Source of the DNA: Candidatus Heimdallarchaeum aukensis
Lineage (GTDB): Archaea; Asgardarchaeota; Heimdallarchaeia; Heimdallarchaeales; Heimdallarchaeaceae
Reading direction: 5' to 3'
DNA length: 64,000 bases
NCBI GenBank assembly: GCA_021513695.1
Contig: CP084166.1
Span: 2,368,001 to 2,432,000, forward strand
Shown here: positions 1 to 64,000 of the stretch, in pieces
How the letters are laid out: each line of letters opens with the position of its first letter
Numbering within the stretch: position 1 is the stretch's first letter
Translations under genes and position numbers: made by a program
The notes under the pieces: model-generated
What the model was told of the DNA's origin: nothing
The model's input: the letters and a program-made list of their open reading frames with translations, nothing else
Database searches by the model: none

Positions 1-1
1 A

Positions 2-2320
2 TTAAGCTCTATACTCGGAACTTCACTTATGCCAAATACTAATGCATTGTATTCTAATATCGATATTAGATTCCCATTTTTAGCTAATTTTACATTAGTA
101 AGACCCTTTCCAACAAATGTTGCCCCCAAATTGTCTGGGCTCTTTCAATGGGTGCTAAAAACTCCCTTATTTGTAATTTTTCCCACCTTTAATGCTTGTT
201 TGCATTATTACTTATCCGTTGAAGATAGTGCAAAATTTCCAAGAGTTATCATAACTAACTCTTATTCTGATACTTTAATTGAAGAAAATGGTATCTTCAA
301 AATGAATTATGAAGTAGAAAATATAGGGAACACTATCGCTTATAACACTACCTTGTTCTTTCCAATTCCTCGTGAACTTGAGTTCTATTCAAAAGAAAAC
401 CTTTCTGTTCCCGTTCTAAAGGACGAAATCGAAATAAATTCGAGTTTTAGTAATGAAATTAAATTGAAAATTGATATTCCTTATCTATTAAAAGAGACAG
501 ACTTACTTCTGCGAATATTAGGTTGGTATCAAAATGTTTCAACTAACGCATTAGAAAGATGGAATGATACTACTCAGATTCCACTATATGGAACTGAATT
601 AACACTGATCTCAGAATATGGGTTTCCATCTGATCTTGTTGACTTATTAGTAAATTTCATTATTCCATATCTTATGAAAAACTATGATACAGTTCTAGAG
701 CTATATAATGATCTAGATACTGTGGTCGAGATATTATATCTGTCACTTATTTCTACTTATAATACAACTTTCCACGCTTTCTATGATATGAAACCAATAT
801 TTAATTACATATCAGATGATTTTCAAATAATTCACACTTCTTTTGGAAGCTTTCTTTATTGTGTAATTCCAGAAATTGGTGTAAATGAAACTATTAGAGT
901 AAATTGGTCAATTGAAAATATTCCAACAAAATATGATCGAGTAGGAATATTTAACCTAACATCTGAAACCAATGATGATCAGGTTATAAAGAAATATGCG
1001 ATATTTCAAACAAAGAATACAGATTATCATACTCTTCTCATATCTAAATATTCAGAAACTGACAGTACAGGACGGATATTGAGTGATTACGATGAAATAA
1101 CGAATTCATTCATTAATATTGGTACCCGATTTAAGTATTCGAACATAAATGGGGATGAATATTATGGTTTGACAAACGGTATAAATATTCAAATTGGGGA
1201 TGATGAGGCCATCATAGAAAGTAAATTGACTACATCTAGTTCTGTATATTCTGTTGGGGATAATATATTTTTAACATTAAATATAACTAATAGAGGACAA
1301 ATACCTGCATATGATATTAATATTGAAATTGCCAACATCAAACTAGATTTCCTATGGCAACCTAGCGACATTATAAAATTAAAGAGTTTAACGATTGATT
1401 CGATTGCTCCTAACGAAAGTTTTGTGAGGGTAATTCAATTAAGAGCAAACAGCTATATAGGTTTTAATACTTATATTGCGTTTATTAGTTTTGTTTCTGA
1501 CAAAGATCAACATGGTGTTGAAGTAACTAATCCTTGGACAAATCAAACTTCAGTGTGGACATACGGTGGTGAAACAAAGAATATTGTTACTTCTACATTA
1601 GTTTCTGGATTGCTTATTCCTTCTCAGTCATTTGTGAATAAATCCAGACCTAGTTTTCCTTTACCTGAGATAGTGTCAAATGTTAGTTATTCACTCTCTC
1701 CCGCCAATTCTACTGTAACTGTACAATATGAAATAAGCAATACTGGCTTATCAGAAGCAAACGTTTCCATCACACAATTTCTCGATAATTCCACCTATTC
1801 TTCCCTAGAATCGGTCGAAATTAGAAAAAGTGAAGTCAGTTATAATTATGTAGCTAGTAGTTACCTAACTTATATTAAATTAAATCTGATAGAGCAAGTT
1901 ACTCTTCTTCCTGGAGAAAAAGTAACAATAACAGAGACTTATTCTGTTAAAAACACTAAATTAGTTCTTTCACCTTTACAAATAGAGTATTATTCACTTT
2001 ATGAGATAATGACAACTGACTTCCAATCCGACTACACTGATTTTGGTGAAGAAAGCACAGTTTTTGTTAGCGAGTATTTACACTTCAGCCCACTAACCGC
2101 AACCGAAAGCGATCAAGCCAAATTCAAATGGTCTTCGTATTCTGACAACATTGATATTGATTTACCACCAATAGAAGAGGAACAAACAACGAAATTTGTA
2201 GTTACTTTTCCTGAAATCCACTTTATGTTTATACTCGTGAGCGTTGGCACAGCAACAGTTGTAGTAAGTATATTTTCGATTATAAGTGCAATATTAAGAA
2301 AAAGAAGAGGATATATGTAA
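2..2320 (+). CDS. Large cell-surface (glyco)protein with a C-terminal TM anchor and basic tail. Probably 5'-partial, because the frame is open to the window edge and there is no signal peptide after M29.
   Basis: 763 aa ORF with many N-x-S/T sequons. The C-terminal hydrophobic helix is followed by RKRRGYM. The frame is open from position 2. Confidence 0.45.
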   Translation, partial: LSSILGTSLMPNTNALYSNIDIRFPFLANFTLVRPFPTNVAPKLSGLFQWVLKTPLFVIFPTFNACLHYYLSVEDSAKFPRVIITNSYSDTLIEENGIFKMNYEVENIGNTIAYNTTLFFPIPRELEFYSKENLSVPVLKDEIEINSSFSNEIKLKIDIPYLLKETDLLLRILGWYQNVSTNALERWNDTTQIPLYGTELTLISEYGFPSDLVDLLVNFIIPYLMKNYDTVLELYNDLDTVVEILYLSLISTYNTTFHAFYDMKPIFNYISDDFQIIHTSFGSFLYCVIPEIGVNETIRVNWSIENIPTKYDRVGIFNLTSETNDDQVIKKYAIFQTKNTDYHTLLISKYSETDSTGRILSDYDEITNSFINIGTRFKYSNINGDEYYGLTNGINIQIGDDEAIIESKLTTSSSVYSVGDNIFLTLNITNRGQIPAYDINIEIANIKLDFLWQPSDIIKLKSLTIDSIAPNESFVRVIQLRANSYIGFNTYIAFISFVSDKDQHGVEVTNPWTNQTSVWTYGGETKNIVTSTLVSGLLIPSQSFVNKSRPSFPLPEIVSNVSYSLSPANSTVTVQYEISNTGLSEANVSITQFLDNSTYSSLESVEIRKSEVSYNYVASSYLTYIKLNLIEQVTLLPGEKVTITETYSVKNTKLVLSPLQIEYYSLYEIMTTDFQSDYTDFGEESTVFVSEYLHFSPLTATESDQAKFKWSSYSDNIDIDLPPIEEEQTTKFVVTFPEIHFMFILVSVGTATVVVSIFSIISAILRKRRGYM

Positions 2321-2578
2321 TTACCTTAAATCAAAATCATCTGAAGTTAGATTCTTCAGAAAAGCCATCATTTCTTCTTGCATATCTTGACTTTGTTTCA
2401 TGCTCATTGTCTGTGCATAAAACATTGTAAACAATTCTCCTAGTAAGCATTGTGTGCATAGTTCTGTAGTAAGCTCCTCATTTGGAAATCTACAAGGAAA
2501 ATCAAGTTTTTTTACGTTACCATTTGGATCTCTTGCATTAATACTTGGCTTCCATTTACATTTTCTCGTTGACTGCAT
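2321..2578 (-). CDS. Small Cys-containing hypothetical protein
   Basis: 85 aa ORF with C-x21-C-x11-C-x2-C spacing. It abuts the stop of the upstream gene. No family was recognised. Confidence 0.3.
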   Translation of the reverse strand: MQSTRKCKWKPSINARDPNGNVKKLDFPCRFPNEELTTELCTQCLLGELFTMFYAQTMSMKQSQDMQEEMMAFLKNLTSDDFDLR

Positions 2579-2746
2579 TTTAATTCACCAAAAAGAAAAA
2601 ACTTTCTGATTTCCTTTTTCTTATTGGATTAAAAGCTTTATTGTAAAAACCTTTTCAGTTTCAAGATTTAAATGATATTACTTTTTATAATAACTGCTTG
2701 AGGTTAAAAGTGACATGTTTAAAAAGAAAAAACTTCTTTTTCGTTT

Positions 2747-5293
2747 GTGAAATGTCCCGATTGTAGTAAAACCTTAACGATTGAAGAAAAAAGTCACACA
2801 TTTACTTTTCGTTGTCAATTTTGTGGATACTACTCAAAAATTGTTGGTGCTAAAAATGTTGAAGAAGCTTATAAGAAGACTGTGGAGAGGGCTATAGCTC
2901 AAAACAATATAATCCAAATATCAAAAAAAGAATCAGAACAACTAGTTAAAAGATTAACTCTTCAAGAGAAAATTAATCTGATTAAAAAAGGGAATGGTGA
3001 TCCTTCTAATCTCCCAAATCCCTTAGTTAAATTGTTAAGACATCCTGACTTAGAACCAGTTTACTATTTATTCTTGGAGCAAAAGTCTCCAGCTTTAGCT
3101 AAAGATTCCCTTTTTCTTCCATCTGAATTAAGTTCCTTTCTTAAGAAAAAGGGTTTTGTTCAATTATATGAATTTCAAAAACAATCGTTCAAAAAGATAA
3201 CAGAAGGAAAAAATGTAGTTATTGTAGCCCCAACTGGAACAGGTAAAACCGAGGCTTTCCTTTTTGCTATATTAACAGAAATTTGGGAATCTCATCCTCA
3301 TCCTCTATTACGAAATGGTCCTTATGCAATCTTTATCTATCCAAATAAAGCTTTAGCTAGAGATCAACAAAAGAAGATAAGCGAATATAGTTCAAAATTG
3401 GGAATAACCTGTGAAATTTTTGATGGCGATACTTCACAATCCAAAAGAAAAAAGATTTTGGAAAATCCTCCTGATATTTTAATAACAAATCCTGATATGC
3501 TACACTATCATATGCGAAAACCTAGTTTTAGGAGTCTGCTTTATCCGGTAAAGTTTGTAGTTATAGATGAAGTTCATGTGGCCGTAGGAGCATTTGGAAC
3601 AAATCTTTATTTTATAATTAGGCGATTAAGTCGATTGACAAAAAATAAATTACAATTTATTGCTGTTTCTGCCACAATAGGTAATGCCGTTGAGTTTACT
3701 TCTAAATTATTTAACAGCCCTTCTATGGATATAGTAGAAGTAACAGATGCACGAAAAGCACCTACTCATCTTATGATTGTGTATCCATATGGAACAAGCC
3801 AGTATACACTTACAGGAGACATTACTCGATTACTTGCTTCATCTGGTAGAAAAATCTTAGTTTTCCAGAATAGTCATAAAAATGCAGAAATTATTAATCT
3901 CCTTCTCAGCCAGAGAATGAAAATTGACAGCGCAGTGCATAGAGCGGGTCTCACAAAGAAATATAGAGCACAGGTAGAAAAAAGATTTAGAGATAATGAA
4001 CTAGATGTGTTAGTTTCAACGCCTACTTTAGAATTAGGAATAGATATTGGCAGTGTAGATTCTGTTGTATCTTCAATTGTTGACTTTACAAGGTTTACTC
4101 AACGATTAGGTAGAGCAGGAAGAAAAGGACAAGAATCAATAGGTATTCTTATTCTTAGGGACAATGACCCGATCTCTACCTATTATGCTTTTTACCCTGA
4201 AGACTATTTTGAAGACATAAGAAAAGGATTTATTGAACCTAAAAATGAACTCATTGCCTACTACCAAATATTATCCGCTGTGATGGATAAACCTCTAAAA
4301 GAAAATGAATTTCAAGAGTTTAAACACATTATTTTGAATCTTGTAAATGATGGTTTAGTTAAATTAGCACCAAAAGGAGAATTTCAAATAGCTGATTATT
4401 CAAAGGTTAGAAAAGTTTTGTCAGTATTTAACTTAAGAGGAATCGGTGATACTATCGTAATTGAAGATATCAATGGCAAAGAACTAGGTAGTCGTTCAAT
4501 GCCAATGGCTGCAAGAGAGTTACATCCGGGGGCAATATATTTACTAGGCGGAAAATATTATCGCTCTCTGTCCTTTCAGTATGATCCGAGATTAGGTCGT
4601 GGAAGAGTTAAAGTTCAAAATATTCCGCCGCTTAATAAAAAAACTACTGCTTTACGTTTTGCAATGCCTGAGATTATTAAAATTCATGAATTAAAGAAAA
4701 TTACTGGAACAGAAGCAATTTACTGTGATCTACGAATAACAGAAAATGTAATTGGTTATTCACTTTCTGATATCTTTACTGATGAGAATGTTGAAAACAT
4801 CCCGTTAAAAGAACCTATTCAGTATTCTTTTGTAACTAAAGGATTTATGTTTGTGATGCCAAAACCTCAAAAAATCTTCAGAAATTACCCCGATAAGCAT
4901 GAAGATGAACTAGCCACTGGCACATTTCACGCAATTGAACATGTTTTAATCGAATCAAGCGAAATGATAACTGGTGGAGGAAGTAATGAAATAGGAGGTA
5001 TTTCAATGGGACATTCTGGAGCAATTTTTGTGTATGATGGAGCTAAAGGAGGTTCTGGTCTTTCAAAGCTACTTTTTGACCGATTAGATGAAGCGCTTGA
5101 TCGTTCATTAAATATCCTTAAGAAATGTACATGTAAAACAATGGACGGTTGTCCTAGATGTACCTATAGCTATCAATGTGGAAACAATAATTTCCCACTG
5201 AACAAGTATGGTGCTATTGAATCTCTGACACTTGTTAAAAAATCTAAATTAAAAATCATTGAAGATGTGAGCGGTTATAATCCTCTGATCTAG
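2747..5293 (+). CDS. DEAD/DEAH-box helicase of the COG1205/YprA(MrfA)-like family. It has an N-terminal zinc ribbon and a C-terminal DUF1998 Cys-cluster domain.
   Basis: Walker A APTGTGKTEAF, motif II VVIDEVHV, SAT (SATIGN), motif VI RLGRAGRKG. N-terminal CPDC...CQFCGY. C-terminal CTCKTMDGCPRCTYSYQCG. Confidence 0.75.
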   Translation: MKCPDCSKTLTIEEKSHTFTFRCQFCGYYSKIVGAKNVEEAYKKTVERAIAQNNIIQISKKESEQLVKRLTLQEKINLIKKGNGDPSNLPNPLVKLLRHPDLEPVYYLFLEQKSPALAKDSLFLPSELSSFLKKKGFVQLYEFQKQSFKKITEGKNVVIVAPTGTGKTEAFLFAILTEIWESHPHPLLRNGPYAIFIYPNKALARDQQKKISEYSSKLGITCEIFDGDTSQSKRKKILENPPDILITNPDMLHYHMRKPSFRSLLYPVKFVVIDEVHVAVGAFGTNLYFIIRRLSRLTKNKLQFIAVSATIGNAVEFTSKLFNSPSMDIVEVTDARKAPTHLMIVYPYGTSQYTLTGDITRLLASSGRKILVFQNSHKNAEIINLLLSQRMKIDSAVHRAGLTKKYRAQVEKRFRDNELDVLVSTPTLELGIDIGSVDSVVSSIVDFTRFTQRLGRAGRKGQESIGILILRDNDPISTYYAFYPEDYFEDIRKGFIEPKNELIAYYQILSAVMDKPLKENEFQEFKHIILNLVNDGLVKLAPKGEFQIADYSKVRKVLSVFNLRGIGDTIVIEDINGKELGSRSMPMAARELHPGAIYLLGGKYYRSLSFQYDPRLGRGRVKVQNIPPLNKKTTALRFAMPEIIKIHELKKITGTEAIYCDLRITENVIGYSLSDIFTDENVENIPLKEPIQYSFVTKGFMFVMPKPQKIFRNYPDKHEDELATGTFHAIEHVLIESSEMITGGGSNEIGGISMGHSGAIFVYDGAKGGSGLSKLLFDRLDEALDRSLNILKKCTCKTMDGCPRCTYSYQCGNNNFPLNKYGAIESLTLVKKSKLKIIEDVSGYNPLI

Positions 5294-5367
5294 TTGTAAT
5301 ACCCTAGTAATGTTCACATCATGTGCCCATGTTATATCATTTTTTTAGGTAAACCAAGAATTGGTTC

Positions 5368-5787
5368 TTGATCAACATGCTATCGTCATCAAATCTTAAT
5401 GTGAAAGAGATGCTTAATATTGCTCTCGACTGTATTTTCCCAACTAGTGAATCAATAGAACCTGAAATATTAAAAGAAATCACAAAATTCTTAGAACAAC
5501 AAGAACCTCAAGCTCCAACAGAAGATGCTGAAATTGTTAGAGGTGAAATAAGGAAAGCATTAATCCACTTTAAAAATCGTCCTTATTTGTATAATTCTAG
5601 AAAGAAAATTGAGAGTCTATTACTTAAGAACGAAAATTGGAAAAAATTCATTATTGCTCCTCATTCATTTAAAGATGAACTTATTGAAGCAGGGTTATCA
5701 TCAAAAGAGATAGCATTGTTGAAATCATCTCTTGAGAATGCAGAAAACACATTAAACCTCCTAAAACATATTCCCCAACCTCACTAA
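5368..5787 (+). CDS. Hypothetical protein
   Basis: 139 aa ORF co-directional with and 75 bp downstream of the helicase. No recognisable motif. Confidence 0.35.
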   Translation: MINMLSSSNLNVKEMLNIALDCIFPTSESIEPEILKEITKFLEQQEPQAPTEDAEIVRGEIRKALIHFKNRPYLYNSRKKIESLLLKNENWKKFIIAPHSFKDELIEAGLSSKEIALLKSSLENAENTLNLLKHIPQPH

Positions 5788-5912
5788 TCTTTTTGCATTC
5801 TCCTTTTTTTAAATCCTATTCTTTTTTCTTGTTAATTTCATTCTCCTTTTTACTCTCAATTACATGAAAAAAAAAGATAATGTTTTAAATTATTGATTTT
5901 TTCTTAATTTTA

Positions 5913-7433
5913 ATGGCAGATTTAAGACTTAAATACGGTACATCGCTAAATAAACAAAAAATGATGGAAATAACTATTGTAAGTATTATTGCACTATTTC
6001 TCTTTGTTTTGTCATTATATGTTAAAGATGCTTTTTGTTCTTGGTTCAATATGCAGAAGGGTGCAGGTTTTTACTGGTATTATGACCCCTCTAACCCTGA
6101 AGCTGTTTGGTACATAGAAGGATACGTTGATGCCTCATATTATTATCAACCTTATTTGTATGCATTTAGATATCAGAATTGGAATCCTTACTTGGGTGGA
6201 GAAGGACCATTGAATGGTTATGCTTATGGCCCCCTTTTTATATATGGTCTTTATTTTATTTCTCTTTTTGTTTCTATTGCAAATCCTTCTCTAACGAATT
6301 TTCAAGTGGTAATTGAATCAGTAAAATGGACACATATTGTTTTTGACTCATTATCGGTTGTTATGCTTTTTTTTATTGTTATCAATTTAGAAATAATGAA
6401 GTCAAAGAAATTTTCTAAATATTTAACTGGTGTTATAGCATCTGTTGTATATATTTTCATGCCCTTTAATCTGCTATACATTGATGCTTTAAGTCTTAAT
6501 ATTCCTCAAATGACTTTCTTTGTTCTTCTTGGAACATTTTTATTTAGAAAAGAAAAATATATTTTATCTTCATTTGCCATGACTTTGGGTTGGTTATCGA
6601 AACAGATGCCACTATTTATTGTTGTTCCTTGGTTTATAATACTCTGGAAAAAAGATGAAGACTTGAAAAAAGCACTTGTAGATTTCTTATTCCCTTTCTT
6701 TATTTTCACTTTGATATTCTCAATTCCTTGGTTAATATTGTCACCGGGAGGATATTTATTTAGAATATTTGGACCTGGAAAACCATTATCTATCGTTTCT
6801 TTGTCTTCCAAATATAATGGATATACTGTCACCTTGGCACATAGTTTTCTGAAATTAGGAAGCGAAACTTTAGCAAACATATATTTGTTTCTAAATAAGT
6901 ATATGATACCTTTTTTTGTTTTTTATATACTTACGTTATTAATTTGCTATTTTAATGCTTTAGATATATTTAATGACGAAAAACAATTTTACATTTATAA
7001 CACAGTAGTAATTCTTGTGTCTCATATATTCATTTCTAGAGGAATTTACAAATATTATGATGCATTTTTTTCTCCTTTCTTCATTCTTTTTCTTGTTTTA
7101 CTACTTTGGTCTTATTTTGACTTATGTAGATTCAACAATAGAACTTTATTGTATTCTTATTTTTTCGTTTCAATAATTTCCAGTTCAATTATTTTGTACT
7201 ATATTAATTGGGTAATAATCATCAAATCTAGATTCCTTCATCCTCTCTACTTGTTATTAATTTTTATTTTCATTTCTAGCTTTTTAGAAAGTAATTTTTA
7301 CTCGAGTCTAACCAAGTTTGAAAGCTACAGAATGATAATATTAGATATCAAAAAGATTTACTCTGATATAAAAAACTCTCTTCGAATACACAAAAAGGAA
7401 AAAGATCCGAAAATAAATCCGAATTTAGAATAA
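5913..7433 (+). CDS. Polytopic integral membrane protein, possibly a GT-C-fold glycosyltransferase (DUF2029-like)
   Basis: 506 aa, aromatic-rich, at least 10 predicted TM helices, N-terminal soluble loop rich in Y/W/P. Assignment by architecture only. Confidence 0.35.
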   Translation: MADLRLKYGTSLNKQKMMEITIVSIIALFLFVLSLYVKDAFCSWFNMQKGAGFYWYYDPSNPEAVWYIEGYVDASYYYQPYLYAFRYQNWNPYLGGEGPLNGYAYGPLFIYGLYFISLFVSIANPSLTNFQVVIESVKWTHIVFDSLSVVMLFFIVINLEIMKSKKFSKYLTGVIASVVYIFMPFNLLYIDALSLNIPQMTFFVLLGTFLFRKEKYILSSFAMTLGWLSKQMPLFIVVPWFIILWKKDEDLKKALVDFLFPFFIFTLIFSIPWLILSPGGYLFRIFGPGKPLSIVSLSSKYNGYTVTLAHSFLKLGSETLANIYLFLNKYMIPFFVFYILTLLICYFNALDIFNDEKQFYIYNTVVILVSHIFISRGIYKYYDAFFSPFFILFLVLLLWSYFDLCRFNNRTLLYSYFFVSIISSSIILYYINWVIIIKSRFLHPLYLLLIFIFISSFLESNFYSSLTKFESYRMIILDIKKIYSDIKNSLRIHKKEKDPKINPNLE

Positions 7434-7577
7434 AAATATGATTTTTCAATTATCATTTCTTAACTTTATACTTTCCCTTTTTTAAGAAATCTTCTATAAT
7501 AGCAATGTTTGACCTATATCAAAAAGAATTATAAAGTATAAAATTTCATTATTAGTAGTAAATAGTAAGGTATTCAA

Positions 7578-8138
7578 ATGAAGGAAACAAAAAATCGTGC
7601 TGTTTCTCCAGTTATAGGAACAATGCTAATGATTAGTTTAGTTATTGCGGCGAGTGTATTTGTGGCAATTTTTATTGGCAATATTAGAGTTCCTGCAATT
7701 GAAATTGGAGAAGAGACTCCCTCTCTTTATTCAGTAAACATTGATGTTATTTATTTTAACATAACTGATACTAATTCTAATGGACTAAATGATACACTTG
7801 TAGTAAAGTTTAATCTGGATTTAGATTCCCCAACAATTTATGTACAAGATATTGACATTTTGTTGCCTACAGGAAACTTACTTGATGATATAGTTCCATG
7901 GGTTATTATTGATTCAAATAGCTCTTGGAATTCAGACTTCTATGGATATTCTGTTTTGAATGGTAGTTTGAATGCTACATTTACTGTACAATGTTATGAC
8001 CTATCTAAGTCTGTAGGTGAAATTGCTCCAGGATATTCATTTTATTATTTAATTAAATATAACTATGTTTCTGTCAAAGGAAACCAATTGACTCTTATTT
8101 CTGATGTTTATCAATCAGAGTTAATAGAGACAAAATAA
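7578..8138 (+). CDS. Archaeal type IV pilin-like protein (class III signal peptide)
   Basis: N-terminus KNRAVSPVIGTMLMISLVIAASVF matches the archaeal prepilin/archaellin signal (R/K-G/A-V-S-P-V-I + hydrophobic helix). Secreted domain with N-glycosylation sequons. Confidence 0.65.
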   Translation: MKETKNRAVSPVIGTMLMISLVIAASVFVAIFIGNIRVPAIEIGEETPSLYSVNIDVIYFNITDTNSNGLNDTLVVKFNLDLDSPTIYVQDIDILLPTGNLLDDIVPWVIIDSNSSWNSDFYGYSVLNGSLNATFTVQCYDLSKSVGEIAPGYSFYYLIKYNYVSVKGNQLTLISDVYQSELIETK

Positions 8139-8214
8139 TATACAACATAATAATACATTTTTTTCTTTTTTCAAAACATTTTTTTAGATATTTGTGCTTA
8201 CTAATTTGAACATA

Positions 8215-8949
8215 ATGTCCCTTGAACCAAAACGAGCTTATAAAATAGTTTTAATTGGAGACCCAGAAGTAGGAAAAACTTCCATAAGAAGAAGATATAT
8301 GGGAAAAACGTTTAAAGGAGAATATTTGAAAACAATAGGTGCTGACTTTGCAGCACAAAAAGTAGAAATTGAAGATGAGGTCGTTTTATTAACAATATGG
8401 GATCTAGCTGGGCAAACTATCTTTCATGGAATGCGTTCTTCCTTTTACCAAGGATGTAAGTCTGCGTTAGTTGTTTTTGATGTAACAAATGTTGAAAGTT
8501 TGAACAATGTAGAAAAATGGACAGAAGAAGCTGTAACCTATGCAAAAAGTTCATTACAAGAGATTTATTTAATAGGCAATAAAATAGATTTGAAGAAAGA
8601 GAGAGTAGTTACAAAAGAACAAATAGACAAAAAAGTAAAACAATTGGAATCTTTAGTTAACTTTCCTATTAGAGTTTATGAAACATCTGCTCTTACAGGA
8701 GAAAATATCCAATCTTTATTTATGGATCTAAGTAGACGATTAATTATTAGTGATAACGTTAAATTTGAAGAAGAAATAGAAGCTAAACGTGCTCATGATG
8801 TTAAGAAAGAAAAAAGAAAAGAACCAGGTAAAGATGTTGATTATAAATCTAAAGATGACTTGAAAGAGATAATAAACCATATCGAGCTTCATGTTGAGAA
8901 AATAAATGACTTTATCAAATTATTGAAAAAACGATTAGATAAACTGTAA
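8215..8949 (+). CDS. Rab/Ras-like small GTPase with a charged, coiled C-terminal extension
   Basis: G1 GDPEVGKTS, switch I YLKTIGADF, G3 WDLAGQ, G4 GNKID, G5 ETSAL. ATG at 8215 is preferred over the GTG at 8194. K/E-rich C-tail, no CAAX. Confidence 0.8.
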   Translation: MSLEPKRAYKIVLIGDPEVGKTSIRRRYMGKTFKGEYLKTIGADFAAQKVEIEDEVVLLTIWDLAGQTIFHGMRSSFYQGCKSALVVFDVTNVESLNNVEKWTEEAVTYAKSSLQEIYLIGNKIDLKKERVVTKEQIDKKVKQLESLVNFPIRVYETSALTGENIQSLFMDLSRRLIISDNVKFEEEIEAKRAHDVKKEKRKEPGKDVDYKSKDDLKEIINHIELHVEKINDFIKLLKKRLDKL

Positions 8950-9030
8950 TTTTAAATCTCTTTACTTTGTAATAATCTTCAACAGTCATTCTTTTTTTAG
9001 AAAAAAGAAAAGATTTTGGATAAATTATTC

Positions 9031-10347
9031 TCATTCATCTAATTCTGTTAGTTTGACATATAGTCTCTTATAAAAATCTTGTACAGTTTGTAGAGATTTT
9101 AACTCAATATATTCATTTGCTCCATGAACATTTCCGCCAATTCCTCCAAATTCGATAGCAGGGATGTTCCTAGCGCTAAACCATCTTGAATCTGTAGCTC
9201 CTCCCATCTCAATTGTTTTTGTAGGTAATTCCAGTTCCTTAGCTACTTCAAGAGCTTTTTGAACTAATATTGAGGATTCAGACGTATTAACAGGTCCAAT
9301 ACTTCCTTCTGCTTTTATCTCTGCTTCAACATTGTGGTCTTTAAAGAAATCTTCAAAATATTTTTGAATTAAAGTATGATTATTACTCATAATTCTCAAG
9401 TCTAGTTGTACAAAGTAATGACCTTCTTTTTCAATAAAATAGTTGAAAGTAAGATTTATTCCATAATCACTATAATCTGATTCAATATCAACATTATCAA
9501 AGTCTCTTATAGAACGAAGAAATAAAGTTAAGTTTTTATCAATCTCAAAAGCTTCTCCTTCTTCATTTATCTTAACATAATCAATTGTAATTTCTGGTGG
9601 AATAACATTATTTTTTATGAAAACTCCGCTAATTGTTTGAACCAAGTCATCTTCTGAAAGTTTCTTAGATGCTGCAACAGCACAATGGATATCTAATTCC
9701 TTATTAAAGTATGCAGCATGCATAGTTCTATTTCCAGCTATTTCTGTTGTAAACTTCTCCGTATATAACTTCCCTTTTACTGTTTTCTTCTTTTTTGGAA
9801 TTTTTAAGTTTATAATGTACGGATTTCTACGTCTATTAATTATTTGTAAACCATTAGCATCACCATTTACTACATAATCTGGAACTAAATCATGTTTTTC
9901 TAATTGAGGAAGAAGTTCTCCTGCTCCAAAAGCTCCTCCTGATTCTTCGTCTAAATTAAAAGCAAAAATGATTGTGCCTTTCTCTTCTTTTGCAAAAAAT
10001 TCAGCCAGACTTAGCATTACAGCTACAGAACCCTTCATGTCTGCACTCCCTCGCCCATATCCTTTTTCGTCCCTTATTATAAAGGTAAATGGATCAGTTT
10101 CCCAATTTGGCCCCGGTGGTACAACATCACAGTGCCCTAAATATAACATCTTAGGGCTATCTCTTTTGATATAGGAAATAAGAGTCCAATAACCTTCTTT
10201 TACGTACATAACATTTTCGTATCCATATTCAGATAAGTAATTTCTTATAAAAATGAGTATGTCTTTACTAGGTTTGATTTTTTTTACAGGATTATTTATC
10301 GTATTGAATGAAACAAGTTTTTCAAGAATGGTTAAGTATGATTTCAT
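9031..10347 (-). CDS. M20 family metallopeptidase (ArgE/DapE/CPG2-like deacylase)
   Basis: GHCDVV, GRGSADMKG, EESGG and HGANEYIE metal-binding/catalytic motifs. Confidence 0.75.
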   Translation of the reverse strand: MKSYLTILEKLVSFNTINNPVKKIKPSKDILIFIRNYLSEYGYENVMYVKEGYWTLISYIKRDSPKMLYLGHCDVVPPGPNWETDPFTFIIRDEKGYGRGSADMKGSVAVMLSLAEFFAKEEKGTIIFAFNLDEESGGAFGAGELLPQLEKHDLVPDYVVNGDANGLQIINRRRNPYIINLKIPKKKKTVKGKLYTEKFTTEIAGNRTMHAAYFNKELDIHCAVAASKKLSEDDLVQTISGVFIKNNVIPPEITIDYVKINEEGEAFEIDKNLTLFLRSIRDFDNVDIESDYSDYGINLTFNYFIEKEGHYFVQLDLRIMSNNHTLIQKYFEDFFKDHNVEAEIKAEGSIGPVNTSESSILVQKALEVAKELELPTKTIEMGGATDSRWFSARNIPAIEFGGIGGNVHGANEYIELKSLQTVQDFYKRLYVKLTELDE

Positions 10348-10577
10348 AAATGGAACTTATTATGTAAATTTATTAGTTTTCTCCATCTTCTTGTGAACTT
10401 TTTAAACTACTCAAAATAATTTTCTCTAAAACCGGCAAAATATTAATTTCGGGAACATTGACTTATCTCTGGATAAAGTGAGAAAAAATGCGCATTTCGG
10501 ACTTTTCAGCACAATATTTTTATACTACTTTTTTTATCAATGAATTGCATACTACACGTGTGTAGGTGTTAAAAAAA

Positions 10578-11702
10578 ATGAATAAAAAAGGAATCTTTTT
10601 AATGGCATTGTTCTTACTTTCATTCCTTAGTGTAATGCCAACTAAGGCCGTAGTGGAAGATAAGAACACTGTTACCATTACATTGGGAACAGATGTCGCT
10701 GGTTATGTTGACAAAGGTGAACTCTATGTCGAAATTGACCGCGACGTCCTTCCAGATGGAAAAATCTTCTACACTGGAGATGAGCTATGGTTACACTTCT
10801 TCTATGATGTAGCCTATACAAACTTCTTCGGTGCAGCAGCTCCAAATGGAGGTTTCCAATGTGATGCATGGTTCTATGAAGAACCAGATGAAAACGGACT
10901 ATATAATGAAACAAGATTCAGTGGTATGCTAAACGGATATCTAGACGACTACGATTTAGGTCTAACAGATTTCGATCCTTACGACGGTAATACAACCCAA
11001 GAAATAACAATTACCTTAGAGGAAGGATGGCACACCTTTACTATTGTAGCTGCTGAATACATTTCAGACAACACTCATACCGAATTCCACTGGGAATGGG
11101 TAAAAGATCAAGTAAGCTTCTACGTTACTTCTGATACAACCTTAACAGAAGCTCCTGCAGTCGAATCATCCGGTAAGAAAGTCAAATTCGAATCAATCGC
11201 TAAAAACTCTGAAAACATGACCAACGGATTTGATTGGACAGATCCATGGACTGTTCGTCCAGTAGCTGAACCAGCTGCTTATTCAGACCTAGAAATATCA
11301 ACAAAGAAACTAGTAACCAAACTAACTGCTTATTACAACACTACATGGCAAGAATTAAACTTGACTGACTACGTTTGGGATACAGGTTTTGTTGATGAGT
11401 ATTCAATGGGTTATGGTGATGTTGCATGGTTCAATGCTGCTATAAACAACAGTTTAGTACAAGCAACTGAAGGAACTATTCCTTTGAACCTTGGAGTAAA
11501 CTACGTTGTATTTGCAGTAGTTGGATTCCACGCAGCTGATTTTGCAGCACTTTATGGAATACCCTTCCCAACAGTGCAATTCTCAAGCGTAATCTACAAG
11601 ATTGATGTAGTACCAGGACTAGGACCATCATACGGTATCCTTATAAGTGTCTCAATCTTTGGTCTAGTGGCTGCTTTAGGATTAAAGCGCTTCAGAAAAT
11701 AA
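10578..11702 (+). CDS. Secreted surface protein with a signal peptide and a C-terminal TM anchor plus basic tail
   Basis: N-terminus MNKKGIFLMALFLLSFLSVMPTKA. C-terminus GLVAALGLKRFRK. Atypical C-ending codon usage (TTC/TAC/AAC/GAC). Start chosen at the ATG 12 nt inside the track ORF. Confidence 0.55.
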   Translation: MNKKGIFLMALFLLSFLSVMPTKAVVEDKNTVTITLGTDVAGYVDKGELYVEIDRDVLPDGKIFYTGDELWLHFFYDVAYTNFFGAAAPNGGFQCDAWFYEEPDENGLYNETRFSGMLNGYLDDYDLGLTDFDPYDGNTTQEITITLEEGWHTFTIVAAEYISDNTHTEFHWEWVKDQVSFYVTSDTTLTEAPAVESSGKKVKFESIAKNSENMTNGFDWTDPWTVRPVAEPAAYSDLEISTKKLVTKLTAYYNTTWQELNLTDYVWDTGFVDEYSMGYGDVAWFNAAINNSLVQATEGTIPLNLGVNYVVFAVVGFHAADFAALYGIPFPTVQFSSVIYKIDVVPGLGPSYGILISVSIFGLVAALGLKRFRK

Positions 11703-11717
11703 TAAAGGTGAAAAAAA

Positions 11718-13667
11718 ATGAACAAGAAACTATTTATTGCCCTTTTTGTAGTCTCTACAATGTTGGTGTCTAGTGTATATTCTGCTTCAACAAGTAAGGC
11801 TGCAGTAGAACCAATCGCCACTTTAACCTATAAAACAAACGGTGGAGGCTTCCGTCCCGATTATGGTCTTTACATTGCTCAATACTTAAGTGAATTAGGT
11901 ATTAAAGTTAATGTAAAGGTTGAGGAATGGATAGTCTTCGTAGGTACACTGTTAGTTACCTACGACTTTGACCTCGCTTTTGTAGGTTTAGTAGGTGGTG
12001 GTGCAGACCCTGATCTAACAGGTGTATACAACGAAAATGGTTCTCTAAACATGTTTGGTATAAACACCAAAATGCCTTATGGAGCAGAAAATGAAGAAAT
12101 GATGAAGGAAGGAGTCCTCATCATGGATCTTGAAGAAAGACAACAACACTATTATGAATGGCAACAATTAATCATGGACAAAATCTTGCCAATGTTACCA
12201 TTCTTCAGTCCTCGTTCATATGTTGCTAATTGGGCTACATTAGACGGATATGACAATCGTTGGGGTATAATTGACTCCTTACCATACATGGAGTTCACAG
12301 AATTACACGAAGGTCAAACATCCACTGAAGAATTCTATGATTCTGACGCTAAATGGAAAGAATTGAACCCATTGTTGCAAGATGATGCATCAAGTTCTTA
12401 CATTTCATCCTTAGTCATGGAACCATTAATGCAAATGACTCCTGACTTTGAACCAGTCAAAACTGGTATAGTTATCGATTGGGAACAAGATGAAACCAAT
12501 GAACTCTTATACAAATTCACTCTACGTGATGATGTCTACTGGAACCCATCCTTCAACATCACAGGCAGAGATAGTAGCTCTGATCCATTAGTTGATGAAG
12601 ATGGAAACATCGTAGATCCCAGCATCTTAATGGTTGGTGATAAAGGAGAGTTCAGTGATGGAACAAACCAACAAGTAACTGCTAAAGACGCAGTATTCAC
12701 ATTACTTGCTTGGGCAAACCCAATCACCAGTGAAGACGCTGATGTATACAAATGGATTCATGACATATGGGTTGATCCTGAAGATGAATTATCCTTCTGG
12801 ATAGAAATCGATGGTGATCCTGACACTCCTGAACCAGAAAATTATGCACCCTTCTGGTCAGCAATGACTCCAAGATTACTACCAGAATTCTTCTTAAACA
12901 CAACCAACACAACTGTTACATACTCCTCTGGTGGAGTACCAATGGTTGGTTTAGGAGAAGGTATTCTTGATACTCCTCAATGGAAGACCTACAGTACTTC
13001 CGCATTTGGTTGTGGTAAGTACATGTTAGACTACTACGTTGAGAACTCAATTACAGTCTTACAAGCTTCTCCATTCTGGTTTGGTGTAGGAGCCATTGAC
13101 GGAACAGAACAAGATCTAGATATCAAAACCTTCAACATTCGTGTTATTCCAGATCAAACATCTGCATTAGCAGAATTCAAAGCTGGAAAACTCGATATCA
13201 TGGGTATGACTGCCTTCCCAGAGGAAAGAAAGGAGATGGAAACCGATCCTAGATTCGAAGTTCAATCAGCTCTAAGAAGCTATGTTAACTTCATGGGATT
13301 CAACCTCAGAAGACCATTCATCGGTGGAGACGACAACTATGTCTTCTTAACTGAACCTGGTTATGAGGAATATACCAAAGCTCTCGCTGTCAGAAAAGCT
13401 ATTGCATACGCAATCGACAGAGAAGAAATCAACAACGTTCTTCATGATGGTGAATACTTGATCTCTCACAGCGTTATTTATCCAGTACAAGCATTCTGGT
13501 ATTATAACGACATTATCAAGTACAACCATGATCTCGATACAGCTATTGCATGGCTTAAGAGAGCAGGAGTATATAAGGAAGCTGAAGTTACAACAACTCC
13601 ATTACCAATAATTGGTGTTGTTGCAGCAATCATGTCCTTTGTTTTACTCAGAAGGAAGAGAAACTAA
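11718..13667 (+). CDS. ABC-transporter family 5 (OppA/DppA-like) solute-binding protein homolog, C-terminally membrane anchored
   Basis: Signal peptide. SBP_bac_5-like segment KALAVRKAIAYAIDREEINNVL. C-terminal TM followed by RRKRN. Same atypical codon usage as the upstream gene. Confidence 0.55.
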   Translation: MNKKLFIALFVVSTMLVSSVYSASTSKAAVEPIATLTYKTNGGGFRPDYGLYIAQYLSELGIKVNVKVEEWIVFVGTLLVTYDFDLAFVGLVGGGADPDLTGVYNENGSLNMFGINTKMPYGAENEEMMKEGVLIMDLEERQQHYYEWQQLIMDKILPMLPFFSPRSYVANWATLDGYDNRWGIIDSLPYMEFTELHEGQTSTEEFYDSDAKWKELNPLLQDDASSSYISSLVMEPLMQMTPDFEPVKTGIVIDWEQDETNELLYKFTLRDDVYWNPSFNITGRDSSSDPLVDEDGNIVDPSILMVGDKGEFSDGTNQQVTAKDAVFTLLAWANPITSEDADVYKWIHDIWVDPEDELSFWIEIDGDPDTPEPENYAPFWSAMTPRLLPEFFLNTTNTTVTYSSGGVPMVGLGEGILDTPQWKTYSTSAFGCGKYMLDYYVENSITVLQASPFWFGVGAIDGTEQDLDIKTFNIRVIPDQTSALAEFKAGKLDIMGMTAFPEERKEMETDPRFEVQSALRSYVNFMGFNLRRPFIGGDDNYVFLTEPGYEEYTKALAVRKAIAYAIDREEINNVLHDGEYLISHSVIYPVQAFWYYNDIIKYNHDLDTAIAWLKRAGVYKEAEVTTTPLPIIGVVAAIMSFVLLRRKRN

Positions 13668-13785
13668 ATTTTCAAACATTTTCTTTTTTTCTATTTTTTT
13701 TTGAATTCAGTTCAGTTTTGACGATTGTTAAAATTTTTAACTGTTGCTGATTTTTGTTTCACATAAAAGGTCAAGTGTTTGTCTT

Positions 13786-14214
13786 ATGCGTTGCCCCTAC
13801 TGTGGTTATCATAAAATAGTTAAGAAAGCAGATAAAAGATTAATCCATGAGTGTCCTAGATGTAAGTATCAATTTGAAGTCAGTTTTTCTAAAATGATGT
13901 TTGAGAAAATTTTTTCTATACCTTTTTCTTCAGTCATTGTCTTCTCGGTTATCCAAGTGATGTGTTTTTCTCTGTCACTTATTTCAAATGAATTTTTATC
14001 TAAATCTTTTTGGAATAGTTTCACTGTATTTAACGCTCTCTTTCTTGTAGTGCAGCTCTTTTTATATTTCATTTACGTAGAACCCAAACAGATTTTCCTA
14101 ATAAAAGATAAAGTGAGTTTTATACGTAAAATTGTCTATCTTTCCCCTTTCTTAAAAATCTCAATGTTAATAGTTGTCACAATAATTACTATTCAAATTA
14201 TAGTCATTAAATAA
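13786..14214 (+). CDS. Zinc-ribbon membrane protein, hypothetical
   Basis: N-terminal CPYCGY...CPRC zinc ribbon followed by 3-4 TM helices. ATG at 13786 is preferred over the TTG at 13744. Confidence 0.4.
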   Translation: MRCPYCGYHKIVKKADKRLIHECPRCKYQFEVSFSKMMFEKIFSIPFSSVIVFSVIQVMCFSLSLISNEFLSKSFWNSFTVFNALFLVVQLFLYFIYVEPKQIFLIKDKVSFIRKIVYLSPFLKISMLIVVTIITIQIIVIK

Positions 14215-14299
14215 AGAAATGGTGAAATGATTTTTTCATTTCTTACTTCTTGGAAAAAAAAGATTCAAAGTCCTTTAGAATTTGAGTTAGTAGTGACAC

Positions 14300-15067
14300 T
14301 TAACTCTTTATTCTTATTTTTATCCTCTTAGAGCACCAATTTATTATGCTTTTTGCAATAATAAACTTCTGAAATTTTTTGCCAATCTTCTCTTTCGTGA
14401 GAGTGTTTACTTTTGAGTATTTTCCTATTTTTTCTCCAAAGTCATACCCAAAAAGGATAACTTTTTTTATTTCTGAATTTACGGCAAAACAAACAGCTCT
14501 ATCACCATCTGTAAAACCTAAAAAATTTCTAAAATTTCCTAATTCTTCTGTTTGTGTTGAAAATAACACGTTTCCTGCCTTTATTAGTTTGGGTAGATAT
14601 TTCTTTGCTTGTTCAAGATTATCCCCGTGAATATGAACAATCATAGTAGAACCGAGTCTTTGGGCTTCTATTTGATCTTCTACGCAACCGTCTAAATCAG
14701 AAATAATAACTTCAGGAATCAGGTTCTGTTCTAATAAAAATGTTGTAGCCCCATCAACTGAAATAAGAACGGTGTTAGTAACATTTTTTGATTTTATTTC
14801 TTTAATTTTTTTTGCTGTTTCATTTGATAAACTATTTCCAGGGGCTATAATTATTGCTGTTTTTCTTTTTAATTCATTTACTAACTCTTCAACCCTTAAA
14901 TTAGGTTTGAATAAGTTATCAATATCCTTCACAGCATTTAAGTCGCTTTGTGGAGAAATATTTAGAAAATCACATATCGCAGGATACCAATGTTCTAGCC
15001 AAGTGGAAAGAGAAAAATCTAGTTTCTCAAGTTGAAGAAACAATGTATTTTCAGTCTTAAAAATCAT
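14300..15067 (-). CDS. DUF115 / MptE-like protein (archaeal 6-hydroxymethylpterin diphosphokinase family)
   Basis: Segments APGNSL ... ISDLDG ... HIHGDN resemble the MptE/Maf (PF01973) family. Recalled from memory, not searched. Confidence 0.45.
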   Translation of the reverse strand: MIFKTENTLFLQLEKLDFSLSTWLEHWYPAICDFLNISPQSDLNAVKDIDNLFKPNLRVEELVNELKRKTAIIIAPGNSLSNETAKKIKEIKSKNVTNTVLISVDGATTFLLEQNLIPEVIISDLDGCVEDQIEAQRLGSTMIVHIHGDNLEQAKKYLPKLIKAGNVLFSTQTEELGNFRNFLGFTDGDRAVCFAVNSEIKKVILFGYDFGEKIGKYSKVNTLTKEKIGKKFQKFIIAKSIINWCSKRIKIRIKS

Positions 15068-16832
15068 CTAAATCTTCCTTTGTTATCTTTCTTTTGCTCT
15101 CTAGCTTAAGAAGAGCAGTGTTATATCTACTAACTACATCATTGAAGTTTATAAAACCAATGACTTTCTTATCATTTTTTAAGGATACTACTGGCATCCC
15201 TTCAATATTATTGTCTTTTAACTTTGCGATGACTACTCTTAATGTATCACTTGGTTTAACGGTTATTACGTTTTCAGTCATTACTTCGTGAACATACTTT
15301 TTATTAGAAGAAAAACCTCTTGAGAAATCTGAACTCGCAATAATTCCAACAAGATTATCTTCTTCGTCAAAAACAGATATGGCTGAAACTTTGTGCAGAT
15401 ATAGTAGTGAAATTGTATTCTTAAGTAGGTCATTCTTTTTTACTTTGGGAAAAACAGTATCCATTGCTTCAGAAACTTTTATTCCTTCCAAGATGTCAGT
15501 ATTGCTTATTTTTTTCCTTAATATGACTTCTTTGCTTTGTACTTGTCCAGTATATAGACTGAAATCCATGGAAACTACAAAAGCTGCAGCATTTGATAGA
15601 ATTATTGGAATAACAAGAGAAGGAAATCCTAACATTTCTAAAACAATAAGCATAGATGCAATCGGAGTTTTTGTAGTGGCTGCATGCATTGCAGACATTC
15701 CTACTATAATAAATGCAATATAATTGACGCCAGGAAAGATCTTAGAATAAACAGCCCCCAAAACAGCTCCTGTTACTAGCGATGGACCCATGACTCCTCC
15801 AGATGCACCCATTCCAACACATGTGGAAGTAACAATAATTTTACCAAGAAAAAGAAGAAGTAGAATAGAAAAACCTATATTTTCACCTTTCTCTAAAAGA
15901 AAATTTATCGCTTGAAAACCTGTTCCTTGTAAAGATAGACCTTCTGGTAATCCTAAACTGAACAAAAAGACGATAAGAGCTGTAATTGTCATTCCAATAA
16001 AAGGGAGAATATATGACCATTTTATGTATCTATTAACTAAATTTGTAAGGGATTTATATAGTAATGAAAAACCTATTCCTGAAATTCCAGAAATAACTCC
16101 TAATAATAAGAACAAAAGAGAATTAACAATTGTAAGCTGTACTGGAGCTGTTTCAATATCTAAATAAACAGGGTGGGAGTTTAGTGCTGTCAAAATTGCC
16201 ATTGAAACTAAAAGAGAAATTGCACTTCCCAAAAGAGCAGGAAGAAATACTGTTTCATCAAGATCGTGTTTGTATGGAACTTCAGAAGCAAAAACTGTTC
16301 CACCTAAAGGAGAACGAAAAACTGCTGCAGTGCAAGCTGCTGCTCCTATTGTTATAGCATGTGTAGCATCATCTTGGTTGAATTTCATTTTTTCTCCTAA
16401 AGAATAAGCCATCGCTGCTCCTATTGTAACAGATGGTCCTTCTCTTCCTGCAGGAGCATTTACTCCCAAAGTGAGAAAACTTGCTACAAACTTTGACCAA
16501 ATAACTCGAATAGGAATTTTCTTTCCCGTGTTTTTATGTTCTAAAATATAGGAAATTCCTGCTCCTCGCACTTCATCAAACCCAAAATAAAGGAAGAGTG
16601 ATATTAATGCTCCAGTTAATGGAAAAGAAATCAAAATAGAAATTTGAGACAACCATTTTTGAGTATTAACTACAAGGCTTGCAAACAAACCCATTACAAC
16701 TCCACTTATAATACCAGTAATGATTGCAAAGGGAAACCATTTTTTGCTATATTTCCAATATTTGATAAAAACCTCTTTAAAATTCCTAAAAAATCTCTTA
16801 TTTTCTTTATCATTTATTGCTTTTTTTTTCAC
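15057..16832 (-). CDS. ClC family chloride channel/transporter with a C-terminal CBS pair
   Basis: GREGP selectivity motif (NAPAGREGPSVTIGAAMA). Several GxxxP/GG motifs, about 11 TM helices, C-terminal CBS domains. Confidence 0.8.
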   Translation of the reverse strand: MKKKAINDKENKRFFRNFKEVFIKYWKYSKKWFPFAIITGIISGVVMGLFASLVVNTQKWLSQISILISFPLTGALISLFLYFGFDEVRGAGISYILEHKNTGKKIPIRVIWSKFVASFLTLGVNAPAGREGPSVTIGAAMAYSLGEKMKFNQDDATHAITIGAAACTAAVFRSPLGGTVFASEVPYKHDLDETVFLPALLGSAISLLVSMAILTALNSHPVYLDIETAPVQLTIVNSLLFLLLGVISGISGIGFSLLYKSLTNLVNRYIKWSYILPFIGMTITALIVFLFSLGLPEGLSLQGTGFQAINFLLEKGENIGFSILLLLFLGKIIVTSTCVGMGASGGVMGPSLVTGAVLGAVYSKIFPGVNYIAFIIVGMSAMHAATTKTPIASMLIVLEMLGFPSLVIPIILSNAAAFVVSMDFSLYTGQVQSKEVILRKKISNTDILEGIKVSEAMDTVFPKVKKNDLLKNTISLLYLHKVSAISVFDEEDNLVGIIASSDFSRGFSSNKKYVHEVMTENVITVKPSDTLRVVIAKLKDNNIEGMPVVSLKNDKKVIGFINFNDVVSRYNTALLKLESKRKITKEDLDDF

Positions 16833-17031
16833 ACTTCTAACTTGAAAAGAACTCTTTTATTTTTTTCTCCATCTTATAGTTGAGAAAAATTTCTTCTTAA
16901 ATTCCTTTAGTTAGGAAAACAAATGTAAAATTGATAAACTATTATTATAAATATTTAATTATATATAACGATTAATAGTTATCTAAAATTTAATATATTT
17001 GCTTAAAATCGAGAGTTATAGGGGATTAGTG

Positions 17032-18804
17032 ATGAAATTGCGATTGCCACATGTGAATTTTAAGTTACCGAGTTATACAAAAAAATGGTTGCTATTAGAT
17101 GTATTAGGAATAATTATTGGTATTATTGGAGGGTTAGGAGCAGTATTCTTTCGTTTTATTTTAAAGTACCTCAAGATCTTCTTTTTTGATATCTTGTTAC
17201 CATTAGTTACAATAAATGTTGGTGGATTTAATTTAGGTTATATATTTCTTCCAATAATTGGGGCTTTAATTGTAGGGCCTGTTGTTATGTTTTTTGCTCC
17301 TGAAACTAAAGGACATGGTGTTCCTGAAGTGATGGAATCTGTAGCATTAAAAGGAGGGGAGATAAGAAAAAGAGTTGCTTTTCTAAAAGTGGCTGTTTCT
17401 TCTATAACTATCGGTTCTGGAGGCAGTGCGGGAAGAGAAGGACCAATTGCCCAAATAGGTGCAACACTTGGCTCATTCTTTGGAGGACTATTCAAACTTG
17501 ATCCACAACATAAAAAGCTGATGGTTGTTTGCGGTCTATCTGCTGGTATAGCTGGGACATTTAATGCTCCACTTGGCGGAGCGTTATTTGGAATGGAAGT
17601 GCTGTTGAGAGGAATAGGATTATTTAACGCAATGCCAGTAATTTTGTCTTCTGTAGTTTCTGTAGGTGTAGCTTCAGTGTTGATTCCGATAGCATTAGGT
17701 GAAGAAGTAGGACCTGCTTTTATTATAGATATAGCAACATCATGGAATCCTGCAGAACTGCCTTTATATATTGTTTTAGGAATAGTATTTGGATTATTGT
17801 CAATATTATGGGTAAAAGGATTCTACTTTATAGAGGATATTTTTGACAAACTAAAAATTTATCCTCATCTAAAACCAGCAATTGGAGCCTTTTTTACAGG
17901 ATTAATTATTGTCTTCTTCCCAACATATGGTATCGCTGGAGTTGGTTATGAAGGGATAGAACTTGCTCTTGTTGGAGAAATAACTTTGGGTTTATTAATA
18001 GCTCTAGGTTTTCTCAAAATTCTAGCAACAGGATTCTCAATTGGTTCGGGAGGAAGTGGAGGAATCTTTGCTCCTAGTTTATATATAGGCGCTATGTTTG
18101 GAACTGCAATAGGCATGGTTTTTAAATTAATTTTTCCAGGAACTGTGTCTAATTGGACAACATATTCATTAGCTGGTATGGGCGCTTTATTTGCAGGTGC
18201 AGCACAAGCTCCAATAAATGTAATAATAATGATTCCAGAGATGACCAACGATTATTTATTGATACCACCAATTGCTATTGCTTCATTCATCAGTTTTTTC
18301 ATTAATTGGATATTCATGAAAGGGACTTCAATTTACACAATAAAATTAGAAAGAAGAGGAGTTAAAATTAGAATGGGTAGTCCTTTCATTTTAGAATTAG
18401 TGAAAAACGAAGAAATAATGACAAAAGATGTGGTTACTCTCCAAGAAAAGTTTCCTGTTTCAATCCTAGAGCTATACTTTGAAGAACATCAACACCATGG
18501 ATATCCAGTGCTAAATGAAGAAAAGAAACTTGTGGGAGTTGTAACCTTGGGAGACTTGCAAAAGTTAGAAGAGGAAGAAAGAAAAAACAAAATCATTGGA
18601 GATATTTGTTCAAGAGAGCTTGTGACCGTTAAAGCAGAAGAAACAGTCTCTGAAGCTTTAAGAAAAATGAATGAGTTTGATATTGGTAGAGTAATTGTTG
18701 TAGATAGTGAAGACCCTAATAAAATAAAAGGAATAGTTACGAGAACTGATATAATGAATGCTTATCGTATTGCTTCACAAAACCCGGCACTTACAACACT
18801 TTAA
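17032..18804 (+). CDS. ClC family chloride channel/transporter with a C-terminal CBS pair (second, divergent copy)
   Basis: GSGGSAGREGPIAQIG, GGIFAPSLYIGAMFG, C-terminal CBS pair. ATG at 17032 follows an AGGGGA SD-like motif; the track start is a TTG at 16999. Confidence 0.8.
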   Translation: MKLRLPHVNFKLPSYTKKWLLLDVLGIIIGIIGGLGAVFFRFILKYLKIFFFDILLPLVTINVGGFNLGYIFLPIIGALIVGPVVMFFAPETKGHGVPEVMESVALKGGEIRKRVAFLKVAVSSITIGSGGSAGREGPIAQIGATLGSFFGGLFKLDPQHKKLMVVCGLSAGIAGTFNAPLGGALFGMEVLLRGIGLFNAMPVILSSVVSVGVASVLIPIALGEEVGPAFIIDIATSWNPAELPLYIVLGIVFGLLSILWVKGFYFIEDIFDKLKIYPHLKPAIGAFFTGLIIVFFPTYGIAGVGYEGIELALVGEITLGLLIALGFLKILATGFSIGSGGSGGIFAPSLYIGAMFGTAIGMVFKLIFPGTVSNWTTYSLAGMGALFAGAAQAPINVIIMIPEMTNDYLLIPPIAIASFISFFINWIFMKGTSIYTIKLERRGVKIRMGSPFILELVKNEEIMTKDVVTLQEKFPVSILELYFEEHQHHGYPVLNEEKKLVGVVTLGDLQKLEEEERKNKIIGDICSRELVTVKAEETVSEALRKMNEFDIGRVIVVDSEDPNKIKGIVTRTDIMNAYRIASQNPALTTL

Positions 18805-18874
18805 TAACTTTTTTCTCTTTTTTCTTGAAAAAGCATAATCTTGAAAAGGTAAAAAAAGAAAAGAATAATAGGCA

Positions 18875-21037
18875 ATGCAGTATAAGAAAAAAACTTTCTA
18901 TTGTTTGTTATTTATTGGGGTTATATTTACAACTTTGTTCTTGTATCTATACCCATTCAATTCTAAAATAACTTTTGTAAGTGATTATAAAGATTATACA
19001 TATTCATCTAATATTGAGATAGTAAAACAAGATTACACAGAGGATTTTGATAGAGAAATAAGTTTATCAGATTTTCTTACTTATTCAATTGAACCTTATG
19101 TTCTTGATTTTGAAAAAGATCAATCATTCGAATTTTTTGTTATCTCAAATCGTTATAATGAAACTGAAGGAAATAAATTATTTTTACTAAAAGATGCTAG
19201 TATTATGCCTAACTGGCCAATTCAACTAGATGTGGATATTGAGGATGTAGTAGGTCAAGAGACTTATGATAACGAACAAATTGTAATAGTAAGAGCTAAA
19301 GATAAGAATAGTATCAATCAAACCTTATTTTATGGCATAAATAAAAATGGAGACGTGATCAGTTCATTTACAAAAGTAGTAGGAGAAACATTTAGTGGAG
19401 ATACTTTATTTGGTGACATTGATGAGGACGGTCTAAATGAATTTGTGATACATAGTAACTATCAGGTCTTTGTGTATGAAGATGATTTTACATTAAAAGA
19501 GAATTGGCCAAAAGAAACAAATGAGACAATCTTTTCAGAAATTGTTGTGGAAGATGTAAATTTAGATGGAAGAAAGGATATTGTAACCCTAACTGAGCAA
19601 GGACTAATCTTTGTATGGGATTGGAATGGAACATTGTTAAGTCACTTTACTAAAAGGATTGATCTTCTATATTACAAAAATGGGGAAGGATTTAGAGTCA
19701 TGCCCATAGTGACAGACAGTAATAAGGATGGAGTAGTAGAGATTTTCGCTTCATCAACCTTTGGTTATCTCTATTGTCTAGAACTATCTAAAGCAAAAAC
19801 AAGCACTTATTATCAAAAATTACCTAATGCTATTTATAGTTTAAATCAAGCTACTGCTAGCGATATAAACAAGGATGGACTAATTGATATCATACAACCT
19901 TTCTCCGATGGTTTTTATATTTTTAATTTTAATAAAAGCTTGGAAGTTAAGACAAAAGTAGAAGGGTCTTATTCTTTCACGGGAGCTCCTGTACTAGCAG
20001 ATATAAACAAAGATAATACACTGGAACTAATTTTTGTTTCCGACTATCGTTTACTAGTTTTCAATTATACTGGGGTTGAAAATCAAAATTATGAAAGATC
20101 AATCCCCTATGCTTATAGTAATGGAATTTCACCTATTGTATTTGATAGTGATAGTGATAGTGAGATTGAGATAGTCTATTTAAATAATTATGGAAAAATA
20201 AAAATATTCGAAACAAATGATTTTGGATTGCTTCCATGGTTGTTCAAGTATTCTTCTCCTCTACATTCTGTTAATAATGACTATGATAGTGATGGATTGT
20301 TAAATTATGAAGAAGAAATAGTAGGCAGCGACCCTCTAAACTCTGACAGCGATTCTGATACAGTTTATGATGGAGAAGAAGTTAATCAATATGTGATGAA
20401 TCCTATTATTGCTGATTTATCTTTAGATAGTGATGAAGACAATTTAACTAATATTGAAGAAGTAGACATTTATTTAACAAATCCGTTAAATCCAGACAGT
20501 GATTTTGACGGGTTAAAAGATGGAGAGGAAGTACTTATTTATTCAACGAACCCATTATCTATTGATTCAGACGAAGATGGGTTGCCAGATTCTTTTGAAG
20601 TAGAATATACTTTTTTAGATCCAAATGATGCTGATGATGCTCAGTTAGATTATGATGGAGATAATTTGTCAAATTTAGAAGAATACCTTTATGGAACTGA
20701 TCCAAGTAATCCTGATACTGATTCCGATACTCTTTCTGATGGAGATGAAATTTATAGATACTTTACGAATCCTATAGTTCCTGATGCTGATGCTGATTAT
20801 GATGGAGATGGCTTAACCAATGTTGAAGAAGTAGATATTTATCATACTGACCCATCTTCAGCAGATAGCGATGGTGATGGAATAAATGATGGTGAAGAAA
20901 TAGAAAAGGGGTCAGACCCTAATGATCCACAAAGTATACCTAAAACATCAAAAATTCATTTTGATACATTTTTCATGGTAATTTCACTTTTTTCTCTAAT
21001 CTTTGTAATTACTTTAGTAAAAAGGGCAAGGAATTAA
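18875..21037 (+). CDS. Integrin-like surface protein with an N-terminal signal anchor, FG-GAP/beta-propeller repeats, thrombospondin type 3-like Ca-binding repeats and a C-terminal TM anchor
   Basis: Repeated D-x-[DN]-x-D-G-x-x-[DE] units (DIDEDGLNEFVI, DVNLDGRKDIVT, DSNKDGVVEIFA, DINKDGLIDIIQ). C-terminal D-x-D-x-D-G-x-x-D-G-E-E repeats (DSDFDGLKDGEEV, DSDEDGLPDSFEV, DSDGDGINDGEEI). Ends with a TM helix + KRARN. Confidence 0.6.
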   Translation: MQYKKKTFYCLLFIGVIFTTLFLYLYPFNSKITFVSDYKDYTYSSNIEIVKQDYTEDFDREISLSDFLTYSIEPYVLDFEKDQSFEFFVISNRYNETEGNKLFLLKDASIMPNWPIQLDVDIEDVVGQETYDNEQIVIVRAKDKNSINQTLFYGINKNGDVISSFTKVVGETFSGDTLFGDIDEDGLNEFVIHSNYQVFVYEDDFTLKENWPKETNETIFSEIVVEDVNLDGRKDIVTLTEQGLIFVWDWNGTLLSHFTKRIDLLYYKNGEGFRVMPIVTDSNKDGVVEIFASSTFGYLYCLELSKAKTSTYYQKLPNAIYSLNQATASDINKDGLIDIIQPFSDGFYIFNFNKSLEVKTKVEGSYSFTGAPVLADINKDNTLELIFVSDYRLLVFNYTGVENQNYERSIPYAYSNGISPIVFDSDSDSEIEIVYLNNYGKIKIFETNDFGLLPWLFKYSSPLHSVNNDYDSDGLLNYEEEIVGSDPLNSDSDSDTVYDGEEVNQYVMNPIIADLSLDSDEDNLTNIEEVDIYLTNPLNPDSDFDGLKDGEEVLIYSTNPLSIDSDEDGLPDSFEVEYTFLDPNDADDAQLDYDGDNLSNLEEYLYGTDPSNPDTDSDTLSDGDEIYRYFTNPIVPDADADYDGDGLTNVEEVDIYHTDPSSADSDGDGINDGEEIEKGSDPNDPQSIPKTSKIHFDTFFMVISLFSLIFVITLVKRARN

Positions 21038-21047
21038 AAAAATCAAC

Positions 21048-21530
21048 TTAAAATTCCCAAATGTAAGTAACTCCTTGTCCATCATCTTCACAAACAGAAA
21101 CCTTTAAGCTTTTAATGTTTTTTTCGTTGAATTTTTTTTCTTTTATCAATAACTCTGTAAAATATCTACTTAGTTCTTCAACTGTAGTATTTTCAATAGG
21201 TAAAATTTTAACATCCTCTTTTGGGATTTCATATTCTTTATCTAATCTAGGCACTTTAATGATTACTTGTTTATCTGTTTCAATAATCTCTAGATGTTTA
21301 TTATACCTCGGTAAAATGAGGTGATGATCAAGTGAATCAACAACGGGTTGAACTATTCTCTTTATATCATAAAAATTGACCACCATATTGTCTTTAGATT
21401 GCTGTCCAACAATATTTACTTGAACAGTATAATTGTGTCCATGTAATTTTTCAAAAAAGCTTTCTCCAATAACAATATGAGAGCAAGAAAATATGAAATA
21501 CTCCCTGGATAAAAACAAATCATAGCTCAT
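21048..21530 (-). CDS. 6-pyruvoyl-tetrahydropterin synthase / QueD-like (PTPS family)
   Basis: C-x3-H-G-H-x-Y-containing segment CSHIVIGESFFEKLHGHNYTV. Size 160 aa. Confidence 0.55.
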   Translation of the reverse strand: MSYDLFLSREYFIFSCSHIVIGESFFEKLHGHNYTVQVNIVGQQSKDNMVVNFYDIKRIVQPVVDSLDHHLILPRYNKHLEIIETDKQVIIKVPRLDKEYEIPKEDVKILPIENTTVEELSRYFTELLIKEKKFNEKNIKSLKVSVCEDDGQGVTYIWEF

Positions 21531-21612
21531 TTTGTTATAAGTATCCTTCTATTAATTGAATTTTGCTATTGAATACCTTGCTTAATCTTTTCGAATGGGA
21601 GCATATTAGTTT

Positions 21613-22554
21613 TTATAATTCTGCAGATGATAATATTATATTTTCAAGTTCTTGGATTTCTAAGTCAATATCAACTAAAAAAACTAAAAATTCTGACATT
21701 ATTGATGCTAGTTCATTTCTCAACTCTTTTCCAAGTTTTATTAGTTCTTCAACAGAGGAAATATCATCTAAACCCCATGAAAGAACATCACATAATCTTC
21801 CAAGTTGTTCGTCAGGTATTTTCTCTTCTTCTTTTGCTTTACTGTTAGTTGAAATTTGAGAAAGAATTTTTTCTGCAGTATTAATTTCATCTTCAAAAAC
21901 AGTGGTCAATGGATTTATACTCATATCTAACAATTCACGCAAAATCATCTGGGCTTTATCCCCAAGTTCAGCAGCCTGAAAGGAAAGATCTGTTATTTCT
22001 TCTACTTGCTCCTTTTGGAGTTGCACAATTTCATTAGGTTCTGCAAAAAATTTCTGAATATATTCTCTGTTCTTTTCATTAACTAATGATATTTGTTGTC
22101 TAAAACTGGAAGATTCTTCAGACTCTGAAGAGAGGAGAAAATAAATTTCTTGCCATTTACTGTTTAACTTTTCCTTGGTTAAAAACAAGTCCTTTGCTTT
22201 TTCCAAAACATTAATTATTTTCTCTATGATAGCTTCTTTTTCTATCAAACCTTTTGTACGTGCACGAGAAACTTCCTCATTAAATTCTCTGGAAACACTT
22301 TCATTTCCTCGAAGATTCTCTATAAGAGAACTCTGATAATATGTTCTCGCGAGAGAAGCCATAAGTGAAAGAAGCGATGAGCGCAAAGAAAAAAGTGATC
22401 CTTCATCTGAACTCAAAAAAATATCTATATGCTCAAATAAAGAACCCATTTTTTTATATAGTTTACGTATTGGCCTGTAGTTTAAATTGTCGAGAAATTT
22501 ACCTAGTAAGGTCTGTCTCTCTAGAACAGTATCAGTATAATTATGCATTGTCAT
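21613..22554 (-). CDS. Acidic coiled-coil hypothetical protein
   Basis: 313 aa, E/L/K-rich heptad-like sequence. No catalytic motif. Confidence 0.4.
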   Translation of the reverse strand: MTMHNYTDTVLERQTLLGKFLDNLNYRPIRKLYKKMGSLFEHIDIFLSSDEGSLFSLRSSLLSLMASLARTYYQSSLIENLRGNESVSREFNEEVSRARTKGLIEKEAIIEKIINVLEKAKDLFLTKEKLNSKWQEIYFLLSSESEESSSFRQQISLVNEKNREYIQKFFAEPNEIVQLQKEQVEEITDLSFQAAELGDKAQMILRELLDMSINPLTTVFEDEINTAEKILSQISTNSKAKEEEKIPDEQLGRLCDVLSWGLDDISSVEELIKLGKELRNELASIMSEFLVFLVDIDLEIQELENIILSSAEL

Positions 22555-22690
22555 GAGTCCCCAGAAACAATTTTCTCCAGTAGACGATAATATCTACATA
22601 GTCTAATATATTATTTTCCCTACTACAAGTCACTTAATTGTGAAAAGTTTAAATATTTTAAAGAGAAAAAAAAAATTTTAAAAAATAAAG

Positions 22691-23236
22691 TTAGAGTAAT
22701 TTTTTTGTTTTCGCTACATACCAACCTAAAATAGTTGCTCCGTGAATAATCACATTTCTCTGTATCATCTTTTCAACTTCACTTTTTGACAATTCTAAAA
22801 CTTCAATAAACTCATTTTCGTCTAGTTTCTGATTCCCTTCTTTTTCTACGATTGCAAAGTAAAGGTGTCCCCAACTACTACTAAAAGCTACAGGATGCCA
22901 AGTTAATAAAGGTTCAATAGAAAGCACTTTATAACCCGTTTCTTCCCTTACTTCTCTTTTAGCCGAAAGAGTTGGATCTTCTTCTGGTTCTATAAGACCA
23001 GCAGGAATCTCAATACTAACGCTACTCCACGGATATCTGTATTGTTTTATCATAACTATTTTTTCGTCTTTTGTCATGCATATTGTGGCTGTGAAGTTTT
23101 TACTCTCAACAACAGAAAATTCTACTTCTTTGCCTTTTGGATTCTGCACTTTATCATTTCTTACTCTGAGATAATTGTTGGAAAAAACTTCATTTTTATT
23201 TATACATATCCAGTTGCTTATATCCATTAAAATCAC
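22691..23236 (-). CDS. NUDIX hydrolase (ADP-ribose pyrophosphatase-like)
   Basis: Nudix box GLIEPEEDPTLSAKREVREETGY (G-x5-E-x7-REVxEExGY). Confidence 0.75.
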   Translation of the reverse strand: MILMDISNWICINKNEVFSNNYLRVRNDKVQNPKGKEVEFSVVESKNFTATICMTKDEKIVMIKQYRYPWSSVSIEIPAGLIEPEEDPTLSAKREVREETGYKVLSIEPLLTWHPVAFSSSWGHLYFAIVEKEGNQKLDENEFIEVLELSKSEVEKMIQRNVIIHGATILGWYVAKTKKLL

Positions 23237-23272
23237 AATTCCTTAAAAATAAAAAGAAAAAGAAATTTAATT

Positions 23273-24490
23273 TTATTCACTTTCTTTTTTTTGGTTGTGC
23301 TCTTTAATTAGTTTTGTTAATTCTGGAATAATTTTTAGTACATCTCCAATAACTGACAAATTCGCTACTTTAAATATAGGTGCTTCGGGGTCATTGTTTA
23401 CTGCAATTATAACATCAGAGCTTTTCATTCCTACTAGGTGTTGTACTGCTCCAGAAATTCCAAAAGCTAAGTAGAGATTAGGAGAAACGGTTTTTCCTGA
23501 TTGACCAACTTGTCTAGCATGAGGTAACCAACCTATATCCACCAAAGCTCTTGATCCAGATAAAGTCGCACCCATTGCTTCAGCTAGTTCTTGAGCAATT
23601 TTTATATTTTCTTTGCTTTCTATTCCTCTACCGACGGATACAAGTTTATCTGCCTCTTCTATATTTACAACTTCATCTAAAACGTGTATCTCTTCAAGTA
23701 TTTTTGTTCTGATAGAAGAACGTTTAAGGGTCACTTCAAAAATCTCAGTCTCACCTTCTCTTGTTTGATCTTCTTTGGGTTTCTTGAACACATTAGGTCT
23801 TACAGTAGACATCTGAGGACGGGTATATGGAGATAAGATAGATGCCATGATGTTTCCACCAAAGGCAGGTCTTGTTTGAACTAATTGGTTCTCTTCATCA
23901 ATATCTAATCCTGTACAATCAGCTGTTAGACCTAATCCTAATCTCGCAGCTATTCTAGGCGCAAGATCTCTTCCATTGGGTGTTGCTCCATAAAGAACAA
24001 TTGAAGGTTTTTTTGCAGCAATTATGCTTGAGATTACTGTAGCATAACCATCAGTAGTATAAGCACCTAATAATTCATGTTCTGCTAAGATAACTTTATC
24101 TGCACCATGATGGAATAATGTAGGAATTAGTTCTTTAACTTTATATCCGGCTAAAACAACGGTTAATTCTTCATTTAATCTATCTGCAAGTTCTCTTCCT
24201 TTTCCTAATAGTTCCAAGACGACATTCTTGATATGTGGAACGTTTTCTCTTTTCTCCCATTCTCCCCATATGAAAACACCAGTGTATTGAGACAATTGTT
24301 CTTTTGAAATTGTTTTTCTTTCAATAGTTAGTGCTCCATAGGGACAAGCATTAACACATGTTCCACATAAAGTACAATTTTCTAGAACTTTAGCCTTTTT
24401 TGTGTCTGCTGGAACAATTATTGCTCCGAAAGGACAAACTTTTTCGCAAATTCCACAACCAATGCATTTTTCTATATCAACGATTAACAT
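23273..24490 (-). CDS. etfA: Electron transfer flavoprotein alpha subunit with an N-terminal 2x[4Fe-4S] ferredoxin domain (LctC-like)
   Basis: CIGCGICEKVCP and CTLCGTCVNACP clusters, followed by an ETF-alpha FAD-binding domain (…AVQHLVGMKSSDVIIAVNNDPEAPIF). Confidence 0.8.
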   Translation of the reverse strand: MLIVDIEKCIGCGICEKVCPFGAIIVPADTKKAKVLENCTLCGTCVNACPYGALTIERKTISKEQLSQYTGVFIWGEWEKRENVPHIKNVVLELLGKGRELADRLNEELTVVLAGYKVKELIPTLFHHGADKVILAEHELLGAYTTDGYATVISSIIAAKKPSIVLYGATPNGRDLAPRIAARLGLGLTADCTGLDIDEENQLVQTRPAFGGNIMASILSPYTRPQMSTVRPNVFKKPKEDQTREGETEIFEVTLKRSSIRTKILEEIHVLDEVVNIEEADKLVSVGRGIESKENIKIAQELAEAMGATLSGSRALVDIGWLPHARQVGQSGKTVSPNLYLAFGISGAVQHLVGMKSSDVIIAVNNDPEAPIFKVANLSVIGDVLKIIPELTKLIKEHNQKKESE

Positions 24491-24503
24491 TTTTCATCCT
24501 CCT

Positions 24504-25304
24504 TTAAATAAAATTATTAGCTACCAAGAATTCAAAGATCTTCTTTGCTGCAAGTTTAGGTTCCTCTCTTCCATCGATTATTTCTCCTCCACCTTTTTCT
24601 GGAGGGGCAAAAACTTTTGCGACTTGAGTAGGTGAAGCATTTAATCCTACTTTTGTGTCATCTGCTCCAATTTCATCTGCAGACACAATCTCCAAGGGCT
24701 TCTTTCTTGCTTCTAACACTTGTTTCATAGAAGGCATACGGCGAATATTAGATCCTTTACTCATAGTTACCAAAGCAGGCAACCTTGTGGAAACAATTTG
24801 GTATCCTTCTTCAGTCTCACGTTTGACAATTATTTTCTTGTTTTCTAACTTTGTGTTTACTCCATAAGTGATTTGAGGGATAGCAAGATGTTCTGCTGTT
24901 TCAGGTGGTACTTGAGCGGTGTCACCATCAATTGCTTGTTTTCCAGCAAAAATTAAATCAAAGTCAGGAACAAGTTTTTTCACACCTAAAGACAAAGCAT
25001 TTGAAGTTGCCCAAACGTCAGAACCTGCAAATTTTCTGTCAGAGAGTAAATAAGCTTTATCTGCTCCCAGTTCTAAACAACGCATAAGAGCATTTTTGGC
25101 TTGTGGTGGGCCCATGCTTATTGCTATTACTTCTATTTCTTTTTCTGGATATTCTTGTTTGAGTCTAACAGCTTCATCAAGAGCATACTCACAAAAAGGA
25201 TTGAGGATTGAAGCCACTCCTTCTCGAATTAAAGTACCTGTTTCTGGGTTAACAGCGACTTTATCAGCTTCAGGTACTTGTTTAACTAATACAACAATTT
25301 TCAT
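24504..25304 (-). CDS. etfB: Electron transfer flavoprotein beta subunit (LctB-like)
   Basis: MKIVVLVKQVPE… typical ETF-beta N-terminus. Overlaps the upstream gene by one base; same operon. Confidence 0.8.
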   Translation of the reverse strand: MKIVVLVKQVPEADKVAVNPETGTLIREGVASILNPFCEYALDEAVRLKQEYPEKEIEVIAISMGPPQAKNALMRCLELGADKAYLLSDRKFAGSDVWATSNALSLGVKKLVPDFDLIFAGKQAIDGDTAQVPPETAEHLAIPQITYGVNTKLENKKIIVKRETEEGYQIVSTRLPALVTMSKGSNIRRMPSMKQVLEARKKPLEIVSADEIGADDTKVGLNASPTQVAKVFAPPEKGGGEIIDGREEPKLAAKKIFEFLVANNFI

Positions 25305-26944
25305 TATTTTTTCACCTCTATATCAAAAATGTTTCCTGGATTAAGGATACAGTTGGGGTCAATGCTCAATTTTACATGTCGCATTTGATCTACGTTTTCT
25401 TCTCCATACATTATTATCAAGTACTCATGCTTAATTTTACCTATTCCATGCTCTGCAGAAACAGAACCCCCAAACTCTACAGCTTTCTTCGCGAATTTTT
25501 TGTAAAGAAGTTTTCCTTGCTCTAGATCTTCCATGTTCCTTGGGAGAATATTAACATGAACATGATTGTCACCTATATGTCCCCAAATTACATATTCTAA
25601 ACCTGCTTCTTCAAGTGATTCATGATAAAATTTCATCATATCAACTAAGTGTTCATCAGTAACAGACATGTCAGTTCCAAGTTTATGAATCTCAGGGTAG
25701 GTCTTCTTCCTTTCGGCAATTAAGTTATTGACTATTTCTGGTACAGCATGTCTAAAATGCTTGAATCTAGCTCTTTCTCGCTCTTCATAACCACACCAAG
25801 TGTTCTCTAATGAGGAGTTACATTGTTCAAGGAAATCACCAACTTCAGAAATAATAGTTTCTATAGTCTCCTCGTCAAAGGGTAAATCAAAAGATATTGC
25901 TGCTTCTGCAGTTTTAGATATTGTAGGCATATCGACAAATTTTGGATCTTCCTCTTGTTTATTTCTTAACAAAGTTAAAGCGTTTTTATCAAAGTATTCA
26001 ATGAATTCTGGTTTGAAAGTTGATTTTTTACGAAGCAAATCAACAAAATGTAGTGCGTCTATTTCTTTATCAAAAAATGCCACATTAGACATATGACTTT
26101 CATATTCCTTAATCCACAATTCTGCTTCTGTGATTACTCCCAAAATTCCTTCAGAGCCAATAAACAAGTCAATAAGATCCATATCTGGCTTTGCATAAAG
26201 TCCTGCAGCATTTTTTGCCTTAGGCATTTCGTAAGTTGGAATAGTTAACTTGATTTCTCCTTCTTTTGTTTTAATGATAAAATAGCCATCTTTAGCCAAA
26301 TATTTACCTCTTGGAATGTCGAGAACCTCTCCTGTTGGAATGACAACACGAATTCTTCTGACCCACTCTCTTGTAGCTCCATACCTAAAAGAACGGGCAC
26401 CAGAAGCATTAGCAGCGATAGTTCCTCCTACAGCTGCACTAGTTTCTGTTGGATCAATTGGATAGTAATAAGTGTTCAATTCTTTAAATTTCTCAACCCA
26501 ATTCTTTTCGGGAGGAATACTCTGATTTTCTTCGAACTTTTTTAATTTAACAATGTCATTTAGTTCAGATAAGGTAACATTTGGTTCAAGGCGTACAAAC
26601 CATCGTTTTTCCTCTTCATCGTACCCAATTCCTTTTACTGAATTTAACTGTTCGAAGGAAATGATAACTCCACCATAAAGAGGTACAGCTGAACCAACTA
26701 TTCCAGTTCTAGCTGCAGAAATGGTTACTGGTATTTTTTCTTCGTTAAGTTTTTTAATAATTGTAGCTACTTCTTGCTCATTTTTAGGGAAAAAAATCTT
26801 TTCCGCATGTCCTCCGCTTATTTTTGATTCGTCAAATAAATAACCAGGATGAGAAATTCTTATTTCTTCCTCTCCTTCAATGACCCTAATAGTTTCAAGG
26901 GGTACTTCTTCTACTGTTTCAGGGATAACTATATTATTAGTCAT
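25304..26944 (-). CDS. FAD-linked oxidase (GlcD/D-lactate dehydrogenase-like, LctD-like)
   Basis: PCMH-type FAD-binding N-terminus, 546 aa. First gene of the operon with etfB/etfA. Confidence 0.65.
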   Translation of the reverse strand: MTNNIVIPETVEEVPLETIRVIEGEEEIRISHPGYLFDESKISGGHAEKIFFPKNEQEVATIIKKLNEEKIPVTISAARTGIVGSAVPLYGGVIISFEQLNSVKGIGYDEEEKRWFVRLEPNVTLSELNDIVKLKKFEENQSIPPEKNWVEKFKELNTYYYPIDPTETSAAVGGTIAANASGARSFRYGATREWVRRIRVVIPTGEVLDIPRGKYLAKDGYFIIKTKEGEIKLTIPTYEMPKAKNAAGLYAKPDMDLIDLFIGSEGILGVITEAELWIKEYESHMSNVAFFDKEIDALHFVDLLRKKSTFKPEFIEYFDKNALTLLRNKQEEDPKFVDMPTISKTAEAAISFDLPFDEETIETIISEVGDFLEQCNSSLENTWCGYEERERARFKHFRHAVPEIVNNLIAERKKTYPEIHKLGTDMSVTDEHLVDMMKFYHESLEEAGLEYVIWGHIGDNHVHVNILPRNMEDLEQGKLLYKKFAKKAVEFGGSVSAEHGIGKIKHEYLIIMYGEENVDQMRHVKLSIDPNCILNPGNIFDIEVKK

Positions 26945-27050
26945 ACAGAACTCTCCTTAATAAGCTTAAGTAGGAGTGAAACATTCAGTTTAAAAAATTA
27001 ACTCATATCTACGAACAAAAAAATATAAGTTCTAATTTTAATAGACAGAT

Positions 27051-27374
27051 ATGAGCTACTATAAAATAATTACTTTAGTTCCAGAAGAAGTCATCGGGGA
27101 TTTAATGGATGAACTGAATAAAGTGGTAAAGCCCATTTATCCAAATTATGATTATGTTTTTACATATTCAAAAGTAATTAGTACTTGGAGACCACTATCA
27201 GGTTCTAACCCTTTTAAAGGAAAAATAAATCAAATAGAACATTCTTCAGAGATAAAACTAGAAATAAATGTGCATAAAGAAAATATTGATGATGTAATTA
27301 GTACGATTAAAAAAATTCATCCATATGAATGTCCTGTCATTGAGTATTTCGAAATAAGAATTCCAGGTTTCTAA
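27051..27374 (+). CDS. Small CutA1-like / PII-like fold protein (tentative)
   Basis: 107 aa, N-terminus YKIITLVPEE, HPYECP near the C-terminus, resembling the HPYEVP motif of CutA. Weak. Confidence 0.3.
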   Translation: MSYYKIITLVPEEVIGDLMDELNKVVKPIYPNYDYVFTYSKVISTWRPLSGSNPFKGKINQIEHSSEIKLEINVHKENIDDVISTIKKIHPYECPVIEYFEIRIPGF

Positions 27375-27411
27375 CATTTATTATTGAGTTAAAAAAAGAA
27401 TCAAGATGCGA

Positions 27412-29229
27412 CTATGTTTTTTCAAAAAATGTACTCATTTCAGCAATCCATTCAGCAGATTGATGTTTAAAGTATGTGTTGTATAGTTCAGCATAAAATC
27501 CTCCTTTGCTAAGCAGAGTTTCGTGGGTTCCTTCTTCTATTATTTTTCCATGGTCTAATACTATAATTCTATCTGCATTTTGAATAGTAGTTAATCTGTG
27601 AGCAATAACAATAGAAGTTCTATTCTGTAGAAGTTTATCTAAAGCTTCTTGAATTTTCCACTCAGTATAAGCGTCAACAGCAGCTGTAGCTTCATCTAAA
27701 ATAACGATTTTTGGATTAGTTATCAGAGTTCGAGCAAAAGATATCATTTGTCTTTGTCCTAATGATAAACCTTTTCCTCTTTCTCCGATTTCAGTGTTTA
27801 AACCATCGGGGAGTGCATCAATAAATTCTTGTGCTGCAACGATTTCTATTACTCGTTTAACTTCTTCTAGAGTCGCATTTGGATTACCAAAACGGATATT
27901 ATCCAATACCGTACCACTGAAAAGAAAAACATCTTGGCTAACCAACCCAATATTCTTTCGTAAATGTTTAATGTCATAGTCTCTTATGTCAATGTCATCA
28001 ATTTTGATTGAACCTTTACTAATGTCATAGAAACGCATTAACAATGATGCAATGGTGGTTTTTCCTGCACCAGTATGCCCTACAATCGCAATAGTCTCAC
28101 CGGGCTCAATTTTAAGATTTATGTCTTCAAGGACGGGAGAATTAGGCTCATATTCGTGGTATACGTGTTCAAAAGTTACCTTTCCCACTATCTCTTTTTG
28201 GACTGGATTCTCTTTATTTACAACTGTTCTCTCATGATCAATAATACTAAATATTCTCTCCATAGCAGCAAAACCGCTCTGAATAATTGAGATTTGAGAA
28301 GCCACTCTCATTAAAGGATAGAGAAAACGATTTAGTAGTAAAATGAATAACAAAATGGTTGAAGCTGTCCCAAGACCTTCAAATATGAGCCAGCTACCAA
28401 AAAGTGTTATTCCAAAGACCCCCAAAATACTAATTCCATCCATAACAGGCCAAATTCCAGTTATCGCAAAAGCTCTTCTTTTTGCGTATTGAAACGTCTT
28501 TTCATTAATAACATTAAATTCTTCCTTAGATTTCTTTTCTCTACCAAAAGCTTTTGCTATAGCAATCCCAGCAACACTTTCTTGAAAAGCCGCATTTACC
28601 TCGCCTATAGCTGCCCTCCAACTCCCGCTAGTTTTTCTTATGATCTTTCTGAATAATACTCCTGTTGCTATAACCACTGGACCCATTGCAAGTGTGACCA
28701 AAGTAAGTCTCCAATTAACGGCAAACATAATTGCTAAAACTGCAAAAAGAATAACAAAATTAGAAATAAATTGTCCTATAAGACCAATCATTTGATTTAA
28801 TTCTTGTGCGTCATTTGTTATTCTACTCATAATTTTTCCTGTTGACTGTTTGTCATAAAAAACTAAATCATGCTCTTGTAAACTAACAAAAGTATCAACT
28901 TGAATATCTTTTATTATTTTTTGAGTTGTTTTAATTAACAATATTCCATTAACTACTTGAATAAACCACAGTATAAAGGATAAAATAACATAAGCAAGTG
29001 CATAAGGAAAGACTACAGTCCACTGCTGCTTTGCTTCTAAAACGTCAAAAGCTTTTTGCACCATGAGGGGAGGAACAATGTTTAATCCGGCGCCTACTAA
29101 AATCAAAATAACTATTGCTACAAGTTTAATCTTGTGTTTTCTCAAATAATTCCAAAACTTGCTTAATAATTCTTTATCCGAGTAATCCTTGTCGTAGTCT
29201 TCTTTATAGTTATACTGCATAATAATCAC
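27412..29229 (-). CDS. ABC exporter, fused permease-ATPase (MsbA/MdlB-like), subunit 2
   Basis: 6 TM N-domain. Walker A GHTGAGKTT, signature LSLGQRQ, Walker B ILDEAT. Confidence 0.85.
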   Translation of the reverse strand: MIIMQYNYKEDYDKDYSDKELLSKFWNYLRKHKIKLVAIVILILVGAGLNIVPPLMVQKAFDVLEAKQQWTVVFPYALAYVILSFILWFIQVVNGILLIKTTQKIIKDIQVDTFVSLQEHDLVFYDKQSTGKIMSRITNDAQELNQMIGLIGQFISNFVILFAVLAIMFAVNWRLTLVTLAMGPVVIATGVLFRKIIRKTSGSWRAAIGEVNAAFQESVAGIAIAKAFGREKKSKEEFNVINEKTFQYAKRRAFAITGIWPVMDGISILGVFGITLFGSWLIFEGLGTASTILLFILLLNRFLYPLMRVASQISIIQSGFAAMERIFSIIDHERTVVNKENPVQKEIVGKVTFEHVYHEYEPNSPVLEDINLKIEPGETIAIVGHTGAGKTTIASLLMRFYDISKGSIKIDDIDIRDYDIKHLRKNIGLVSQDVFLFSGTVLDNIRFGNPNATLEEVKRVIEIVAAQEFIDALPDGLNTEIGERGKGLSLGQRQMISFARTLITNPKIVILDEATAAVDAYTEWKIQEALDKLLQNRTSIVIAHRLTTIQNADRIIVLDHGKIIEEGTHETLLSKGGFYAELYNTYFKHQSAEWIAEMSTFFEKT

Positions 29230-30990
29230 CTATTCTTTCACTCCAGCTTTCAAAGGAGGAAGCTCAGAAAAACGTTCAAATAGCCGCCTATAGTCAATAC
29301 TTGATTGAATTAGTTCAATATGCGTTCCGTGGGCAACAAGTTTTCCTTTTTTCAAAATAATAATCTGATCTGCATTTTTTATAGTAGCTAAACGATGAGT
29401 AATAATGAAAGTTGTTCTCTCTTTTAATACATTGGCAATAGCAATCTGTATCTCTCTTTCTGTTTCAGCGTCAATAGCACTACTCGCATCATCAAAAATT
29501 AAGATTTTTGGATTTCCCAATAAAGCACGAGCAATAGCAATTCTTTGTTTTTGCCCTCCAGAAAGCTTAACTCCTCTTTCTCCAACAATCGTATCATATC
29601 CTTCTTCAAATGACATAATAAAATCATGTGCTTGAGCCAACTTTGCAGCGTGTTCAATTTCTTCTTGACTGGCTTGTGGTTTTCCATAAGCAATATTTTC
29701 TCTTATTGTCTTGCTAAAAAGAAAAATATCTTGTTCTATAGCTCCTATATTTTTCCTCAGACTAGACAAACTCATTTCTCTTAGGTCAATACCATCAATG
29801 GTTATTCTACCCTCTGTAGGGTCATAAAAACGCATCATTAGCTTAATCAATGTAGATTTTCCTGATCCAGGAGCACCAATAATGGCTATAGTAGAACCTG
29901 CAGGAACATGAAGGTTAATGCCATCAAGAGTTTTCTCGTTGGTATTGGTTCCATTATAAGAAAAAGACACGTTTTCAAAAACAATTTCACCTTTCGGCTC
30001 TAACCATTCTATAGGTTTTTTGGCTTCTGGAACATATTCTTGTCTAGTTTTCATATTGTATATCCTTTTTGCAGCAGCCATCCCAATTTGAAATTGAGTA
30101 CTAGCCCAACCTAATTGCCATGTGGGAGAGTTCAAAGTCATTGCTAACATTACAAAAGAAACTAGTTGAGAAAGTGAAATGCTCCCCTTTGTTACTTCAA
30201 AGCTACCCCATAGAAAACTAAAAGCTATAACTAGAATGGTAATCAGAATAGGATAATACTTTGTGCTTAATATCCCTCTTTGTGTGTTAATCTCTCGAAG
30301 CTTATCAGCTTGTGTGTCAAAATAATTAATCTCTTCATCCTCTTTCACAAAACTTCTGATTATTCTAATACCTGTTACACTCTCTTGTAAGAATTCATTA
30401 AGCCTACTATTCTGTTCAACTTGAGCTTTAGAGATTGGCTGTAATTTCTTGTTAAAATCATAAATTGTTATAATATAAAATGGTAATGCAAAAACAAGAA
30501 TTAATGTGAGCTTTGGGCTAATATAAATCATAAGAGAAACAGAAAATAGTATTGTAAAAAAACCTTCAAGTAAAAACTTTAATCCTGGAGAAATAAAGAT
30601 ATTCATCTGACGGGTATCATAAGTGGCACGAGCCATGATATCTCCAATACGGACACGATCATGAAACTCATGGCTCTTTTTTAGCATATCGTCATAAAAT
30701 TCTTCTGTGACATTTTTTGTAACTTTGTGTGCTATAACCTCATTTGTATAACTCTGGGTAAAATCAGCTAAAGTGCGAATAATTCCCGCTAAAGCAATTA
30801 GTAGAGCAGTTTTTATAATTTCTAGAAACGAACTATTTTCTTTTGCTAACTCATCAAAAATATCTCCAATTAACATAGGTGTAAAAGATACAGTAGCAAT
30901 AAAGAAAATAAGGAAAAAAATCATAATAGTTACTAGTTTCTTTTCTCTCAATATATGCTTAAATAACCAACTTTTATACCCCATAGACAA
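29230..30990 (-). CDS. ABC exporter, fused permease-ATPase (MsbA/MdlB-like), subunit 1
   Basis: Walker A GAPGSGKST, signature LSGGQKQR, Walker B ILIFDDASSA. Abuts the downstream paralog; likely a heterodimer. Confidence 0.85.
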   Translation of the reverse strand: MSMGYKSWLFKHILREKKLVTIMIFFLIFFIATVSFTPMLIGDIFDELAKENSSFLEIIKTALLIALAGIIRTLADFTQSYTNEVIAHKVTKNVTEEFYDDMLKKSHEFHDRVRIGDIMARATYDTRQMNIFISPGLKFLLEGFFTILFSVSLMIYISPKLTLILVFALPFYIITIYDFNKKLQPISKAQVEQNSRLNEFLQESVTGIRIIRSFVKEDEEINYFDTQADKLREINTQRGILSTKYYPILITILVIAFSFLWGSFEVTKGSISLSQLVSFVMLAMTLNSPTWQLGWASTQFQIGMAAAKRIYNMKTRQEYVPEAKKPIEWLEPKGEIVFENVSFSYNGTNTNEKTLDGINLHVPAGSTIAIIGAPGSGKSTLIKLMMRFYDPTEGRITIDGIDLREMSLSSLRKNIGAIEQDIFLFSKTIRENIAYGKPQASQEEIEHAAKLAQAHDFIMSFEEGYDTIVGERGVKLSGGQKQRIAIARALLGNPKILIFDDASSAIDAETEREIQIAIANVLKERTTFIITHRLATIKNADQIIILKKGKLVAHGTHIELIQSSIDYRRLFERFSELPPLKAGVKE

Positions 30991-31088
30991 ACCTGCAATT
31001 TAATCTTATTCAAATACCTTTGATTAATCTTCTTTAAAACTTTTTTTTTAATGTATTTTCTTACAATTAATGATAGTTTGATGAGTTT

Positions 31089-32219
31089 TCAAAGCAATAG
31101 ATGTTTATTTCCGATATTAACCATCTTCAGATGTTTTTTTGCTGCACGTTCGCAGCTTTCAGCTAGTTCTCTAGAAGTAACAGGTAGATCTTTAAACATA
31201 TGTTGTGGGTAAAAAGCCAATAGAGAGTAAGGAATATTTTCATTCAGGTCAGCAATAAAAGAAGCAATATTCTCAACTTCTTCTTCATCAATATAACCAG
31301 GAACAAGAAGAGTGGTAGCATTTAAAACTGGAAGTTCTGGCCTTTGTTCAAAAAATTTTCTAGCTACAAATTTGAAATTTTCTAGCACTTTTTCATTAGT
31401 GACTCCTGTCAAAGCTTTATGTATTTGAGGATTCCAAGCTTTTAAATCAAATTTAATGTTTCCTCCAGAAATTAAAGAAAACTCTGCTGCTTTTGAAATA
31501 TATTTTTGATTACCAAATCCATTCCACTCCCAACAAATACGAGCAATCCTTTTTTCTTCTTTAGAGATTTGCAAAATCCTTTTTGATAAATTGAGAGCAA
31601 AAGGAAAGTGAGGTTCTGGGGAACCTCCAAAAAAACAGATACACGTGATTCTTTTATTAGCTCTAAAAGTATCAAGAAGTTTGTTTAGATTTACTTCTGG
31701 TCCTAATTTAATGTTTTTATGATGCTGGTTTTGGCAATACAAACAATCAAAGGAACAACCATAAAAGAAAATGGATAAGTTATAGAACCCATATTCTTTA
31801 CCTTCTTTCATTGCAAATTCTGGAAAACCAGAACCCGTGCCTGCAGGACAAAACCAGGCTGCACAACAATTGCAAGGTAAAGGGTCTAAATAATAATCAA
31901 GAACACCTACATTTGAATTTGTAAGAGAAATAACTTTTCCTTCTTTATTATACTTTAGCCCACAGTAACTTACCTCGTTTTTATCTAATCCGCATTTATG
32001 GTTGCACAAGTTACAAATAGAACTTAAGTTACTAGGTGGTAATGGTGGAAGATTCTGTTTTTCTCTTGCTTTTTTATGAGCCTTAAAGATATATTCTTCT
32101 GATTGTATAGGTCGCTCTTTTAAACAAGAATTACAAATAGTAAGAATTTGAGCTATTAGTTTTTTTTCTCCACATATGCCACAATCACGTCTTGTGTTTC
32201 TTTGGTCAGTGAAAAACAT
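31089..32219 (-). CDS. Radical SAM protein, PflX/PFL-activating-enzyme-like, with an extra N-terminal Cys-rich (zinc-ribbon) region
   Basis: CX3CX2C in GCSFDCLYCQN (…YCQN as in PflA-type activases). N-terminal CGICGE…CNSC and CNLCNHKC. No SPASM C-terminus. Confidence 0.6.
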   Translation of the reverse strand: MFFTDQRNTRRDCGICGEKKLIAQILTICNSCLKERPIQSEEYIFKAHKKAREKQNLPPLPPSNLSSICNLCNHKCGLDKNEVSYCGLKYNKEGKVISLTNSNVGVLDYYLDPLPCNCCAAWFCPAGTGSGFPEFAMKEGKEYGFYNLSIFFYGCSFDCLYCQNQHHKNIKLGPEVNLNKLLDTFRANKRITCICFFGGSPEPHFPFALNLSKRILQISKEEKRIARICWEWNGFGNQKYISKAAEFSLISGGNIKFDLKAWNPQIHKALTGVTNEKVLENFKFVARKFFEQRPELPVLNATTLLVPGYIDEEEVENIASFIADLNENIPYSLLAFYPQHMFKDLPVTSRELAESCERAAKKHLKMVNIGNKHLLL

Positions 32220-32305
32220 TCAATATAACTAAGTATTACATATTTCTTAATCTTTTGTTGCAAAATAAGAGTAGCAATAGTTCTAAAAAAAAAAGAAAAA
32301 TAATT

Positions 32306-33463
32306 TTAAATTAAATTAAACAATTTTTTTCTTTTACGGATAATAATAACCATAGTCATTAAAAACATAATAGCCGTTAAAGAGTAATTCAGTGAGTAAT
32401 CTAAAGGAAATGTGTTTAATATGTCAGTATTTGTATCAGTTGTATTTCCACTTGGTTCCTCTCCTTCTCCCAAAATTCTTAGTTCGTGAATAGCTAGTGC
32501 AGGCATGCTTTCGTTGTTATATGCTACATCGAAATAGTTGGGCCCTTCTAATGATTGATATTAAGCTAAATTTGTGAAGTATATACTTTCTCCCAAATTA
32601 GTTTGAAAATCTCCTCCGTTAATATCTTCTGATCTTAAAGGCTTTGAAAACTCTATTTGTCTCATGTTTTGGTTATAAATAAATGTGGCTCATCCATCAA
32701 TTGTTCCTCCGACATCAATGTCACTAATAGGTTCTCCTTTAGTTTGATCAAAAACCATATCTTCGTATGATTCTGGGGTCATTACAGCAAGATCTGTTCC
32801 TCTATCAACTTCCAACATATTTGCTGTTTGACCAAACATGAATATATTCGCATCTCCTTCATCATATTTCTCCTCATAGATCTCAAAATAGATATATGTT
32901 GTGTATCCATCAGTAACAAAACGAATTTCTCCATCAAAGCGATTATCCTCTTGGATATAGTTATTTTCCCAATCAACAAAATATATAGTAACATGGTATG
33001 TTACTGCTCTATCCCAAAAATCTTCATTTGCATAACCGTCATAAGTAATATCCACCGAAGAGAGATAAACACACTCATAGACTTGATCTGAAAGCAACCA
33101 ATTAACCTTTCCTCCTATTTCTGGAGTGTGGATAATATCTCCATTATCAGTACCAAGTGAGAGACGAATAAATTTGAATGTAGAACCATCCGCAATAGAC
33201 CGATTAGGTCCTCCAGGAGCAGTTGTGTCAATCCAAGCTACAATGAAAACACCAATTGAGTTGCCATAACCTAGATCAAAATCAAAGCCATTGATATCAT
33301 TAGACTGTAATTCTTTTTGAAATTCAAAATATGAACCGTCGTTAGTCATTTTCGTGAATGCATTAACATTATTTTGCCCTCCCCTATCTCCATCGTTAAA
33401 AGGTTCTACGAAAAAAGAATCAAAGCCATGGTCTTCGACTCTATTATCTGAAGCGTTCATCAA
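32306..33463 (-). pseudogene. Inactivated surface-anchored protein gene: one reading frame interrupted by two in-frame stop codons (TGA at about 32690-32692 and TAA at about 32561-32563, complement)
   Basis: The 257 aa ORF, a 42-codon coding-like inter-stop segment and the 66 aa ORF ending in a TM anchor + RKRKK are all in the same frame. No signal peptide at the 5' end. Confidence 0.5.
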
Positions 33464-33496
33464 CTTAATTTTTGTACAATATTCTTGTACGCCAAT

Positions 33497-33700
33497 CTTG
33501 CTCTCGGAAAGATCTGTCTAGGGGGGAGATCTAAACACTCATTAAGCCAGAGGAGAAGGTTGAGCACTCCTCCACCGTGGAAACTGGATGAATAAATCCT
33601 CTCACACGGGAAAGTTAAGTTGTATTTAACTTTTCTTTGATTTCTTTCTTTATGCGCATGTTTTTTTATCCTGACACACCGTGCCAGCTTAGAGAGTAAG
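33497..33700 (+). ncRNA. Candidate structured RNA of unknown identity (GC-enriched intergenic segment with a 9 bp terminal helix)
   Basis: CUUGCUCUC (5') pairs with GAGAGUAAG (3') including a G-U, which favours the plus strand. An internal helix UGUCUAGG/CCUGACA. AGAUCU-flanked hairpin. About 45% GC versus about 30% for flanks. No ORF on either strand. Confidence 0.2.
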
Positions 33701-33757
33701 TATTTTTCTTAACATTTATCTTTTTTTTTCACTCTCTACATTACTAATGTCTTTTCA

Positions 33758-34180
33758 CTATTTAAACACCAATTTTTTAATTTGACAAAAATGTACAAAA
33801 AAGTAATCCATGAATATTGCATCAATTGTTTCTCCTTGCTCTTCTCTTCCAAAGAACATTATCTCTGTTGCATAAACTTGTCCTTCTAGATTAGGAATAT
33901 AAACAAAACCATAAAGAAATGAGTTGTCATATGCAAAATTTACTTTTGCAGAAACAATTATGGGTGGATCGTGGGGTTCTATTGGAACCAAATTTATCTC
34001 CACAAGGGAACTATTATCCCATTCTTGAAAGATTCCATCTAATACAATGGTGTCATTATAAGGAGCAATTATTGAGGGATTATCTGTTGTTTCCCCAGCA
34101 TAAAGTAAATTGATTTTTATAATTAATCCAATTAGAAGGCAAGCGAAAAAAATTATTGAAAAAATTTTTCTTTGCTTCAT
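33758..34180 (-). CDS. Small secreted hypothetical protein
   Basis: N-terminal signal peptide MKQRKIFSIIFFACLLIGLIIKINLLYA. 140 aa. Confidence 0.45.
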   Translation of the reverse strand: MKQRKIFSIIFFACLLIGLIIKINLLYAGETTDNPSIIAPYNDTIVLDGIFQEWDNSSLVEINLVPIEPHDPPIIVSAKVNFAYDNSFLYGFVYIPNLEGQVYATEIMFFGREEQGETIDAIFMDYFFVHFCQIKKLVFK

Positions 34181-34307
34181 TTTATCACCAACTATGTTTG
34201 CTTAGACAATGTTTTGATAATATATATTTTTTTCAAAAAGGTAAATTGTAAAAAGAAAAAAACATTTGTTTCTTTTTGGAATATAGGTCGTGAAATGGCT
34301 TTTTAGA

Positions 34308-35465
34308 TTAGCTTTTCTTTTTTTGAGTGATAAGGATTATAACAACTGTTGCTACGATTAGTCCTATTCCTCCTATAATAAATGCTGGATATATGGGTTT
34401 GGAAGGAATAGGTATTTGTTCATCTTCAATTCCCATTAATTTGTTAAGTGCTGCAGTAGCATTTATCAAACCATAACCGAAGTAATTATCTTTCCCCACA
34501 TCTCCAAGATCAGTAGCTGTTTCATGAAAAATGTTTCTTATTTCATCGACAGAGATGGTATTGTTTAGAGATTTCATTAGGGCTATTATTCCTGAAACTT
34601 GAGGGGCAGCAAAAGAGGTTCCCCAGCCGAACATATACCCCTCGGATAGGTAAGGGCCTTTTATTCCTGTTCCTTCATCTCCTACTGGAGCTACTAATTC
34701 AGTCCACTCTCCATAGTTGCTGTAATCAGCTTTTTCTTTGTCATAGTTTGTTGCTCCTACGGCAATTACTTCCTCATAAGCTCCAGGGTAAGACATTATT
34801 TCTTTTCCTCCCCCATATGAAAGCCAAGAGTTACCAGTTATTGAGACTATTGCAACATTATTTTCTATAGCATAAACTATATCATCGTGATAATCTTCAC
34901 TTTCAGAATAGTATTGTAAACTTAAATTAATTACGTCTGCTCCATTATCTACGGCATATCTTATTGCATCACCTAATCCTTTTAACGTAGTTCCTTGATA
35001 ATTATCTGACTTGAGTACTCGAATATCCATAATAGTTACGTTAGGAGCTACTCCTGCGATTCCCTCATCATTGACTGGAGATGCGATAATTCCTGCAATA
35101 AATGTAGCATGCCAATGAATAGGGTCGTCTTCTTCTGGACCAGGGATGCTGTCATTAGAAACAAAATCCCAACCGTGTATATCATCAATATAACCATTAT
35201 TATCGTCATCAATAGAATTGTTTGCAATTTCGTCTTCATTGATCCACACCACATCTTGTAACTCCGGATGTGAAAAATCTATTCCACTGTCAATAACAGC
35301 TATAGTAATATCTCTTGAACCGTTAGTTAATTTCCAAGCTCCATATATGCCTATTTGCTCAAAATACCATGGATTTTCACTAGAAATAGCAAAAGTGTCG
35401 AAATAATAGTTGAATTGATTTAAAAGGAATAGTAAAAGAATCCCAATCACAATTTGTTTTTTCAT
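34308..35465 (-). CDS. Subtilisin-like serine protease (S8) with a signal peptide and a C-terminal TM anchor
   Basis: Catalytic triad motifs AVIDSGID (Asp), HATFIAG (His), GTSFAAPQVSG (Ser). C-terminal hydrophobic helix + QKKKS. Confidence 0.85.
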   Translation of the reverse strand: MKKQIVIGILLLFLLNQFNYYFDTFAISSENPWYFEQIGIYGAWKLTNGSRDITIAVIDSGIDFSHPELQDVVWINEDEIANNSIDDDNNGYIDDIHGWDFVSNDSIPGPEEDDPIHWHATFIAGIIASPVNDEGIAGVAPNVTIMDIRVLKSDNYQGTTLKGLGDAIRYAVDNGADVINLSLQYYSESEDYHDDIVYAIENNVAIVSITGNSWLSYGGGKEIMSYPGAYEEVIAVGATNYDKEKADYSNYGEWTELVAPVGDEGTGIKGPYLSEGYMFGWGTSFAAPQVSGIIALMKSLNNTISVDEIRNIFHETATDLGDVGKDNYFGYGLINATAALNKLMGIEDEQIPIPSKPIYPAFIIGGIGLIVATVVIILITQKKKS

Positions 35466-35554
35466 ATTTTATAACTAGATTATGGAAATATATAAGACTA
35501 TAGAAAAATGAAGAATAAGTAATAGAAACGTTCGTTGAAATAATTTAAGAATGA

Positions 35555-38692
<3,138 letters not shown>

Positions 38693-38728
38693 GATAAATA
38701 ATAAAAATAACAACAAAAATTTTGTTCT

Positions 38729-39550
38729 ATGAATGGAAAGAGAGGAAAAAACTTTCGTGTAGTTCCCTTTGAGAAAAATCGGAAAATTATTCTAGATTTA
38801 CTTGAGCAAGGAAAGAAAAGAAATCATGTGAAAGCTTTAGTTGAAGTTGATGTGACTGATGCTAGAGAGTTTTTTAAGAGATACAAAGAAATTAAAGGAG
38901 AAAAACTATCTTTTACTGCATGGATTATATATTGTGTAGCTAAAGCAATAGATGAGAATATAGAAGTAAATGCATATAGAAAGGGAAGAAGAAAAATAGT
39001 TATCTTTGACGAAGTTGATGTGGGAACAATTATTGAAAGAGAAATTGAAGGAAAAAAAATACCCAGAAAATACATAATCAGAGGAGCTAATAGAAAGAGT
39101 TTGATAGATATTCATAATGAAATAAGAGCTGTTCAAAGAAAAGAGATTAGTGGCCCCATACTAGGAAATAAAAAAGAAACAAAATTTGTTAACTTTTTTG
39201 CTTCATTACCTAAGTTTATCAGAAAAATTTTCTGGTGGTGGACAAAACAAAAGCCTGAATTCAGAAAGAAAATGTTAGGGACAATTACAGTTTCATCTGT
39301 TGGTATGTTTGGAAGAACAGGAGGTTGGGGGATAGTTATTTCTTCTGAAACTGTTCATGTTATGATTGGAGGGATTGCTAGAAAACCTGGAGTGGTAGGG
39401 GATGAAATCTCGATTAGAGAGTATTTAGATCTTACATTAATGGCTGACCATTCAATTATTGATGGAGGACCTATAGCCAGACTTCTTCAAAGACTCATTG
39501 ACTTGATAGAAAGCTCTTACGGCTTAGATGACAATCTACTAAAAACTTAA
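38729..39550 (+). CDS. 2-oxoacid dehydrogenase E2 acyltransferase catalytic-domain-only protein (CAT-like fold)
   Basis: C-terminal DHSIIDGGPIARLL resembles the E2 active-site DHRxxDG motif. N-terminal region like the E2 catalytic-domain start. No lipoyl domain. Confidence 0.5.
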   Translation: MNGKRGKNFRVVPFEKNRKIILDLLEQGKKRNHVKALVEVDVTDAREFFKRYKEIKGEKLSFTAWIIYCVAKAIDENIEVNAYRKGRRKIVIFDEVDVGTIIEREIEGKKIPRKYIIRGANRKSLIDIHNEIRAVQRKEISGPILGNKKETKFVNFFASLPKFIRKIFWWWTKQKPEFRKKMLGTITVSSVGMFGRTGGWGIVISSETVHVMIGGIARKPGVVGDEISIREYLDLTLMADHSIIDGGPIARLLQRLIDLIESSYGLDDNLLKT

Positions 39551-39576
39551 TAAAAAATGAGAAGAAGAGAAAAAAT

Positions 39577-40119
39577 TTACACTTTGTCTGTTATGTGGTC
39601 AACAATTCTGAAAAGCATAGCAAAAGGAGTTAAGGCTCCAAGAATGTAAACAAAGAAGTTAATAATTATAACCACTATTGGAACAGGAATGTATAGAGAT
39701 CCAATTGATAAACCGATCAGGATAACTAAGAATATGATAAATCCTAAAAGTATTTTTAAGGCTCCACCAAACGCACCAAAGAAACTAACCTTCTTAGAGA
39801 ATTTAGGTCCTCTTGTTGCAGTGAAAATAAAAGCTGCAAAACCACCGATCATTATGAACAAAAATCCTAAAATTATTAGTACAAAACCAATAATGCTTGC
39901 TACATTTCCGAAGAAAGCTGTTGGATCTAATAATACACTGAAGTCTCCTCCAATCAAAGCTAAAAGCGCTGTAAAGTCAAACAGGAAAAATCCTCCTACA
40001 ACTAACCCAAAACCAATTATGTTGTAAACTATTGATATTAGTATGTAGATGATTGCTCTTCCATACGATTCAAAAAAATTCGAGATTCCCGACTGTTCTT
40101 TATAAACCATTTTTTTCAC
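39577..40119 (-). CDS. Small polytopic membrane protein, hypothetical
   Basis: 180 aa with 4-5 hydrophobic helices (G/F/I rich). Confidence 0.4.
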   Translation of the reverse strand: MKKMVYKEQSGISNFFESYGRAIIYILISIVYNIIGFGLVVGGFFLFDFTALLALIGGDFSVLLDPTAFFGNVASIIGFVLIILGFLFIMIGGFAAFIFTATRGPKFSKKVSFFGAFGGALKILLGFIIFLVILIGLSIGSLYIPVPIVVIIINFFVYILGALTPFAMLFRIVDHITDKV

Positions 40120-40174
40120 CTAATATTTTATTTTTGTAAAGATTTAGTAGAAGAGACATATAAATCTTTGCTAT

Positions 40175-40183
40175 CTTGGAGGA
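40175..40183. repeat. Left copy of the 9 bp target-site duplication CTTGGAGGA
   Basis: Identical 9-mer directly abutting both IS ends. Confidence 0.7.
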
Positions 40184-40945
40184 GGTAGTGTCTAGTTTTC
40201 TTCCGACAAAATATTTGTGGGGACTCTAATAGTAAGATATGAAAACACAAAAACTATCTACTCTTTTTAAGAGATGCAGAGTCCCCAAAAAAATAATAAT
40301 AAAAGCTATTTATGAATATATTGGTTCAAAGAATGGTTTGAGGACAGTAGCATGGAAGAATGGTTTAACGCATCAAACATTATGGTATTGGGTAAAGAAG
40401 TTCAGGCTCTTTAGGGAAAGTTTACATAGAGTTGTAGCAGAGAGAGGGGGAATACCAGAGATTATAGTAGTAGATGAAACAGAGATTAGGACCTCTCAAG
40501 GCTCAATATATCTGTGGTTCGCGTTAGATCCTTACAACAAGACTTTACTGGGTTTTAGTATTACTAAAGGACGGAGTAATCTTGAATGTTTACTAACTTT
40601 CCGTTATTGGTTCAAATGTTGGGGTTTTAAGCCCCGTATTGTCGTTACAGATGCAGGAGTATGGTATCCTGTCTTACTTCGTCTCGGTATCAAAATCTCT
40701 GTTATCAAAGGTGGTTTACGCTCCTATATTGAACGTTTTAATGCTACTCTTAAGAGTTATCGTTGGTTTCATTCTATTCTCCACTGCACTTGTCCTATCC
40801 GTGCCGTCTATGGCTCTACTCATCTTTCTGGTTTCCTTACTCTCTTTATGCTCCATTATAATTTCGTTCGTCCTCATCAGAGCTTGGGACATCCTCCCCT
40901 TAGTTCCTTTTTACCTAGGAGGTGGTATAAAAACTAGACACTACC
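40184..40945 (+). mobile_element. Intact ~762 bp single-ORF insertion sequence (IS6/IS240-like DDE transposase) with 16 bp terminal inverted repeats and a 9 bp target-site duplication
   Basis: IR-L GGTAGTGTCTAGTTTT (~40184-40199). IR-R AAAACTAGACACTACC (~40930-40945). Flanking direct repeat CTTGGAGGA at ~40175-40183 and ~40946-40954. Internal GC higher than flanks. Confidence 0.8.
40239..40937 (+). CDS. DDE transposase (IS6/IS240-like, rve-type catalytic core)
   Basis: VVDETEI (D), VVTDAGVWY (D), SYIERFNATLK (E). C-terminal YNFVRPHQSLG integrase-core signature. Spacing resembles IS26 Tnp. Confidence 0.75.
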   Translation: MKTQKLSTLFKRCRVPKKIIIKAIYEYIGSKNGLRTVAWKNGLTHQTLWYWVKKFRLFRESLHRVVAERGGIPEIIVVDETEIRTSQGSIYLWFALDPYNKTLLGFSITKGRSNLECLLTFRYWFKCWGFKPRIVVTDAGVWYPVLLRLGIKISVIKGGLRSYIERFNATLKSYRWFHSILHCTCPIRAVYGSTHLSGFLTLFMLHYNFVRPHQSLGHPPLSSFLPRRWYKN

Positions 40946-40954
40946 CTTGGAGGA
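40946..40954. repeat. Right copy of the 9 bp target-site duplication CTTGGAGGA
   Basis: Identical 9-mer directly abutting both IS ends. Confidence 0.7.
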
Positions 40955-40970
40955 AGAAATATTGTACTGT

Positions 40971-41396
40971 CTAAAAAACAATTGGTGTAATGTAGAGTTT
41001 TCCTCCGATAACAGCTTTGAAGGAAAGAATGTTCTCGGAAAATTCTTTTATTTGCCTTGCTTTTCCTTTAAGAAAAATCGTTTCCAAACACAATTCGTGC
41101 GTAATATGGGCATGCATGGTTGATACAATTATTTCATCATTATCATGTTGTATTTGAGTTAACTTCTCGGAGCTATTAAAAGAATGGTGGTCGTATAAAT
41201 AAGTTAAACTTCCAACAACTTGAACATTAGGGTCAACGTTAAGTTCAGATTTGGCTAAATGTTCCCTTACTATAAATCTAATAGCTTCAGACCTGTTAGG
41301 GAATTTTTTTTCTTTTATCCATTCATCAAGCTTTGAAAGTAACTCTGGTTCGAAAGACACTCCTGTCCTAGTGACATAGGTCTTTTTTTCTTTCAT
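40971..41396 (-). CDS. nikR: Nickel-responsive transcriptional regulator NikR
   Basis: N-terminal ribbon-helix-helix (TRTGVSFEPELLSKLDEWI…NRSEAIRFIV). C-terminal Ni-binding domain with HDNDEI…VSTMHAHITHELCLETIFLKG, matching NikR His/Cys ligands. Confidence 0.85.
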   Translation of the reverse strand: MKEKKTYVTRTGVSFEPELLSKLDEWIKEKKFPNRSEAIRFIVREHLAKSELNVDPNVQVVGSLTYLYDHHSFNSSEKLTQIQHDNDEIIVSTMHAHITHELCLETIFLKGKARQIKEFSENILSFKAVIGGKLYITPIVF

Positions 41397-41687
41397 AATT
41401 TTCTAACAGCTTTTGAGATTAAAGAATATTTCCTTAAATGAACTTTATATTTAGTTGATTATAAGAGAATACCTTTAATAGAGAATAAAAGTCAATTTGT
41501 TTGCAATTTTATAAAGATGAGAGTGATACTTGTAATTAATTTTGCTTAATTTTATGAAAAATGAAAAGTTTAATTTTTTAACTGTTGTGTGTTTTAAACT
41601 TAATTTTTTTAATAGATAGTATTATTACTTACCATTACTAATTTGTTTTAGTTAAAATGTTTAATGAAAACTTAATCATAAAATCAA

Positions 41688-42089
41688 TTGGAGGATTATC
41701 AAATGGAGCCTGGTGAACACATGATGGATTGGTGGGGTATTCCTTTTATGGGTTATATGATGATTGGAGCAGCACTCGTGCTTGTATTAATTGCATTTCT
41801 GATATATTTAGATGCAGAAAAACGTGGAATGAATGGTTTATTATGGTTTTTCTTGGTTATTGTACCAATGATAAGCGTGGTATCTATTATAGTCTACCTC
41901 ATAATAAGAGTTGATTATCCTGTACAGCAACCAGTTAAAGAAAGCTTATTACACAAACCACAAGTTTATCAAGAAAGCCCAACATCAAAGATTACTGCTT
42001 TAGCAAAGCTTGATGAACGCTATGCTAATGGCGAAATAACTCGTGAAGAATACTATCAGATGAAAAGAGATATTGAGTTATCCCCATAA
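41688..42089 (+). CDS. SHOCT-domain membrane protein
   Basis: Two TM helices, then C-terminal LAKLDERYANGEITREEYYQMKRDI (SHOCT short C-terminal domain). Confidence 0.6.
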   Translation: MEDYQMEPGEHMMDWWGIPFMGYMMIGAALVLVLIAFLIYLDAEKRGMNGLLWFFLVIVPMISVVSIIVYLIIRVDYPVQQPVKESLLHKPQVYQESPTSKITALAKLDERYANGEITREEYYQMKRDIELSP

Positions 42090-42214
42090 AAATAACCAAT
42101 TTTTTTATTTTTGTCTGTAGAGACTATTAACAAGACCAATAAAAATAGACTTTATATATAAAGCAAAAAGTTTCTGCTTTTTCTTTTTTTATTCTTTTTC
42201 ATTTTTTTGAAATT

Positions 42215-42931
42215 TTAATTTCTTTTTGTTTCTTTTTCAATTACTCCATCTCTCATGTGAATGGTCCTTTTTGCCACTTTTGCAGCAGATAAGTTGTGAG
42301 TAACCATCAAAATGGTTGTATTCTTTTTCTCATTTAATTCTTGTAAAAGTTCTAAAACTCTTTGTCCAGTTTGTGAATCAAGGTTTCCTGTAGCTTCATC
42401 ACATAATAATATGACAGGGTCGTTTACTATACTTCGCATTATTGCTACTCTTTGTCTTTCTCCAGAACTTAATTCTTCAGGAAACTTGTGTTTTAGATGA
42501 TTTAAATCAAAATCATCAAATAGTTTGTTTACTTTTTTTCTTCTCTCGGAGTAATCTTGATAGTCAAAAATGAGTGGAAGTTCCACGTTTTCGTAAGCTG
42601 TTAAACCATCAATTAGGTTGAAAAATTGAAAAACAAATCCTATCTTTCTTCTTCTAAATTTTGCTAGTTCGTTTGGAGAGAATTTAGTTACATTCTCTCC
42701 GTCAATTATTATGGATCCTTCAGTTGGGTGTTCTATTGTTCCAATTAGATTTAGTAATGTGGTTTTTCCACTCCCTGAAGGTCCAACACATGAAACAAAT
42801 TCTCCTTTGTCAATTGAAAAACTTATATCTCTGACTGCTATAACCTCATTTTCTCCAACAGTAAATGACTTTTTTACGTGTTCAACTTTCACAATAGGAT
42901 TCATTCTCGAGAAGACTTCTTTAATATGCAC
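42215..42931 (-). CDS. ABC transporter ATP-binding protein (MacB/LolD-like), orphan (no adjacent permease gene)
   Basis: Walker A GPSGSGKTT, signature LSSGERQRVAIMRSI, Walker B LLCDEATGNLD. Confidence 0.85.
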   Translation of the reverse strand: MHIKEVFSRMNPIVKVEHVKKSFTVGENEVIAVRDISFSIDKGEFVSCVGPSGSGKTTLLNLIGTIEHPTEGSIIIDGENVTKFSPNELAKFRRRKIGFVFQFFNLIDGLTAYENVELPLIFDYQDYSERRKKVNKLFDDFDLNHLKHKFPEELSSGERQRVAIMRSIVNDPVILLCDEATGNLDSQTGQRVLELLQELNEKKNTTILMVTHNLSAAKVAKRTIHMRDGVIEKETKRN

Positions 42932-43087
42932 TAATAAAGTTGTTTAAAAAACATTAAAACTTATCTTTGAGAAATACTGTGCTTCATTTATTTTTCCTTA
43001 AGATTCCTTTTATTTTATGAGCAAAAGTTAAAAAGCATAGACTTTTTTCCACTCAGTAAAACAAAATTTATGGAGTGAATAAATAAA

Positions 43088-43690
43088 ATGGCAGAATTTC
43101 ATTTAACAACACCGATTCATCCAGAAAAACTGGAAGAAATAAAGGTTGGAGATATTGTGTATATCACGGGAACTGTAATTACTGCTCGTGATGAAGCACA
43201 TTTAAAAGCCTTAGAATTGCATAAAGAAGGAAAAAAACCTCCTGTAGACTTCAAGGGCAATGGACTTTTCCATTGTGGACCAGTTATGAAAAAAAACGAA
43301 GATGGTTCGTGGACAGTTGTCGCAGCGGGGCCAACTACTTCTGCAAGAATGGAAATTTTCCAAGATAAGTTCATTAAAGCTTTTCATCCTGGAATCATTA
43401 TTGGTAAAGGGGGAATGATGGAAAGAACAGCAAAAGCATGTCAAGAAGAAAAATGCATTTATGGTTATTTTACTGGGGGAGCAGCTCTTCTAGCTGCTGA
43501 TAGAATTAAAGAGGTAAAAGATGTTTTCTGGCTGGAAGAATTAGGTATGCCTGAGTGTTTGTGGGTCTATCAAGTAGAAAACTTCGGTCCTTTAACTGTT
43601 ACCATTGATGTTCATGGTGGAAACCTTACAGAGGACAGTAAGAAAAATATTATGAAAAACAAAGAAAAAATTTTGGAGGAGATGAAATAA
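43088..43690 (+). CDS. Class I fumarate hydratase / Fe-S hydro-lyase, beta (C-terminal domain) subunit
   Basis: 200 aa Fumerase_C-like sequence (…GTVITARDEAHLKALEL…GPTTSARME…GKGGM). Start overlaps the alpha subunit gene. Confidence 0.7.
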   Translation: MAEFHLTTPIHPEKLEEIKVGDIVYITGTVITARDEAHLKALELHKEGKKPPVDFKGNGLFHCGPVMKKNEDGSWTVVAAGPTTSARMEIFQDKFIKAFHPGIIIGKGGMMERTAKACQEEKCIYGYFTGGAALLAADRIKEVKDVFWLEELGMPECLWVYQVENFGPLTVTIDVHGGNLTEDSKKNIMKNKEKILEEMK

Positions 43691-44568
43691 TGAAAGATAT
43701 TGCCCAAGTTGTTGAAGATACTGCTTTTGAATTACTCAAAGTTGCAGCAACCAAATTACCAAGTGAGGTTAAAGAAGCTCTAGTAAAAGGAAAAAATGAG
43801 ACAAAAGGGAGCCTAGGAAAGGCACAATTGAGTGCAATTGTAGAAAATGTTGAGCTTGCTGAAACAAATATCAAGCCAATGTGCCAAGATACAGGTCTGG
43901 TAGCTTTTTTTGTTAAAATAGGTGATAAATTTCCATTAAGATCAGAAGTTAAAGAAATTCTAAAGAAAGCAACTGAAAGAGCAACAAAGGAAGTTCCCCT
44001 TAGACCTAATGCTGTGGATATGTTTGAAGGAAATACAAAAACAAACATAGGATTAAGAGGGTATGTTCCTTGGTTTTATTTTGATCTAGCTGAAGGCGAT
44101 AAACTTGAGATTATAGCTATGCCTAAAGGTGGAGGGAGTAGTAATGTTGGTAAAATGAAAATGATCCCTCCAGGAAAAGGAATAAAAGGTGTGAAAGAAT
44201 TTGTTGTAGAAGCTTTAGCTGCAGCAGGACCTCTCGCTTGTCCTCCTTATACTGTAGGTGTAGGAGTTGGTGGAGGAGAAGATATGTGTATGAATCTAGC
44301 TAAAAAAGCTCTTCTTCGCCCCCTTTATCACTATCACGAAGATGAACGAATAGCAGCTATTGAAAAAGAATTACTTCAAACTCTTAACCAATTAGAGATA
44401 GGAGCTATGGGACTAGGTGAAGGACCATCTGTTCTAGATGTTCATATGGAATTTGCTGCACGTCATCCAGCCAGTTTGCCTGTTGGTGTCGTTATTTCTT
44501 GTTGGGCTTTAAGACATGCTGGAGCAACAATTGACAAAGATGGAAATGTTGAATATCATCCTCATTAG
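43690..44568 (+). CDS. Class I fumarate hydratase / Fe-S hydro-lyase, alpha (N-terminal domain) subunit
   Basis: CQDTG motif (PMCQDTGLVAFFV) and Cys ligands typical of the FumA/TtdA N-domain. 292 aa. Confidence 0.7.
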   Translation: MKDIAQVVEDTAFELLKVAATKLPSEVKEALVKGKNETKGSLGKAQLSAIVENVELAETNIKPMCQDTGLVAFFVKIGDKFPLRSEVKEILKKATERATKEVPLRPNAVDMFEGNTKTNIGLRGYVPWFYFDLAEGDKLEIIAMPKGGGSSNVGKMKMIPPGKGIKGVKEFVVEALAAAGPLACPPYTVGVGVGGGEDMCMNLAKKALLRPLYHYHEDERIAAIEKELLQTLNQLEIGAMGLGEGPSVLDVHMEFAARHPASLPVGVVISCWALRHAGATIDKDGNVEYHPH

Positions 44569-44597
44569 GATATCTCTTTTTCTTTCTTTTCTATTTT

Positions 44598-46271
44598 TTA
44601 ATTTGCACAACAGGACAATTTTTCAACATCTTTATCAAGAGCTAATATTGCCAATTTTATTGCTTCAACTTGAACTAGATAGGGGAAAAACTCTGTTGTA
44701 ATATCAGTTAAAGTCACTCCATATTTTTTCCCGAAACTAATAATTAAAGAGGCTGTTTGAATAATTTCTCCTGCATTAACAGTAATGATATGTGCACCGA
44801 TTAAGTAATCTGTTTCCTTATCTGCTATCAATTTTACAAATCCTCGAGTATCAAAGGAAGTAAGAGCATGTGGAACATATTTCATGGGTAAAAGGCTAGT
44901 TTTTACTTTGTATCCTTGATCGATAGCTTGTTTTTCAGTTAATCCAACAGTAGCGATTTGTGGGTCGGTAAAAATAACTGAGGGAAGTGTAGATAAATCA
45001 ATTTTTTTAATATTCCCTTTCACTGCATTTTCTGCTGCAATACCTCCCGAAGCAGCAGCAACATAAACAAATTTAGGTAAAGTAGTTACATCTCCTGCAG
45101 CATAGATATTATCAATATTAGTTTGCAAGTGATTATTAACAACAATAAAACCATCCTTGTCAGTCTTTAAACCAATATTTTTCAATCCAAGTTCTTTAGT
45201 GTTGGGTGTCCTTCCAAGAGCTACCATTATCTCCTCTGCTTTAAATTCTCTTTTTTTTCCGTTAATTTTTGCAATTATACTCTTTTCTTCTTTTTGTTGA
45301 TAAGCATCAACAATCTTAACACTAGTAAAGATTCTCAAACCTTCTTTCTTTAAAATCTCTGTTATCTCATGAGATAATTCTGGTTCGTGAACTGGGATTA
45401 TAGTAGAACTTCTTTGAAGTATTGTTACTTTAACTCCCAACCGATGAAACATCTGTCCTAATTCTAAAGCAATTGCTCGTCCACCTAAGATAATTAAGGA
45501 TTTGGGAAGAGATTTCAGTTGCATTGCAGTTGTGCTTGTAAGAACATCAACTCCTTTTTTTTCTAAAATAGAGAGATTTTTCGGTTTTGCTCCAGTTGCG
45601 ATAATTATTTTTTCTACTTTAATTATATGTTTATTATCAATTTTTATACTATTTTTTCCTATAATCTCTGCTTTTCCTTGTATAAGCTTTATTCTTTCTT
45701 TGTAGCTGTTTAGAACATTAATATATTTGTCTTTCCTTAATTCGTTAATTAGTGCATTTTTTTGTGAAATAACTTTCTGCCAATTAAATTCTTTAATATC
45801 TGCTGTTAATCCTTGAATAGGGTTATATTGTAATTTATGCTTAAATCCTGCAACCTTAATGAGAGTCTTTGAAGGCACACAACCTATATTTACACATGTT
45901 CCTCCTATCGTTCCTTTTTCGATAATAACAACATTTTTACCCAATTCTGCAGTTTTAATAGCTGCAGCTACTCCTGCGCCTCCAGTACCAATTACAGCGA
46001 TATCAAAATCAGCATTTCTTACCTTATTGATTTCATCTGAAAAAATCTTTACTCTCTTAATTTTTTTGAGCTTATATCCGATGTTTTCAATTGATGTTTT
46101 TATTGTTTCATCATTAATGATTTTTGAAGTAATAACTTCGGCTTTTCCTTCTTCCCATTTGGAAACATGAACATTATTTATACCATCCAATTTAGATAAA
46201 GCCTTTTTTACATGTAATTCACATGATGCACAGGACATTCCTTGTATTTCTAATTCGATCTTTTCTTCCAT
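44598..46271 (-). CDS. merA: Mercuric reductase MerA with an N-terminal HMA (NmerA) domain
   Basis: N-terminal GMSCASC metal-binding motif. FAD site GTGGAGVAAA. Redox-active GGTCVNIGCVPSK. C-terminal vicinal Cys pair …LSCCAN, diagnostic of MerA. Confidence 0.8.
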   Translation of the reverse strand: MEEKIELEIQGMSCASCELHVKKALSKLDGINNVHVSKWEEGKAEVITSKIINDETIKTSIENIGYKLKKIKRVKIFSDEINKVRNADFDIAVIGTGGAGVAAAIKTAELGKNVVIIEKGTIGGTCVNIGCVPSKTLIKVAGFKHKLQYNPIQGLTADIKEFNWQKVISQKNALINELRKDKYINVLNSYKERIKLIQGKAEIIGKNSIKIDNKHIIKVEKIIIATGAKPKNLSILEKKGVDVLTSTTAMQLKSLPKSLIILGGRAIALELGQMFHRLGVKVTILQRSSTIIPVHEPELSHEITEILKKEGLRIFTSVKIVDAYQQKEEKSIIAKINGKKREFKAEEIMVALGRTPNTKELGLKNIGLKTDKDGFIVVNNHLQTNIDNIYAAGDVTTLPKFVYVAAASGGIAAENAVKGNIKKIDLSTLPSVIFTDPQIATVGLTEKQAIDQGYKVKTSLLPMKYVPHALTSFDTRGFVKLIADKETDYLIGAHIITVNAGEIIQTASLIISFGKKYGVTLTDITTEFFPYLVQVEAIKLAILALDKDVEKLSCCAN

Positions 46272-46400
46272 TTAACTCAGTAGTACAGATGATGATAGGT
46301 TAATAATATGTATGCTTTAAATTTTAAAGTTTGAAAAGGAGCTATTTTTTATTTCAGATGAATTAGAAATGTTTATATCATAATAATCCAAATTTAGCTT

Positions 46401-47327
46401 ATGAATAATGAAGAAATTAGAGAAATTACTCCTGAAGATGTTGACGAAGGAAGAGAACAAAGTGTCAGAGAAAAAAGAAAAAAAGAAAAAAATCTAAATA
46501 AAAATGAAACTGAAGAAGATAAAGAAGCACAAAGATTAATTGAAGAAAAAAAACTTAGAAAGACTGTTTACAAAAAAATCATCGTCGATTTAAGGGGAAC
46601 AAAATTTCATGCCGATGAATGGGGCATAAGGCTTGACCAACAAAGGCAATCTAAATCAAGACAATGGACAAAAGATATGGATACAATTGGTGACGTTAAG
46701 ATTAACGATAAACCTTGGGGAAAATTAGGTATAAGAGAAGAAAAATGGAAAACAGTTGATCCACTAAAAAAACGTTTTGTGATGAAACTCTTTACTAATA
46801 GTTTTTACTGGAGAGGAACAATAGAGTTTCTTCAGGGAGAAAGCGTATTATTATCTTATGTCACAAATGAAAACTGTCCTGTATATATGTGTAATATTAG
46901 TACTAGTTTAAATTTAGTGCGTATTAGACGTCTCCCTCATAAACCTAGATTTAGGGGAGAAGTATTTGGTTTTGATATTGTAGATGATGATGGAATACAC
47001 AATGTGTTTATGATTGATGACAAAAGGTTTACACTAGGTTCTGATTGGTATGTCAGAGATGTTCATAATAATGTTGTGGCCATTATAAATGGAAAATTCT
47101 TTAATGTAGGTGGGAGATACGATATTGAAATATATGACAAAAAACTTGCCTCAAATAAAGAATTTTTCTATGTATTGATACTTTTTGCTTCTACATTGCG
47201 TTGGCATAAAGACATAAAAAAGCTCCTAAAGAAAGTGTTGTACGAAATAAGGAAAAAGAATCAAACCTTAAAGTTGCAAGAGAGCGAGGCAGACTTGTAT
47301 CTGAACCCAAGAAAAATGAACTATTAA
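46401..47327 (+). CDS. Hypothetical protein with a charged N-terminal region; possible tubby/LURP1/scramblase-like beta-barrel with a C-terminal hydrophobic helix
   Basis: Repeated D-x-x-G-x-hydrophobic strand patterns (FDIVDDDGIHNVFMIDD, YDIEIYDKK), then the hydrophobic helix EFFYVLILFASTLRW. Tentative. Confidence 0.3.
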   Translation: MNNEEIREITPEDVDEGREQSVREKRKKEKNLNKNETEEDKEAQRLIEEKKLRKTVYKKIIVDLRGTKFHADEWGIRLDQQRQSKSRQWTKDMDTIGDVKINDKPWGKLGIREEKWKTVDPLKKRFVMKLFTNSFYWRGTIEFLQGESVLLSYVTNENCPVYMCNISTSLNLVRIRRLPHKPRFRGEVFGFDIVDDDGIHNVFMIDDKRFTLGSDWYVRDVHNNVVAIINGKFFNVGGRYDIEIYDKKLASNKEFFYVLILFASTLRWHKDIKKLLKKVLYEIRKKNQTLKLQESEADLYLNPRKMNY

Positions 47328-47344
47328 TTTTTTATATCTTCTTT

Positions 47345-48100
47345 CTATTCTATTTTTCTAAGCTCTTTTTCCAATTCTGGAAGAGTATGTTGAACATTTC
47401 CTTGGACAAAATATTGTATCGTGTTCATATTAGATATAGCAGTATAGTTAAATAAAACACGAGTAGCTTTCTTGTTCTCAAAAAAGATATATGAAGCAGG
47501 GTAAACCTCCAGACTCGTACCTACTGCAATTAGTAGGTCACACTTTCTTGAAATATCAATGGCAGCAGTGTATACATCCTGAGGAAGATATTCACCAAAA
47601 AGAATAACTTCTGGTTTTAGTGGATTGTTGCATTTTGGGCATTGTGGAAAAGGTTTTTCACTAAGATGTTTCTCTTCATTAACAAGCTCCTCGTATTGAC
47701 ACCAAAGACAGTGTAACTTTCTTGTTGTTCCATGTATCTCAAAAACATTTTTTGTATCTGCTTTCTGATGTAAGGTGTCAATATTTTGCGTAGCGACAAA
47801 AACTTTTTCTTCACCAAGAATTTTTTGTATATTAGATATTGCATAATGTGCTTCGTTGGGTTCTGCAGATTTGATAATAGAAAAAACTTCTAAAAAGAAT
47901 TTCCAGACTTTTTCAGGATTCTTTTTAAAAGCAGTTATCGTAGCATATTCGTTAGGGTCAAATTTTTGCCATATCCCGTTAGTAGAACGAAAATCAGGTA
48001 TCCCACTAGGGGTACTAATACCAGCACCAGTAAAGAAAAGTATTTTTTTGGCCTTTTTTGCTAATCTAGCTATATCACTAATGTCTTCTACATCATTCAT
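47345..48100 (-). CDS. cobB: NAD-dependent protein deacylase, Sir2 family (sirtuin)
   Basis: GAGISTPSGIPDFR, QNIDTLH, Zn-binding CLWC…CPKC, GTSLEVYPA. Confidence 0.85.
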   Translation of the reverse strand: MNDVEDISDIARLAKKAKKILFFTGAGISTPSGIPDFRSTNGIWQKFDPNEYATITAFKKNPEKVWKFFLEVFSIIKSAEPNEAHYAISNIQKILGEEKVFVATQNIDTLHQKADTKNVFEIHGTTRKLHCLWCQYEELVNEEKHLSEKPFPQCPKCNNPLKPEVILFGEYLPQDVYTAAIDISRKCDLLIAVGTSLEVYPASYIFFENKKATRVLFNYTAISNMNTIQYFVQGNVQHTLPELEKELRKIE

Positions 48101-48199
48101 TAAGTGATATTATCTCTATAGGTAAAAAATATTCTTACACTTTTTGAAGAGAGTTTTAACAACAAACCAATTTAGAGCTTACTCTCTCTTTATCTTTTA

Positions 48200-48460
48200 C
48201 TATTTTTTAATAGACGTTGTAAGTAGCTGCTTGTAGAGTTTTCTATCTAATAACTCTCCTCCAACACTTAAGTAATTTGAAATAAGCTTATCACTTATTT
48301 TCTTGCTTATACCTGTTTCTTCTACAAATTTTTTAGATAAAAATTTAGTTACAATCCTTTTTCTTCTATCCATCGTTCTGAAGTACCAGAATAATTTAAT
48401 TTTGACAATTATAAAGAAAAAAAGAGCCAAAGGTGCATCTATTATTTTTTTTATTCTCAT
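48200..48460 (-). CDS. Small hypothetical protein with an N-terminal TM helix
   Basis: 86 aa. Start abuts the stop of the upstream 109 aa ORF (translational coupling). Confidence 0.3.
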   Translation of the reverse strand: MRIKKIIDAPLALFFFIIVKIKLFWYFRTMDRRKRIVTKFLSKKFVEETGISKKISDKLISNYLSVGGELLDRKLYKQLLTTSIKK

Positions 48461-48790
48461 CTATTCACCTTTGCCATTCTTTAAGAATGAGATCATCTTA
48501 TTCAAATTTCCAGAGAATTCTAAAACTATTTTCTCCACTGTTTCTTTTGATATTCCTTCATCTAATAGTTTTTGATAAACTCTAATTACTGCATCAGCAT
48601 AATTTTCAGCTACATCTACATTATATATGGAACCTAATAACTGTTCAACTATTGTTCCTATTTCACCTGAAAGAACTTTTAAGAACTCCTTAGTTTGGGT
48701 TTTGTCGTCAATGCTTATTTTTTCTTTATCTAGTGCATAATCATTAATGTGGCTTTTTCCATTAGTTGAAGAGTTTCGTTCTTTCGTCAT
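48461..48790 (-). CDS. Small hypothetical protein
   Basis: 109 aa, soluble, acidic. Confidence 0.3.
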   Translation of the reverse strand: MTKERNSSTNGKSHINDYALDKEKISIDDKTQTKEFLKVLSGEIGTIVEQLLGSIYNVDVAENYADAVIRVYQKLLDEGISKETVEKIVLEFSGNLNKMISFLKNGKGE

Positions 48791-48983
48791 TAAATCACAC
48801 TCTACGATTACATCGAGTTTTCATTTAAAACCTTTTCCTAAGTCCTTTATTTCTACAAAAACATTGTTTATAAAATAAATAAAGATAAATTTACATACCT
48901 TCTCAATAAAAATTACTCCGTTTCTAAATTAAGATTCTGACAAAATTAAAATAAAAAGAATTAGAAAGATGTAATGCGCCAAT

Positions 48984-49658
48984 TTACTGTGCTTCTTGGG
49001 GAACAGATACTTGTTTTTCTGCTTTAGATAATTGAATTGTTCCATAGATGAAACGTTGGATAACTGTTATGACACATAAACCTGTAAGAATCATGTAACC
49101 AATATAGAAGTATGTTCCGTGAGAAAAATTACCTATAGTGAAGAATGGGTTATCCTTAAAAGTTGGAATAAACAGGGAGATCACCATCAAGAAGAACAAG
49201 AATAGCAGCCTTTCACTTCTCTCCATCAAACCAACAGCCATTTTTTCTATTCCTATACTTTCACCTTTTGCACGAATATAGCTTATAAGTAAAGTAGAAG
49301 TAACCATTATTATACCTGTTACTAGATCTACATGAATGCTAAGTGCAACTCCTCCAAAAATTGCCAAGTCACTTATTCTATCTACAATGCTATCTAGAAA
49401 ACCACCTTTTCTTGTTGCGAGCCCTCTGTATCTAGCAACTCCTCCATCCAAGAAGTCCATAGCTGCACCAAACATGAGTAAAATTACAGCTGTAAGAAAA
49501 TTGTCTAAATAAATGAATACACCTGCAGCAATAGACAATAATACTCCTAAATAAGTGAAGACGTTAGGGTGGATTCCTAGTTTTCCAAAAAAAACAACAA
49601 TTGGCATTAGTATTTTAGTAACAGGTTCTCGTATTTGACTTGATACCATAATCTTCAT
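48984..49658 (-). CDS. CDP-alcohol phosphatidyltransferase family protein (archaeal phospholipid head-group synthase)
   Basis: DFLDGGVARYRGLATRKGGFLDSIVDRISD matches D-G-x2-A-R-x8-G-x3-D-x3-D. Polytopic membrane protein. Confidence 0.8.
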   Translation of the reverse strand: MKIMVSSQIREPVTKILMPIVVFFGKLGIHPNVFTYLGVLLSIAAGVFIYLDNFLTAVILLMFGAAMDFLDGGVARYRGLATRKGGFLDSIVDRISDLAIFGGVALSIHVDLVTGIIMVTSTLLISYIRAKGESIGIEKMAVGLMERSERLLFLFFLMVISLFIPTFKDNPFFTIGNFSHGTYFYIGYMILTGLCVITVIQRFIYGTIQLSKAEKQVSVPQEAQ

Positions 49659-49785
49659 ATTTCGTTAAGGAGAGTAGCAATTTAAACTTATCGCAACAAA
49701 ACATTATGCTTTTTTTTCTGTCTGTAATACACAATATTACATAACTACTAATATTTGCCGACAAAAATAATACTAGGGGAAAAAG

Positions 49786-50151
49786 ATGAGAGAAGAGTTA
49801 ACTGATTCAGAGATAAGTAGCTTCTTACAAAGATATGGAAAAGTTCGTTCTTTATCTTTGCCTAAGCAGAAGCTTAGTAGCAACATTTTACCTTATGAGG
49901 TAGAAAATGAAAATCAAAAATTTGCAGTTTTTGTGTATAATTGGAAAAAAAGTATAGGTACAGATGTACTTATAAGACTAGAAGACAAGGTTGCTGATTT
50001 GGGAAAGAAATATGATGGTATCATAGTTATCGGAAAAAAGTTCAGTGTAAATGCAAGAGATATTGTAGATGATATAAACAGAAGAGGAAAGAATCCTTTG
50101 ATTTTGATCCGGCGCTCTGAGATTTCTATGATCTTGGATTCAGCAAGATAA
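49786..50151 (+). CDS. Hypothetical protein (possible PD-(D/E)xK-like fold, speculative)
   Basis: 121 aa. GTDVLIRLEDKV could be a D…E-x-K motif. Weak. Confidence 0.3.
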   Translation: MREELTDSEISSFLQRYGKVRSLSLPKQKLSSNILPYEVENENQKFAVFVYNWKKSIGTDVLIRLEDKVADLGKKYDGIIVIGKKFSVNARDIVDDINRRGKNPLILIRRSEISMILDSAR

Positions 50152-50186
50152 AAAATAATCTCTCTTAAAAAAGAAAGAGGAATTAT

Positions 50187-50474
50187 TTATTGTCTTTTCC
50201 TGAGCTCTAATCTCTCTTTGTCTCTTTTTTCCTCCACTTCATCTGAAGAATACTTTGTTTGTGTATATACTGATCTTTGCACAATAAGCATTATTCCTAA
50301 TCCTAATACTCCTAGTGAAATAAAGAATAGAATATCTGTTGCTGTTGCTTGAGAGATAATTAGTAAAACTACTCCCAGTGTTGCAGTAGAATAAGCCACA
50401 ATACTGTAAATCAAATTTTTTCTTTTCTTTTTTTCTTGTTCCTCTGAAATATCGTTTTTTCCTTTTGACTTCAT
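50187..50474 (-). CDS. Small membrane protein, hypothetical
   Basis: 95 aa, two TM helices, C-terminal charged region. Confidence 0.35.
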   Translation of the reverse strand: MKSKGKNDISEEQEKKKRKNLIYSIVAYSTATLGVVLLIISQATATDILFFISLGVLGLGIMLIVQRSVYTQTKYSSDEVEEKRDKERLELRKRQ

Positions 50475-50614
50475 TGTTTTTCAACTTTGTTCTAATTTTA
50501 AAAGTATTTCTTATTATATTCAAAAAAAATATTCGAAAAAATTCTACGTTTAAAGTGGGTATCTTCTTTCAAGAAAAATAAAATAGAAAGTTCAATAAAA
50601 AAAATGATTGACCA

Positions 50615-50995
50615 TTAAAAATCATAAACCCAATTTGTTTCGGGAATGTACAGCAAATTTAAGATAAGTGTCCATACTGCTATAGTTACAATAAAAAACT
50701 GAAAGATTGCAGAAGTATAAAATGATTTAGTTTTAAGTCCAGTATTTTTGTTTCTATAAATTAAAAACCAAACTGAAGATGTTAATAGAAATACTCCAAG
50801 TAATGTAAGTCCTGCTGGCCAGTTTCTAAAATTAGTTACACCAAAGATTATTCCTGTAACTATTCCCACTAAAACTTTTGAATAGTACATTTTATTTGTT
50901 AAAGGCATTTCTTTAATCTTTTCTAACCAGTTGACGGGATTCAAATTGTTTTTAACTTTATTCTTAATTTTGTTCATATCAATATTCAAACTCAT
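50615..50995 (-). CDS. Small membrane protein, hypothetical
   Basis: 126 aa, 3 TM helices. Confidence 0.35.
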   Translation of the reverse strand: MSLNIDMNKIKNKVKNNLNPVNWLEKIKEMPLTNKMYYSKVLVGIVTGIIFGVTNFRNWPAGLTLLGVFLLTSSVWFLIYRNKNTGLKTKSFYTSAIFQFFIVTIAVWTLILNLLYIPETNWVYDF

Positions 50996-51011
50996 TCACC
51001 CAGGTGTTAAT

Positions 51012-53027
51012 ATGAAATCATCATTAACTTCATTAGATATCAATTGTCTTGTTGAGGAACTGAGACCCGAAATTATCGGCAGTTGGCTCAATAACGTCTA
51101 TAACATTGGAGAGAAATTACTTATTTTAAAGTTTCGAAAGTCTAGCAAAATTAATTTTGAGCTTATTATTGAACTAGGAAAAAGGTTTCATATAACAAAA
51201 TATGCCCGAAGTAAACCACCTGCTCCGAACAACAAGGTAGCAATGATGCGTAAACATATAAAAGGACTTCCTGTTGATGATTTTTATCAAATTGGTTTAG
51301 ATAGAATTATAGTATTTGAGATAGCTTACAAAGATTCACATTATAAGCTAGTTATTGAGTTGTTTGGAGAGGGGAATTACATTCTAGTAGATCCTGCAAA
51401 CAGGATATTGGTTGCTCAAACATATAGAAAAATGCGAGATAGAGATATTCATCCCGGAAAAGAGTTTTTCTTACCTCCACAACAAGAAAAAGATATTCTT
51501 TCAATTAGTAAGGACGATATTCTGGAATCTCTATCAAGTAAAGAAGAAAAAATCATCCCACTTCTCAATAAACTTTTAGGGTTAGGCCCTAAATATTCAA
51601 AAAATATTCTGGATAAGGCAAAAATCAATAACAAGGTAACAACTGAGTTAACCACCAACGAAAAAGAGTCACTCATAAAAGAAATACTAGAATTAAAGAA
51701 AATAATAGAAGAAAAAAGATATTCTCCTGTTGAGTATTTTGATGGTGAAGAAGTTATTGATATATCGCCTATTCCAATAGAGAAGTATAATGATTTAGAA
51801 AAAAAAGAACTAGATTCATTTAATGATGCTCTAGATGACTTTTTCACTGAAAATGAAGAGACACCAGAGTTCGAGAAAACAGAAGGAAAAATAAAGAGTA
51901 CTCAGTCAAAACATGAAAAAATTCTCCAGAATCAAATTGAACATAAGAAAAAACTAGAATTACAAGAGGAGTTAGAAAGAAAAAAAGGTGATTTACTATA
52001 TGCTCACTTCTCATTAGTTGATGAATTGCTAAACACCATTATAAAAGCGAGGAAAAATAATGTTCCTTGGTCTGAAATAGAGAAAAAAATGGATGAAGCA
52101 AAAAAGAAGAATATTCCTGCAGCATTAATCTTACACAAGATCAACCCTAAAACAAAAGAAATATGGGTAAAATTGGAAGATTTAGAAACTGGAGAAAATG
52201 AAATAATTGTACTAGATTTCACTCTTTCTGTTGCCGATAATGCGAATAAATTTTATGAAAAAAGTAAGAAGGCAAGGAGAAAAATACCAGGGGCCATCCA
52301 AGCAATAGAACGAACAAAACAACAAATTGAGAAAATGAAAGAGAAAGGAGAGCAACTTCTTACTGAAAAAGAAACTAGAAAAATGGTTGAAAAACGTCCA
52401 AAACGATGGTTCGAAAAATTTCACTGGTTTTTATGCGATGACACTGTAATCGTTGGAGGAAAAGATGCTAAATCCAATGAAAGATTACTTAAAACTTATC
52501 TGGAAGACGATGATCTCTTTTTCCATGCAGATGTGCATGGAGCCCCTTATGTTATAGCTAAAGACGGTAGGAAAAAACTCTCTGATGAATGTGTTAAAGA
52601 AATAGCAGCTTTTGCTCTATCGTTCTCAAGTTTGTGGAAAGCAAAAAAATTAGTGGGCGATGTCTATTACGTAAATCCTGATCAAGTGAGCCTAAGTGCT
52701 CCTTCTGGACAATATCTGGCTAAAGGAAGTGTAATGATATATGGAGAAAAGAATTATGTTAAGAATGTGGAAGTCAATCATGTGTTGGGATTAATCATTC
52801 ATGAAAACTACGCTCAGGTAATTGGAGGACCTATGAGAAGTGTTGACAATAAAACTGACATGATAATAAGATTAAAACCTGGCGAAATTAGTAAAGGAAA
52901 AATAGCAAAAATAATAAAGCAAAAGTTTATTGAGATGTGTCCAGAAGAAGATAAGTACAAAGTTGAAGCTCTTGATATTAATGAAATAATGGACTTCATT
53001 CCTGGAGATTCAGAGATAATAGAATAA
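51012..53027 (+). CDS. NFACT family protein (Rqc2/NEMF/FbpA homolog; ribosome-quality-control-like)
   Basis: NFACT-N region (…VYNIGEKLLILKF…), central coiled coil. NFACT-R/DUF814 segment WFEKFHWFLCDDTVIVGGKDAKSNERLL…FFHADVHGAPYVIAK. ATG at 51012 is preferred over the TTG at 50931. Confidence 0.75.
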   Translation: MKSSLTSLDINCLVEELRPEIIGSWLNNVYNIGEKLLILKFRKSSKINFELIIELGKRFHITKYARSKPPAPNNKVAMMRKHIKGLPVDDFYQIGLDRIIVFEIAYKDSHYKLVIELFGEGNYILVDPANRILVAQTYRKMRDRDIHPGKEFFLPPQQEKDILSISKDDILESLSSKEEKIIPLLNKLLGLGPKYSKNILDKAKINNKVTTELTTNEKESLIKEILELKKIIEEKRYSPVEYFDGEEVIDISPIPIEKYNDLEKKELDSFNDALDDFFTENEETPEFEKTEGKIKSTQSKHEKILQNQIEHKKKLELQEELERKKGDLLYAHFSLVDELLNTIIKARKNNVPWSEIEKKMDEAKKKNIPAALILHKINPKTKEIWVKLEDLETGENEIIVLDFTLSVADNANKFYEKSKKARRKIPGAIQAIERTKQQIEKMKEKGEQLLTEKETRKMVEKRPKRWFEKFHWFLCDDTVIVGGKDAKSNERLLKTYLEDDDLFFHADVHGAPYVIAKDGRKKLSDECVKEIAAFALSFSSLWKAKKLVGDVYYVNPDQVSLSAPSGQYLAKGSVMIYGEKNYVKNVEVNHVLGLIIHENYAQVIGGPMRSVDNKTDMIIRLKPGEISKGKIAKIIKQKFIEMCPEEDKYKVEALDINEIMDFIPGDSEIIE

Positions 53028-53257
53028 ATAATTTCTAGAATTACATAAAAAGTGTTCAGAGAATTAGATTAGAATAATAATAATAACATTTCTATCAACT
53101 TCCTTCTCTTTTTTTATAATGTTTTTTTGATTTAATTTAGATTTTATGCATTAAGTCCTAAAACAAGTACAAAATATTGCTAAATATGTTTTAACTAAAA
53201 AACAGACAATATGTTGTAGATATTACATGAGATTAAAATTATTATTCGAATAATTAG

Positions 53258-54538
53258 TTGGTGAGTCCTATCACTCAAAAGAAGAAATGCCCTGTATGTG
53301 GATATGTGACAAAAGATCATCGTTTAATGAATTGTCCTAATTGTGGAACAGAGCTTATTTTAGATGTTGTTCTTCCAAGCCTAAATGTTCAGGATTCTTT
53401 TTTTGATATACAAGGAAACGAGTTAAAAGAAACACATAATCTAGGGAACAATAGTAAAAAAATTGACCAACCAGCTTGGCAAATAATGGATCAGGAAGGT
53501 GGAGCGACACAATATCCACTATTTGTAAAAAAGGAAGTAAATCTGTATCCTGTAATTCAAATACCCAGAGTTTCATTTGATTTTTTTAAGCAATATAGAG
53601 TTATATATCTAATTCTAATTTCAATACTCTCAATGTTACAATCAGCTTCTTTTTTGTTCCTAATATCGAGTTTATATGTCATGTTAAATCGAATTAAGTC
53701 GTCTAGCGCTGTTTCTATTATTCCATTTTTACTAGTAGGATTAATCTGTTATTCACTATTTTCTTATTTACAATTTAAATTTATATTTCATATAAAGCAA
53801 AAAAACTTCCCAGAAAGAATATTAGAAAAAGATTCTTCCTTTACTAGTTTTGTTCTAATTAATGCTTTACAATTGTTATTTTCCGCTATTCTCTTAGGAG
53901 TAATTTTCTTATTAATAGCAAAATCGGGAGCAAATATTGAGAAACCAATTATTTCTCAACTTATGTTGGGATTAGGGCTTCTACTAATTGTTCCATTGTT
54001 ACTAGTCTTTAGAACAGCAAAAATTTTAAGCTTGATGAGGAAAACAGGGATCTTTCAAAACATGTACGATGCCATTCAATTTTCAAAATTTTCATTAAGA
54101 AGGGGATACGGGATTCTCTTTGTAAGTATATTATTACCTATTTTCATAGTTACTCTTGGGGTCGGATCTATAACTACATGTTTATCTTCTCTTTTCAGAA
54201 TTTCTGGTTACACAGTGTCAGTATTGCATATTGTTACTACTGTATTTTTACTTATATTGGTGTCTGGATTATTCCTTATTTCAAATAATGAAGATGTTGA
54301 TATTTTGTCCATCTATGAATCATACTTGTTTGCTTTCTCCGTTCCACCTAAAATAACTTGGTTAAATAAAGAAACCAATATCGAAAGCTCGAAAGAAGAA
54401 AAACAAGAATTTGAAGATTTATTTAATCTAGACAATGTTGACTCTTTAGTTGAAGTAAAGTACTGCCCAGTTTGTTCAAGTAAATTACCTGATGATGTTG
54501 ACTATTGTGTGAGCTGTGGTCACCCTCTAAGAGAATGA
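53258..54538 (+). CDS. Polytopic membrane protein bracketed by N- and C-terminal zinc ribbons, hypothetical
   Basis: N-terminal CPVCGY…CPNCG. About 8 TM helices. C-terminal CPVCSS…CVSCGHPL. Confidence 0.45.
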   Translation: MVSPITQKKKCPVCGYVTKDHRLMNCPNCGTELILDVVLPSLNVQDSFFDIQGNELKETHNLGNNSKKIDQPAWQIMDQEGGATQYPLFVKKEVNLYPVIQIPRVSFDFFKQYRVIYLILISILSMLQSASFLFLISSLYVMLNRIKSSSAVSIIPFLLVGLICYSLFSYLQFKFIFHIKQKNFPERILEKDSSFTSFVLINALQLLFSAILLGVIFLLIAKSGANIEKPIISQLMLGLGLLLIVPLLLVFRTAKILSLMRKTGIFQNMYDAIQFSKFSLRRGYGILFVSILLPIFIVTLGVGSITTCLSSLFRISGYTVSVLHIVTTVFLLILVSGLFLISNNEDVDILSIYESYLFAFSVPPKITWLNKETNIESSKEEKQEFEDLFNLDNVDSLVEVKYCPVCSSKLPDDVDYCVSCGHPLRE

Positions 54539-54567
54539 GAAAAGGATAATAAAAGATGAATTTTCTC

Positions 54568-55305
54568 TCACTTGAATTTTTTTACGAGTTGTTTTAGAAT
54601 TGTTTGTATTGTTTCTATTTTTTCTTCTATTTTCTCCACTCTTTTAACAAGCTTATTGAATTCGTCAGCTGATACTTCTACTTCTCCAGAGACTGATTCC
54701 ATCATCGATTCTTTAATATCTATAATTCCAGGAGCAAGTTCTTTTTTCTTTGTTACTTTAACGTTATTTGCTTCGAGAAGTGTGTAAGCCAAGAAATCAA
54801 ACGTTTCTTGGATATTTTGTCCTGTTAATGCCGATGTTTCACTATAGTAGAAGTTTATTCCCGTTTCAGTCATTAGTCTCTGACAAAATTCTATAGCCAT
54901 TTTCTGTGATACTCTCCTATTTTCTGGAGGAAGATCGATCTTATTAGCTATTACAAAGTAAACTAGAATTCCAGAATTTGAACCTTCAATACTCTCTTCT
55001 AGCCATGTTCGTAGATTAGTCATTGTTTGTTGATCTTGGATATCAAATACCAACAAAGCAGCTATAGCTCCTTTATAAAAAGTTGACCTAACAGCTGAAT
55101 AGCTATCTTGTCCTGCAAGATCCCATATCTGAAAAGTGATGTCATTGTCTTCTACTTTTACTTTTTTTGAAGCAAAGTCAGCCCCAATTGTTTTAAGATA
55201 GTCTCCTGTAAATCCTTTTCCCATATATCTCTCTCTAATAGAGGTCTTTCCTACTGCTCCATCTCCAGCCAATACAATTTTAAAATTCCATTTTTTTCCT
55301 GTCAA
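54568..55305 (-). CDS. Rab/Ras-like small GTPase with a C-terminal coiled-coil extension
   Basis: G1 GDGAVGKTS, switch I YLKTIGADF, G3 WDLAGQ, G4 ANKID, G5 ETSAL. TTG start. K/E-rich tail, no CAAX. Confidence 0.8.
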   Translation of the reverse strand: MTGKKWNFKIVLAGDGAVGKTSIRERYMGKGFTGDYLKTIGADFASKKVKVEDNDITFQIWDLAGQDSYSAVRSTFYKGAIAALLVFDIQDQQTMTNLRTWLEESIEGSNSGILVYFVIANKIDLPPENRRVSQKMAIEFCQRLMTETGINFYYSETSALTGQNIQETFDFLAYTLLEANNVKVTKKKELAPGIIDIKESMMESVSGEVEVSADEFNKLVKRVEKIEEKIETIQTILKQLVKKFK

Positions 55306-55309
55306 GATT

Positions 55310-55996
55310 TCACCCTTGTTGTTTGTATTTAGCTAATTCTTCTTCTAGCTCATCTATTCTTCTCTGAGCTTCAAGTAATCTCTTTTGGAATGTTTCTCCT
55401 ACTTCCTGCTGAGTTCTTTCAAAGTGTGCTTTTGCTTCTTCTAACTCTTTCCTCATTTTTTCTCTTTCCTCACGAGCTTTCTTTATTTCTTCACTCTCAC
55501 GAACTGTTTGAACAGCCTTTTTGAGCAATGTTTCCAAGTCATCTTTTGAAACATCAAAATTTGAGGAAGTAAGCATCTTTAGAGCGTTAAATTCATCAGC
55601 AGAGATTGTAGGTCTACTTTTCATTAGGTCTTCAACCTTCTCTTGTAGAGCTTTTTTCTCGATAAGTAGATCAGAAACCTGTGCTTTCAGTTGTCTATTT
55701 TCTTCACTTAATTGAGTAGAATTTTGTGTTTCAATATCAAGTGATCTTCTAAGATGTTCAATCTCATCAGAACTTTCTCCTAATTGCTTTATGTATCGAA
55801 CTAGCATAACTATATATTCACGCAAAAGAGGATGGATTAAATGCCAATATTGATGGATTTCTCGTTCAATATCAGATAATCTCGGATCTTTCATGTTTGG
55901 AGGGAGTTTTACAAAAACAGGGTTTTCAACATCAATTTGGGGATAATACTCTGGAATATAATTGTAGATTGTTTCTCCTTTATACTTTTTAAACAT
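55310..55996 (-). CDS. Coiled-coil protein encoded immediately upstream of the small GTPase, 5 bp gap (possible regulator or effector)
   Basis: 228 aa. N-terminal globular about 90 aa, then a long heptad-rich E/K/L/Q region. Confidence 0.4.
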   Translation of the reverse strand: MFKKYKGETIYNYIPEYYPQIDVENPVFVKLPPNMKDPRLSDIEREIHQYWHLIHPLLREYIVMLVRYIKQLGESSDEIEHLRRSLDIETQNSTQLSEENRQLKAQVSDLLIEKKALQEKVEDLMKSRPTISADEFNALKMLTSSNFDVSKDDLETLLKKAVQTVRESEEIKKAREEREKMRKELEEAKAHFERTQQEVGETFQKRLLEAQRRIDELEEELAKYKQQG

Positions 55997-56160
55997 AGTT
56001 TAACCTCACTTTTTTAATCAATTATATGTATCAATTACATTTAATAAAAGTTTTATGTCAAAGGAAAAACTAATGAAAGTTAAATTGAGAATGTTTTTTA
56101 AAGTTAGTTAGTAATTCTAAGTAGGCCTAAATAATTTACAAATCTACGATTGTGAAAGAA

Positions 56161-57576
56161 ATGAGTGAAGAAAATAAAGAACAGTTTTTTGAGTTAGTGA
56201 AAGAGATAGATGAGATTGTTTTCCAACACATGAAAGATAAAGCTACATCAATAGAGTTTAAACAAGTCTTAAAAAAAGAAAAAAGTGATATTAAACCTAT
56301 TAATTCAATACTTGATGCAGAAAATGAGGAAACAGAGATATCATCAGTTATGGATAATATAGGTATTAATACAAAAAAGGCAAATATTCTTGAAGAAGAG
56401 CAGTTGTTATTAGAAGAAGCAGAGGAAAATAAAATATTTTTACAATTAAAGGACAAGTATCCTGACTATAATATCTATATAAAGCAGATATATTGTTCAA
56501 GTAGCTATCAAGAGGACAGAGTAATTCAGCTTTTACAAAAAGATCTAACCTCGCTCAAAGACATACGAATTAAGAAAAGTGAGATCAAGTTTTTTCCATT
56601 TTTATTGCATAATATTAAGTTTGTATTAGAAAAACCATTTTCTATTAGTTTTTACGATTATGAAATCCCTATCTATAGAACTTTACAAGAAGAAAAACTG
56701 CGTTTTTATCCAATAGGAGAATATCCTTTTGAAGAAAGAGAGAAAATTTTTGAAAATAAGTGGATTCCACTAATAAGTAGTTTGCAACACTCATTAATAA
56801 AATCAATTAATGATGGAAAGTTAGCTGAAAAGAGAGTAGAAAGAATAGATAAAAAAAATATTTCACCTGTTGATTTTAGTAAATTACAAGAATCAATCAG
56901 TGCTTCTATAGATAGTGCAAAGAAAGCTTTTTCAAATCCTAATAAAGAAAACACGTCTAATTTTGAAACATTTTGGCAGAATGAGAAACAGTTCAACAAT
57001 GCTATATTACAATTAAAAAAACAGTTAGTAAATATAGAGCATGAGTTAAAAGAAGAAGATGATAGGATAAAAGAAGAGTATCTAGAATTAAAGAAAAAAC
57101 AAGTAAAATTGAATAAAGAAGCAAAAATGTATAAGCAACTTGAAAATCAAGGAATAAAAATTGAACGAGAAAAAAAAGAAAAAGTTGCAAAGATGTTATC
57201 TGAATTTCAAAGCAAAAAAGAATCAGTTCAGAAAAAACTCTTTGAATTTAAGAAGAAAAAGAACTTGTTGGAGCAACTGACAGAGCTTATTAAAAATAAG
57301 AATATGACTGATTTTGAAAAGAACTTTAGAATGCTCTTCAAGAAAGATGTTGACAATGCATTAGAAGCAATTAAAACAAGCATCGAAGAGCAAGGATCTA
57401 ATATAAATTTAGTTGAAAGTAACCATCTTGAAAAAAATATTAGGTTACATGTTGTTTGGGTTCCAATATTCTTAATAACCTTCAAAGCATCACAAGAGGA
57501 ACGTAAAATAGATGGAAAAGCATTTTATTCAGATTTTGATAATAAAGTCTTCATTATTTCTCCTACCACAAGTTAG
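56161..57576 (+). CDS. Large K/E-rich coiled-coil hypothetical protein
   Basis: About 470 aa, highly charged, long predicted coiled coils. The track ORF starts with a GTG at 56152; the first ATG is at 56161. Confidence 0.4.
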   Translation: MSEENKEQFFELVKEIDEIVFQHMKDKATSIEFKQVLKKEKSDIKPINSILDAENEETEISSVMDNIGINTKKANILEEEQLLLEEAEENKIFLQLKDKYPDYNIYIKQIYCSSSYQEDRVIQLLQKDLTSLKDIRIKKSEIKFFPFLLHNIKFVLEKPFSISFYDYEIPIYRTLQEEKLRFYPIGEYPFEEREKIFENKWIPLISSLQHSLIKSINDGKLAEKRVERIDKKNISPVDFSKLQESISASIDSAKKAFSNPNKENTSNFETFWQNEKQFNNAILQLKKQLVNIEHELKEEDDRIKEEYLELKKKQVKLNKEAKMYKQLENQGIKIEREKKEKVAKMLSEFQSKKESVQKKLFEFKKKKNLLEQLTELIKNKNMTDFEKNFRMLFKKDVDNALEAIKTSIEEQGSNINLVESNHLEKNIRLHVVWVPIFLITFKASQEERKIDGKAFYSDFDNKVFIISPTTS

Positions 57577-57817
57577 ACAATAGTGACTAGATAGCTTTCT
57601 GATTCATTGATTTTTTCTGGATATGTTAGTAATAAGGCTCAAGAGACTAAAACGCAGATATTTCTGAATTCATATTTGATTAAACTTTCGTTCTATTTAT
57701 TAAAAAAATAACAAATTCTTGTGTAAATTAACCATGTGTATATATAATTCAACGTTCTTATCTGAATCTAAAAGTTTAAGAGTTTCTAAACTAGATATTT
57801 TCGTAGACAAAGTGAAA

Positions 57818-58420
57818 ATGATGAAAACGCTTTTCGATAAATCAAAATTCGATATGAAAGTAGAAGAAATTATGACAAAAGGGGTAATTTCTGTTGCCCC
57901 AAAAGCAAGTGCAGAAGTTTGTGCCAAACTAATGATCGATAATAAGATTGGCTCTGTCGTAGTAATAGACAGTAGTAAAAAAATTCTAGGTATCATTACC
58001 AAAGAAAATCTAATTAAACATGTTATAGCACAAAATGCAAGTCCAGAAGAAGTAAAAGCTTTTGAGATAATGTCTGCGCCAGTAATTACAGCTAGAGAGA
58101 CAATAACTATTTCAGAAGCTATGCGAAAAATGTTTAAAGAGAATATCCGCCACTTGGTGATTACTGATTCACAAGGATTTGTAATAGGAATATGTACAGA
58201 TACAGATCTGTTTAAAGTAGTTCCCACTTTAATTCTGATAGAAAAAGAATATTTGCAACTGATGAGAAATGAAGAGGAAGATACTAAAAATGAAGAATTA
58301 GTATCAGGATATTGTGATGACTGTGGAGAATATTCAGATTCACTAATGGAAATTGATGGCCAATTTAAGTGCCCAAGATGTGTCCCAGAAGATATAAACA
58401 TTATGCCACCTGAAATATAG
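57818..58420 (+). CDS. CBS-pair protein with a C-terminal zinc ribbon
   Basis: Two CBS repeats (VEEIMTKGVISVAP…, IMSAPVITARE…HLVITDSQGFVIGICTDTD). C-terminal CDDCGE…CPRC. ATG at 57818 is preferred over the upstream TTG. Confidence 0.6.
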   Translation: MMKTLFDKSKFDMKVEEIMTKGVISVAPKASAEVCAKLMIDNKIGSVVVIDSSKKILGIITKENLIKHVIAQNASPEEVKAFEIMSAPVITARETITISEAMRKMFKENIRHLVITDSQGFVIGICTDTDLFKVVPTLILIEKEYLQLMRNEEEDTKNEELVSGYCDDCGEYSDSLMEIDGQFKCPRCVPEDINIMPPEI

Positions 58421-58447
58421 TCAAAAAATATTCTCTTAAGGGTAGAA

Positions 58448-58930
58448 ATGAAATTCTATGTTGATGCGATGTTTGGAAATCTGTCAAGATTTTTAAGGGT
58501 TTTAGGTTACGATTGCTTGCTACGTTCCAATACTCAAAATACAGATGATTATTTTTGTAAGGTTATAGAAGAAAATAGGATAATCATAACTCGCTCTAGG
58601 GTTCTTTATAACCAAGCTCGCAAAAGAGATATTAAAGCCATTTTCATTAATAAAGAAGGAATTGTAAATATCTTGTGTGAACTGAAAAGGAAAATAAATA
58701 TCAACCTTACTTGTGACCCTAATAATTCCCGTTGTTCAGATTGCAATGGTTTATTAGTTAAAACTGATAAAAACCTTATAAAAAAAGAAGTTAATAGTGG
58801 AACTTTTGAGCACTTTGAAGAGTTCTGGAAATGTAAAAGTTGTGGGAAAATTTATTGGGAAGGAGCTCATTGGGCTGATATAAGGAGAAAAATAAAACAA
58901 GTAAAAGAGTGTGTTGGAAATGAAAATTGA
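58448..58930 (+). CDS. Mut7-C (DUF82) PIN-like RNase domain protein with a C-terminal zinc ribbon
   Basis: N-terminus FYVDAMFGNLSRFLRVLGYD matches the Mut7-C family start (…DxMLGxLARWLRLLGYD). C-terminal CSDCNG…CKSCG. Confidence 0.65.
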   Translation: MKFYVDAMFGNLSRFLRVLGYDCLLRSNTQNTDDYFCKVIEENRIIITRSRVLYNQARKRDIKAIFINKEGIVNILCELKRKININLTCDPNNSRCSDCNGLLVKTDKNLIKKEVNSGTFEHFEEFWKCKSCGKIYWEGAHWADIRRKIKQVKECVGNEN

Positions 58931-59534
58931 ATTTGAGACAGGAGAATACCTTGTGAAACTAGCTAGAAAAGCAGGAGAAAGTTGGGTTAAGTATAATAAA
59001 GCTATTGACCCTATAGAACCCATTCCTGAGCAAGCAAAAATGAAAACAGGAGCTTTTGTAACAGTAAAAAAGTATAAATTTACTTTAGAAAGCCTAAGAG
59101 GATGTATCGGTTACGTAGAAGGCATTGCTCCTTTATATGAAGAAGTGATAATGCTTGCAAAATCTGCAACACAAGAAGATCCCAGATTTCCCCCAGTAAA
59201 ACCAGATGAGTTGTCAAATTTGCTTTTTGAAGTAACTATAATGACTGTACCAAAAATAATCAATTATAACTCAATTGAGGAATTAATAAGTCAAATAAAG
59301 ATAGGGAGGGATGGATTAATAGTAGAAAAAGGGTTTAACAGAGGACTTCTCCTACCTCAAGTCCCAGTAGAGCAAAATTGGTCTGTTGAAGAATTCTTGT
59401 CTTACACATGTAGAAAAGCTTATCTCCCTACTGATGCTTGGAAAAAAATGGATCTGAAAATTAAGAAATTTCAGGGTGTAATATTCAAGGAGATAGTTCC
59501 TGAAGGAAAAATTGAACAGGAAGTTATTCAATAA
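58920..59534 (+). CDS. AMMECR1 domain protein
   Basis: LRGCIGYVEG…DPRFPPV, the hallmark AMMECR1 motifs. Overlaps the Mut7-C gene by about 11 nt. Confidence 0.8.
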   Translation: MKIEFETGEYLVKLARKAGESWVKYNKAIDPIEPIPEQAKMKTGAFVTVKKYKFTLESLRGCIGYVEGIAPLYEEVIMLAKSATQEDPRFPPVKPDELSNLLFEVTIMTVPKIINYNSIEELISQIKIGRDGLIVEKGFNRGLLLPQVPVEQNWSVEEFLSYTCRKAYLPTDAWKKMDLKIKKFQGVIFKEIVPEGKIEQEVIQ

Positions 59535-60459
59535 TTTTAAGAATTTTATCAATCTTTTTGAAATCTGGCCTTTCAGCTATGTCAGGAACAAAAATTGGTA
59601 TAGTAACTGGAAGCTTTTGTTCAATTTGGTAAAATAGATTTTTTGACATAACTATTGCTTTAGAATTACTACGTGAATAAAGAGAAAGTATCTCTTCTAC
59701 TCTATCTTTTTGACTTTCAATAAATAGCAAATGTTGTTCCTTAGAACTTTTAGATTGGAGGTCTAATATCAATTCAATAAAATTAAGAAATGTTTTGTTA
59801 AAATCATCCCGAGGTTTGAAAGAACAGATTGTAGTATTTGCTCCACGTTGATACATTTTCAGGATATTAGCTAAATCTTCTTTTTTTCCTTCAACTAGAA
59901 TTAATACTCTTCCTTGGCAACCTACAGGTAATCCTCCTAAACCTTCTTCTTTTGCATGAAACAGGTATGCATCTTTTTCTCTAACCTCAATGAACAGTGT
60001 ATATTCTGGAGAAGTTAAATCCACTTTTAGTTGTTTGCTAGAACATTTTTCTAAAATAAACGATCCAATTTCAGCTGCAAGTTCCATGCTGGTGAAAGGG
60101 TGAGTTCCTACTCTTTTTACTCTTACTGCAAAAGAAGAGTGGGTCTGAATTTCATTAAGTAGCTGCTTTTCAATAACATTTTTGATTTCCTCTAATTCTG
60201 AGGGACATTTTATTGTTTTACTTATACTTTTGACTCCTGGAACAAAAGCACTAACAATTCTTTCAGCTTTTTCCAACTCGTCTGTTGACACAAAAATTCT
60301 GCTATATTGGTTTGAAACCCTAAAATCTTGAATGTTGAAATAGTTTAAACAATATCTAATGTGATTTAATAGAATAGATGTAAACCATTGTCTAGTTTTT
60401 TTACTTTTAATTCCAATTTCAGAGAAACGTACTAGCAGTAAGTGTGGATAGTCATTCAT
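59524..60459 (-). CDS. THUMP-domain protein (ThiI/Tan1-like N-terminal module, no PP-loop)
   Basis: N-terminus LLLVRFSEIGIKSKKTRQWF resembles the ThiI/THUMP-family start (…IRYGEIxLKGKNR). No SGGxDS motif. Confidence 0.4.
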   Translation of the reverse strand: MNDYPHLLLVRFSEIGIKSKKTRQWFTSILLNHIRYCLNYFNIQDFRVSNQYSRIFVSTDELEKAERIVSAFVPGVKSISKTIKCPSELEEIKNVIEKQLLNEIQTHSSFAVRVKRVGTHPFTSMELAAEIGSFILEKCSSKQLKVDLTSPEYTLFIEVREKDAYLFHAKEEGLGGLPVGCQGRVLILVEGKKEDLANILKMYQRGANTTICSFKPRDDFNKTFLNFIELILDLQSKSSKEQHLLFIESQKDRVEEILSLYSRSNSKAIVMSKNLFYQIEQKLPVTIPIFVPDIAERPDFKKIDKILKIIE

Positions 60460-60507
60460 TAGTTTTACCTAGAATGAAGGAAGAAACGAAGAATATAAGA
60501 ATAACTA

Positions 60508-60765
60508 TTATTCATTAAAGAAATCTATGCCCTCGATGAATCTTTCTCTTCTCTCTTCTTTTTCTGCTTCGCTAATTTCTATTTCTTCTTCCTCGATTAT
60601 GACATCACCTAATTCACTAGATTTGTGTTCAACTTCTTCTTGTATTTCGTATTTTGAAGTATCGTCGATATCTTTTTCAAACTTACACTTAGGGCATATA
60701 AGAATGCGTTTTTTACCCTTCTTTGCAGGGATTAACATTTTTCCGCAATTTTCACAGAATTCCAC
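60508..60765 (-). CDS. Small zinc-ribbon protein with an acidic C-terminal tail (TFS/Rpb9 N-terminal ribbon-like)
   Basis: MEFCENCGKMLIPAKKGKKRILICPKCKFE, then an E/I-rich acidic tail. No second ribbon. Confidence 0.4.
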   Translation of the reverse strand: MEFCENCGKMLIPAKKGKKRILICPKCKFEKDIDDTSKYEIQEEVEHKSSELGDVIIEEEEIEISEAEKEERRERFIEGIDFFNE

Positions 60766-60956
60766 GTGCTACTCACTTTTTTATCTTGTGATTTTTGGTA
60801 TGTCGCTTTTCACTTTTTAACTTTTCTCTTTAAAACTTTTTTAGCAGATTCTTTATATTTTCTTGTAAATTTTCTAACAATTTTGTAAAATAACAATTCC
60901 AATAACTGCAAAGAGATAAACTTTTGAACTGCTTTTTTTTTACTTATCTGAAAAGA

Positions 60957-62000
60957 ATGCCTAATAAAACTTCTCCTAGAAAAGATGAGCATCTAAAGAT
61001 ATGCAATGAGTTAGACGTAAATTATGATCTAATTTCTCCTGGTTTTGAGAAAGTAAGCATCTCTGATGAGCTTTCAAACTTCTCAGATGTTACTCCTGAT
61101 ATGGTTAAACTTGAAACTTCACTATTTGGAAAAAAAATAGATTTTCCAGTGATTATCTCAGGAATAACTGGAGGTTCAGAAGAAGGAAAAAAAATTAACA
61201 AATCTATAGCTAAAGTTTGTAATGAATTTAATATCGCCATGGGTGTAGGAAGTCAGAGAGCAGCAATTGAAGATCCACAATTGGTATCTACTTATCAAGT
61301 TCGAGAGTATGCTCCTAATATTCCTTTAATTGGGAATCTTGGGGTAGCTCAACTCTTAGATAAAACAAATGGAGAAAAGGTAAAACTTGCTGTAGAAATG
61401 ATTGATGCAGATGCTATAGCTTTGCACATAAATCCTTTACAAGAATATGTACAATATGAAGGAGACAAACATTTTACTAACATGATTCCATCTTTAAGGC
61501 ATATAGTTCAAAACAGCAGTTTTCCTATAATAATAAAAGGTGTTGGTTTCGGATTTAGTTTTAAGGATATGCAAATAATTGGTAAAATAGGCGCAAAATA
61601 TGTAGACATTGCTGGTGCAGGAGGAACAAATTGGACGAAAATAGAACTTTATAGACATAAAAAAGAATTTGGTTTTTCTAATGATTTTGTAAATCTGGGC
61701 ATCTCAACAGTAGAAACACTAAGAAACGCCGTACTTGTGCAACAGACTTATCCTTACAAAATTATTGCATCTGGAGGAATATGGTCAGGAATAAATGCTG
61801 TAAAAGCTTTGCTTTTAGGTGCTGATTACGTGGGTTTAGCTCTACCAATCGTAAAAGCTTTCTATCATAAAGGAGAAGAAGGAATAAAATCTTTTCTTTC
61901 AACTTTCATAACTGAAATGAAAATAGTTTTAGCTATGATGGGTATTAGAGACTTAAGTCAACTAAATAAAAGAAAAAAGAAATTCTTATCCCACCAGTAA
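60957..62000 (+). CDS. fni: Isopentenyl-diphosphate delta-isomerase, type 2 (FMN-dependent)
   Basis: N-terminal RKDEHLKIC, MGVGSQRAAIEDP, GTNW, IASGGIWSG…LLLGADYVGLA. ATG at 60957 is preferred over the TTG at 60924. Confidence 0.85.
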   Translation: MPNKTSPRKDEHLKICNELDVNYDLISPGFEKVSISDELSNFSDVTPDMVKLETSLFGKKIDFPVIISGITGGSEEGKKINKSIAKVCNEFNIAMGVGSQRAAIEDPQLVSTYQVREYAPNIPLIGNLGVAQLLDKTNGEKVKLAVEMIDADAIALHINPLQEYVQYEGDKHFTNMIPSLRHIVQNSSFPIIIKGVGFGFSFKDMQIIGKIGAKYVDIAGAGGTNWTKIELYRHKKEFGFSNDFVNLGISTVETLRNAVLVQQTYPYKIIASGGIWSGINAVKALLLGADYVGLALPIVKAFYHKGEEGIKSFLSTFITEMKIVLAMMGIRDLSQLNKRKKKFLSHQ

Positions 62001-62139
62001 ATAGGCTTTAAAGTTAGGAATCAGCCTAACTATGATTCGTCATTGTCTTTTTAGACTCAGCAATGCCTTGCTCATCACTTAGGATCAAATGATTTTTGGA
62101 GTATATCTTTCTTCCTATCTCTCCCTTATTTTAAAAAAA

Positions 62140-63072
62140 TTAAAATAGATTAGTACTTAACATTAATGGTGGAATAATAATTAGTACATTGGCGGCTAAT
62201 ATTGCTGCATAAGCAAATTTATTCCAGTTAAGAATTTTTTTTCCGTCTAGCTGCCATAAGGGAATGCAATTAAAAAGCGCAATAAGTCCGTTGAATAGAG
62301 TTATTTTCAAAAAGATATTTTCAAATATAGGTGAAAAAGTCAAAGGTAGAATTGCAAATTTGATAAGTAAACCAATAATTAGACTAACTCCTCCAATAAT
62401 TGCATTTATAGCTGGACCAGCTAAAGCTACAAGTCCGCCTTCTTTTTTAGTCATTTTTCGTCTAGGATCTAAGGGAACAATTGCTACAAAGCCAGGAACA
62501 ATTAAACCTATTTGGAAAATTAAAGTAAATAATGTGAATAGAATACCTTTTGTCCATAGAACATACCTTGCAAATTGTCCTTTTTTAATTGCCACAAATT
62601 TATGAGCTAGTTCATGAGGTAGAAAAGCTGTACCAATAAGGATTCCTGAAATAATAAATCCCCAGTAGTTTCTTTCGAAGATAAATTCTGATATCCCAAA
62701 TACAAGTATAATTAGTCCAAAACCAAAAATCAGGTCTAAAGCTTCTGAACCTAAAGAAAAAATATCAGGAGAAGCTAACAATCTTCTAGTTATTAATTCT
62801 TTTTTCGATTTATTGTCTAAACGAGATAATTGGTCATAGTATGCTTGTTGGGCTTGTTTTTGAACATATTCTGCAGCTTTTTGTATTCCCGTCATTATAG
62901 CAGAAGTTGCTTGCGCTACTGTCTCTGCTTGTTCTGGGAAAGATTGACCTAAAAAGATGGGGCATTGATGATTTTGGGGATCACGATGCTCCTCACAGAA
63001 AGAGTGGTGACAATATCTACAATAAAAGAGTATATCTTCATCTCTATTACAGTTAGGGTAATCGCATTTCAT
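62140..63072 (-). CDS. M50 (site-2 protease-like) intramembrane metalloprotease with an N-terminal AN1-type zinc finger
   Basis: N-terminal C-x2-C…C-x2-C-H-H-x-F-C…H…C. HELAHKF (HExxH) in a TM segment. LWQLDGKKIL (LDG motif). Confidence 0.65.
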   Translation of the reverse strand: MKCDYPNCNRDEDILFYCRYCHHSFCEEHRDPQNHQCPIFLGQSFPEQAETVAQATSAIMTGIQKAAEYVQKQAQQAYYDQLSRLDNKSKKELITRRLLASPDIFSLGSEALDLIFGFGLIILVFGISEFIFERNYWGFIISGILIGTAFLPHELAHKFVAIKKGQFARYVLWTKGILFTLFTLIFQIGLIVPGFVAIVPLDPRRKMTKKEGGLVALAGPAINAIIGGVSLIIGLLIKFAILPLTFSPIFENIFLKITLFNGLIALFNCIPLWQLDGKKILNWNKFAYAAILAANVLIIIPPLMLSTNLF

Positions 63073-63254
63073 TAGTTAAACTCAATTTAACATAGGCATT
63101 TTAGAACCTATTCATTTAGCAGAAATTTTTCAATGTTCAAATCTAAAATTTTTGAATGAAATAGAATTTTAAAAAATTATAACTGTTTTATTCCAATAAA
63201 ACTTTTAAGGTAGAATCATCTAACATTTTTTAACAACTCAATTTAGGTGTGAAA

Positions 63255-64000
63255 ATGAAACCCGATATTGAAATCTCACAAGAAAAAGCAAAAGATATGA
63301 AAGATATTAGAGAAATTGTAAAAAAAGTAGGTTTAACTGAAGACGATCTTCAGCTTTACGGTAAGTATATAGCCAAGTTAAGTCAAGAGGCCATTTCTCG
63401 CATTCTTAACTCAGATAAAGAAGAAGGAAAATTAATTTTCGTTACAGCTATGACTGCCTCAAAAGCAGGAGAAGGAAAGACAGTAACCAGTATAGGTCTG
63501 TCTCAAGCTTTCGCTAAACTAGGAAAAAATGTAATGTTTGCCATTAGAGAACCATCAATGGGACCAACTTTTGGAATAAAAGGAGGAGCAACTGGTGGAG
63601 GATATTCACAAGTCTTCCCAATGGTTGATATTGATCTGCACTTTACAGGAGATCTTCATGCAATTACATCAGCTCACAATTTACTCGCTGCACTGATTGA
63701 TAATCACATAACGAAAGGTAATAAACTAAACATTGATCCTACTAAGGTCACTTGGCCAAGAGCTTTGGATGTAAATGACAGAGCATTAAGAAACATCATT
63801 ACTGGGTTGGGAGGAAGAAGATTAGGCGGAGATATTCGTAATACTGGTTTTGTAATTACTGCAGCTAGTGAAATAATGGCTATTTTGGCACTTTCAATGG
63901 ATATGAAAGAATTGAAAGAAAGGCTAGGTAATATTTTAATTGGTTATACTTACGATGATAAGCCAGTATATGCAAGAGATCTAAAAGCTGTTGGCGCAAT
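63255..64000 (+). CDS. fhs: Formate--tetrahydrofolate ligase (3'-partial, runs off the window)
   Basis: [22 protein letters not shown] hallmark, plus [13 protein letters not shown]. Confidence 0.85.

Follow-up and report, generated by a model that had tools for sequence, protein, structure and literature searches.

What is the GC-rich segment at positions 33497-33700 of the window (the whole 64-kb stretch of DNA analysed here)? A reading made from the sequence alone had seen in it a candidate structured non-coding RNA, encoded on the plus strand between two minus-strand genes. The 294-bp gap (33464-33757) between the minus-strand ORFs 32690-33463 and 33758-34180 is indeed present, and the GC enrichment is real, amounting to 42.6% over the 204 nt instead of the ~45% first quoted, against 32.2% for the window. 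Such a GC content or a higher one occurs in 0.7% of 204-nt windows and in none of the 313 non-overlapping ones. The 9-bp helix CUUGCUCUC/GAGAGUAAG that was thought to close the molecule, with its G-U pair valid on the plus strand only, was found as described, and so were a nested helix (7 bp and one bulged U) and an AGAUCU hairpin. By a rough estimate, about two 9-bp helices with G-U pairs allowed would arise by chance in an AT-rich sequence of 294 nt. When compared with shuffled sequence, the 204 nt do not fold exceptionally well, with z-scores of -1.73 (plus strand) and -2.36 (minus strand).

The statement that no ORF here exceeds 25 codons was wrong. ORFs of 35-36 codons with GTG or TTG starts occur on both strands, and the minus strand of the gap region contains an 82-codon stop-free frame. 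A hidden protein gene in this frame was considered and rejected, since A-run length differences break the frame in other copies of the sequence and neither a Pfam match nor a protein homologue was found. Known RNA families did not account for the segment either. A search of the whole window against Rfam gave no match at the gathering score, and over 33300-33900 no RNase P or SRP covariance model matched even at E<=10. The sole Rfam matches at this relaxed threshold, Pistol (19.1 bits, gathering 34.5) and snoR120 (20.2 bits, gathering 55), are noise, and ARAGORN found no tRNA or tmRNA.

We consider it probable, if by no means certain, that the segment is the inside of a 351-bp mini-derivative of an IS200/IS605 element (tnpB-only, IS1341-type), the GC-rich half of which is an omega-RNA scaffold on the minus strand. 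The two flanking ORFs share one reading frame. One distant homologue of the downstream ORF led to L004, a contig of a Guaymas Basin MAG that is syntenic with the window and ~90% identical to it in the neighbouring genes and flanks. L004 carries a single, uninterrupted ORF (...EEQGETIDSIFM/NASDNRVEDH..., a slash marking the junction), while the same residues are 351 bp apart in the window. The read-through in L004 also gives ...GETIDSIFM/NASDN..., and the 351 bp are absent exactly at TTTAT/GAACGC. Removing precisely the element from the window leaves a 386-codon open frame. The segment is therefore not truly intergenic, because its neighbours are the halves of one interrupted gene, and the limits 33497-33700 cut across the real unit, 33459-33809, taking in the middle segment and most of the scaffold (Table 1). 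The boundaries of this unit may equally be placed at 33458-33808, since a G follows both junctions.

The insertion has altered both halves of the host gene. The last 16 codons and the stop of the upstream half (33758-33808) are element sequence, which adds the tail DYFFVHFCQIKKLVFK, and the ATG of the downstream half (33458-33460) is chimeric, with AT from the end of the element and G from the host. The TTTAAATA box in the element faces the downstream gene half and could drive its expression.

Table 1. Coordinates of the split host gene, the mini-element and its parts in the window.
Feature	Position	Strand	Basis
N-terminal half of split host gene, signal-peptide protein	33758-34180	-	L004 comparison
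C-terminal half of split host gene	32690-33460	-	L004 comparison
Whole protein-less mini-element, 351 bp	33459-33809	-	absent from L004 site; 5 further copies
TAM TTCAT, host DNA 5' of left end	33810-33814	-	TCAT at 8/8 sites
Left end: GGATTAC-TTTTTTGTACA, TTTAAATA box, tnpB start remnant	33705-33809	-	homology to full-length left end
TATA-like TTTAAATA box	33759-33766	-	within left end
Middle segment, 92 bp, A-rich, most variable part	33613-33704	-	without full-length counterpart
Conserved GC-rich half (43.9%), homologue of tnpB 3' end and right end, predicted omega-RNA scaffold	33459-33612	-	nhmmer, covariance model
Helix 1	33575-33609	-	predicted scaffold fold
Helix 2	33550-33573	-	predicted scaffold fold
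Central domain	33496-33551	-	predicted scaffold fold
Right-end hairpin, subterminal, GTACAA-GAATA-TTGTAC	33474-33490	-	predicted in every variant as single-stranded DNA
TEM TTGAT, right boundary	33459-33463	-	invariant in all mini and full-length copies
Predicted guide portion GAACGCUUCAGAUAAUAGAG, host DNA 3' of right end	33439-33458	-	position by TnpB omega-RNA analogy (PMC10055086)

The element is not confined to this locus. A search of the genome collection with a 21-mer from the GC-rich core identified five more copies in the chromosome of Ca. Heimdallarchaeum endolithica PR6 (CP084167.1), with 95.6-96.9% identity over 347-360 bp, at unrelated loci and none of them at the window's own locus (the nhmmer score of the 351-bp element is 419 bits). 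Contigs identical to the window region are present in the Logan assemblies SRR15988954 and SRR15988958. The 21-mer scan of the collection returned mini copies only and no full-length element, and blastn and nhmmer found no further copies within the 64-kb window. The segment is thus part of a multi-copy mobile element and not, as had been suggested, a lineage-specific sRNA gene or a degraded RNA gene. The mini copies have lengths of 350-353 bp, and in each case TCAT(G) comes before the element, AAGTTGAT(G) ends it and A follows; the G(A)(A) after both junctions makes the boundary ambiguous by 1-3 nt. Removal of other copies restores ORFs of 240, 1040 and 100 codons, in each case on the element's own strand.

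The restored ORFs, the intact host halves and the sense orientation of four or five in-gene insertions are features that an intron-like element would share, removed by the archaeal splicing endonuclease (bulge-helix-bulge) or by self-splicing and leaving a host gene that still works. We regard this as extremely unlikely. The junctions pair symmetrically in a helix with a G-G mismatch and not as two 3-nt bulges spaced by 4 bp, and neither group I nor group II intron models of Rfam gave a match. Two of the mini copies are intergenic, and one full-length copy (described below) lies antisense in a LOG-like gene fragment. The precise and scar-free boundaries are accounted for by a TnpB ancestry.

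The target sites point to a particular class of transposon. TCAT is found directly 5' of the element at all eight independent sites, mini and full-length copies taken together, and GA follows the right end at seven of them, a target preference (TCATGA) too long to be accounted for by a 4-5-nt TAM. No unambiguous target duplication was seen at the eight sites, and the empty site in L004 is free of scars. The TEM TTGAT and the TAM TTCAT differ at position 3, and TAM/TEM pairs differing at one or two positions belong to the paradigm of IS200/IS605 elements (PMC10055086). Insertion 3' of a TAM, together with a TEM and the lack of a duplication, is the TAM/TEM arrangement of this family. [quoted passage not shown] An inverted 10-mer common to LE and RE is unusual for the IS200/IS605 family and, like the long target preference, counts against the proposal.

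The outermost part of the left end varies. Element positions 2-6 (window 33804-33808; L005 3977-3981; L010 1758-1762; L011 2867-2871) differ between lineages, the variants being GATTA, AAGAG, AATAA and AATTA, but no variation is seen in the 12 bases that come next. Pairing with the TAM is, in IS200/IS605 elements, the task of a short DNA 'guide' in the left end.

The parent of the mini-element was found with a protein search. A host ORF that reads into either element end gains extra peptides, and these were concatenated for the search. In the single match, P0002, a fragment of a LOG-like gene runs on into the right end of the element, translated antisense. On the element's top strand, its contig (L010) has the left end TCAT/GAATAACTTTTTTGTACA..., two ORFs that jointly form a TnpB and the end ...AAGTTGAT, and 159 nt of it align to positions 196-351 of the mini-element (nhmmer 126 bits, E 1e-39). 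The complete element of 1478 bp is present in Heimdallarchaeaceae MAGs (L011, L012 and L014, members of the same cluster), and a second, diverged full-length copy of 1483 bp occupies another locus (L013; 114 bits with nhmmer for the right half). Both L011 and L013 have the LE and RE of the mini-element around a tnpB gene, with the junctions TTTTTTCAT/GAATTAC...GTTGAT/TATTCC in L011, where there is no duplication, and GTCAT/GAATAAC...GTTGAT/GAATGC in L013. The TnpB of the full-length relatives matches Pfam Cas12f1-like_TNB (73.9 bits) and OrfB_IS605 (23.9 bits), NCBIfam guided_TnpB (139.7 bits, cutoff 100) and also solved TnpB/Cas12f structures.

The correspondence between mini and full-length elements is closest in the right half, in which positions 196-351 of the former and 1320-1478 of the latter have 82-84% identity. 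In coordinates, window 33459-33612 (minus strand) aligns to L011 4187-4343 and L013 1867-2027, from the 3' end of tnpB through the TEM. The left end (mini 3-105) aligns to positions 3-103 of the 1478-bp element with ~63% identity, the LE 16-mer being best preserved together with the TATA-like box, and ATGTAG near 33738 is a remnant of the tnpB start region. Between the two, the middle segment gave no significant match to the full-length elements. It contains a CTGGCAC-GGT-GTGTCAG hairpin and the arm CUUACUCUC noticed in the sequence-only reading, and 7 of the 10 columns that are variable among the five H. endolithica copies fall in it. Taken together, the identity of the mini-element as a derivative of a TnpB element is well supported.

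These relatives bear on a different origin, in which the element would be a TIR-type MITE unrelated to TnpB, moved by a DDE transposase with duplication of AT or ATG in a palindromic TTCATGAA target. The perfect inverted 10-mer near each end, the near-palindromic target and the ATGA(A) at both junctions of most copies agree with such an origin, but it is highly unlikely in view of the full-length elements, which have the same ends and hold tnpB only, without a DDE gene. The L011 junctions (TTCAT/G ... TTGAT/TATTCC) have no duplication, the inverted 10-mer lies inside the tips of the element, and the tips themselves do not match each other. A nearby IS481-like transposase has ends unrelated to those of the mini-element. 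An IS110-type bridge-RNA element was also considered and rejected, the interior having no match of at least 7 nt to the target or to the joined ends.

Transposase-like genes of other kinds do occur in these regions. Window 40239-40937 (plus strand) holds a 232-aa rve/DDE integrase-like ORF with weak Pfam matches, and the IS481-like transposase is encoded at L005 5805-6743 (plus strand; rve 64 bits), with 16-bp inverted repeats AATAGAAGTGGGTTAC and a flanking direct repeat CTCACTTATTTCTCTG. The ends of both are unlike those of the mini-element. The 64-kb window and the H. endolithica loci examined yielded neither tnpB nor tnpA, and no tnpA was seen in the full-length elements of L011 and L013. 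In the search for the parent element, DNA scans of metagenome, viral, plasmid and phage collections gave no match, and neither did a scan of viral contigs with the TnpB protein.

Both full-length tnpB copies are frameshifted. In L013 the frameshift (~700-745) lies in an A-run near the N-terminus, and in the copy shared by L010, L011, L012 and L014 it lies between the RuvC-I and RuvC-II regions (L010 ~857-880). The frameshifts could mark pseudogenes, homopolymer assembly errors or programmed frameshifts. The L011 element is antisense to a 59-codon LOG-like (SLOG cluster 4) gene fragment (~2830-2865 and 4344-4481). Its removal gives ...CGGKDGI/MKK-stop and does not restore the host gene, and further rearrangement beside its left end is therefore likely; L011 is also the only site with a right flank other than GA.

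We then come to the GC-rich half itself. A covariance model (R1) with a four-domain structure was derived from the mini copies and gave 194.8 bits for the window, 148.8 bits for L011 and 130.2 bits for L013. The fold test comprised four distinct sequences from two lineages in an alignment fitted to the model. In this alignment 98.2% of the cells form standard pairs, and four pairs (8 cells), all in helix 1, change on both sides among these four sequences of two lineages. The helix goes from CCGUG/CACGG to CCACG/CGUGG, and its tip from GGAU/AUCC to AGAAAA/UUUUCU. The covariation score for the four sequences in the model-fitted alignment is 0.163 against 0.099 for shuffles, a value reached by 1 of 500. 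In slid controls 45-61% of the cells pair and no compensatory change is seen. Helices 2 and 5 have one unpaired cell each. The fold z-scores of the conserved half (-1.3 to -1.7) are unexceptional.

The conserved fold favours the minus strand. When the sequences are aligned by hand, pairs form in 169 of 172 cells for this strand and in 157 of 172 for the plus strand, a difference that is due to three conserved G-U pairs and to G-C to G-U changes, all valid on the minus strand only. In the full-length elements the homologue of the conserved half is also located on the sense strand of tnpB. The 157 scaffold/RE columns are identical in all five H. endolithica copies, whereas 10 of the other 196 columns vary (P ~0.003). 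The stem of the RE hairpin is invariant, with the loops GAATA, AAATA, CCATT and AAATT. In elements of the IS200/IS605 family subterminal hairpins are expected at both ends, but the left end here forms weak A-T stems only, with a folding energy no better than that of shuffles and no clear LE hairpin. The omega-RNA models of Rfam gave no match in the window (gathering score), in 33300-33900 (E<=10), in L010 or in L013; these models cover a small subset of omega-RNAs only (PMC10055086).

An sRNA of ~200 nt on the plus strand, lineage-specific and perhaps element-borne, would be closed by CUUGCUCUC/GAGAGUAAG; its transcription would start from a promoter in the right end and stop at the T9 run (33721-33729). 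The G-U pair of the closing helix fits the plus strand only, T-runs lie downstream on that strand, and one helix-2 change (an A-C mismatch in the L010/L011-type copy) would pair on the plus strand only. We nevertheless find such an RNA very unlikely. The partner of its 5' arm lies in the middle segment, which the full-length relatives lack, and the closing helix, pairing scaffold with middle segment, is for this reason outside the conserved fold. The three conserved G-U pairs run against it, as do the changes from G-C to G-U, the z of the plus strand is only -1.73, and Rfam gave no match. What remains of the original proposal is that a conserved, structured non-coding RNA scaffold is probably encoded here, while most of the specifics (strand, closing helix, family) fail.

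The main rival to the omega-RNA proposal accepts the same mini-transposon and takes the scaffold as inert, the leftover of a decaying deletion derivative from which no guide RNA is made or used. The conservation of the right half would then reflect no more than the young age of the copies and the requirement of the transposase for this end in cis. This is possible without being probable. The 96-97% identity between copies implies a recent spread, the two full-length tnpB genes known each contain a frameshift, none of the mini copies has a tnpB nearby, the fold z-scores are weak, and the covariation derives from two lineages only. Against this, the invariant block spans all 157 nt while the rest of the element varies, and it far exceeds the roughly 40-50 nt (hairpin and TEM) that a Y1 transposase needs. 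The TATA-like box is retained, and so is a minus strand free of T-runs downstream of it: past the box no T-run longer than 3 is found inside the element, the first T6 run being at 33409-33417. The compensatory changes in helix 1 between the MITE and full-length lineages also speak against an inert leftover.

If the scaffold is an omega-RNA scaffold, as we propose, the history and working of the locus may be pictured as follows. The mini-element would have inserted 3' of TTCAT in the gene of a secreted protein, splitting it into the two flanking ORFs. The retained tnpB promoter with its TTTAAATA box would drive minus-strand transcription through the scaffold and past the right end, and the transcript would end ~16-20 nt into host DNA (33439-33458), so consisting of scaffold and guide. 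TnpB supplied by a full-length element elsewhere in the genome could load the scaffold RNA in trans and cut TTCAT-flanked empty copies of the site, the repair of which would restore the element. Excision and insertion as single-stranded DNA would be carried out by a Y1 TnpA, likewise in trans, by way of the TAM TCAT(G), the TEM TTGAT and the RE hairpin. We infer transcription from the retained promoter, guide read-through and the use of TnpB in trans by analogy with characterised systems, in which protein-less PATE-like IS200/IS605 derivatives keep omega-RNAs for TnpB in trans (PMC10055086). By the same analogy, 33439-33458 may serve as the guide portion read through from the element.

It is tempting to go one step further and to speculate that the Heimdallarchaeum mini-elements are kept by selection as stand-alone guide-RNA genes, each copy guiding TnpB to its own empty site. 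We consider this unlikely. If true, an element without genes would 'home' by RNA guidance in an archaeal group, the one that is closest to the eukaryotes, and the same machinery may also reshape host genes, as in the new start codon and the 567-bp gap in L004.

This gap is a further difference between the two host alleles. An in-frame segment of 567 bp, 32860-33426 on the minus strand (189 codons, GFDSFF...EEKYD), is missing from L004 (at ~10226). In the window it is bordered by GACCAT/G on the left and ATGAT/G on the right, both TAM-/TEM-like, and the joint in L004, GATCAT/GAAGG, perfectly matches the target that the element prefers and is located only 31 nt away from the insertion site. The absence could be due to chance microhomology (ATG) or be a by-product of the transposition or nuclease machinery. 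The L004 orthologue (~9790-9830) has no ATG start and lacks part of the signal peptide context (IRHRKIF vs MKQRKIF), which together with the 567-bp gap suggests that the host gene is decaying in the L004 lineage as well. At the empty site itself (L004 ~10188-10195), TTTAT is found in place of the window's TAM TTCAT (33810-33814), a synonymous change in a Phe codon. A single TAM change abolishes cleavage in characterised TnpB systems (PMC10055086), and the TTTAT empty allele might for this reason be immune to guide-directed cutting.

The analysis corrects an annotation trap, in that what looks like two 'hypothetical' ORFs with a 'structured intergenic RNA' between them is a single gene into which a mobile element has inserted. 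The element family is now defined by a TAM (TCAT/TTCAT), a TEM (TTGAT), its boundaries and a candidate omega-RNA fold. Provided that the RNA is functional, the family would offer a compact Asgard TnpB/omega-RNA pair and a natural case of guide RNAs on protein-less elements. We see in it a data point on the persistence of TnpB systems and not a new principle, as mini IS200/IS605 derivatives with omega-RNAs are already known in bacteria. The TnpB-derived mini-element family of Heimdallarchaeum is previously undescribed. The literature searched contains no description of such mini-elements in Asgard archaea and no paper linking Asgard archaea with MITEs, and the genome paper for both Heimdallarchaeum species reports abundant repeats and leaves such mini-elements unmentioned.

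Among known systems, the PATE-like ISGst elements of Geobacillus stearothermophilus (Meers et al. 2023, PMC10055086) are alike in having no protein gene, ends shared with tnpB elements, insertion directly 3' of a 4-5-nt TAM without duplication, a right-end TEM that differs from the TAM at one position, and a scaffold that adjoins the right end. The last feature, combined with the lack of a protein gene, implies a guide taken from flanking DNA and a TnpB acting in trans. The mini-element, known here from sequence alone, differs from ISGst in its Heimdall-group archaeal host, the lack of sequence similarity, the inverted 10-mer common to both ends, the longer target preference (TCATGA at 7/8 sites) and the 92-bp middle segment.

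The omega-RNA (reRNA) of ISDra2 and the sotRNAs of Halobacterium IS1341-type elements (cited in PMC10055086) likewise lie on the tnpB sense strand, overlap the end of the tnpB ORF, reach as far as the right-end boundary and have a multi-helix scaffold of ~150 nt. Unlike these, the mini-element has lost the tnpB ORF, and its scaffold is not recognised by the Rfam models of these RNAs.

The SM-type MITEs of Sulfolobus are derived from IS elements and are of the TIR/DDE type, with target duplications. The mini-element resembles these MITEs (also cited in PMC13343696) as a short, multi-copy, non-coding IS deletion derivative that disrupts genes, and is set apart from them by its derivation from a TnpB element and by its scar-free insertion of the TAM/TEM type.

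Follow-up and report, generated by a model that had tools for sequence, protein, structure and literature searches.

Introduction

The archaeal IS6-like insertion sequences (ISPfu1, ISPfu2, ISPfu5, ISC774, ISH14, ISH15, ISH29 and others) have been sorted into clades a–d by Harmer and Hall (2019) and into clades Ai–Aiv by Varani et al. (2021). Harmer and Hall (2019) proposed that the archaeal ISs be taken out of IS6/IS26 (PMC6807381), whereas Varani et al. (2021) kept the archaeal clades within IS6 under the ISfinder criteria; with their place in the family thus disputed, the family label becomes a matter of definition. According to their published descriptions, on which the comparison with ISfinder elements was based, these elements are 696–853 bp long, carry an ORF of 211–237 aa and TIRs of 12–18 bp, and encode a transposase combining a helix-turn-helix (HTH), a DDE triad and a K(+7) residue. 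ISfinder gives 9-bp duplications for the archaeal ISH15 and ISPfu5, and no archaeal IS6-like member has been tested for its transposition mechanism (PMC6807381).

Here we analysed an element of the Asgard archaeon Ca. Heimdallarchaeum aukensis whose transposase is UJG40309.1; the whole 64-kb stretch of DNA under analysis is referred to as the window. With its length of 762 bp, single 232-aa ORF, 16-bp TIRs having a GG tip and G at position 7, HTH, DDE and K(+7) architecture, and 9-bp duplication as in ISH15 and ISPfu5, the element was in good agreement with the archaeal group. It differed in that its nearest IS240-type relatives were only 26–33% identical, its scores lay below all curated HMM cut-offs, and its family had target-site duplications (TSDs) of 9–10 (once 11–12) bp. 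With the bacterial IS6/IS26 elements (IS26, IS257, IS1216 and IS6100) it shared the small single-ORF DDE design at similar size, GG-tipped TIRs with TGT at positions 6–8, an N-terminal H-HTH and a stop codon near or in the right inverted repeat (IRR). Unlike in this family, the TSD of IS26 is strictly 8 bp and its E-helix motif is E-DH---K, and the D-to-E spacing, 27 residues in the window transposase, is ~35 residues in IS26. We estimate at roughly 85% the probability that the feature is a genuine, simple insertion and that the inserted IS is a divergent archaeal IS6-like one.

Structure of the element and its target-site duplication

The element spanned positions 40184–40945 and contained one uninterrupted transposase ORF (40239–40937, plus strand), the TAG stop of which fell inside IRR. 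The left inverted repeat (IRL, 40184–40199, plus strand; GGTAGTGTCTAGTTTT) was 16 bp long and began with GG followed by TGT at positions 6–8, as in IS6-type ends. IRR (40930–40945, minus strand; AAACTAGACACTACC preceded by A) was its exact reverse complement, reading AAAACTAGACACTACC at these positions and complementary to IRL at 16 of 16. Beyond IRL and IRR, the 64-kb window held no other occurrence of the repeat at up to three mismatches. The same terminal repeats were present on the copies of Ca. H. endolithica, and for comparison with IRL, the end of an outgroup element (L024) was GGTGCTGTTAAGATAA. A search against Rfam over 39000–42000 gave no match.

Both ends of the element were abutted by the 9-bp sequence CTTGGAGGA, at 40175–40183 next to IRL and at 40946–40954 next to IRR, and these were its only two copies across the whole window. 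The repeat stopped at nine positions, as the adjoining bases differ between the two copies (t/c on the left side and g/a on the right side), and was thus not a piece of a longer local repeat. By our own arithmetic, the chance expectation for an exact 16-bp inverted pair with identical flanking 9-mers was ~3e-5 × 4e-6, and chance cannot account for the arrangement. An earlier note on this DNA had described a 762-bp unit with one DDE transposase ORF, perfect 16-bp repeats and identical 9-mers on both flanks; all of its coordinates and sequences were confirmed, with neither the repeats nor the 9-mers having been miscounted.

The empty site, which the note had suggested comparing in related genomes, was located via the nikR protein. 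In metagenome contig L017, from a relative ~88–94% identical, nikR was followed directly by the membrane-protein gene that lies beyond the IS in the window. Positions 1–471 of this contig corresponded to 41424–40954 of the window and positions 479–1633 to 40176–39029, with one copy of the 9-mer, in diverged form, at the orthologous position. L017 is a true orthologous empty site, and it settles that the insertion and its TSD are genuine. The exact 24-nt reconstructed empty site TGCTATCTTGGAGGAAGAAATATT had no match in the metagenome contigs.

Age of the insertion

Identical IS junctions were found in three independent metagenome contigs (L013, L016 and L018) from at least two samples, the right junction being identical in L016 as well as in L018; an assembly artefact at the nikR junctions was therefore unlikely. 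The flanks of these contigs differed from the window by 0.2–1.1%. In the closest other H. aukensis copy, the protein differed at 2 of 232 residues, and no copy encoded an identical protein. The insertion is hence younger than the split from the ~88–94% identical relative, yet not brand new. The description of the element as freshly inserted was accordingly an overstatement, given the junctions shared by contigs with diverged flanks and the lack of an identical sister copy.

Copy number, duplication length and distribution

The genome-wide count revealed a multicopy element. H. aukensis, in which the copy number was derived from the protein cluster, had at least 8 intact copies (the window copy and 7 distinct full-length 232-aa proteins) plus fragments, and H. 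endolithica had 12 loci, 6 intact and 6 decayed, with the copies L001 and L002 being 100% identical. The element is resident in both species. Among nine scored copies, the TSD was 9 bp in four (window, L002, L003 and L005), 10 bp in another four (L001, L006, L011 and L021) and 11–12 bp in one (L004); an 8-bp TSD was seen in none. The flanks of L004 and L005 had no common repeat element beyond the 9-mer. The flanks of the copies without TSD (L007, L009 and L010) gave no matches that would suggest IS26-like pseudo-compound structures or intramolecular inversions, and no shared outer duplication was found around the adjacent H. endolithica copies L009 and L010. IS26 makes pseudo-compound transposons and cointegrates, but arrays of this kind were not seen among the 12 H. 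endolithica loci.

All close relatives found came from Heimdallarchaeaceae or metagenome contigs, none was found in the IMG/VR viral contigs, and the family profile matched 240 of 1.84 billion representative proteins at E ≤ 1e-3. As far as the databases show, this IS branch is restricted to Heimdallarchaeaceae. IS copies of the two Heimdallarchaeum species were 98.4% identical at the nucleotide level, compared with an ANI of 88% between their genomes (PMC8813620), which points to a recent exchange of the IS inside the genus.

Properties of the transposase

The 232-aa transposase consists of an N-terminal HTH and an RNase H-fold DDE core. Its DDE residues are D79, D138 and E165, with K172 seven residues after the E, and W51, D79, D138, W142, E165, R166, K172, Y207, N208 and H213 were invariant across the aligned relatives. 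The AlphaFold2 model had the topology b1-b2-b3-a1-b4-a2-b5-a, in the order of an RNase H fold, at moderate confidence and for residues 11–160 only; residues 161–232, including E165, had pLDDT below 50. The top Foldseek matches were retroviral integrase cores, ISCth4 and IstA, and the family-profile sequence search of the PDB returned one marginal integrase match only (E 0.5). Between lineages ~76–78% identical in protein, dN/dS was 0.06–0.18 in both halves of the ORF, and for the closer pair of the window copy and L005 it was 0.16–0.31, showing the ORF to be under purifying selection. Together with the perfect ends, this suggested that the element is probably still active, as did its intactness and the 100% identical copies in H. 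endolithica.

Family assignment

The best NCBIfam family was IS6 (NF033587), at 47.2 bits against a cut-off of 125; further sub-threshold scores were obtained with ISC774 (31.5 bits versus 200) and Pfam DDE_Tnp_IS240 (PF13610; 14.4 versus 27), and the transposase fell below every curated family cut-off. Its distant full-length relatives, at 26–33% identity, scored 78–137 bits on NCBIfam IS6, two of them exceeding 125; DDE_Tnp_IS240 was matched by 12 of the 16 aligned proteins, and PF13610 was carried by almost all of the 97 outgroup matches. Comparison by hhalign of the Heimdall clade with uncultured archaeal IS6/IS240-type relatives gave 100% probability and an E value of 4.9e-47 over 204 columns. 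The YNxxRxH motif was common to the window transposase and these relatives, and the N-terminal region aligned to positions 1–139 of the IS6 model. The full-length hhalign link and the common motif thus argue for a divergent archaeal IS6-like (IS240-type) element, not IS3, IS481 or IS1, and the resemblance to IS6/IS240 seen in the earlier note is real on the strength of the best score, the relatives' matches and hhalign. The same note had left the family open on account of the 9-bp TSD and the C-terminal YNFVRPHQSLG; neither argues against IS6, as the relatives share YNxxRxH and ISfinder has 9 bp for ISH15 and ISPfu5.

Set against the ISfinder definition of IS6 (Varani et al., 2021), the element lay within 700–900 bp with a single ORF, and its HTH, DDE and K/R(+7) architecture came with full-length homology to relatives, two of which pass NF033587. 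Of the short GG-tipped TIRs with G at position 7 and internal cTGTt and caaa motifs that this definition describes, its ends showed the GG tip, G7 and TGT at 6–8 and lacked the caaa motif. It departed from the definition in its TSDs, 9–10 bp and once 11–12 bp instead of 8 bp, and in scoring below the cut-offs of the curated models NF033587 and PF13610, although IS6 was still the best-scoring family. The archaeal signature, E--F---K-R following the catalytic E with W---F closing the catalytic domain (Harmer and Hall, 2019; PMC6807381), was likewise absent, the window protein reading E165-R-F-N-A-T-L-K172-S-Y-R (E-F----K--R) and F-L-T-L-F (F---F). The IS240-type relatives P0043, P0045, P0046 and P0053 read ERWFxTLKxR; P0043 and P0042 were the only proteins in which W---F was read.

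These departures raise the question of whether the Heimdall clade, possibly with other archaeal "IS6" elements, should be regarded as a separate IS family that shares only the integrase-like DDE fold and the GG tip with IS6/IS26 and may differ in its chemistry. The missed thresholds, the longer TSDs, the short D-to-E spacing, an E-helix motif (ERFNATLK) that looks closer to IS3/IS481, and the small number of database proteins matching the profile all favor such a separation, as would the removal of archaeal ISs advocated by Harmer and Hall (2019; PMC6807381). Against it, Varani et al. (2021) retain the archaeal clades, and an unbroken chain of homologues reaches proteins that pass the IS6 model; what is at issue is where the line is drawn rather than the identity of the element. 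On balance, we consider a separate family possible but rather unlikely.

An affiliation with the rve-integrase elements of the IS3/IS481 type, which would move by copy-out-paste-in via a circular intermediate, appeared highly improbable. Duplications of IS481 elements are of variable length, ERFNxTLK and YNFVRPHQSLG are motifs reminiscent of the IS3/IS481 type, and matches were obtained to Pfam rve_3 (24.8 bits) and rve (22.5) and to NCBIfam IS3 (40) and IS481 (25.5); all four nonetheless stayed under their cut-offs (26.5, 32.6, 160 and 224, respectively) and under the IS6 score, and relatives with the same C-terminal motifs are of the IS240/IS6 type. Furthermore, the ends are GG...CC rather than TG...CA or TGT...ACA, the single 232-aa ORF in 762 bp has no frameshift architecture and falls short of the >280 aa expected for these families, and the N-terminal region follows the IS6 model. 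The odds are still poorer for IS1, whose elements have GGnnnTG ends, 8–10-bp duplications and a length of ~770 bp. The GGTAGTG ends, the 9–10-bp TSDs and the 762-bp length do fit that description, and NCBIfam IS1 gave a weak match of 25.9 bits. However, this amounts to roughly half of what IS6 scored and lies far under the cut-off of 100, the relatives score much higher on the IS6 model than on the IS1 model, residues 1–70 contain no cysteine/histidine finger, and there is no InsA/InsB frameshift arrangement. GGnnnTG fits IS6 ends equally well, so that the ends and a 9–10-bp TSD are not specific to IS1.

Composition and codon usage

The GC content of the IS was 38.1% as compared with 32.1% for the window, ranking it among the highest 4.6% of 762-bp segments, and in the second half of the ORF it rose to 40.9% (top 1%). 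Codon adaptation to 39 host ORFs was 0.535–0.596 for the IS versus a host mean of 0.699 ± 0.042. The GC content and codon usage thus differ from the AT-rich host as had been described, but the foreign origin read from them was not specifically supported, considering that the close relatives are Heimdallarchaeaceae or metagenomic, that H. endolithica contains old decayed copies, and that the atypical composition is conserved across the element's family. In the middle of the ORF, the codons switched from purine-rich to pyrimidine-rich (Arg AGR to CGY), and this switch was also conserved.

The pyrimidine-rich codons would be accounted for if the second half encoded an overlapping, hydrophobic +1-frame protein (40639–40974, 111 aa) or a programmed frameshift. 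In the window copy and in L004, L005, L020 and L022, this frame ran without a stop from codon 119 through IRR, and two database proteins, P0011 and P0016, are products of a frameshift that continue in it. The synonymous sites of the main frame, however, were near saturation in this region (pS 0.52–0.70), each such change being non-synonymous in the +1 frame, and L021 had 3 stops there. Moreover, when synonymous codons were shuffled within the half, the +1 frame stayed stop-free in 3–35% of trials, indicating that the open frame follows from the codon bias. The overlapping ORF was rejected on these three grounds, and any coding role of the +1 frame seems very improbable.

Putative expression signals and a stem around the start codon

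A TATA-like box (40208–40216, plus strand; AAAATATTT) was centred ~27 nt upstream of the ATG, and its CGACAAAAAtATT block was conserved in all variants. From this spacing, the transposase mRNA would be leaderless or near-leaderless. Immediately downstream of the box lay the 5′ arm of a stem (40218–40227, plus strand; TGGGGACTCT), which is untranslated and pairs with a 3′ arm (40278–40287, plus strand; AGAGTCCCCA) inside codons 14–17 (R-V-P-K), such that the start codon is enclosed in a loop of ~50 nt. The stem was kept in 11 variants with differing sequences: cognate arms gave −20.2 versus −16.9 kcal/mol for non-cognate arms, none of 20000 permutations being as good, and a GTC → ATC change (Val to Ile) in the 3′ arm was matched by C → T in the untranslated 5′ arm.

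The likeliest role of such a stem would be to block the translation of transcripts reading in from outside, the 5′ arm being absent from a leaderless native transcript; this covariation-based proposal for limiting read-in translation is a tentative one. Translation of the IS10 and IS50 transposases is reportedly inhibited by a comparable fold-back. As in those elements, the sequence upstream of the presumed own transcription start pairs with the start-codon region, and the stem could form in read-through transcripts only; in contrast to them, the loop and not the stem contains the AUG, and the element resides in an archaeon, with a native mRNA that probably has no leader.

Neighbouring genes and insertion site

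The insertion fell in the ~89-nt spacer between nikR and a membrane-protein gene and left both host ORFs uninterrupted. The upstream neighbour nikR (40971–41396, minus strand) was intact (NCBIfam NikR, 129.9 bits versus a cut-off of 105; Pfam NikR_C, 7.6e-27), with 25 nt between its stop codon and IRR. The downstream neighbour (39577–40110, minus strand) was an intact gene for a 177-aa membrane protein without known family, for which two homologue clusters were found, both from Heimdallarchaeaceae or metagenomic. With a GTG start, this ORF would extend over 39577–40119 (minus strand) and begin 64 nt from the IS; the ATG at 40110, 73 nt from the IS, is more likely the true start, since it is preceded by GGTGA and used by the homologues. 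The earlier placement of the element between the 3′ end of nikR and this gene was hence correct, while the distance of about 65 bp to the start codon holds for the GTG and not for the likelier ATG.

A putative promoter of the membrane gene, the BRE/TATA-like box at 40158–40171 (minus strand; GCAAAGATTTATAT), has stayed intact in the interval that separates the IS from the gene and was identical in the window and L017, the sequence immediately upstream of it being diverged. The GGTGA ribosome-binding site, conserved in L017, likewise remained on the gene side of the IS. In the distant relative L014 the membrane gene was present without nikR upstream, and the differing synteny at this orthologue (L014/L015) made it unusable as an empty site. 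With the neighbourhood arranged in this way, it looks unlikely that the IS splits a nikR–membrane protein transcript.

The 3′ end of nikR contained a 33-mer identical to IRL at 25 of 33 positions. A 16-mer with at most 4 mismatches to the IR occurred within 120 bp of 2 of 13 insertions against a background of 2.5% (p ~0.04, post hoc), and the 33-mer belongs to the native coding sequence of nikR; a preference for IR-like sequences as targets was not established.

Proposed mechanism and implications

In the proposed scheme, the N-terminal HTH of the transposase would bind the 16-bp ends with their GG tips, and the RNase H-fold D79/D138/E165 site would expose the 3′-OH ends and join them to target phosphates staggered by 9–10 bp, gap repair then producing the TSD. 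By homology with bacterial IS6/IS26, this may proceed by way of a replicative cointegrate and its subsequent homologous resolution, for instance between copies of the chromosome; for the window element we consider this pathway conceivable, though somewhat less than an even bet, and cut-and-paste or copy-out-paste-in would fit the observations as well.

The element is an ordinary IS, and the general understanding of ISs is unchanged by it. It could conceivably be the first representative of an IS lineage confined to Heimdallarchaeaceae and deserving subfamily or family rank, but this is a doubtful proposition at present. The proposed marks of such a lineage would be a flexible 9–10 (–12)-bp stagger, recent interspecies exchange, and two regulatory features that have not been reported in IS6-type elements, the start-codon stem and the codon switch. 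Deposited as a "hypothetical protein / DDE domain-containing protein", the gene goes undetected by all curated IS models, so that automated surveys of Asgard mobile elements will miss or misfile the family. Its defined ends, TSD length, copy census and verified empty site provide a marker for strain-level variation, and the same element marks gene flow between Heimdallarchaeum species. For the archaeal IS6-like group, which is without an experimental model, this element would be a reasonable in vitro candidate, being compact, with perfect ends and its gene intact. The codon switch could be due to an antisense RNA spanning the 3′ half or to a slowed translation favoring action in cis, and together with the start-codon stem the composition switch offers small testable leads on how transposases may be restrained in archaeal ISs.

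Structure of the element and its copies

The element between nikR and the small membrane-protein gene was shown to be delimited by the terminal inverted repeats IRL (40184-40199, GGTAGTGTCTAGTTTT) and IRR (40930-40945), a perfect reverse complement of IRL, forming a unit of 762 bp. The target-site duplication CTTGGAGGA touched both ends (40175-40183 and 40946-40954); no further copy of this 9-mer was found in the window, nor did it extend into a longer local repeat, a case that the earlier note had named as refuting. A single, uninterrupted ORF on the + strand (40239-40937), whose stop codon lies within IRR, encodes a transposase of 232 aa. The inverted repeats, flanking 9-mer and ORF had all been described exactly. 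To the right of the IS lies nikR (40971-41396, - strand; NCBIfam NikR, 129.9 bits against a cut-off of 105), and to the left the gene of a 177-aa multi-pass membrane protein (39577-40110, - strand) that matched no Pfam or NCBIfam family. The gap between the IS and the latter ORF is 64 nt if translation begins at a GTG (40119) or 73 nt if it begins at an ATG (40110). The latter is the more probable, since a GGTGA box stands right before it and the homologues start there.

The transposase matched, without any difference, UJG40309.1 from the Asgard archaeon Candidatus Heimdallarchaeum aukensis, whose circular genome measures 3.08 Mb. Besides this protein, the same chromosome encodes seven distinct versions of 232 aa as well as two fragments, and more copies occur in Ca. 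H. endolithica and in Heimdallarchaeaceae MAGs. A scan of species-representative genomes located the element at 12 loci of H. endolithica and in no other genome. Six of these loci (L001-L006) are intact, the others being frameshifted, truncated or rearranged. The element is multicopy, a point for which a genome-wide count had been suggested earlier. Between the window copy and L001-L003, identity is 98.4%, and the genomes of the two species share just 88% ANI (PMC8813620). L001 and L002 are 100% identical, and the existence of such identical copies is evidence of recent copying, while dN/dS values of 0.06-0.18 between diverged lineages indicated purifying selection. Eleven transposase/integrase families with at most 27 copies have been reported in these genomes by a study that gave no description of individual ISs (Wu et al. 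2022, PMC8813620).

Two structural variants were also observed. In a dead copy of H. endolithica (L008 2947-3732; CP084167.1, locus range 138965-145522), IS nt 169-706, which make up the interior, run opposite to both termini, and IS nt 466-603 recur as an extra fragment at a distance of about 2.7 kb. One subfamily (L022 59-131, L023 1404-1455) carries an additional ~41 bp at the left end, between IRL and a conserved CTTCCGACAAAA box.

Insertion site and effect on neighbouring genes

A NikR search of metagenome contigs retrieved four loci. In L017, positions 1-471 matched window 41424-40954 (93.6% identity) and positions 479-1633 matched window 40176-39029 (87.6% identity), and therefore the membrane gene directly follows nikR in this contig. 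On the nikR strand, its junction reads ...TTTTTTACCACCGAGATAGCAAAG, and the window without the IS reads ...ATTTCTT-CCTCCAAGATAGCAAAG; L017 lacks the IS and has the 9-mer once, in diverged form, providing the empty-site comparison that had been called for. Contigs L013, L016 and L018, from at least two other samples, reproduced the left or right junction of the window base for base, with flanks 98.9-99.8% identical to it. These data establish a real insertion, one that is fixed in H. aukensis-like populations and missing from a relative at roughly species-level divergence. The earlier description "freshly inserted" goes too far: this distribution, taken with the absence of an identical sister copy from H. 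aukensis, marks the insertion as recent, not fresh. Within L016 and L018, two separately assembled metagenome contigs that carry this insertion, the IS portion matches the window at 95-97% identity, lower than their flanks; IS copies could have been mixed during assembly, or gene conversion could have occurred between them.

Both nikR and the membrane gene are intact. The insertion point lies immediately upstream of a block, GATAGCAAAGATTTATATGTCTC (- strand), identical in the window and L017, which looks like a BRE/TATA element and ends 47 nt upstream of the membrane-gene ATG. This block, the GGTGA box, the nikR stop codon within a run of seven T, and the arrangement in the more distant relative L014, where nikR is missing upstream of the membrane gene, suggest that the membrane gene probably has its own promoter, spared by the IS. 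Disruption of a nikR-membrane gene co-transcript is possible, yet not indicated. The adjacency of the two genes is kept in L017 and not in L014/L015, and the membrane protein has just two homologue clusters among 5.8 billion proteins, both from Heimdallarchaeaceae or metagenomic. The insertion is an ordinary one with no evident consequence for its neighbours, and the element has some minor regulatory curiosities.

Composition, codon switch and start-codon stem

The GC content of the IS (38.1% versus 32.1% for the window) places it in the top 4.6% of windows, and its codon usage is atypical throughout (scores of 0.596 and 0.535 for its halves versus 0.699 ± 0.042 for host blocks). Such composition had been taken as a sign of foreign origin; the atypical values stand, but the close relatives all come from Heimdallarchaeaceae or metagenome contigs, so that recent exchange within the genus, not foreign origin, is the best reading.

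At third positions, codons 1-118 are purine-rich (60% purine) and codons 119-232 pyrimidine-rich (purine 23%, T 54%), the switch falling near 40590; arginine codons change from AGR (8/8 in residues 12-84) to CGN (9/9 in residues 112-211). The switch was also found in L005, L020, L021 and L022, being kept in the latter three lineages despite near-saturated synonymous sites (pS 0.52-0.76), and was absent from IS240-type outgroup elements. Antisense RNA, translational slowing and mutational asymmetry are among the possible sources. A +1 frame (40639-40974, + strand) encodes a 111-aa hydrophobic ORF that crosses IRR and continues into the flank; most lineages keep this frame open, and the database proteins P0011 and P0016 are frameshift products using it. 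It was rejected as a gene: synonymous divergence is high, L021 has three stops in this frame, and codon-shuffle controls gave P 0.03-0.35. The frame is a by-product, since the codon bias leaves it open.

Around the start codon, 40218-40227 pairs with 40278-40287 (codons 14-17) in a 10-bp stem whose ~50-nt loop holds the ATG. Its fold in the window sequence by itself was unexceptional (z = -1.3). The stem was kept in all 11 variants examined with differing sequences (arms CUCU/AGAG, UUCU/AGAA, CUUGCU/AGCAGG, UUCUGCUCUG/CGGAGCAGAA and CCCCGUU/AACAGGG), and covaried across eight sequence variants; among these changes, a Val-to-Ile codon change in one arm goes with a corresponding change in the untranslated one. 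Cognate arms paired at -20.2 kcal/mol versus -16.9 kcal/mol for non-cognate arms, and none of 20000 permutations was as good. A TATA-like box, AAAATATTT (40208-40216), would let the native transcript begin close to the ATG and past the 5' arm, so that the stem could form in read-through transcripts only. IS10 and IS50 are known to employ fold-back inhibition, which the stem would resemble; it may have a fold-back-like function confined to read-through transcripts.

Target duplications across the family

Duplications of 9 bp flank the window copy, L002, L003 (also readable as 10 bp) and L005, those of 10 bp L001, L006, L011 and L021, and one of 11 or 12 bp L004; the decayed or rearranged L007, L009, L010 and L020 have none. 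No scored copy showed an 8-bp duplication, and no target consensus was evident across the duplications. Chance cannot turn a 9-bp duplication into a repeat of 10 bp that directly adjoins both ends, and the stagger in this family is therefore genuinely variable.

In H. endolithica, L004 2946-3707 and L005 2946-3707 lie ~14 kb apart and inverted, and both targets contain ATTTGCAAT, oriented alike with respect to the IS (L005, 9 bp, ATTTGCAAT; L004, 11/12 bp, (T/A)TTTGCAATAGT) within otherwise unrelated flanks, which could reflect target preference or coincidence. In addition, a 33-mer at the 3' end of nikR (40987-41019), which lies 41 bp to the right of IRR, shows 76% identity, in direct orientation, to IRL and adjoining sequence; it is native nikR coding sequence, found in the empty-site contig too. 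L011 has a comparable IR-like 16-mer 70 bp from its own IRR. Such 16-mers near insertions (2/13 versus 2.5%, p ~0.04) constitute a weak, post hoc signal.

Family placement

The transposase alone scored below every curated cut-off, namely, NCBIfam IS6 (47.2 bits; cut-off 125), IS3 (40; 160), ISC774 (31.5; 200), IS1 (25.9; 100) and IS481 (25.5; 224), and Pfam rve_3 (24.8; 26.5), rve (22.5; 32.6) and DDE_Tnp_IS240 (14.4; 27). IS3/IS481 and IS1 were rejected by scores, ends and architecture. A profile of the Heimdall clade, the close relatives of this transposase, gave just 240 matches (E <= 1e-3) among 1.84 billion representative proteins. Full-length distant matches (26-33% identity) scored 78-137 bits on the IS6 model, two of them above the cut-off; 12 of the 16 aligned proteins matched DDE_Tnp_IS240, and nearly all of 97 further relatives contain PF13610. 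In hhalign, the clade aligned to these relatives with 100% probability (E 4.9e-47, 204 columns), the alignment spanning the HTH through the YNxxRxH motif of the C-terminus. W51, D79, D138, W142, E165, R166, K172, Y207, N208 and H213 are invariant. The rve-like C-terminal motif is therefore common to this IS240-type group, and the rve signature, which together with the 9-bp duplication had left the family assignment open, is no obstacle to IS6/IS240 placement. The outgroup element L024 (807 bp) has perfect 16-bp ends, GGTGCTGTTAAGATAA, sharing GGT..TGT with those of the window IS.

The AlphaFold2 model (mean pLDDT 60; usable for residues 11-160, poor beyond) predicted N-terminal helices followed by b1-b2-b3-a1-b4-a2-b5-a, placing D79 on b1, D138 after b4 and, in the poorly modeled part past residue 160, E165 in the next helix. 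The top PDB matches in Foldseek were retroviral integrase cores, ISCth4 and IstA. In transposition, strand transfer from 3'-OH ends would be DDE-catalysed and staggered by 9-10 nt; the route may be replicative, through IS26-like cointegrates that recombination resolves, or a different one.

Archaeal IS6 elements measure 696-853 bp, with transposases of 211-237 aa, TIRs of 12-18 bp and duplications mostly of 8 bp, 9 bp being known in ISH15 and ISPfu5 (Harmer and Hall, PMC6807381). These authors held that the archaeal elements, none studied experimentally, are not true IS6/IS26 (PMC6807381), and Varani et al. retained them in IS6 (PMC7986276). We filed the present IS, whose duplication is 9-10 bp, within the archaeal IS6-like group, of which it is a divergent new member.

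Follow-up and report, generated by a model that had tools for sequence, protein, structure and literature searches.

A Rab-like small GTPase and an all-helical coiled-coil protein encoded as a conserved gene pair in Heimdall-type archaea

Asgard archaea encode many small GTPases and, to our knowledge, the protein partners of these GTPases are largely unknown. The archaeon of interest here, Candidatus Heimdallarchaeum aukensis, is a member of the Heimdallarchaeaceae and belongs to the archaea most closely related to the forebears of complex cells. In the 64,000-nucleotide stretch of its genome that was analysed (contig CP084166.1; hereafter, the window), a Rab-like GTPase gene is immediately preceded by a gene for a coiled-coil protein—an arrangement that the first-pass annotation likened to a GTPase encoded with its cognate regulator or effector. 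Is the product of the upstream gene a dedicated partner of the GTPase and, if so, what might it do?

Both open reading frames (ORFs) were found on the minus strand at the positions first reported for them, the 228-aa ORF (hereafter, the partner) preceding the 245-aa Rab-like GTPase ORF. The arrangement is as follows.

55310–55996, minus strand: partner gene, 228 aa, ATG start, TGA stop at 55312–55310 (ORF call)
54568–55305, minus strand: GTPase gene, 245 aa, TTG start
55306–55315, minus strand: junction, consisting of a GGGTGA Shine-Dalgarno-like motif (55315–55310) over the partner stop codon, a 4-nt spacer, and then the TTG
55997–56151, no strand assigned: AT-rich intergenic region, 155 nt, between the pair and a divergent 474-aa gene

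Two features of the junction deserve mention. Firstly, the spacer is 4 nt long (55309–55306, AATC); the 5 bp originally given for it is the difference between two boundary coordinates, while the close adjacency itself stands. In other genomes, the spacer ranges from −1 to 25 nt, with the sole exception (locus L018) being a TnpB-like insertion. Secondly, the TTG start of the GTPase is credible on sequence grounds, because GGGTGA overlaps the partner stop codon and GGTGA occupies the equivalent position in many orthologous pairs. Across 27 such pairs the GTPase begins with ATG (17), TTG (6) or GTG (4). The start is accordingly judged functional, and the GTPase is not the start-less pseudogene that the first-pass annotation had named as fatal to its own reading. 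Further upstream, the partner ATG is preceded by a GTGAGGT Shine-Dalgarno motif at 5 nt and by TTTATTAAA at about 45 nt, and the 155-nt intergenic region is likely to be the promoter of a bicistronic unit. Both proteins are 92–94% identical to their counterparts in Ca. Heimdallarchaeum endolithica. The corresponding dN/dS values (0.046 for the partner, 0.075 for the GTPase) point to strong purifying selection on both, and hence to both ORFs being real genes.

The GTPase can be divided into three parts.

54766–55305, minus strand: Rab-like G domain, GTPase residues 1–180, with G1–G5 complete and catalytic Gln66 (Pfam Ras)
54676–54765, minus strand: variable linker after NNV and GIID motifs, GTPase residues 181–210 (from a 27-orthologue alignment)
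54571–54675, minus strand: C-terminal coiled-coil helix of ~4.5 heptads, GTPase residues 211–245 (from heptad count and conservation)

All of the motifs initially quoted for the G domain are present: GDGAVGKTS (G1), YLKTIGADF (switch I/G2), WDLAGQ (G3, with the catalytic Gln), NKID (G4) and ETSAL (G5). GDGAVGKT, T39, WDLAGQ, NKID and ETSAL are invariant across the 27 orthologues. [quoted passage not shown] It does not fall in the Arf/Arl/Sar group, whose hallmarks are an N-terminal amphipathic helix and an Arf-type interswitch: only about eight residues (MTGKKWNF) precede strand beta1, and its Pfam score is lower for Arf (56 bits) than for Ras (136 bits). By similarity ranking, the best PDB relatives of the G domain are a Thorarchaeota Rab (7EZB, 1.5e-34) and Rab7, with Rab11 and Rab9 also recovered. 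The RabF1–F5 consensus reads IGVDF, KLQIW, RFRSIT, YYRGA and LVYDIT; at these positions the GTPase carries the partial matches IGADF, TFQIW, SYSAVR, FYKGA and LVFDIQ. Next to switch I lie three residues that are specific to the subfamily (M28, K30 and K38).

Beyond the G domain, the a/d positions of the C-terminal helix are 100% L/I/V/M/F, versus 13% elsewhere. The same architecture of G domain, flexible, variable-length linker and heptad helix is found in every partner-linked GTPase, with the post-G-domain region being far longer in distant clades (where the GTPases have 266–329 aa). No C-terminal prenylation Cys (CC, CxC or CAAX) is present, and there is no Cys in the last 65 residues of any orthologue; the window GTPase ends in ...LKQLVKKFK.

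The partner is made up of four segments.

55772–55996, minus strand: conserved N-terminal module, partner residues 1–75, with KGETI, LPP, ER and YW..HP..EY motifs (invariant or near-invariant columns; pLDDT 81–92)
55619–55771, minus strand: central heptad coiled coil, partner residues 76–126 (a/d positions 71% L/I/V/M/F versus 11% elsewhere; pLDDT 89–93 from residue 81)
55493–55618, minus strand: hinge, partner residues 127–168, with conserved Pro129 and short helices 133–146 and 151–166 (pLDDT 54–60 for 131–170)
55313–55492, minus strand: charged C-terminal helix, partner residues 169–228, with the signature F-E-x-x-Q-x-E-V-G-x-x-F-Q

An AlphaFold2 model of the partner, built from a 56-sequence alignment, gives an all-helical protein. 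Residues 11–120 (pLDDT 81–93) comprise a conserved extended peptide, a helix (38–53), a break at His55-Pro56, and a helix that starts at 56 and runs on as a long helix; the C-terminal part consists of a hinge modelled at low confidence and another long helix. The overall pTM is low (0.38). The first description of the protein, as a globular N-terminus followed by a long coiled coil, was roughly right. Across clades, Q196, F203 and L217 are invariant, E198 is nearly so, and the C-terminal signature recurs in distant clades; R45 and E44 are invariant within Heimdallarchaeaceae. The N-terminal module and C-terminal signature make the partner more than a generic coiled coil.

Searches of Pfam, NCBIfam and PDB sequences, together with a fold search, returned no match to the partner. 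Neither by family profile nor by fold was there any sign of TBC, DENN, Vps9, Sec2, Mss4, TRAPP, longin or Roadblock/MglB; being all-helical, the partner has no TBC, longin or Roadblock fold. The absence of recognisable Roadblock, longin and TBC motifs, claimed at the outset, is hence borne out and extended. One candidate match, to a Rab11-FIP3-like domain (PF25450), was rejected as coiled-coil noise, because only 3 of the 56 family members match it at E up to 0.01 and all three lie below the gathering threshold of 31.9 bits (window partner, 18.6 bits; L029, 27.6 bits). A SADEFN hexapeptide common to both cassette proteins was likewise set aside as not significant, since it degenerates in orthologues to S/T-x-x-E, fitting a helix N-capping box. 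The family is tiny, with 17 matches among 1.84 billion representative proteins, none of them eukaryotic; 72 homologues at ≥54% identity are all from Heimdall-type archaea. No description of the family or of the gene pair was found in the literature searched. We regard the partner as the founding member of an undescribed, predicted all-helical family, defined here by (i) a length of ~200–270 aa, (ii) an N-terminal K-x-x-T-[IL], (iii) a YW..HP..[DE][YF] helix break, (iv) a central heptad coiled coil, and (v) a C-terminal Q-x-[EQ]-[VI]-x-x-x-F-[QM]. The window partner shows all five, and members from distant clades were also identified.

How widely do the two genes travel together? We define the cassette as a Rab-like GTPase gene, encoding linker and C-terminal heptad helix, that has a partner gene directly upstream on its own strand. 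Besides the window, this cassette is intact in 26/26 species genomes of Heimdallarchaeaceae, on three metagenome contigs (L032, L033 and L041), and in three more divergent clades (L029/L030, L039/L040 and L113). In these clades, identity to the window proteins is 26–34% for the partner (in one case over only 62 residues) and about 47–58% for the GTPase; over three of the four clades (L113 left out), GC content spans 30–50%, and no neighbouring genes are common to the pair across the divergent clades. Conserved synteny, which the first-pass annotation had singled out as the decisive check, thus supports the 228-aa protein as the cognate partner of this GTPase. There are exceptions: in Kariarchaeaceae (L031, L112) and in the P0092 clade (L027, L028), the partner gene does not lie beside a long-tailed GTPase. 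Conversely, none of 43 short Rab-like GTPase genes for which 700 nt or more of upstream sequence was available is preceded by a partner gene (a single nominal match among an initial 44, L041, is a truncated orthologue and was excluded).

The evolutionary rates of partner and GTPase co-vary more than phylogeny would account for (r 0.887; partial Mantel with the NFACT protein as control, r 0.57, p 0.0002), although adjacent genes may owe part of such a signal to a common expression level or a common local mutation regime. The same tests against a linked membrane protein gave values of about 0 and −0.2. Given the 26/26 genomes, the three clades without common neighbours, the purifying selection and the rate co-variation, the adjacency of partner and GTPase is not due to chance.

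Within Heimdallarchaeaceae, the wider gene order is also conserved, while beyond the family only the two-gene core is kept. Two neighbours are of interest.

53258–54538, plus strand: convergent gene for a 426-aa protein that has a zinc ribbon at either terminus and about six membrane helices; linked to the pair in all Heimdallarchaeaceae loci and not beyond that family
56152–57576, plus strand: 474-aa protein, adjoining the block wherever the sampled contig reaches, and on its other side in most genomes

The zinc-ribbon membrane protein is encoded at 26/26 genome loci and on contigs L032–L034, and is absent from beside the pair in the distant clades. Pfam recognises its zinc ribbons only, and no kinase domain; a homologue search returned two sequences. 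The idea that it is a Yip1-like Rab-interacting protein was rejected, with no Pfam match beyond zinc ribbons among seven orthologues. A membrane protein encoded near the pair in the L040 clade was discarded as a distant homologue of it (hhalign probability 0.2%). That protein is transporter-permease-like, and its gene adjoins one with ABC-ATPase motifs. The 474-aa protein and three orthologues have no match in Pfam or NCBIfam.

A second GTPase in the window (8194–8949, plus strand) carries YLKTIGADF and WDLAGQ motifs identical to those of the cassette GTPase, on which basis a lineage-specific paralogue family had been proposed. The identity of the motifs holds. The motifs alone do not mark a two-member, lineage-specific family: a metagenome pattern search (YLKTIGAD or G[DP]GAVGKTS, combined) hit more than 600 stretches, and relatives are encoded by 490 of these. 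A more specific link between the two window GTPases is their homologous C-terminal heptad helix. A paralogous partner for the second GTPase was sought and rejected; the ORF upstream of it is pilin-like, and the partner family has just a single member in the window.

What, then, might the two proteins do together? The reading that we prefer, though we put its chances at no better than even, is that the bicistronic unit encodes a Rab-like switch and its own dedicated coiled-coil binding partner, working as one complex. The two proteins would be made in matched amounts and assemble, with the partner acting as a coiled-coil adaptor or effector. The C-terminal helix of the GTPase would dock on the partner coiled coil, providing a permanent tether where eukaryotic Rabs have a prenyl anchor and a hypervariable region. 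The G domain, with its subfamily-specific residues beside switch I, would engage the partner N-terminal module or other targets depending on the bound nucleotide. In Heimdallarchaeaceae, the likely site of action would be the cytoplasmic face of the zinc-ribbon membrane protein. Operon anatomy, synteny, tail specificity, rate co-variation, purifying selection, the residues near switch I and the conserved motifs of the partner all count in favour of such a complex; the Kariarchaeaceae and P0092 exceptions, the second GTPase with a comparable helix and no partner gene, and the low pTM of the partner model count against it.

The partner may instead be a catalytic regulator—either a dimeric coiled-coil GEF, of which the eukaryotic Rab GEFs Sec2p and Rabin8 are precedents, or a GAP supplying a catalytic residue—that contacts the switch region transiently. 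M28, K30 and K38 are suitably placed for such a contact, the retained catalytic Gln would allow hydrolysis to be stimulated, and the partner has invariant polar residues in helical segments (Q196 in all clades, R45 and E44 in Heimdallarchaeaceae, with E198 nearly invariant). Furthermore, prokaryotes typically encode a GTPase and its GAP in one operon, as in MglA/MglB (PMC9481161). We nevertheless think this unlikely: the partner matches none of the Sec2, TBC, DENN, Vps9, Mss4, longin or Roadblock families, its exact tracking with the GTPase C-terminal helix would go unexplained, and translational coupling with near-stoichiometric expression would better fit a stable complex. A role in one pathway without mutual binding is, in our estimation, also improbable. 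In that case, coupled expression would be all that links the partner, as a coiled-coil protein of structural or cytoskeletal function or as a scaffold associated with membranes, to the GTPase, and the C-terminal helix of the GTPase would serve for homodimerisation. The GTPase helix, a canonical leucine-zipper-like heptad, could indeed homodimerise, the paralogous window GTPase has a similar helix with no partner gene, and two clades encode partner homologues without an adjacent long GTPase; yet only partner and GTPase co-vary in rate, the membrane protein showing no such signal despite being equally linked, and the adjacency has outlasted complete neighbour turnover in four clades. Finally, that the adjacency is a neutral accident inherited within one archaeal family is scarcely credible: most sampled loci are from Heimdallarchaeaceae, where wider gene order is conserved too, but the pair recurs in three further, divergent clades over a broad range of GC content and among different neighbours; spacers are short (−1 to 25 nt), and the GGTGA motif is present in many pairs.

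The proposed switch-and-partner complex can be set beside several known systems. Eukaryotic Rabs work with dimeric coiled-coil effectors and exchange factors (RILP–Rab7, Rab11-FIPs, BicD–Rab6, Atg16L1–Rab33B, Sec2p–Sec4p). The cassette partner has no sequence or fold homology to any of these coiled-coil proteins and, unlike in eukaryotes, the genes are operonic and the putative GTPase anchor is a coiled-coil helix rather than a lipid. The Streptomyces conservon (cvnA–D) encodes a membrane sensor, a Roadblock protein, a DUF742 protein and a Ras-like GTPase; as in the Heimdallarchaeaceae block, the gene for a small GTPase forms a conserved cluster with those for a membrane protein and accessory proteins. 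In contrast, the non-GTPase parts are not homologous, the Heimdallarchaeaceae membrane protein has zinc ribbons and no kinase domain, and only the two-gene core reaches beyond one family. MglA–MglB, a bacterial Ras-like GTPase with its Roadblock-fold GAP, likewise places a prokaryotic small GTPase gene beside that of its cognate partner. MglB, however, has an alpha/beta Roadblock fold, whereas the cassette partner is entirely helical with no Roadblock or longin match, and the cassette GTPase is Rab-like, best matching Rab7 and the Thorarchaeota Rab. The latter, its closest solved G-domain relative (PDB 7EZB; Tran et al. 2024, PMC10933270), also has complete G1–G5 motifs, no C-terminal prenylatable Cys and no known Rab escort machinery; its C-terminus is truncated (PMC10933270), while the cassette GTPase adds a linker, a 35-residue heptad helix and a dedicated operonic partner. 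In the cultured Lokiarchaeon MK-D1, GTPase genes are generally not in operons with the candidate regulators Roadblock, longin and TRAPPC3 (Tran et al. 2024, PMC10933270).

The switch GTPase appears, then, to have a dedicated partner: a rod-shaped protein from the same transcription unit. The search of representative proteins yielded no homologue of the partner from eukaryotes; hence the system is probably an invention of its own lineage and not the ancestor of a eukaryotic module. A cultured Heimdallarchaeaceae species has internal membrane compartments and no clear TRAPP, Sec23/24 or SNARE homologues (bioRxiv 10.1101/2025.11.06.686947). It is conceivable, though decidedly doubtful, that the pair, the zinc-ribbon membrane protein and the 474-aa protein together form an archaeal counterpart of a Rab-tether or Rab-effector module that organises or traffics internal membranes; if so, the coiled-coil protein anchor would be an independent solution to the role of prenylation in eukaryotic Rabs. 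In at least four clades, this Rab-like subfamily has an operonic partner that is fixed and co-evolves with it, and the cassette offers a concrete pair for expression, crystallisation and localisation. Its variable linker and coiled-coil helix may represent an alternative to the Rab lipid tail, and would bear on how Rab-type switches could have been targeted to membranes or scaffolds before prenylation.

The first-pass annotation singled out a two-gene cassette, a coiled-coil protein followed at 5 bp by a Rab-like small GTPase. The cassette is correct, and both genes were found on the minus strand of the window; the first is referred to here as the partner gene.

55996..55310, minus strand: partner, 228 aa, ATG start, TGA stop at 55312-55310
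55305..54568, minus strand: GTPase, 245 aa, TTG start

The spacer between the partner stop and the GTPase start is in fact 4 bases (AATC), and a GGGTGA sequence spans the partner stop codon, 4 nt ahead of the GTPase TTG; this is the layout that would be expected for translational coupling. The pseudogene alternative, a GTPase gene without a functional start, is not borne out: across 27 pairs of orthologues, the equivalent position holds ATG (17), TTG (6) or GTG (4), in many cases preceded by a GGTGA motif, and comparison with the Ca. Heimdallarchaeum endolithica orthologues gives a dN/dS of 0.075 (0.046 for the partner). Window GC is 32%, and window proteins share 92-94% identity with their counterparts in H. 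endolithica PR6, which places the source within Heimdallarchaeaceae. The partner has 72 homologues (54-99% identity) which, where named, come from Heimdall-type metagenome-assembled genomes, except one labelled Pacearchaeota.

The GTPase carries every motif quoted for it in the annotation (G1 GDGAVGKT, switch I YLKTIGADF, G3 WDLAGQ, G4 NKID and G5 ETSAL) and matches Pfam Ras (9.7e-40); its closest solved structures are a Thorarchaeota Rab (7EZB, 1.5e-34) and Rab7. Its C-terminal helix is a canonical heptad coiled coil: L, I, V, M or F occupies 100% of a/d positions versus 13% of others. When 32 partner-linked GTPases (distant clades included) were compared with 61 short Rab-like GTPases, just five positions proved conserved in the former and rare in the latter: M28, K30, K38, I113 and L176. 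The first three fall within the segment from alpha1 to switch I (RYMGKGF...YLKTIG). The residue directly N-terminal to the switch I threonine is K38 in 100% of GTPases linked to a partner and in 0% of short ones, a pattern consistent with a surface at switch I that is specific to this subfamily. Elsewhere in the window lies another Rab-like GTPase, behind a pilin-like gene; the two also sit side by side in a metagenome contig (L110).

7578-8138, plus strand: pilin-like ORF with class III signal peptide
8194-8949, plus strand: second Rab-like GTPase, 251 aa, with its own C-terminal heptad helix

No Pfam or NCBIfam family matches the partner significantly (every hit is sub-threshold and of coiled-coil type), and a profile search of PDB sequences returned nothing under E 0.2. 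AlphaFold2 run with 29 close homologues gave a pLDDT of 68, with residues 1-37 unmodelled; with 56 sequences across divergent clades, pLDDT was 78.8 (81-93 for residues 11-120) and pTM 0.38. The prediction begins with an extended conserved N-terminal peptide, a helix (38-53), a break at the His55-Pro56 motif and a second helix (56-126); a low-confidence hinge with two short helices (131-170, pLDDT 54-60) and a helix at 169-227 follow. On this layout the partner lacks a fold of the TBC, DENN, longin, Roadblock, Sec7 or Vps9 type, in agreement with the original reading that no Roadblock, longin or TBC motif is recognisable. W51 and P56 are invariant in all clades, as are Q196, F203 and L217 within the motif F-E-x-x-Q-x-E-V-G-x-x-F-Q, while the N-terminal K-G-E-T-I and L-P-P peptides are conserved inside Heimdallarchaeaceae. 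The cross-clade features are more specific than a generic coiled coil. The hexapeptide SADEFN stands at a helix start in both the partner (residues 131-136; window 55589-55606, minus strand) and the GTPase (212-217; 54660-54675, minus strand). It was rejected as a shared functional motif; since orthologues degenerate to S/T-x-x-E, it looks like a helix N-cap.

The proposed pairing hinged chiefly on conserved synteny, which was recovered in both directions. A forward scan (one genome per GTDB species) yielded 26 partner-encoding loci, and in 26/26 an orthologous GTPase (62-92% identity) lies downstream on the same strand, with a spacer of -1 to 25 nt in 25. At the remaining locus (L018), the two genes, both intact, are separated by a 2.1-kb insertion placed precisely within the spacer; this insertion carries a 642-aa TnpB/Cas12-like ORF (6743-8671, minus strand) with a C-terminal CxxC...CxxC and RuvC-like motifs. 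In the reverse test, a metagenome scan seeded with the GTPase (80 loci), the partner was present upstream of every orthologous GTPase with sufficient upstream sequence (loci L032, L033 and L041), and upstream of 0/43 short Rab-like GTPases (167-196 aa) that have 700 nt or more of sequence ahead of the gene. The nominal count is 1/44, the one being L041, an orthologue truncated at the contig end.

Within Heimdallarchaeaceae, two further genes accompany the pair.

53258..54538, plus strand: 426-aa membrane protein, convergent to the GTPase; about six membrane helices, a zinc ribbon at each end
56152..57576, plus strand: 474-aa protein, no Pfam or NCBIfam match

The membrane protein is kept at this position in 26/26 genomes and in L032-L034. 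Its rate of evolution is about three times that of its neighbours (mean distance 1.36 vs 0.40-0.48), and its membrane core matches no Pfam family. The elements most conserved in the alignment—both zinc ribbons, a loop (RIAKxLSSLRxSGxFQ...QFPKFSxKR) and YE...PP..W—would all face the cytoplasm in the inferred topology. The 474-aa protein adjoins the block in nearly all genomes, wherever the contig reaches far enough; it lies by the partner in the window and H. endolithica and by the membrane protein in other genomes, implying local rearrangements that kept it beside the block.

Searched exhaustively with a profile, 1.84 billion representative proteins gave 17 hits only, a few divergent full-length relatives among them. 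The cassette recurs in three further clades, with entirely different neighbouring genes.

L029/L030 clade: GC 50%; partner 31% identical to that of the window; spacer 2 nt; GTPase 266 aa
L039/L040 clade: GC about 40%; partner about 260 aa, 26% identity; GTPase start overlaps partner end; GTPase 280-304 aa
L113 clade: partner 199 aa, 34% identity over 62 residues; spacer 15 nt; GTPase 329 aa

All three share a GTPase architecture of G domain, linker of very different length and C-terminal helix; in L113, about 150 residues follow the G domain, and this region is Pro-rich. Neither the membrane protein nor the 474-aa protein lies beside the pair in these clades, and thus the two-gene cassette is the conserved evolutionary unit. 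The pair extends back beyond a single family, and chance adjacency is effectively excluded. There are exceptions: in Kariarchaeaceae (L031, L112) and the P0092 clade (L027, L028), a partner homologue is followed by a PhoU-domain or HHH-domain gene, and in L112 a short, tailless GTPase is encoded on the opposite strand at a distance of 1.5 kb. On this contig (1322-7931) the following gene is the PhoU-domain type, and a nearby divergent unit encodes a 294-aa protein with a terminal CxxC, a 191-aa short Rab-like GTPase and an 826-aa HEAT-repeat protein. At L038 (3698-3993), the partner-like gene ahead of a long-tailed GTPase is itself split over two reading frames, either by a frameshift (sequencing error) or as a decaying copy.

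Co-evolution was assessed from pairwise distances in 23 genomes, with a neighbouring gene serving solely as phylogenetic control.

50931-53027, plus strand: NFACT/RqcH-type ribosome quality-control protein (NFACT_N 6.6e-65, NFACT-R_1 1e-28)

Partner and GTPase distances correlate (r 0.887), and a partial Mantel test with the unrelated NFACT protein as phylogenetic proxy gives 0.57 (p 0.0002, 5000 permutations). When partner or GTPase is tested in this way against the membrane protein, which is linked to the same degree, the values are -0.06 and -0.22. These figures amount to moderate evidence for specific functional coupling of partner and GTPase, short of proof of contact.

The subfamily-specific residue pattern at switch I, together with the strict association between partner and C-terminal heptad helix, suggest a two-part relationship, both steps of which we infer: (i) a tail tether, and (ii) a nucleotide-state-dependent contact. 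We favour, at roughly even confidence, a role for the partner as adaptor or effector: a coiled-coil protein dedicated to binding a long-tailed Rab-like switch and co-translated with it. The GTPase C-terminal helix would probably dock on the partner, and there would play the role of the hypervariable region and prenyl anchor in eukaryotic Rabs. Co-expression without contact, set beside the distance correlations, seems an unlikely account. About equally unlikely is a catalytic regulator (a Sec2-like GEF, or a GAP), a role for which we found no positive support.

The partner family is previously undescribed; no eukaryotic homologue was found at HMMER sensitivity among the 1.84 billion proteins, and a full-text literature search found no description of the pair. 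The concept of a small prokaryotic GTPase encoded beside its partner is already known from MglA/MglB, which the cassette resembles in gene arrangement. The GTPase itself adds a new architecture to the Rab-like GTPases known from Asgard archaea: the Thor-Rab of the solved structure is truncated at its C terminus and is not known to have a partner (PMC10933270), whereas the window GTPase has a linker, a C-terminal heptad helix and an operonic partner gene. Internal membrane compartments are present in one cultured species of Heimdallarchaeaceae, in which TRAPP, Sec23/24 and SNAREs nevertheless have no clear homologues (bioRxiv 10.1101/2025.11.06.686947). The cassette provides a directly testable GTPase-partner pair, of interest for Asgard cell biology.
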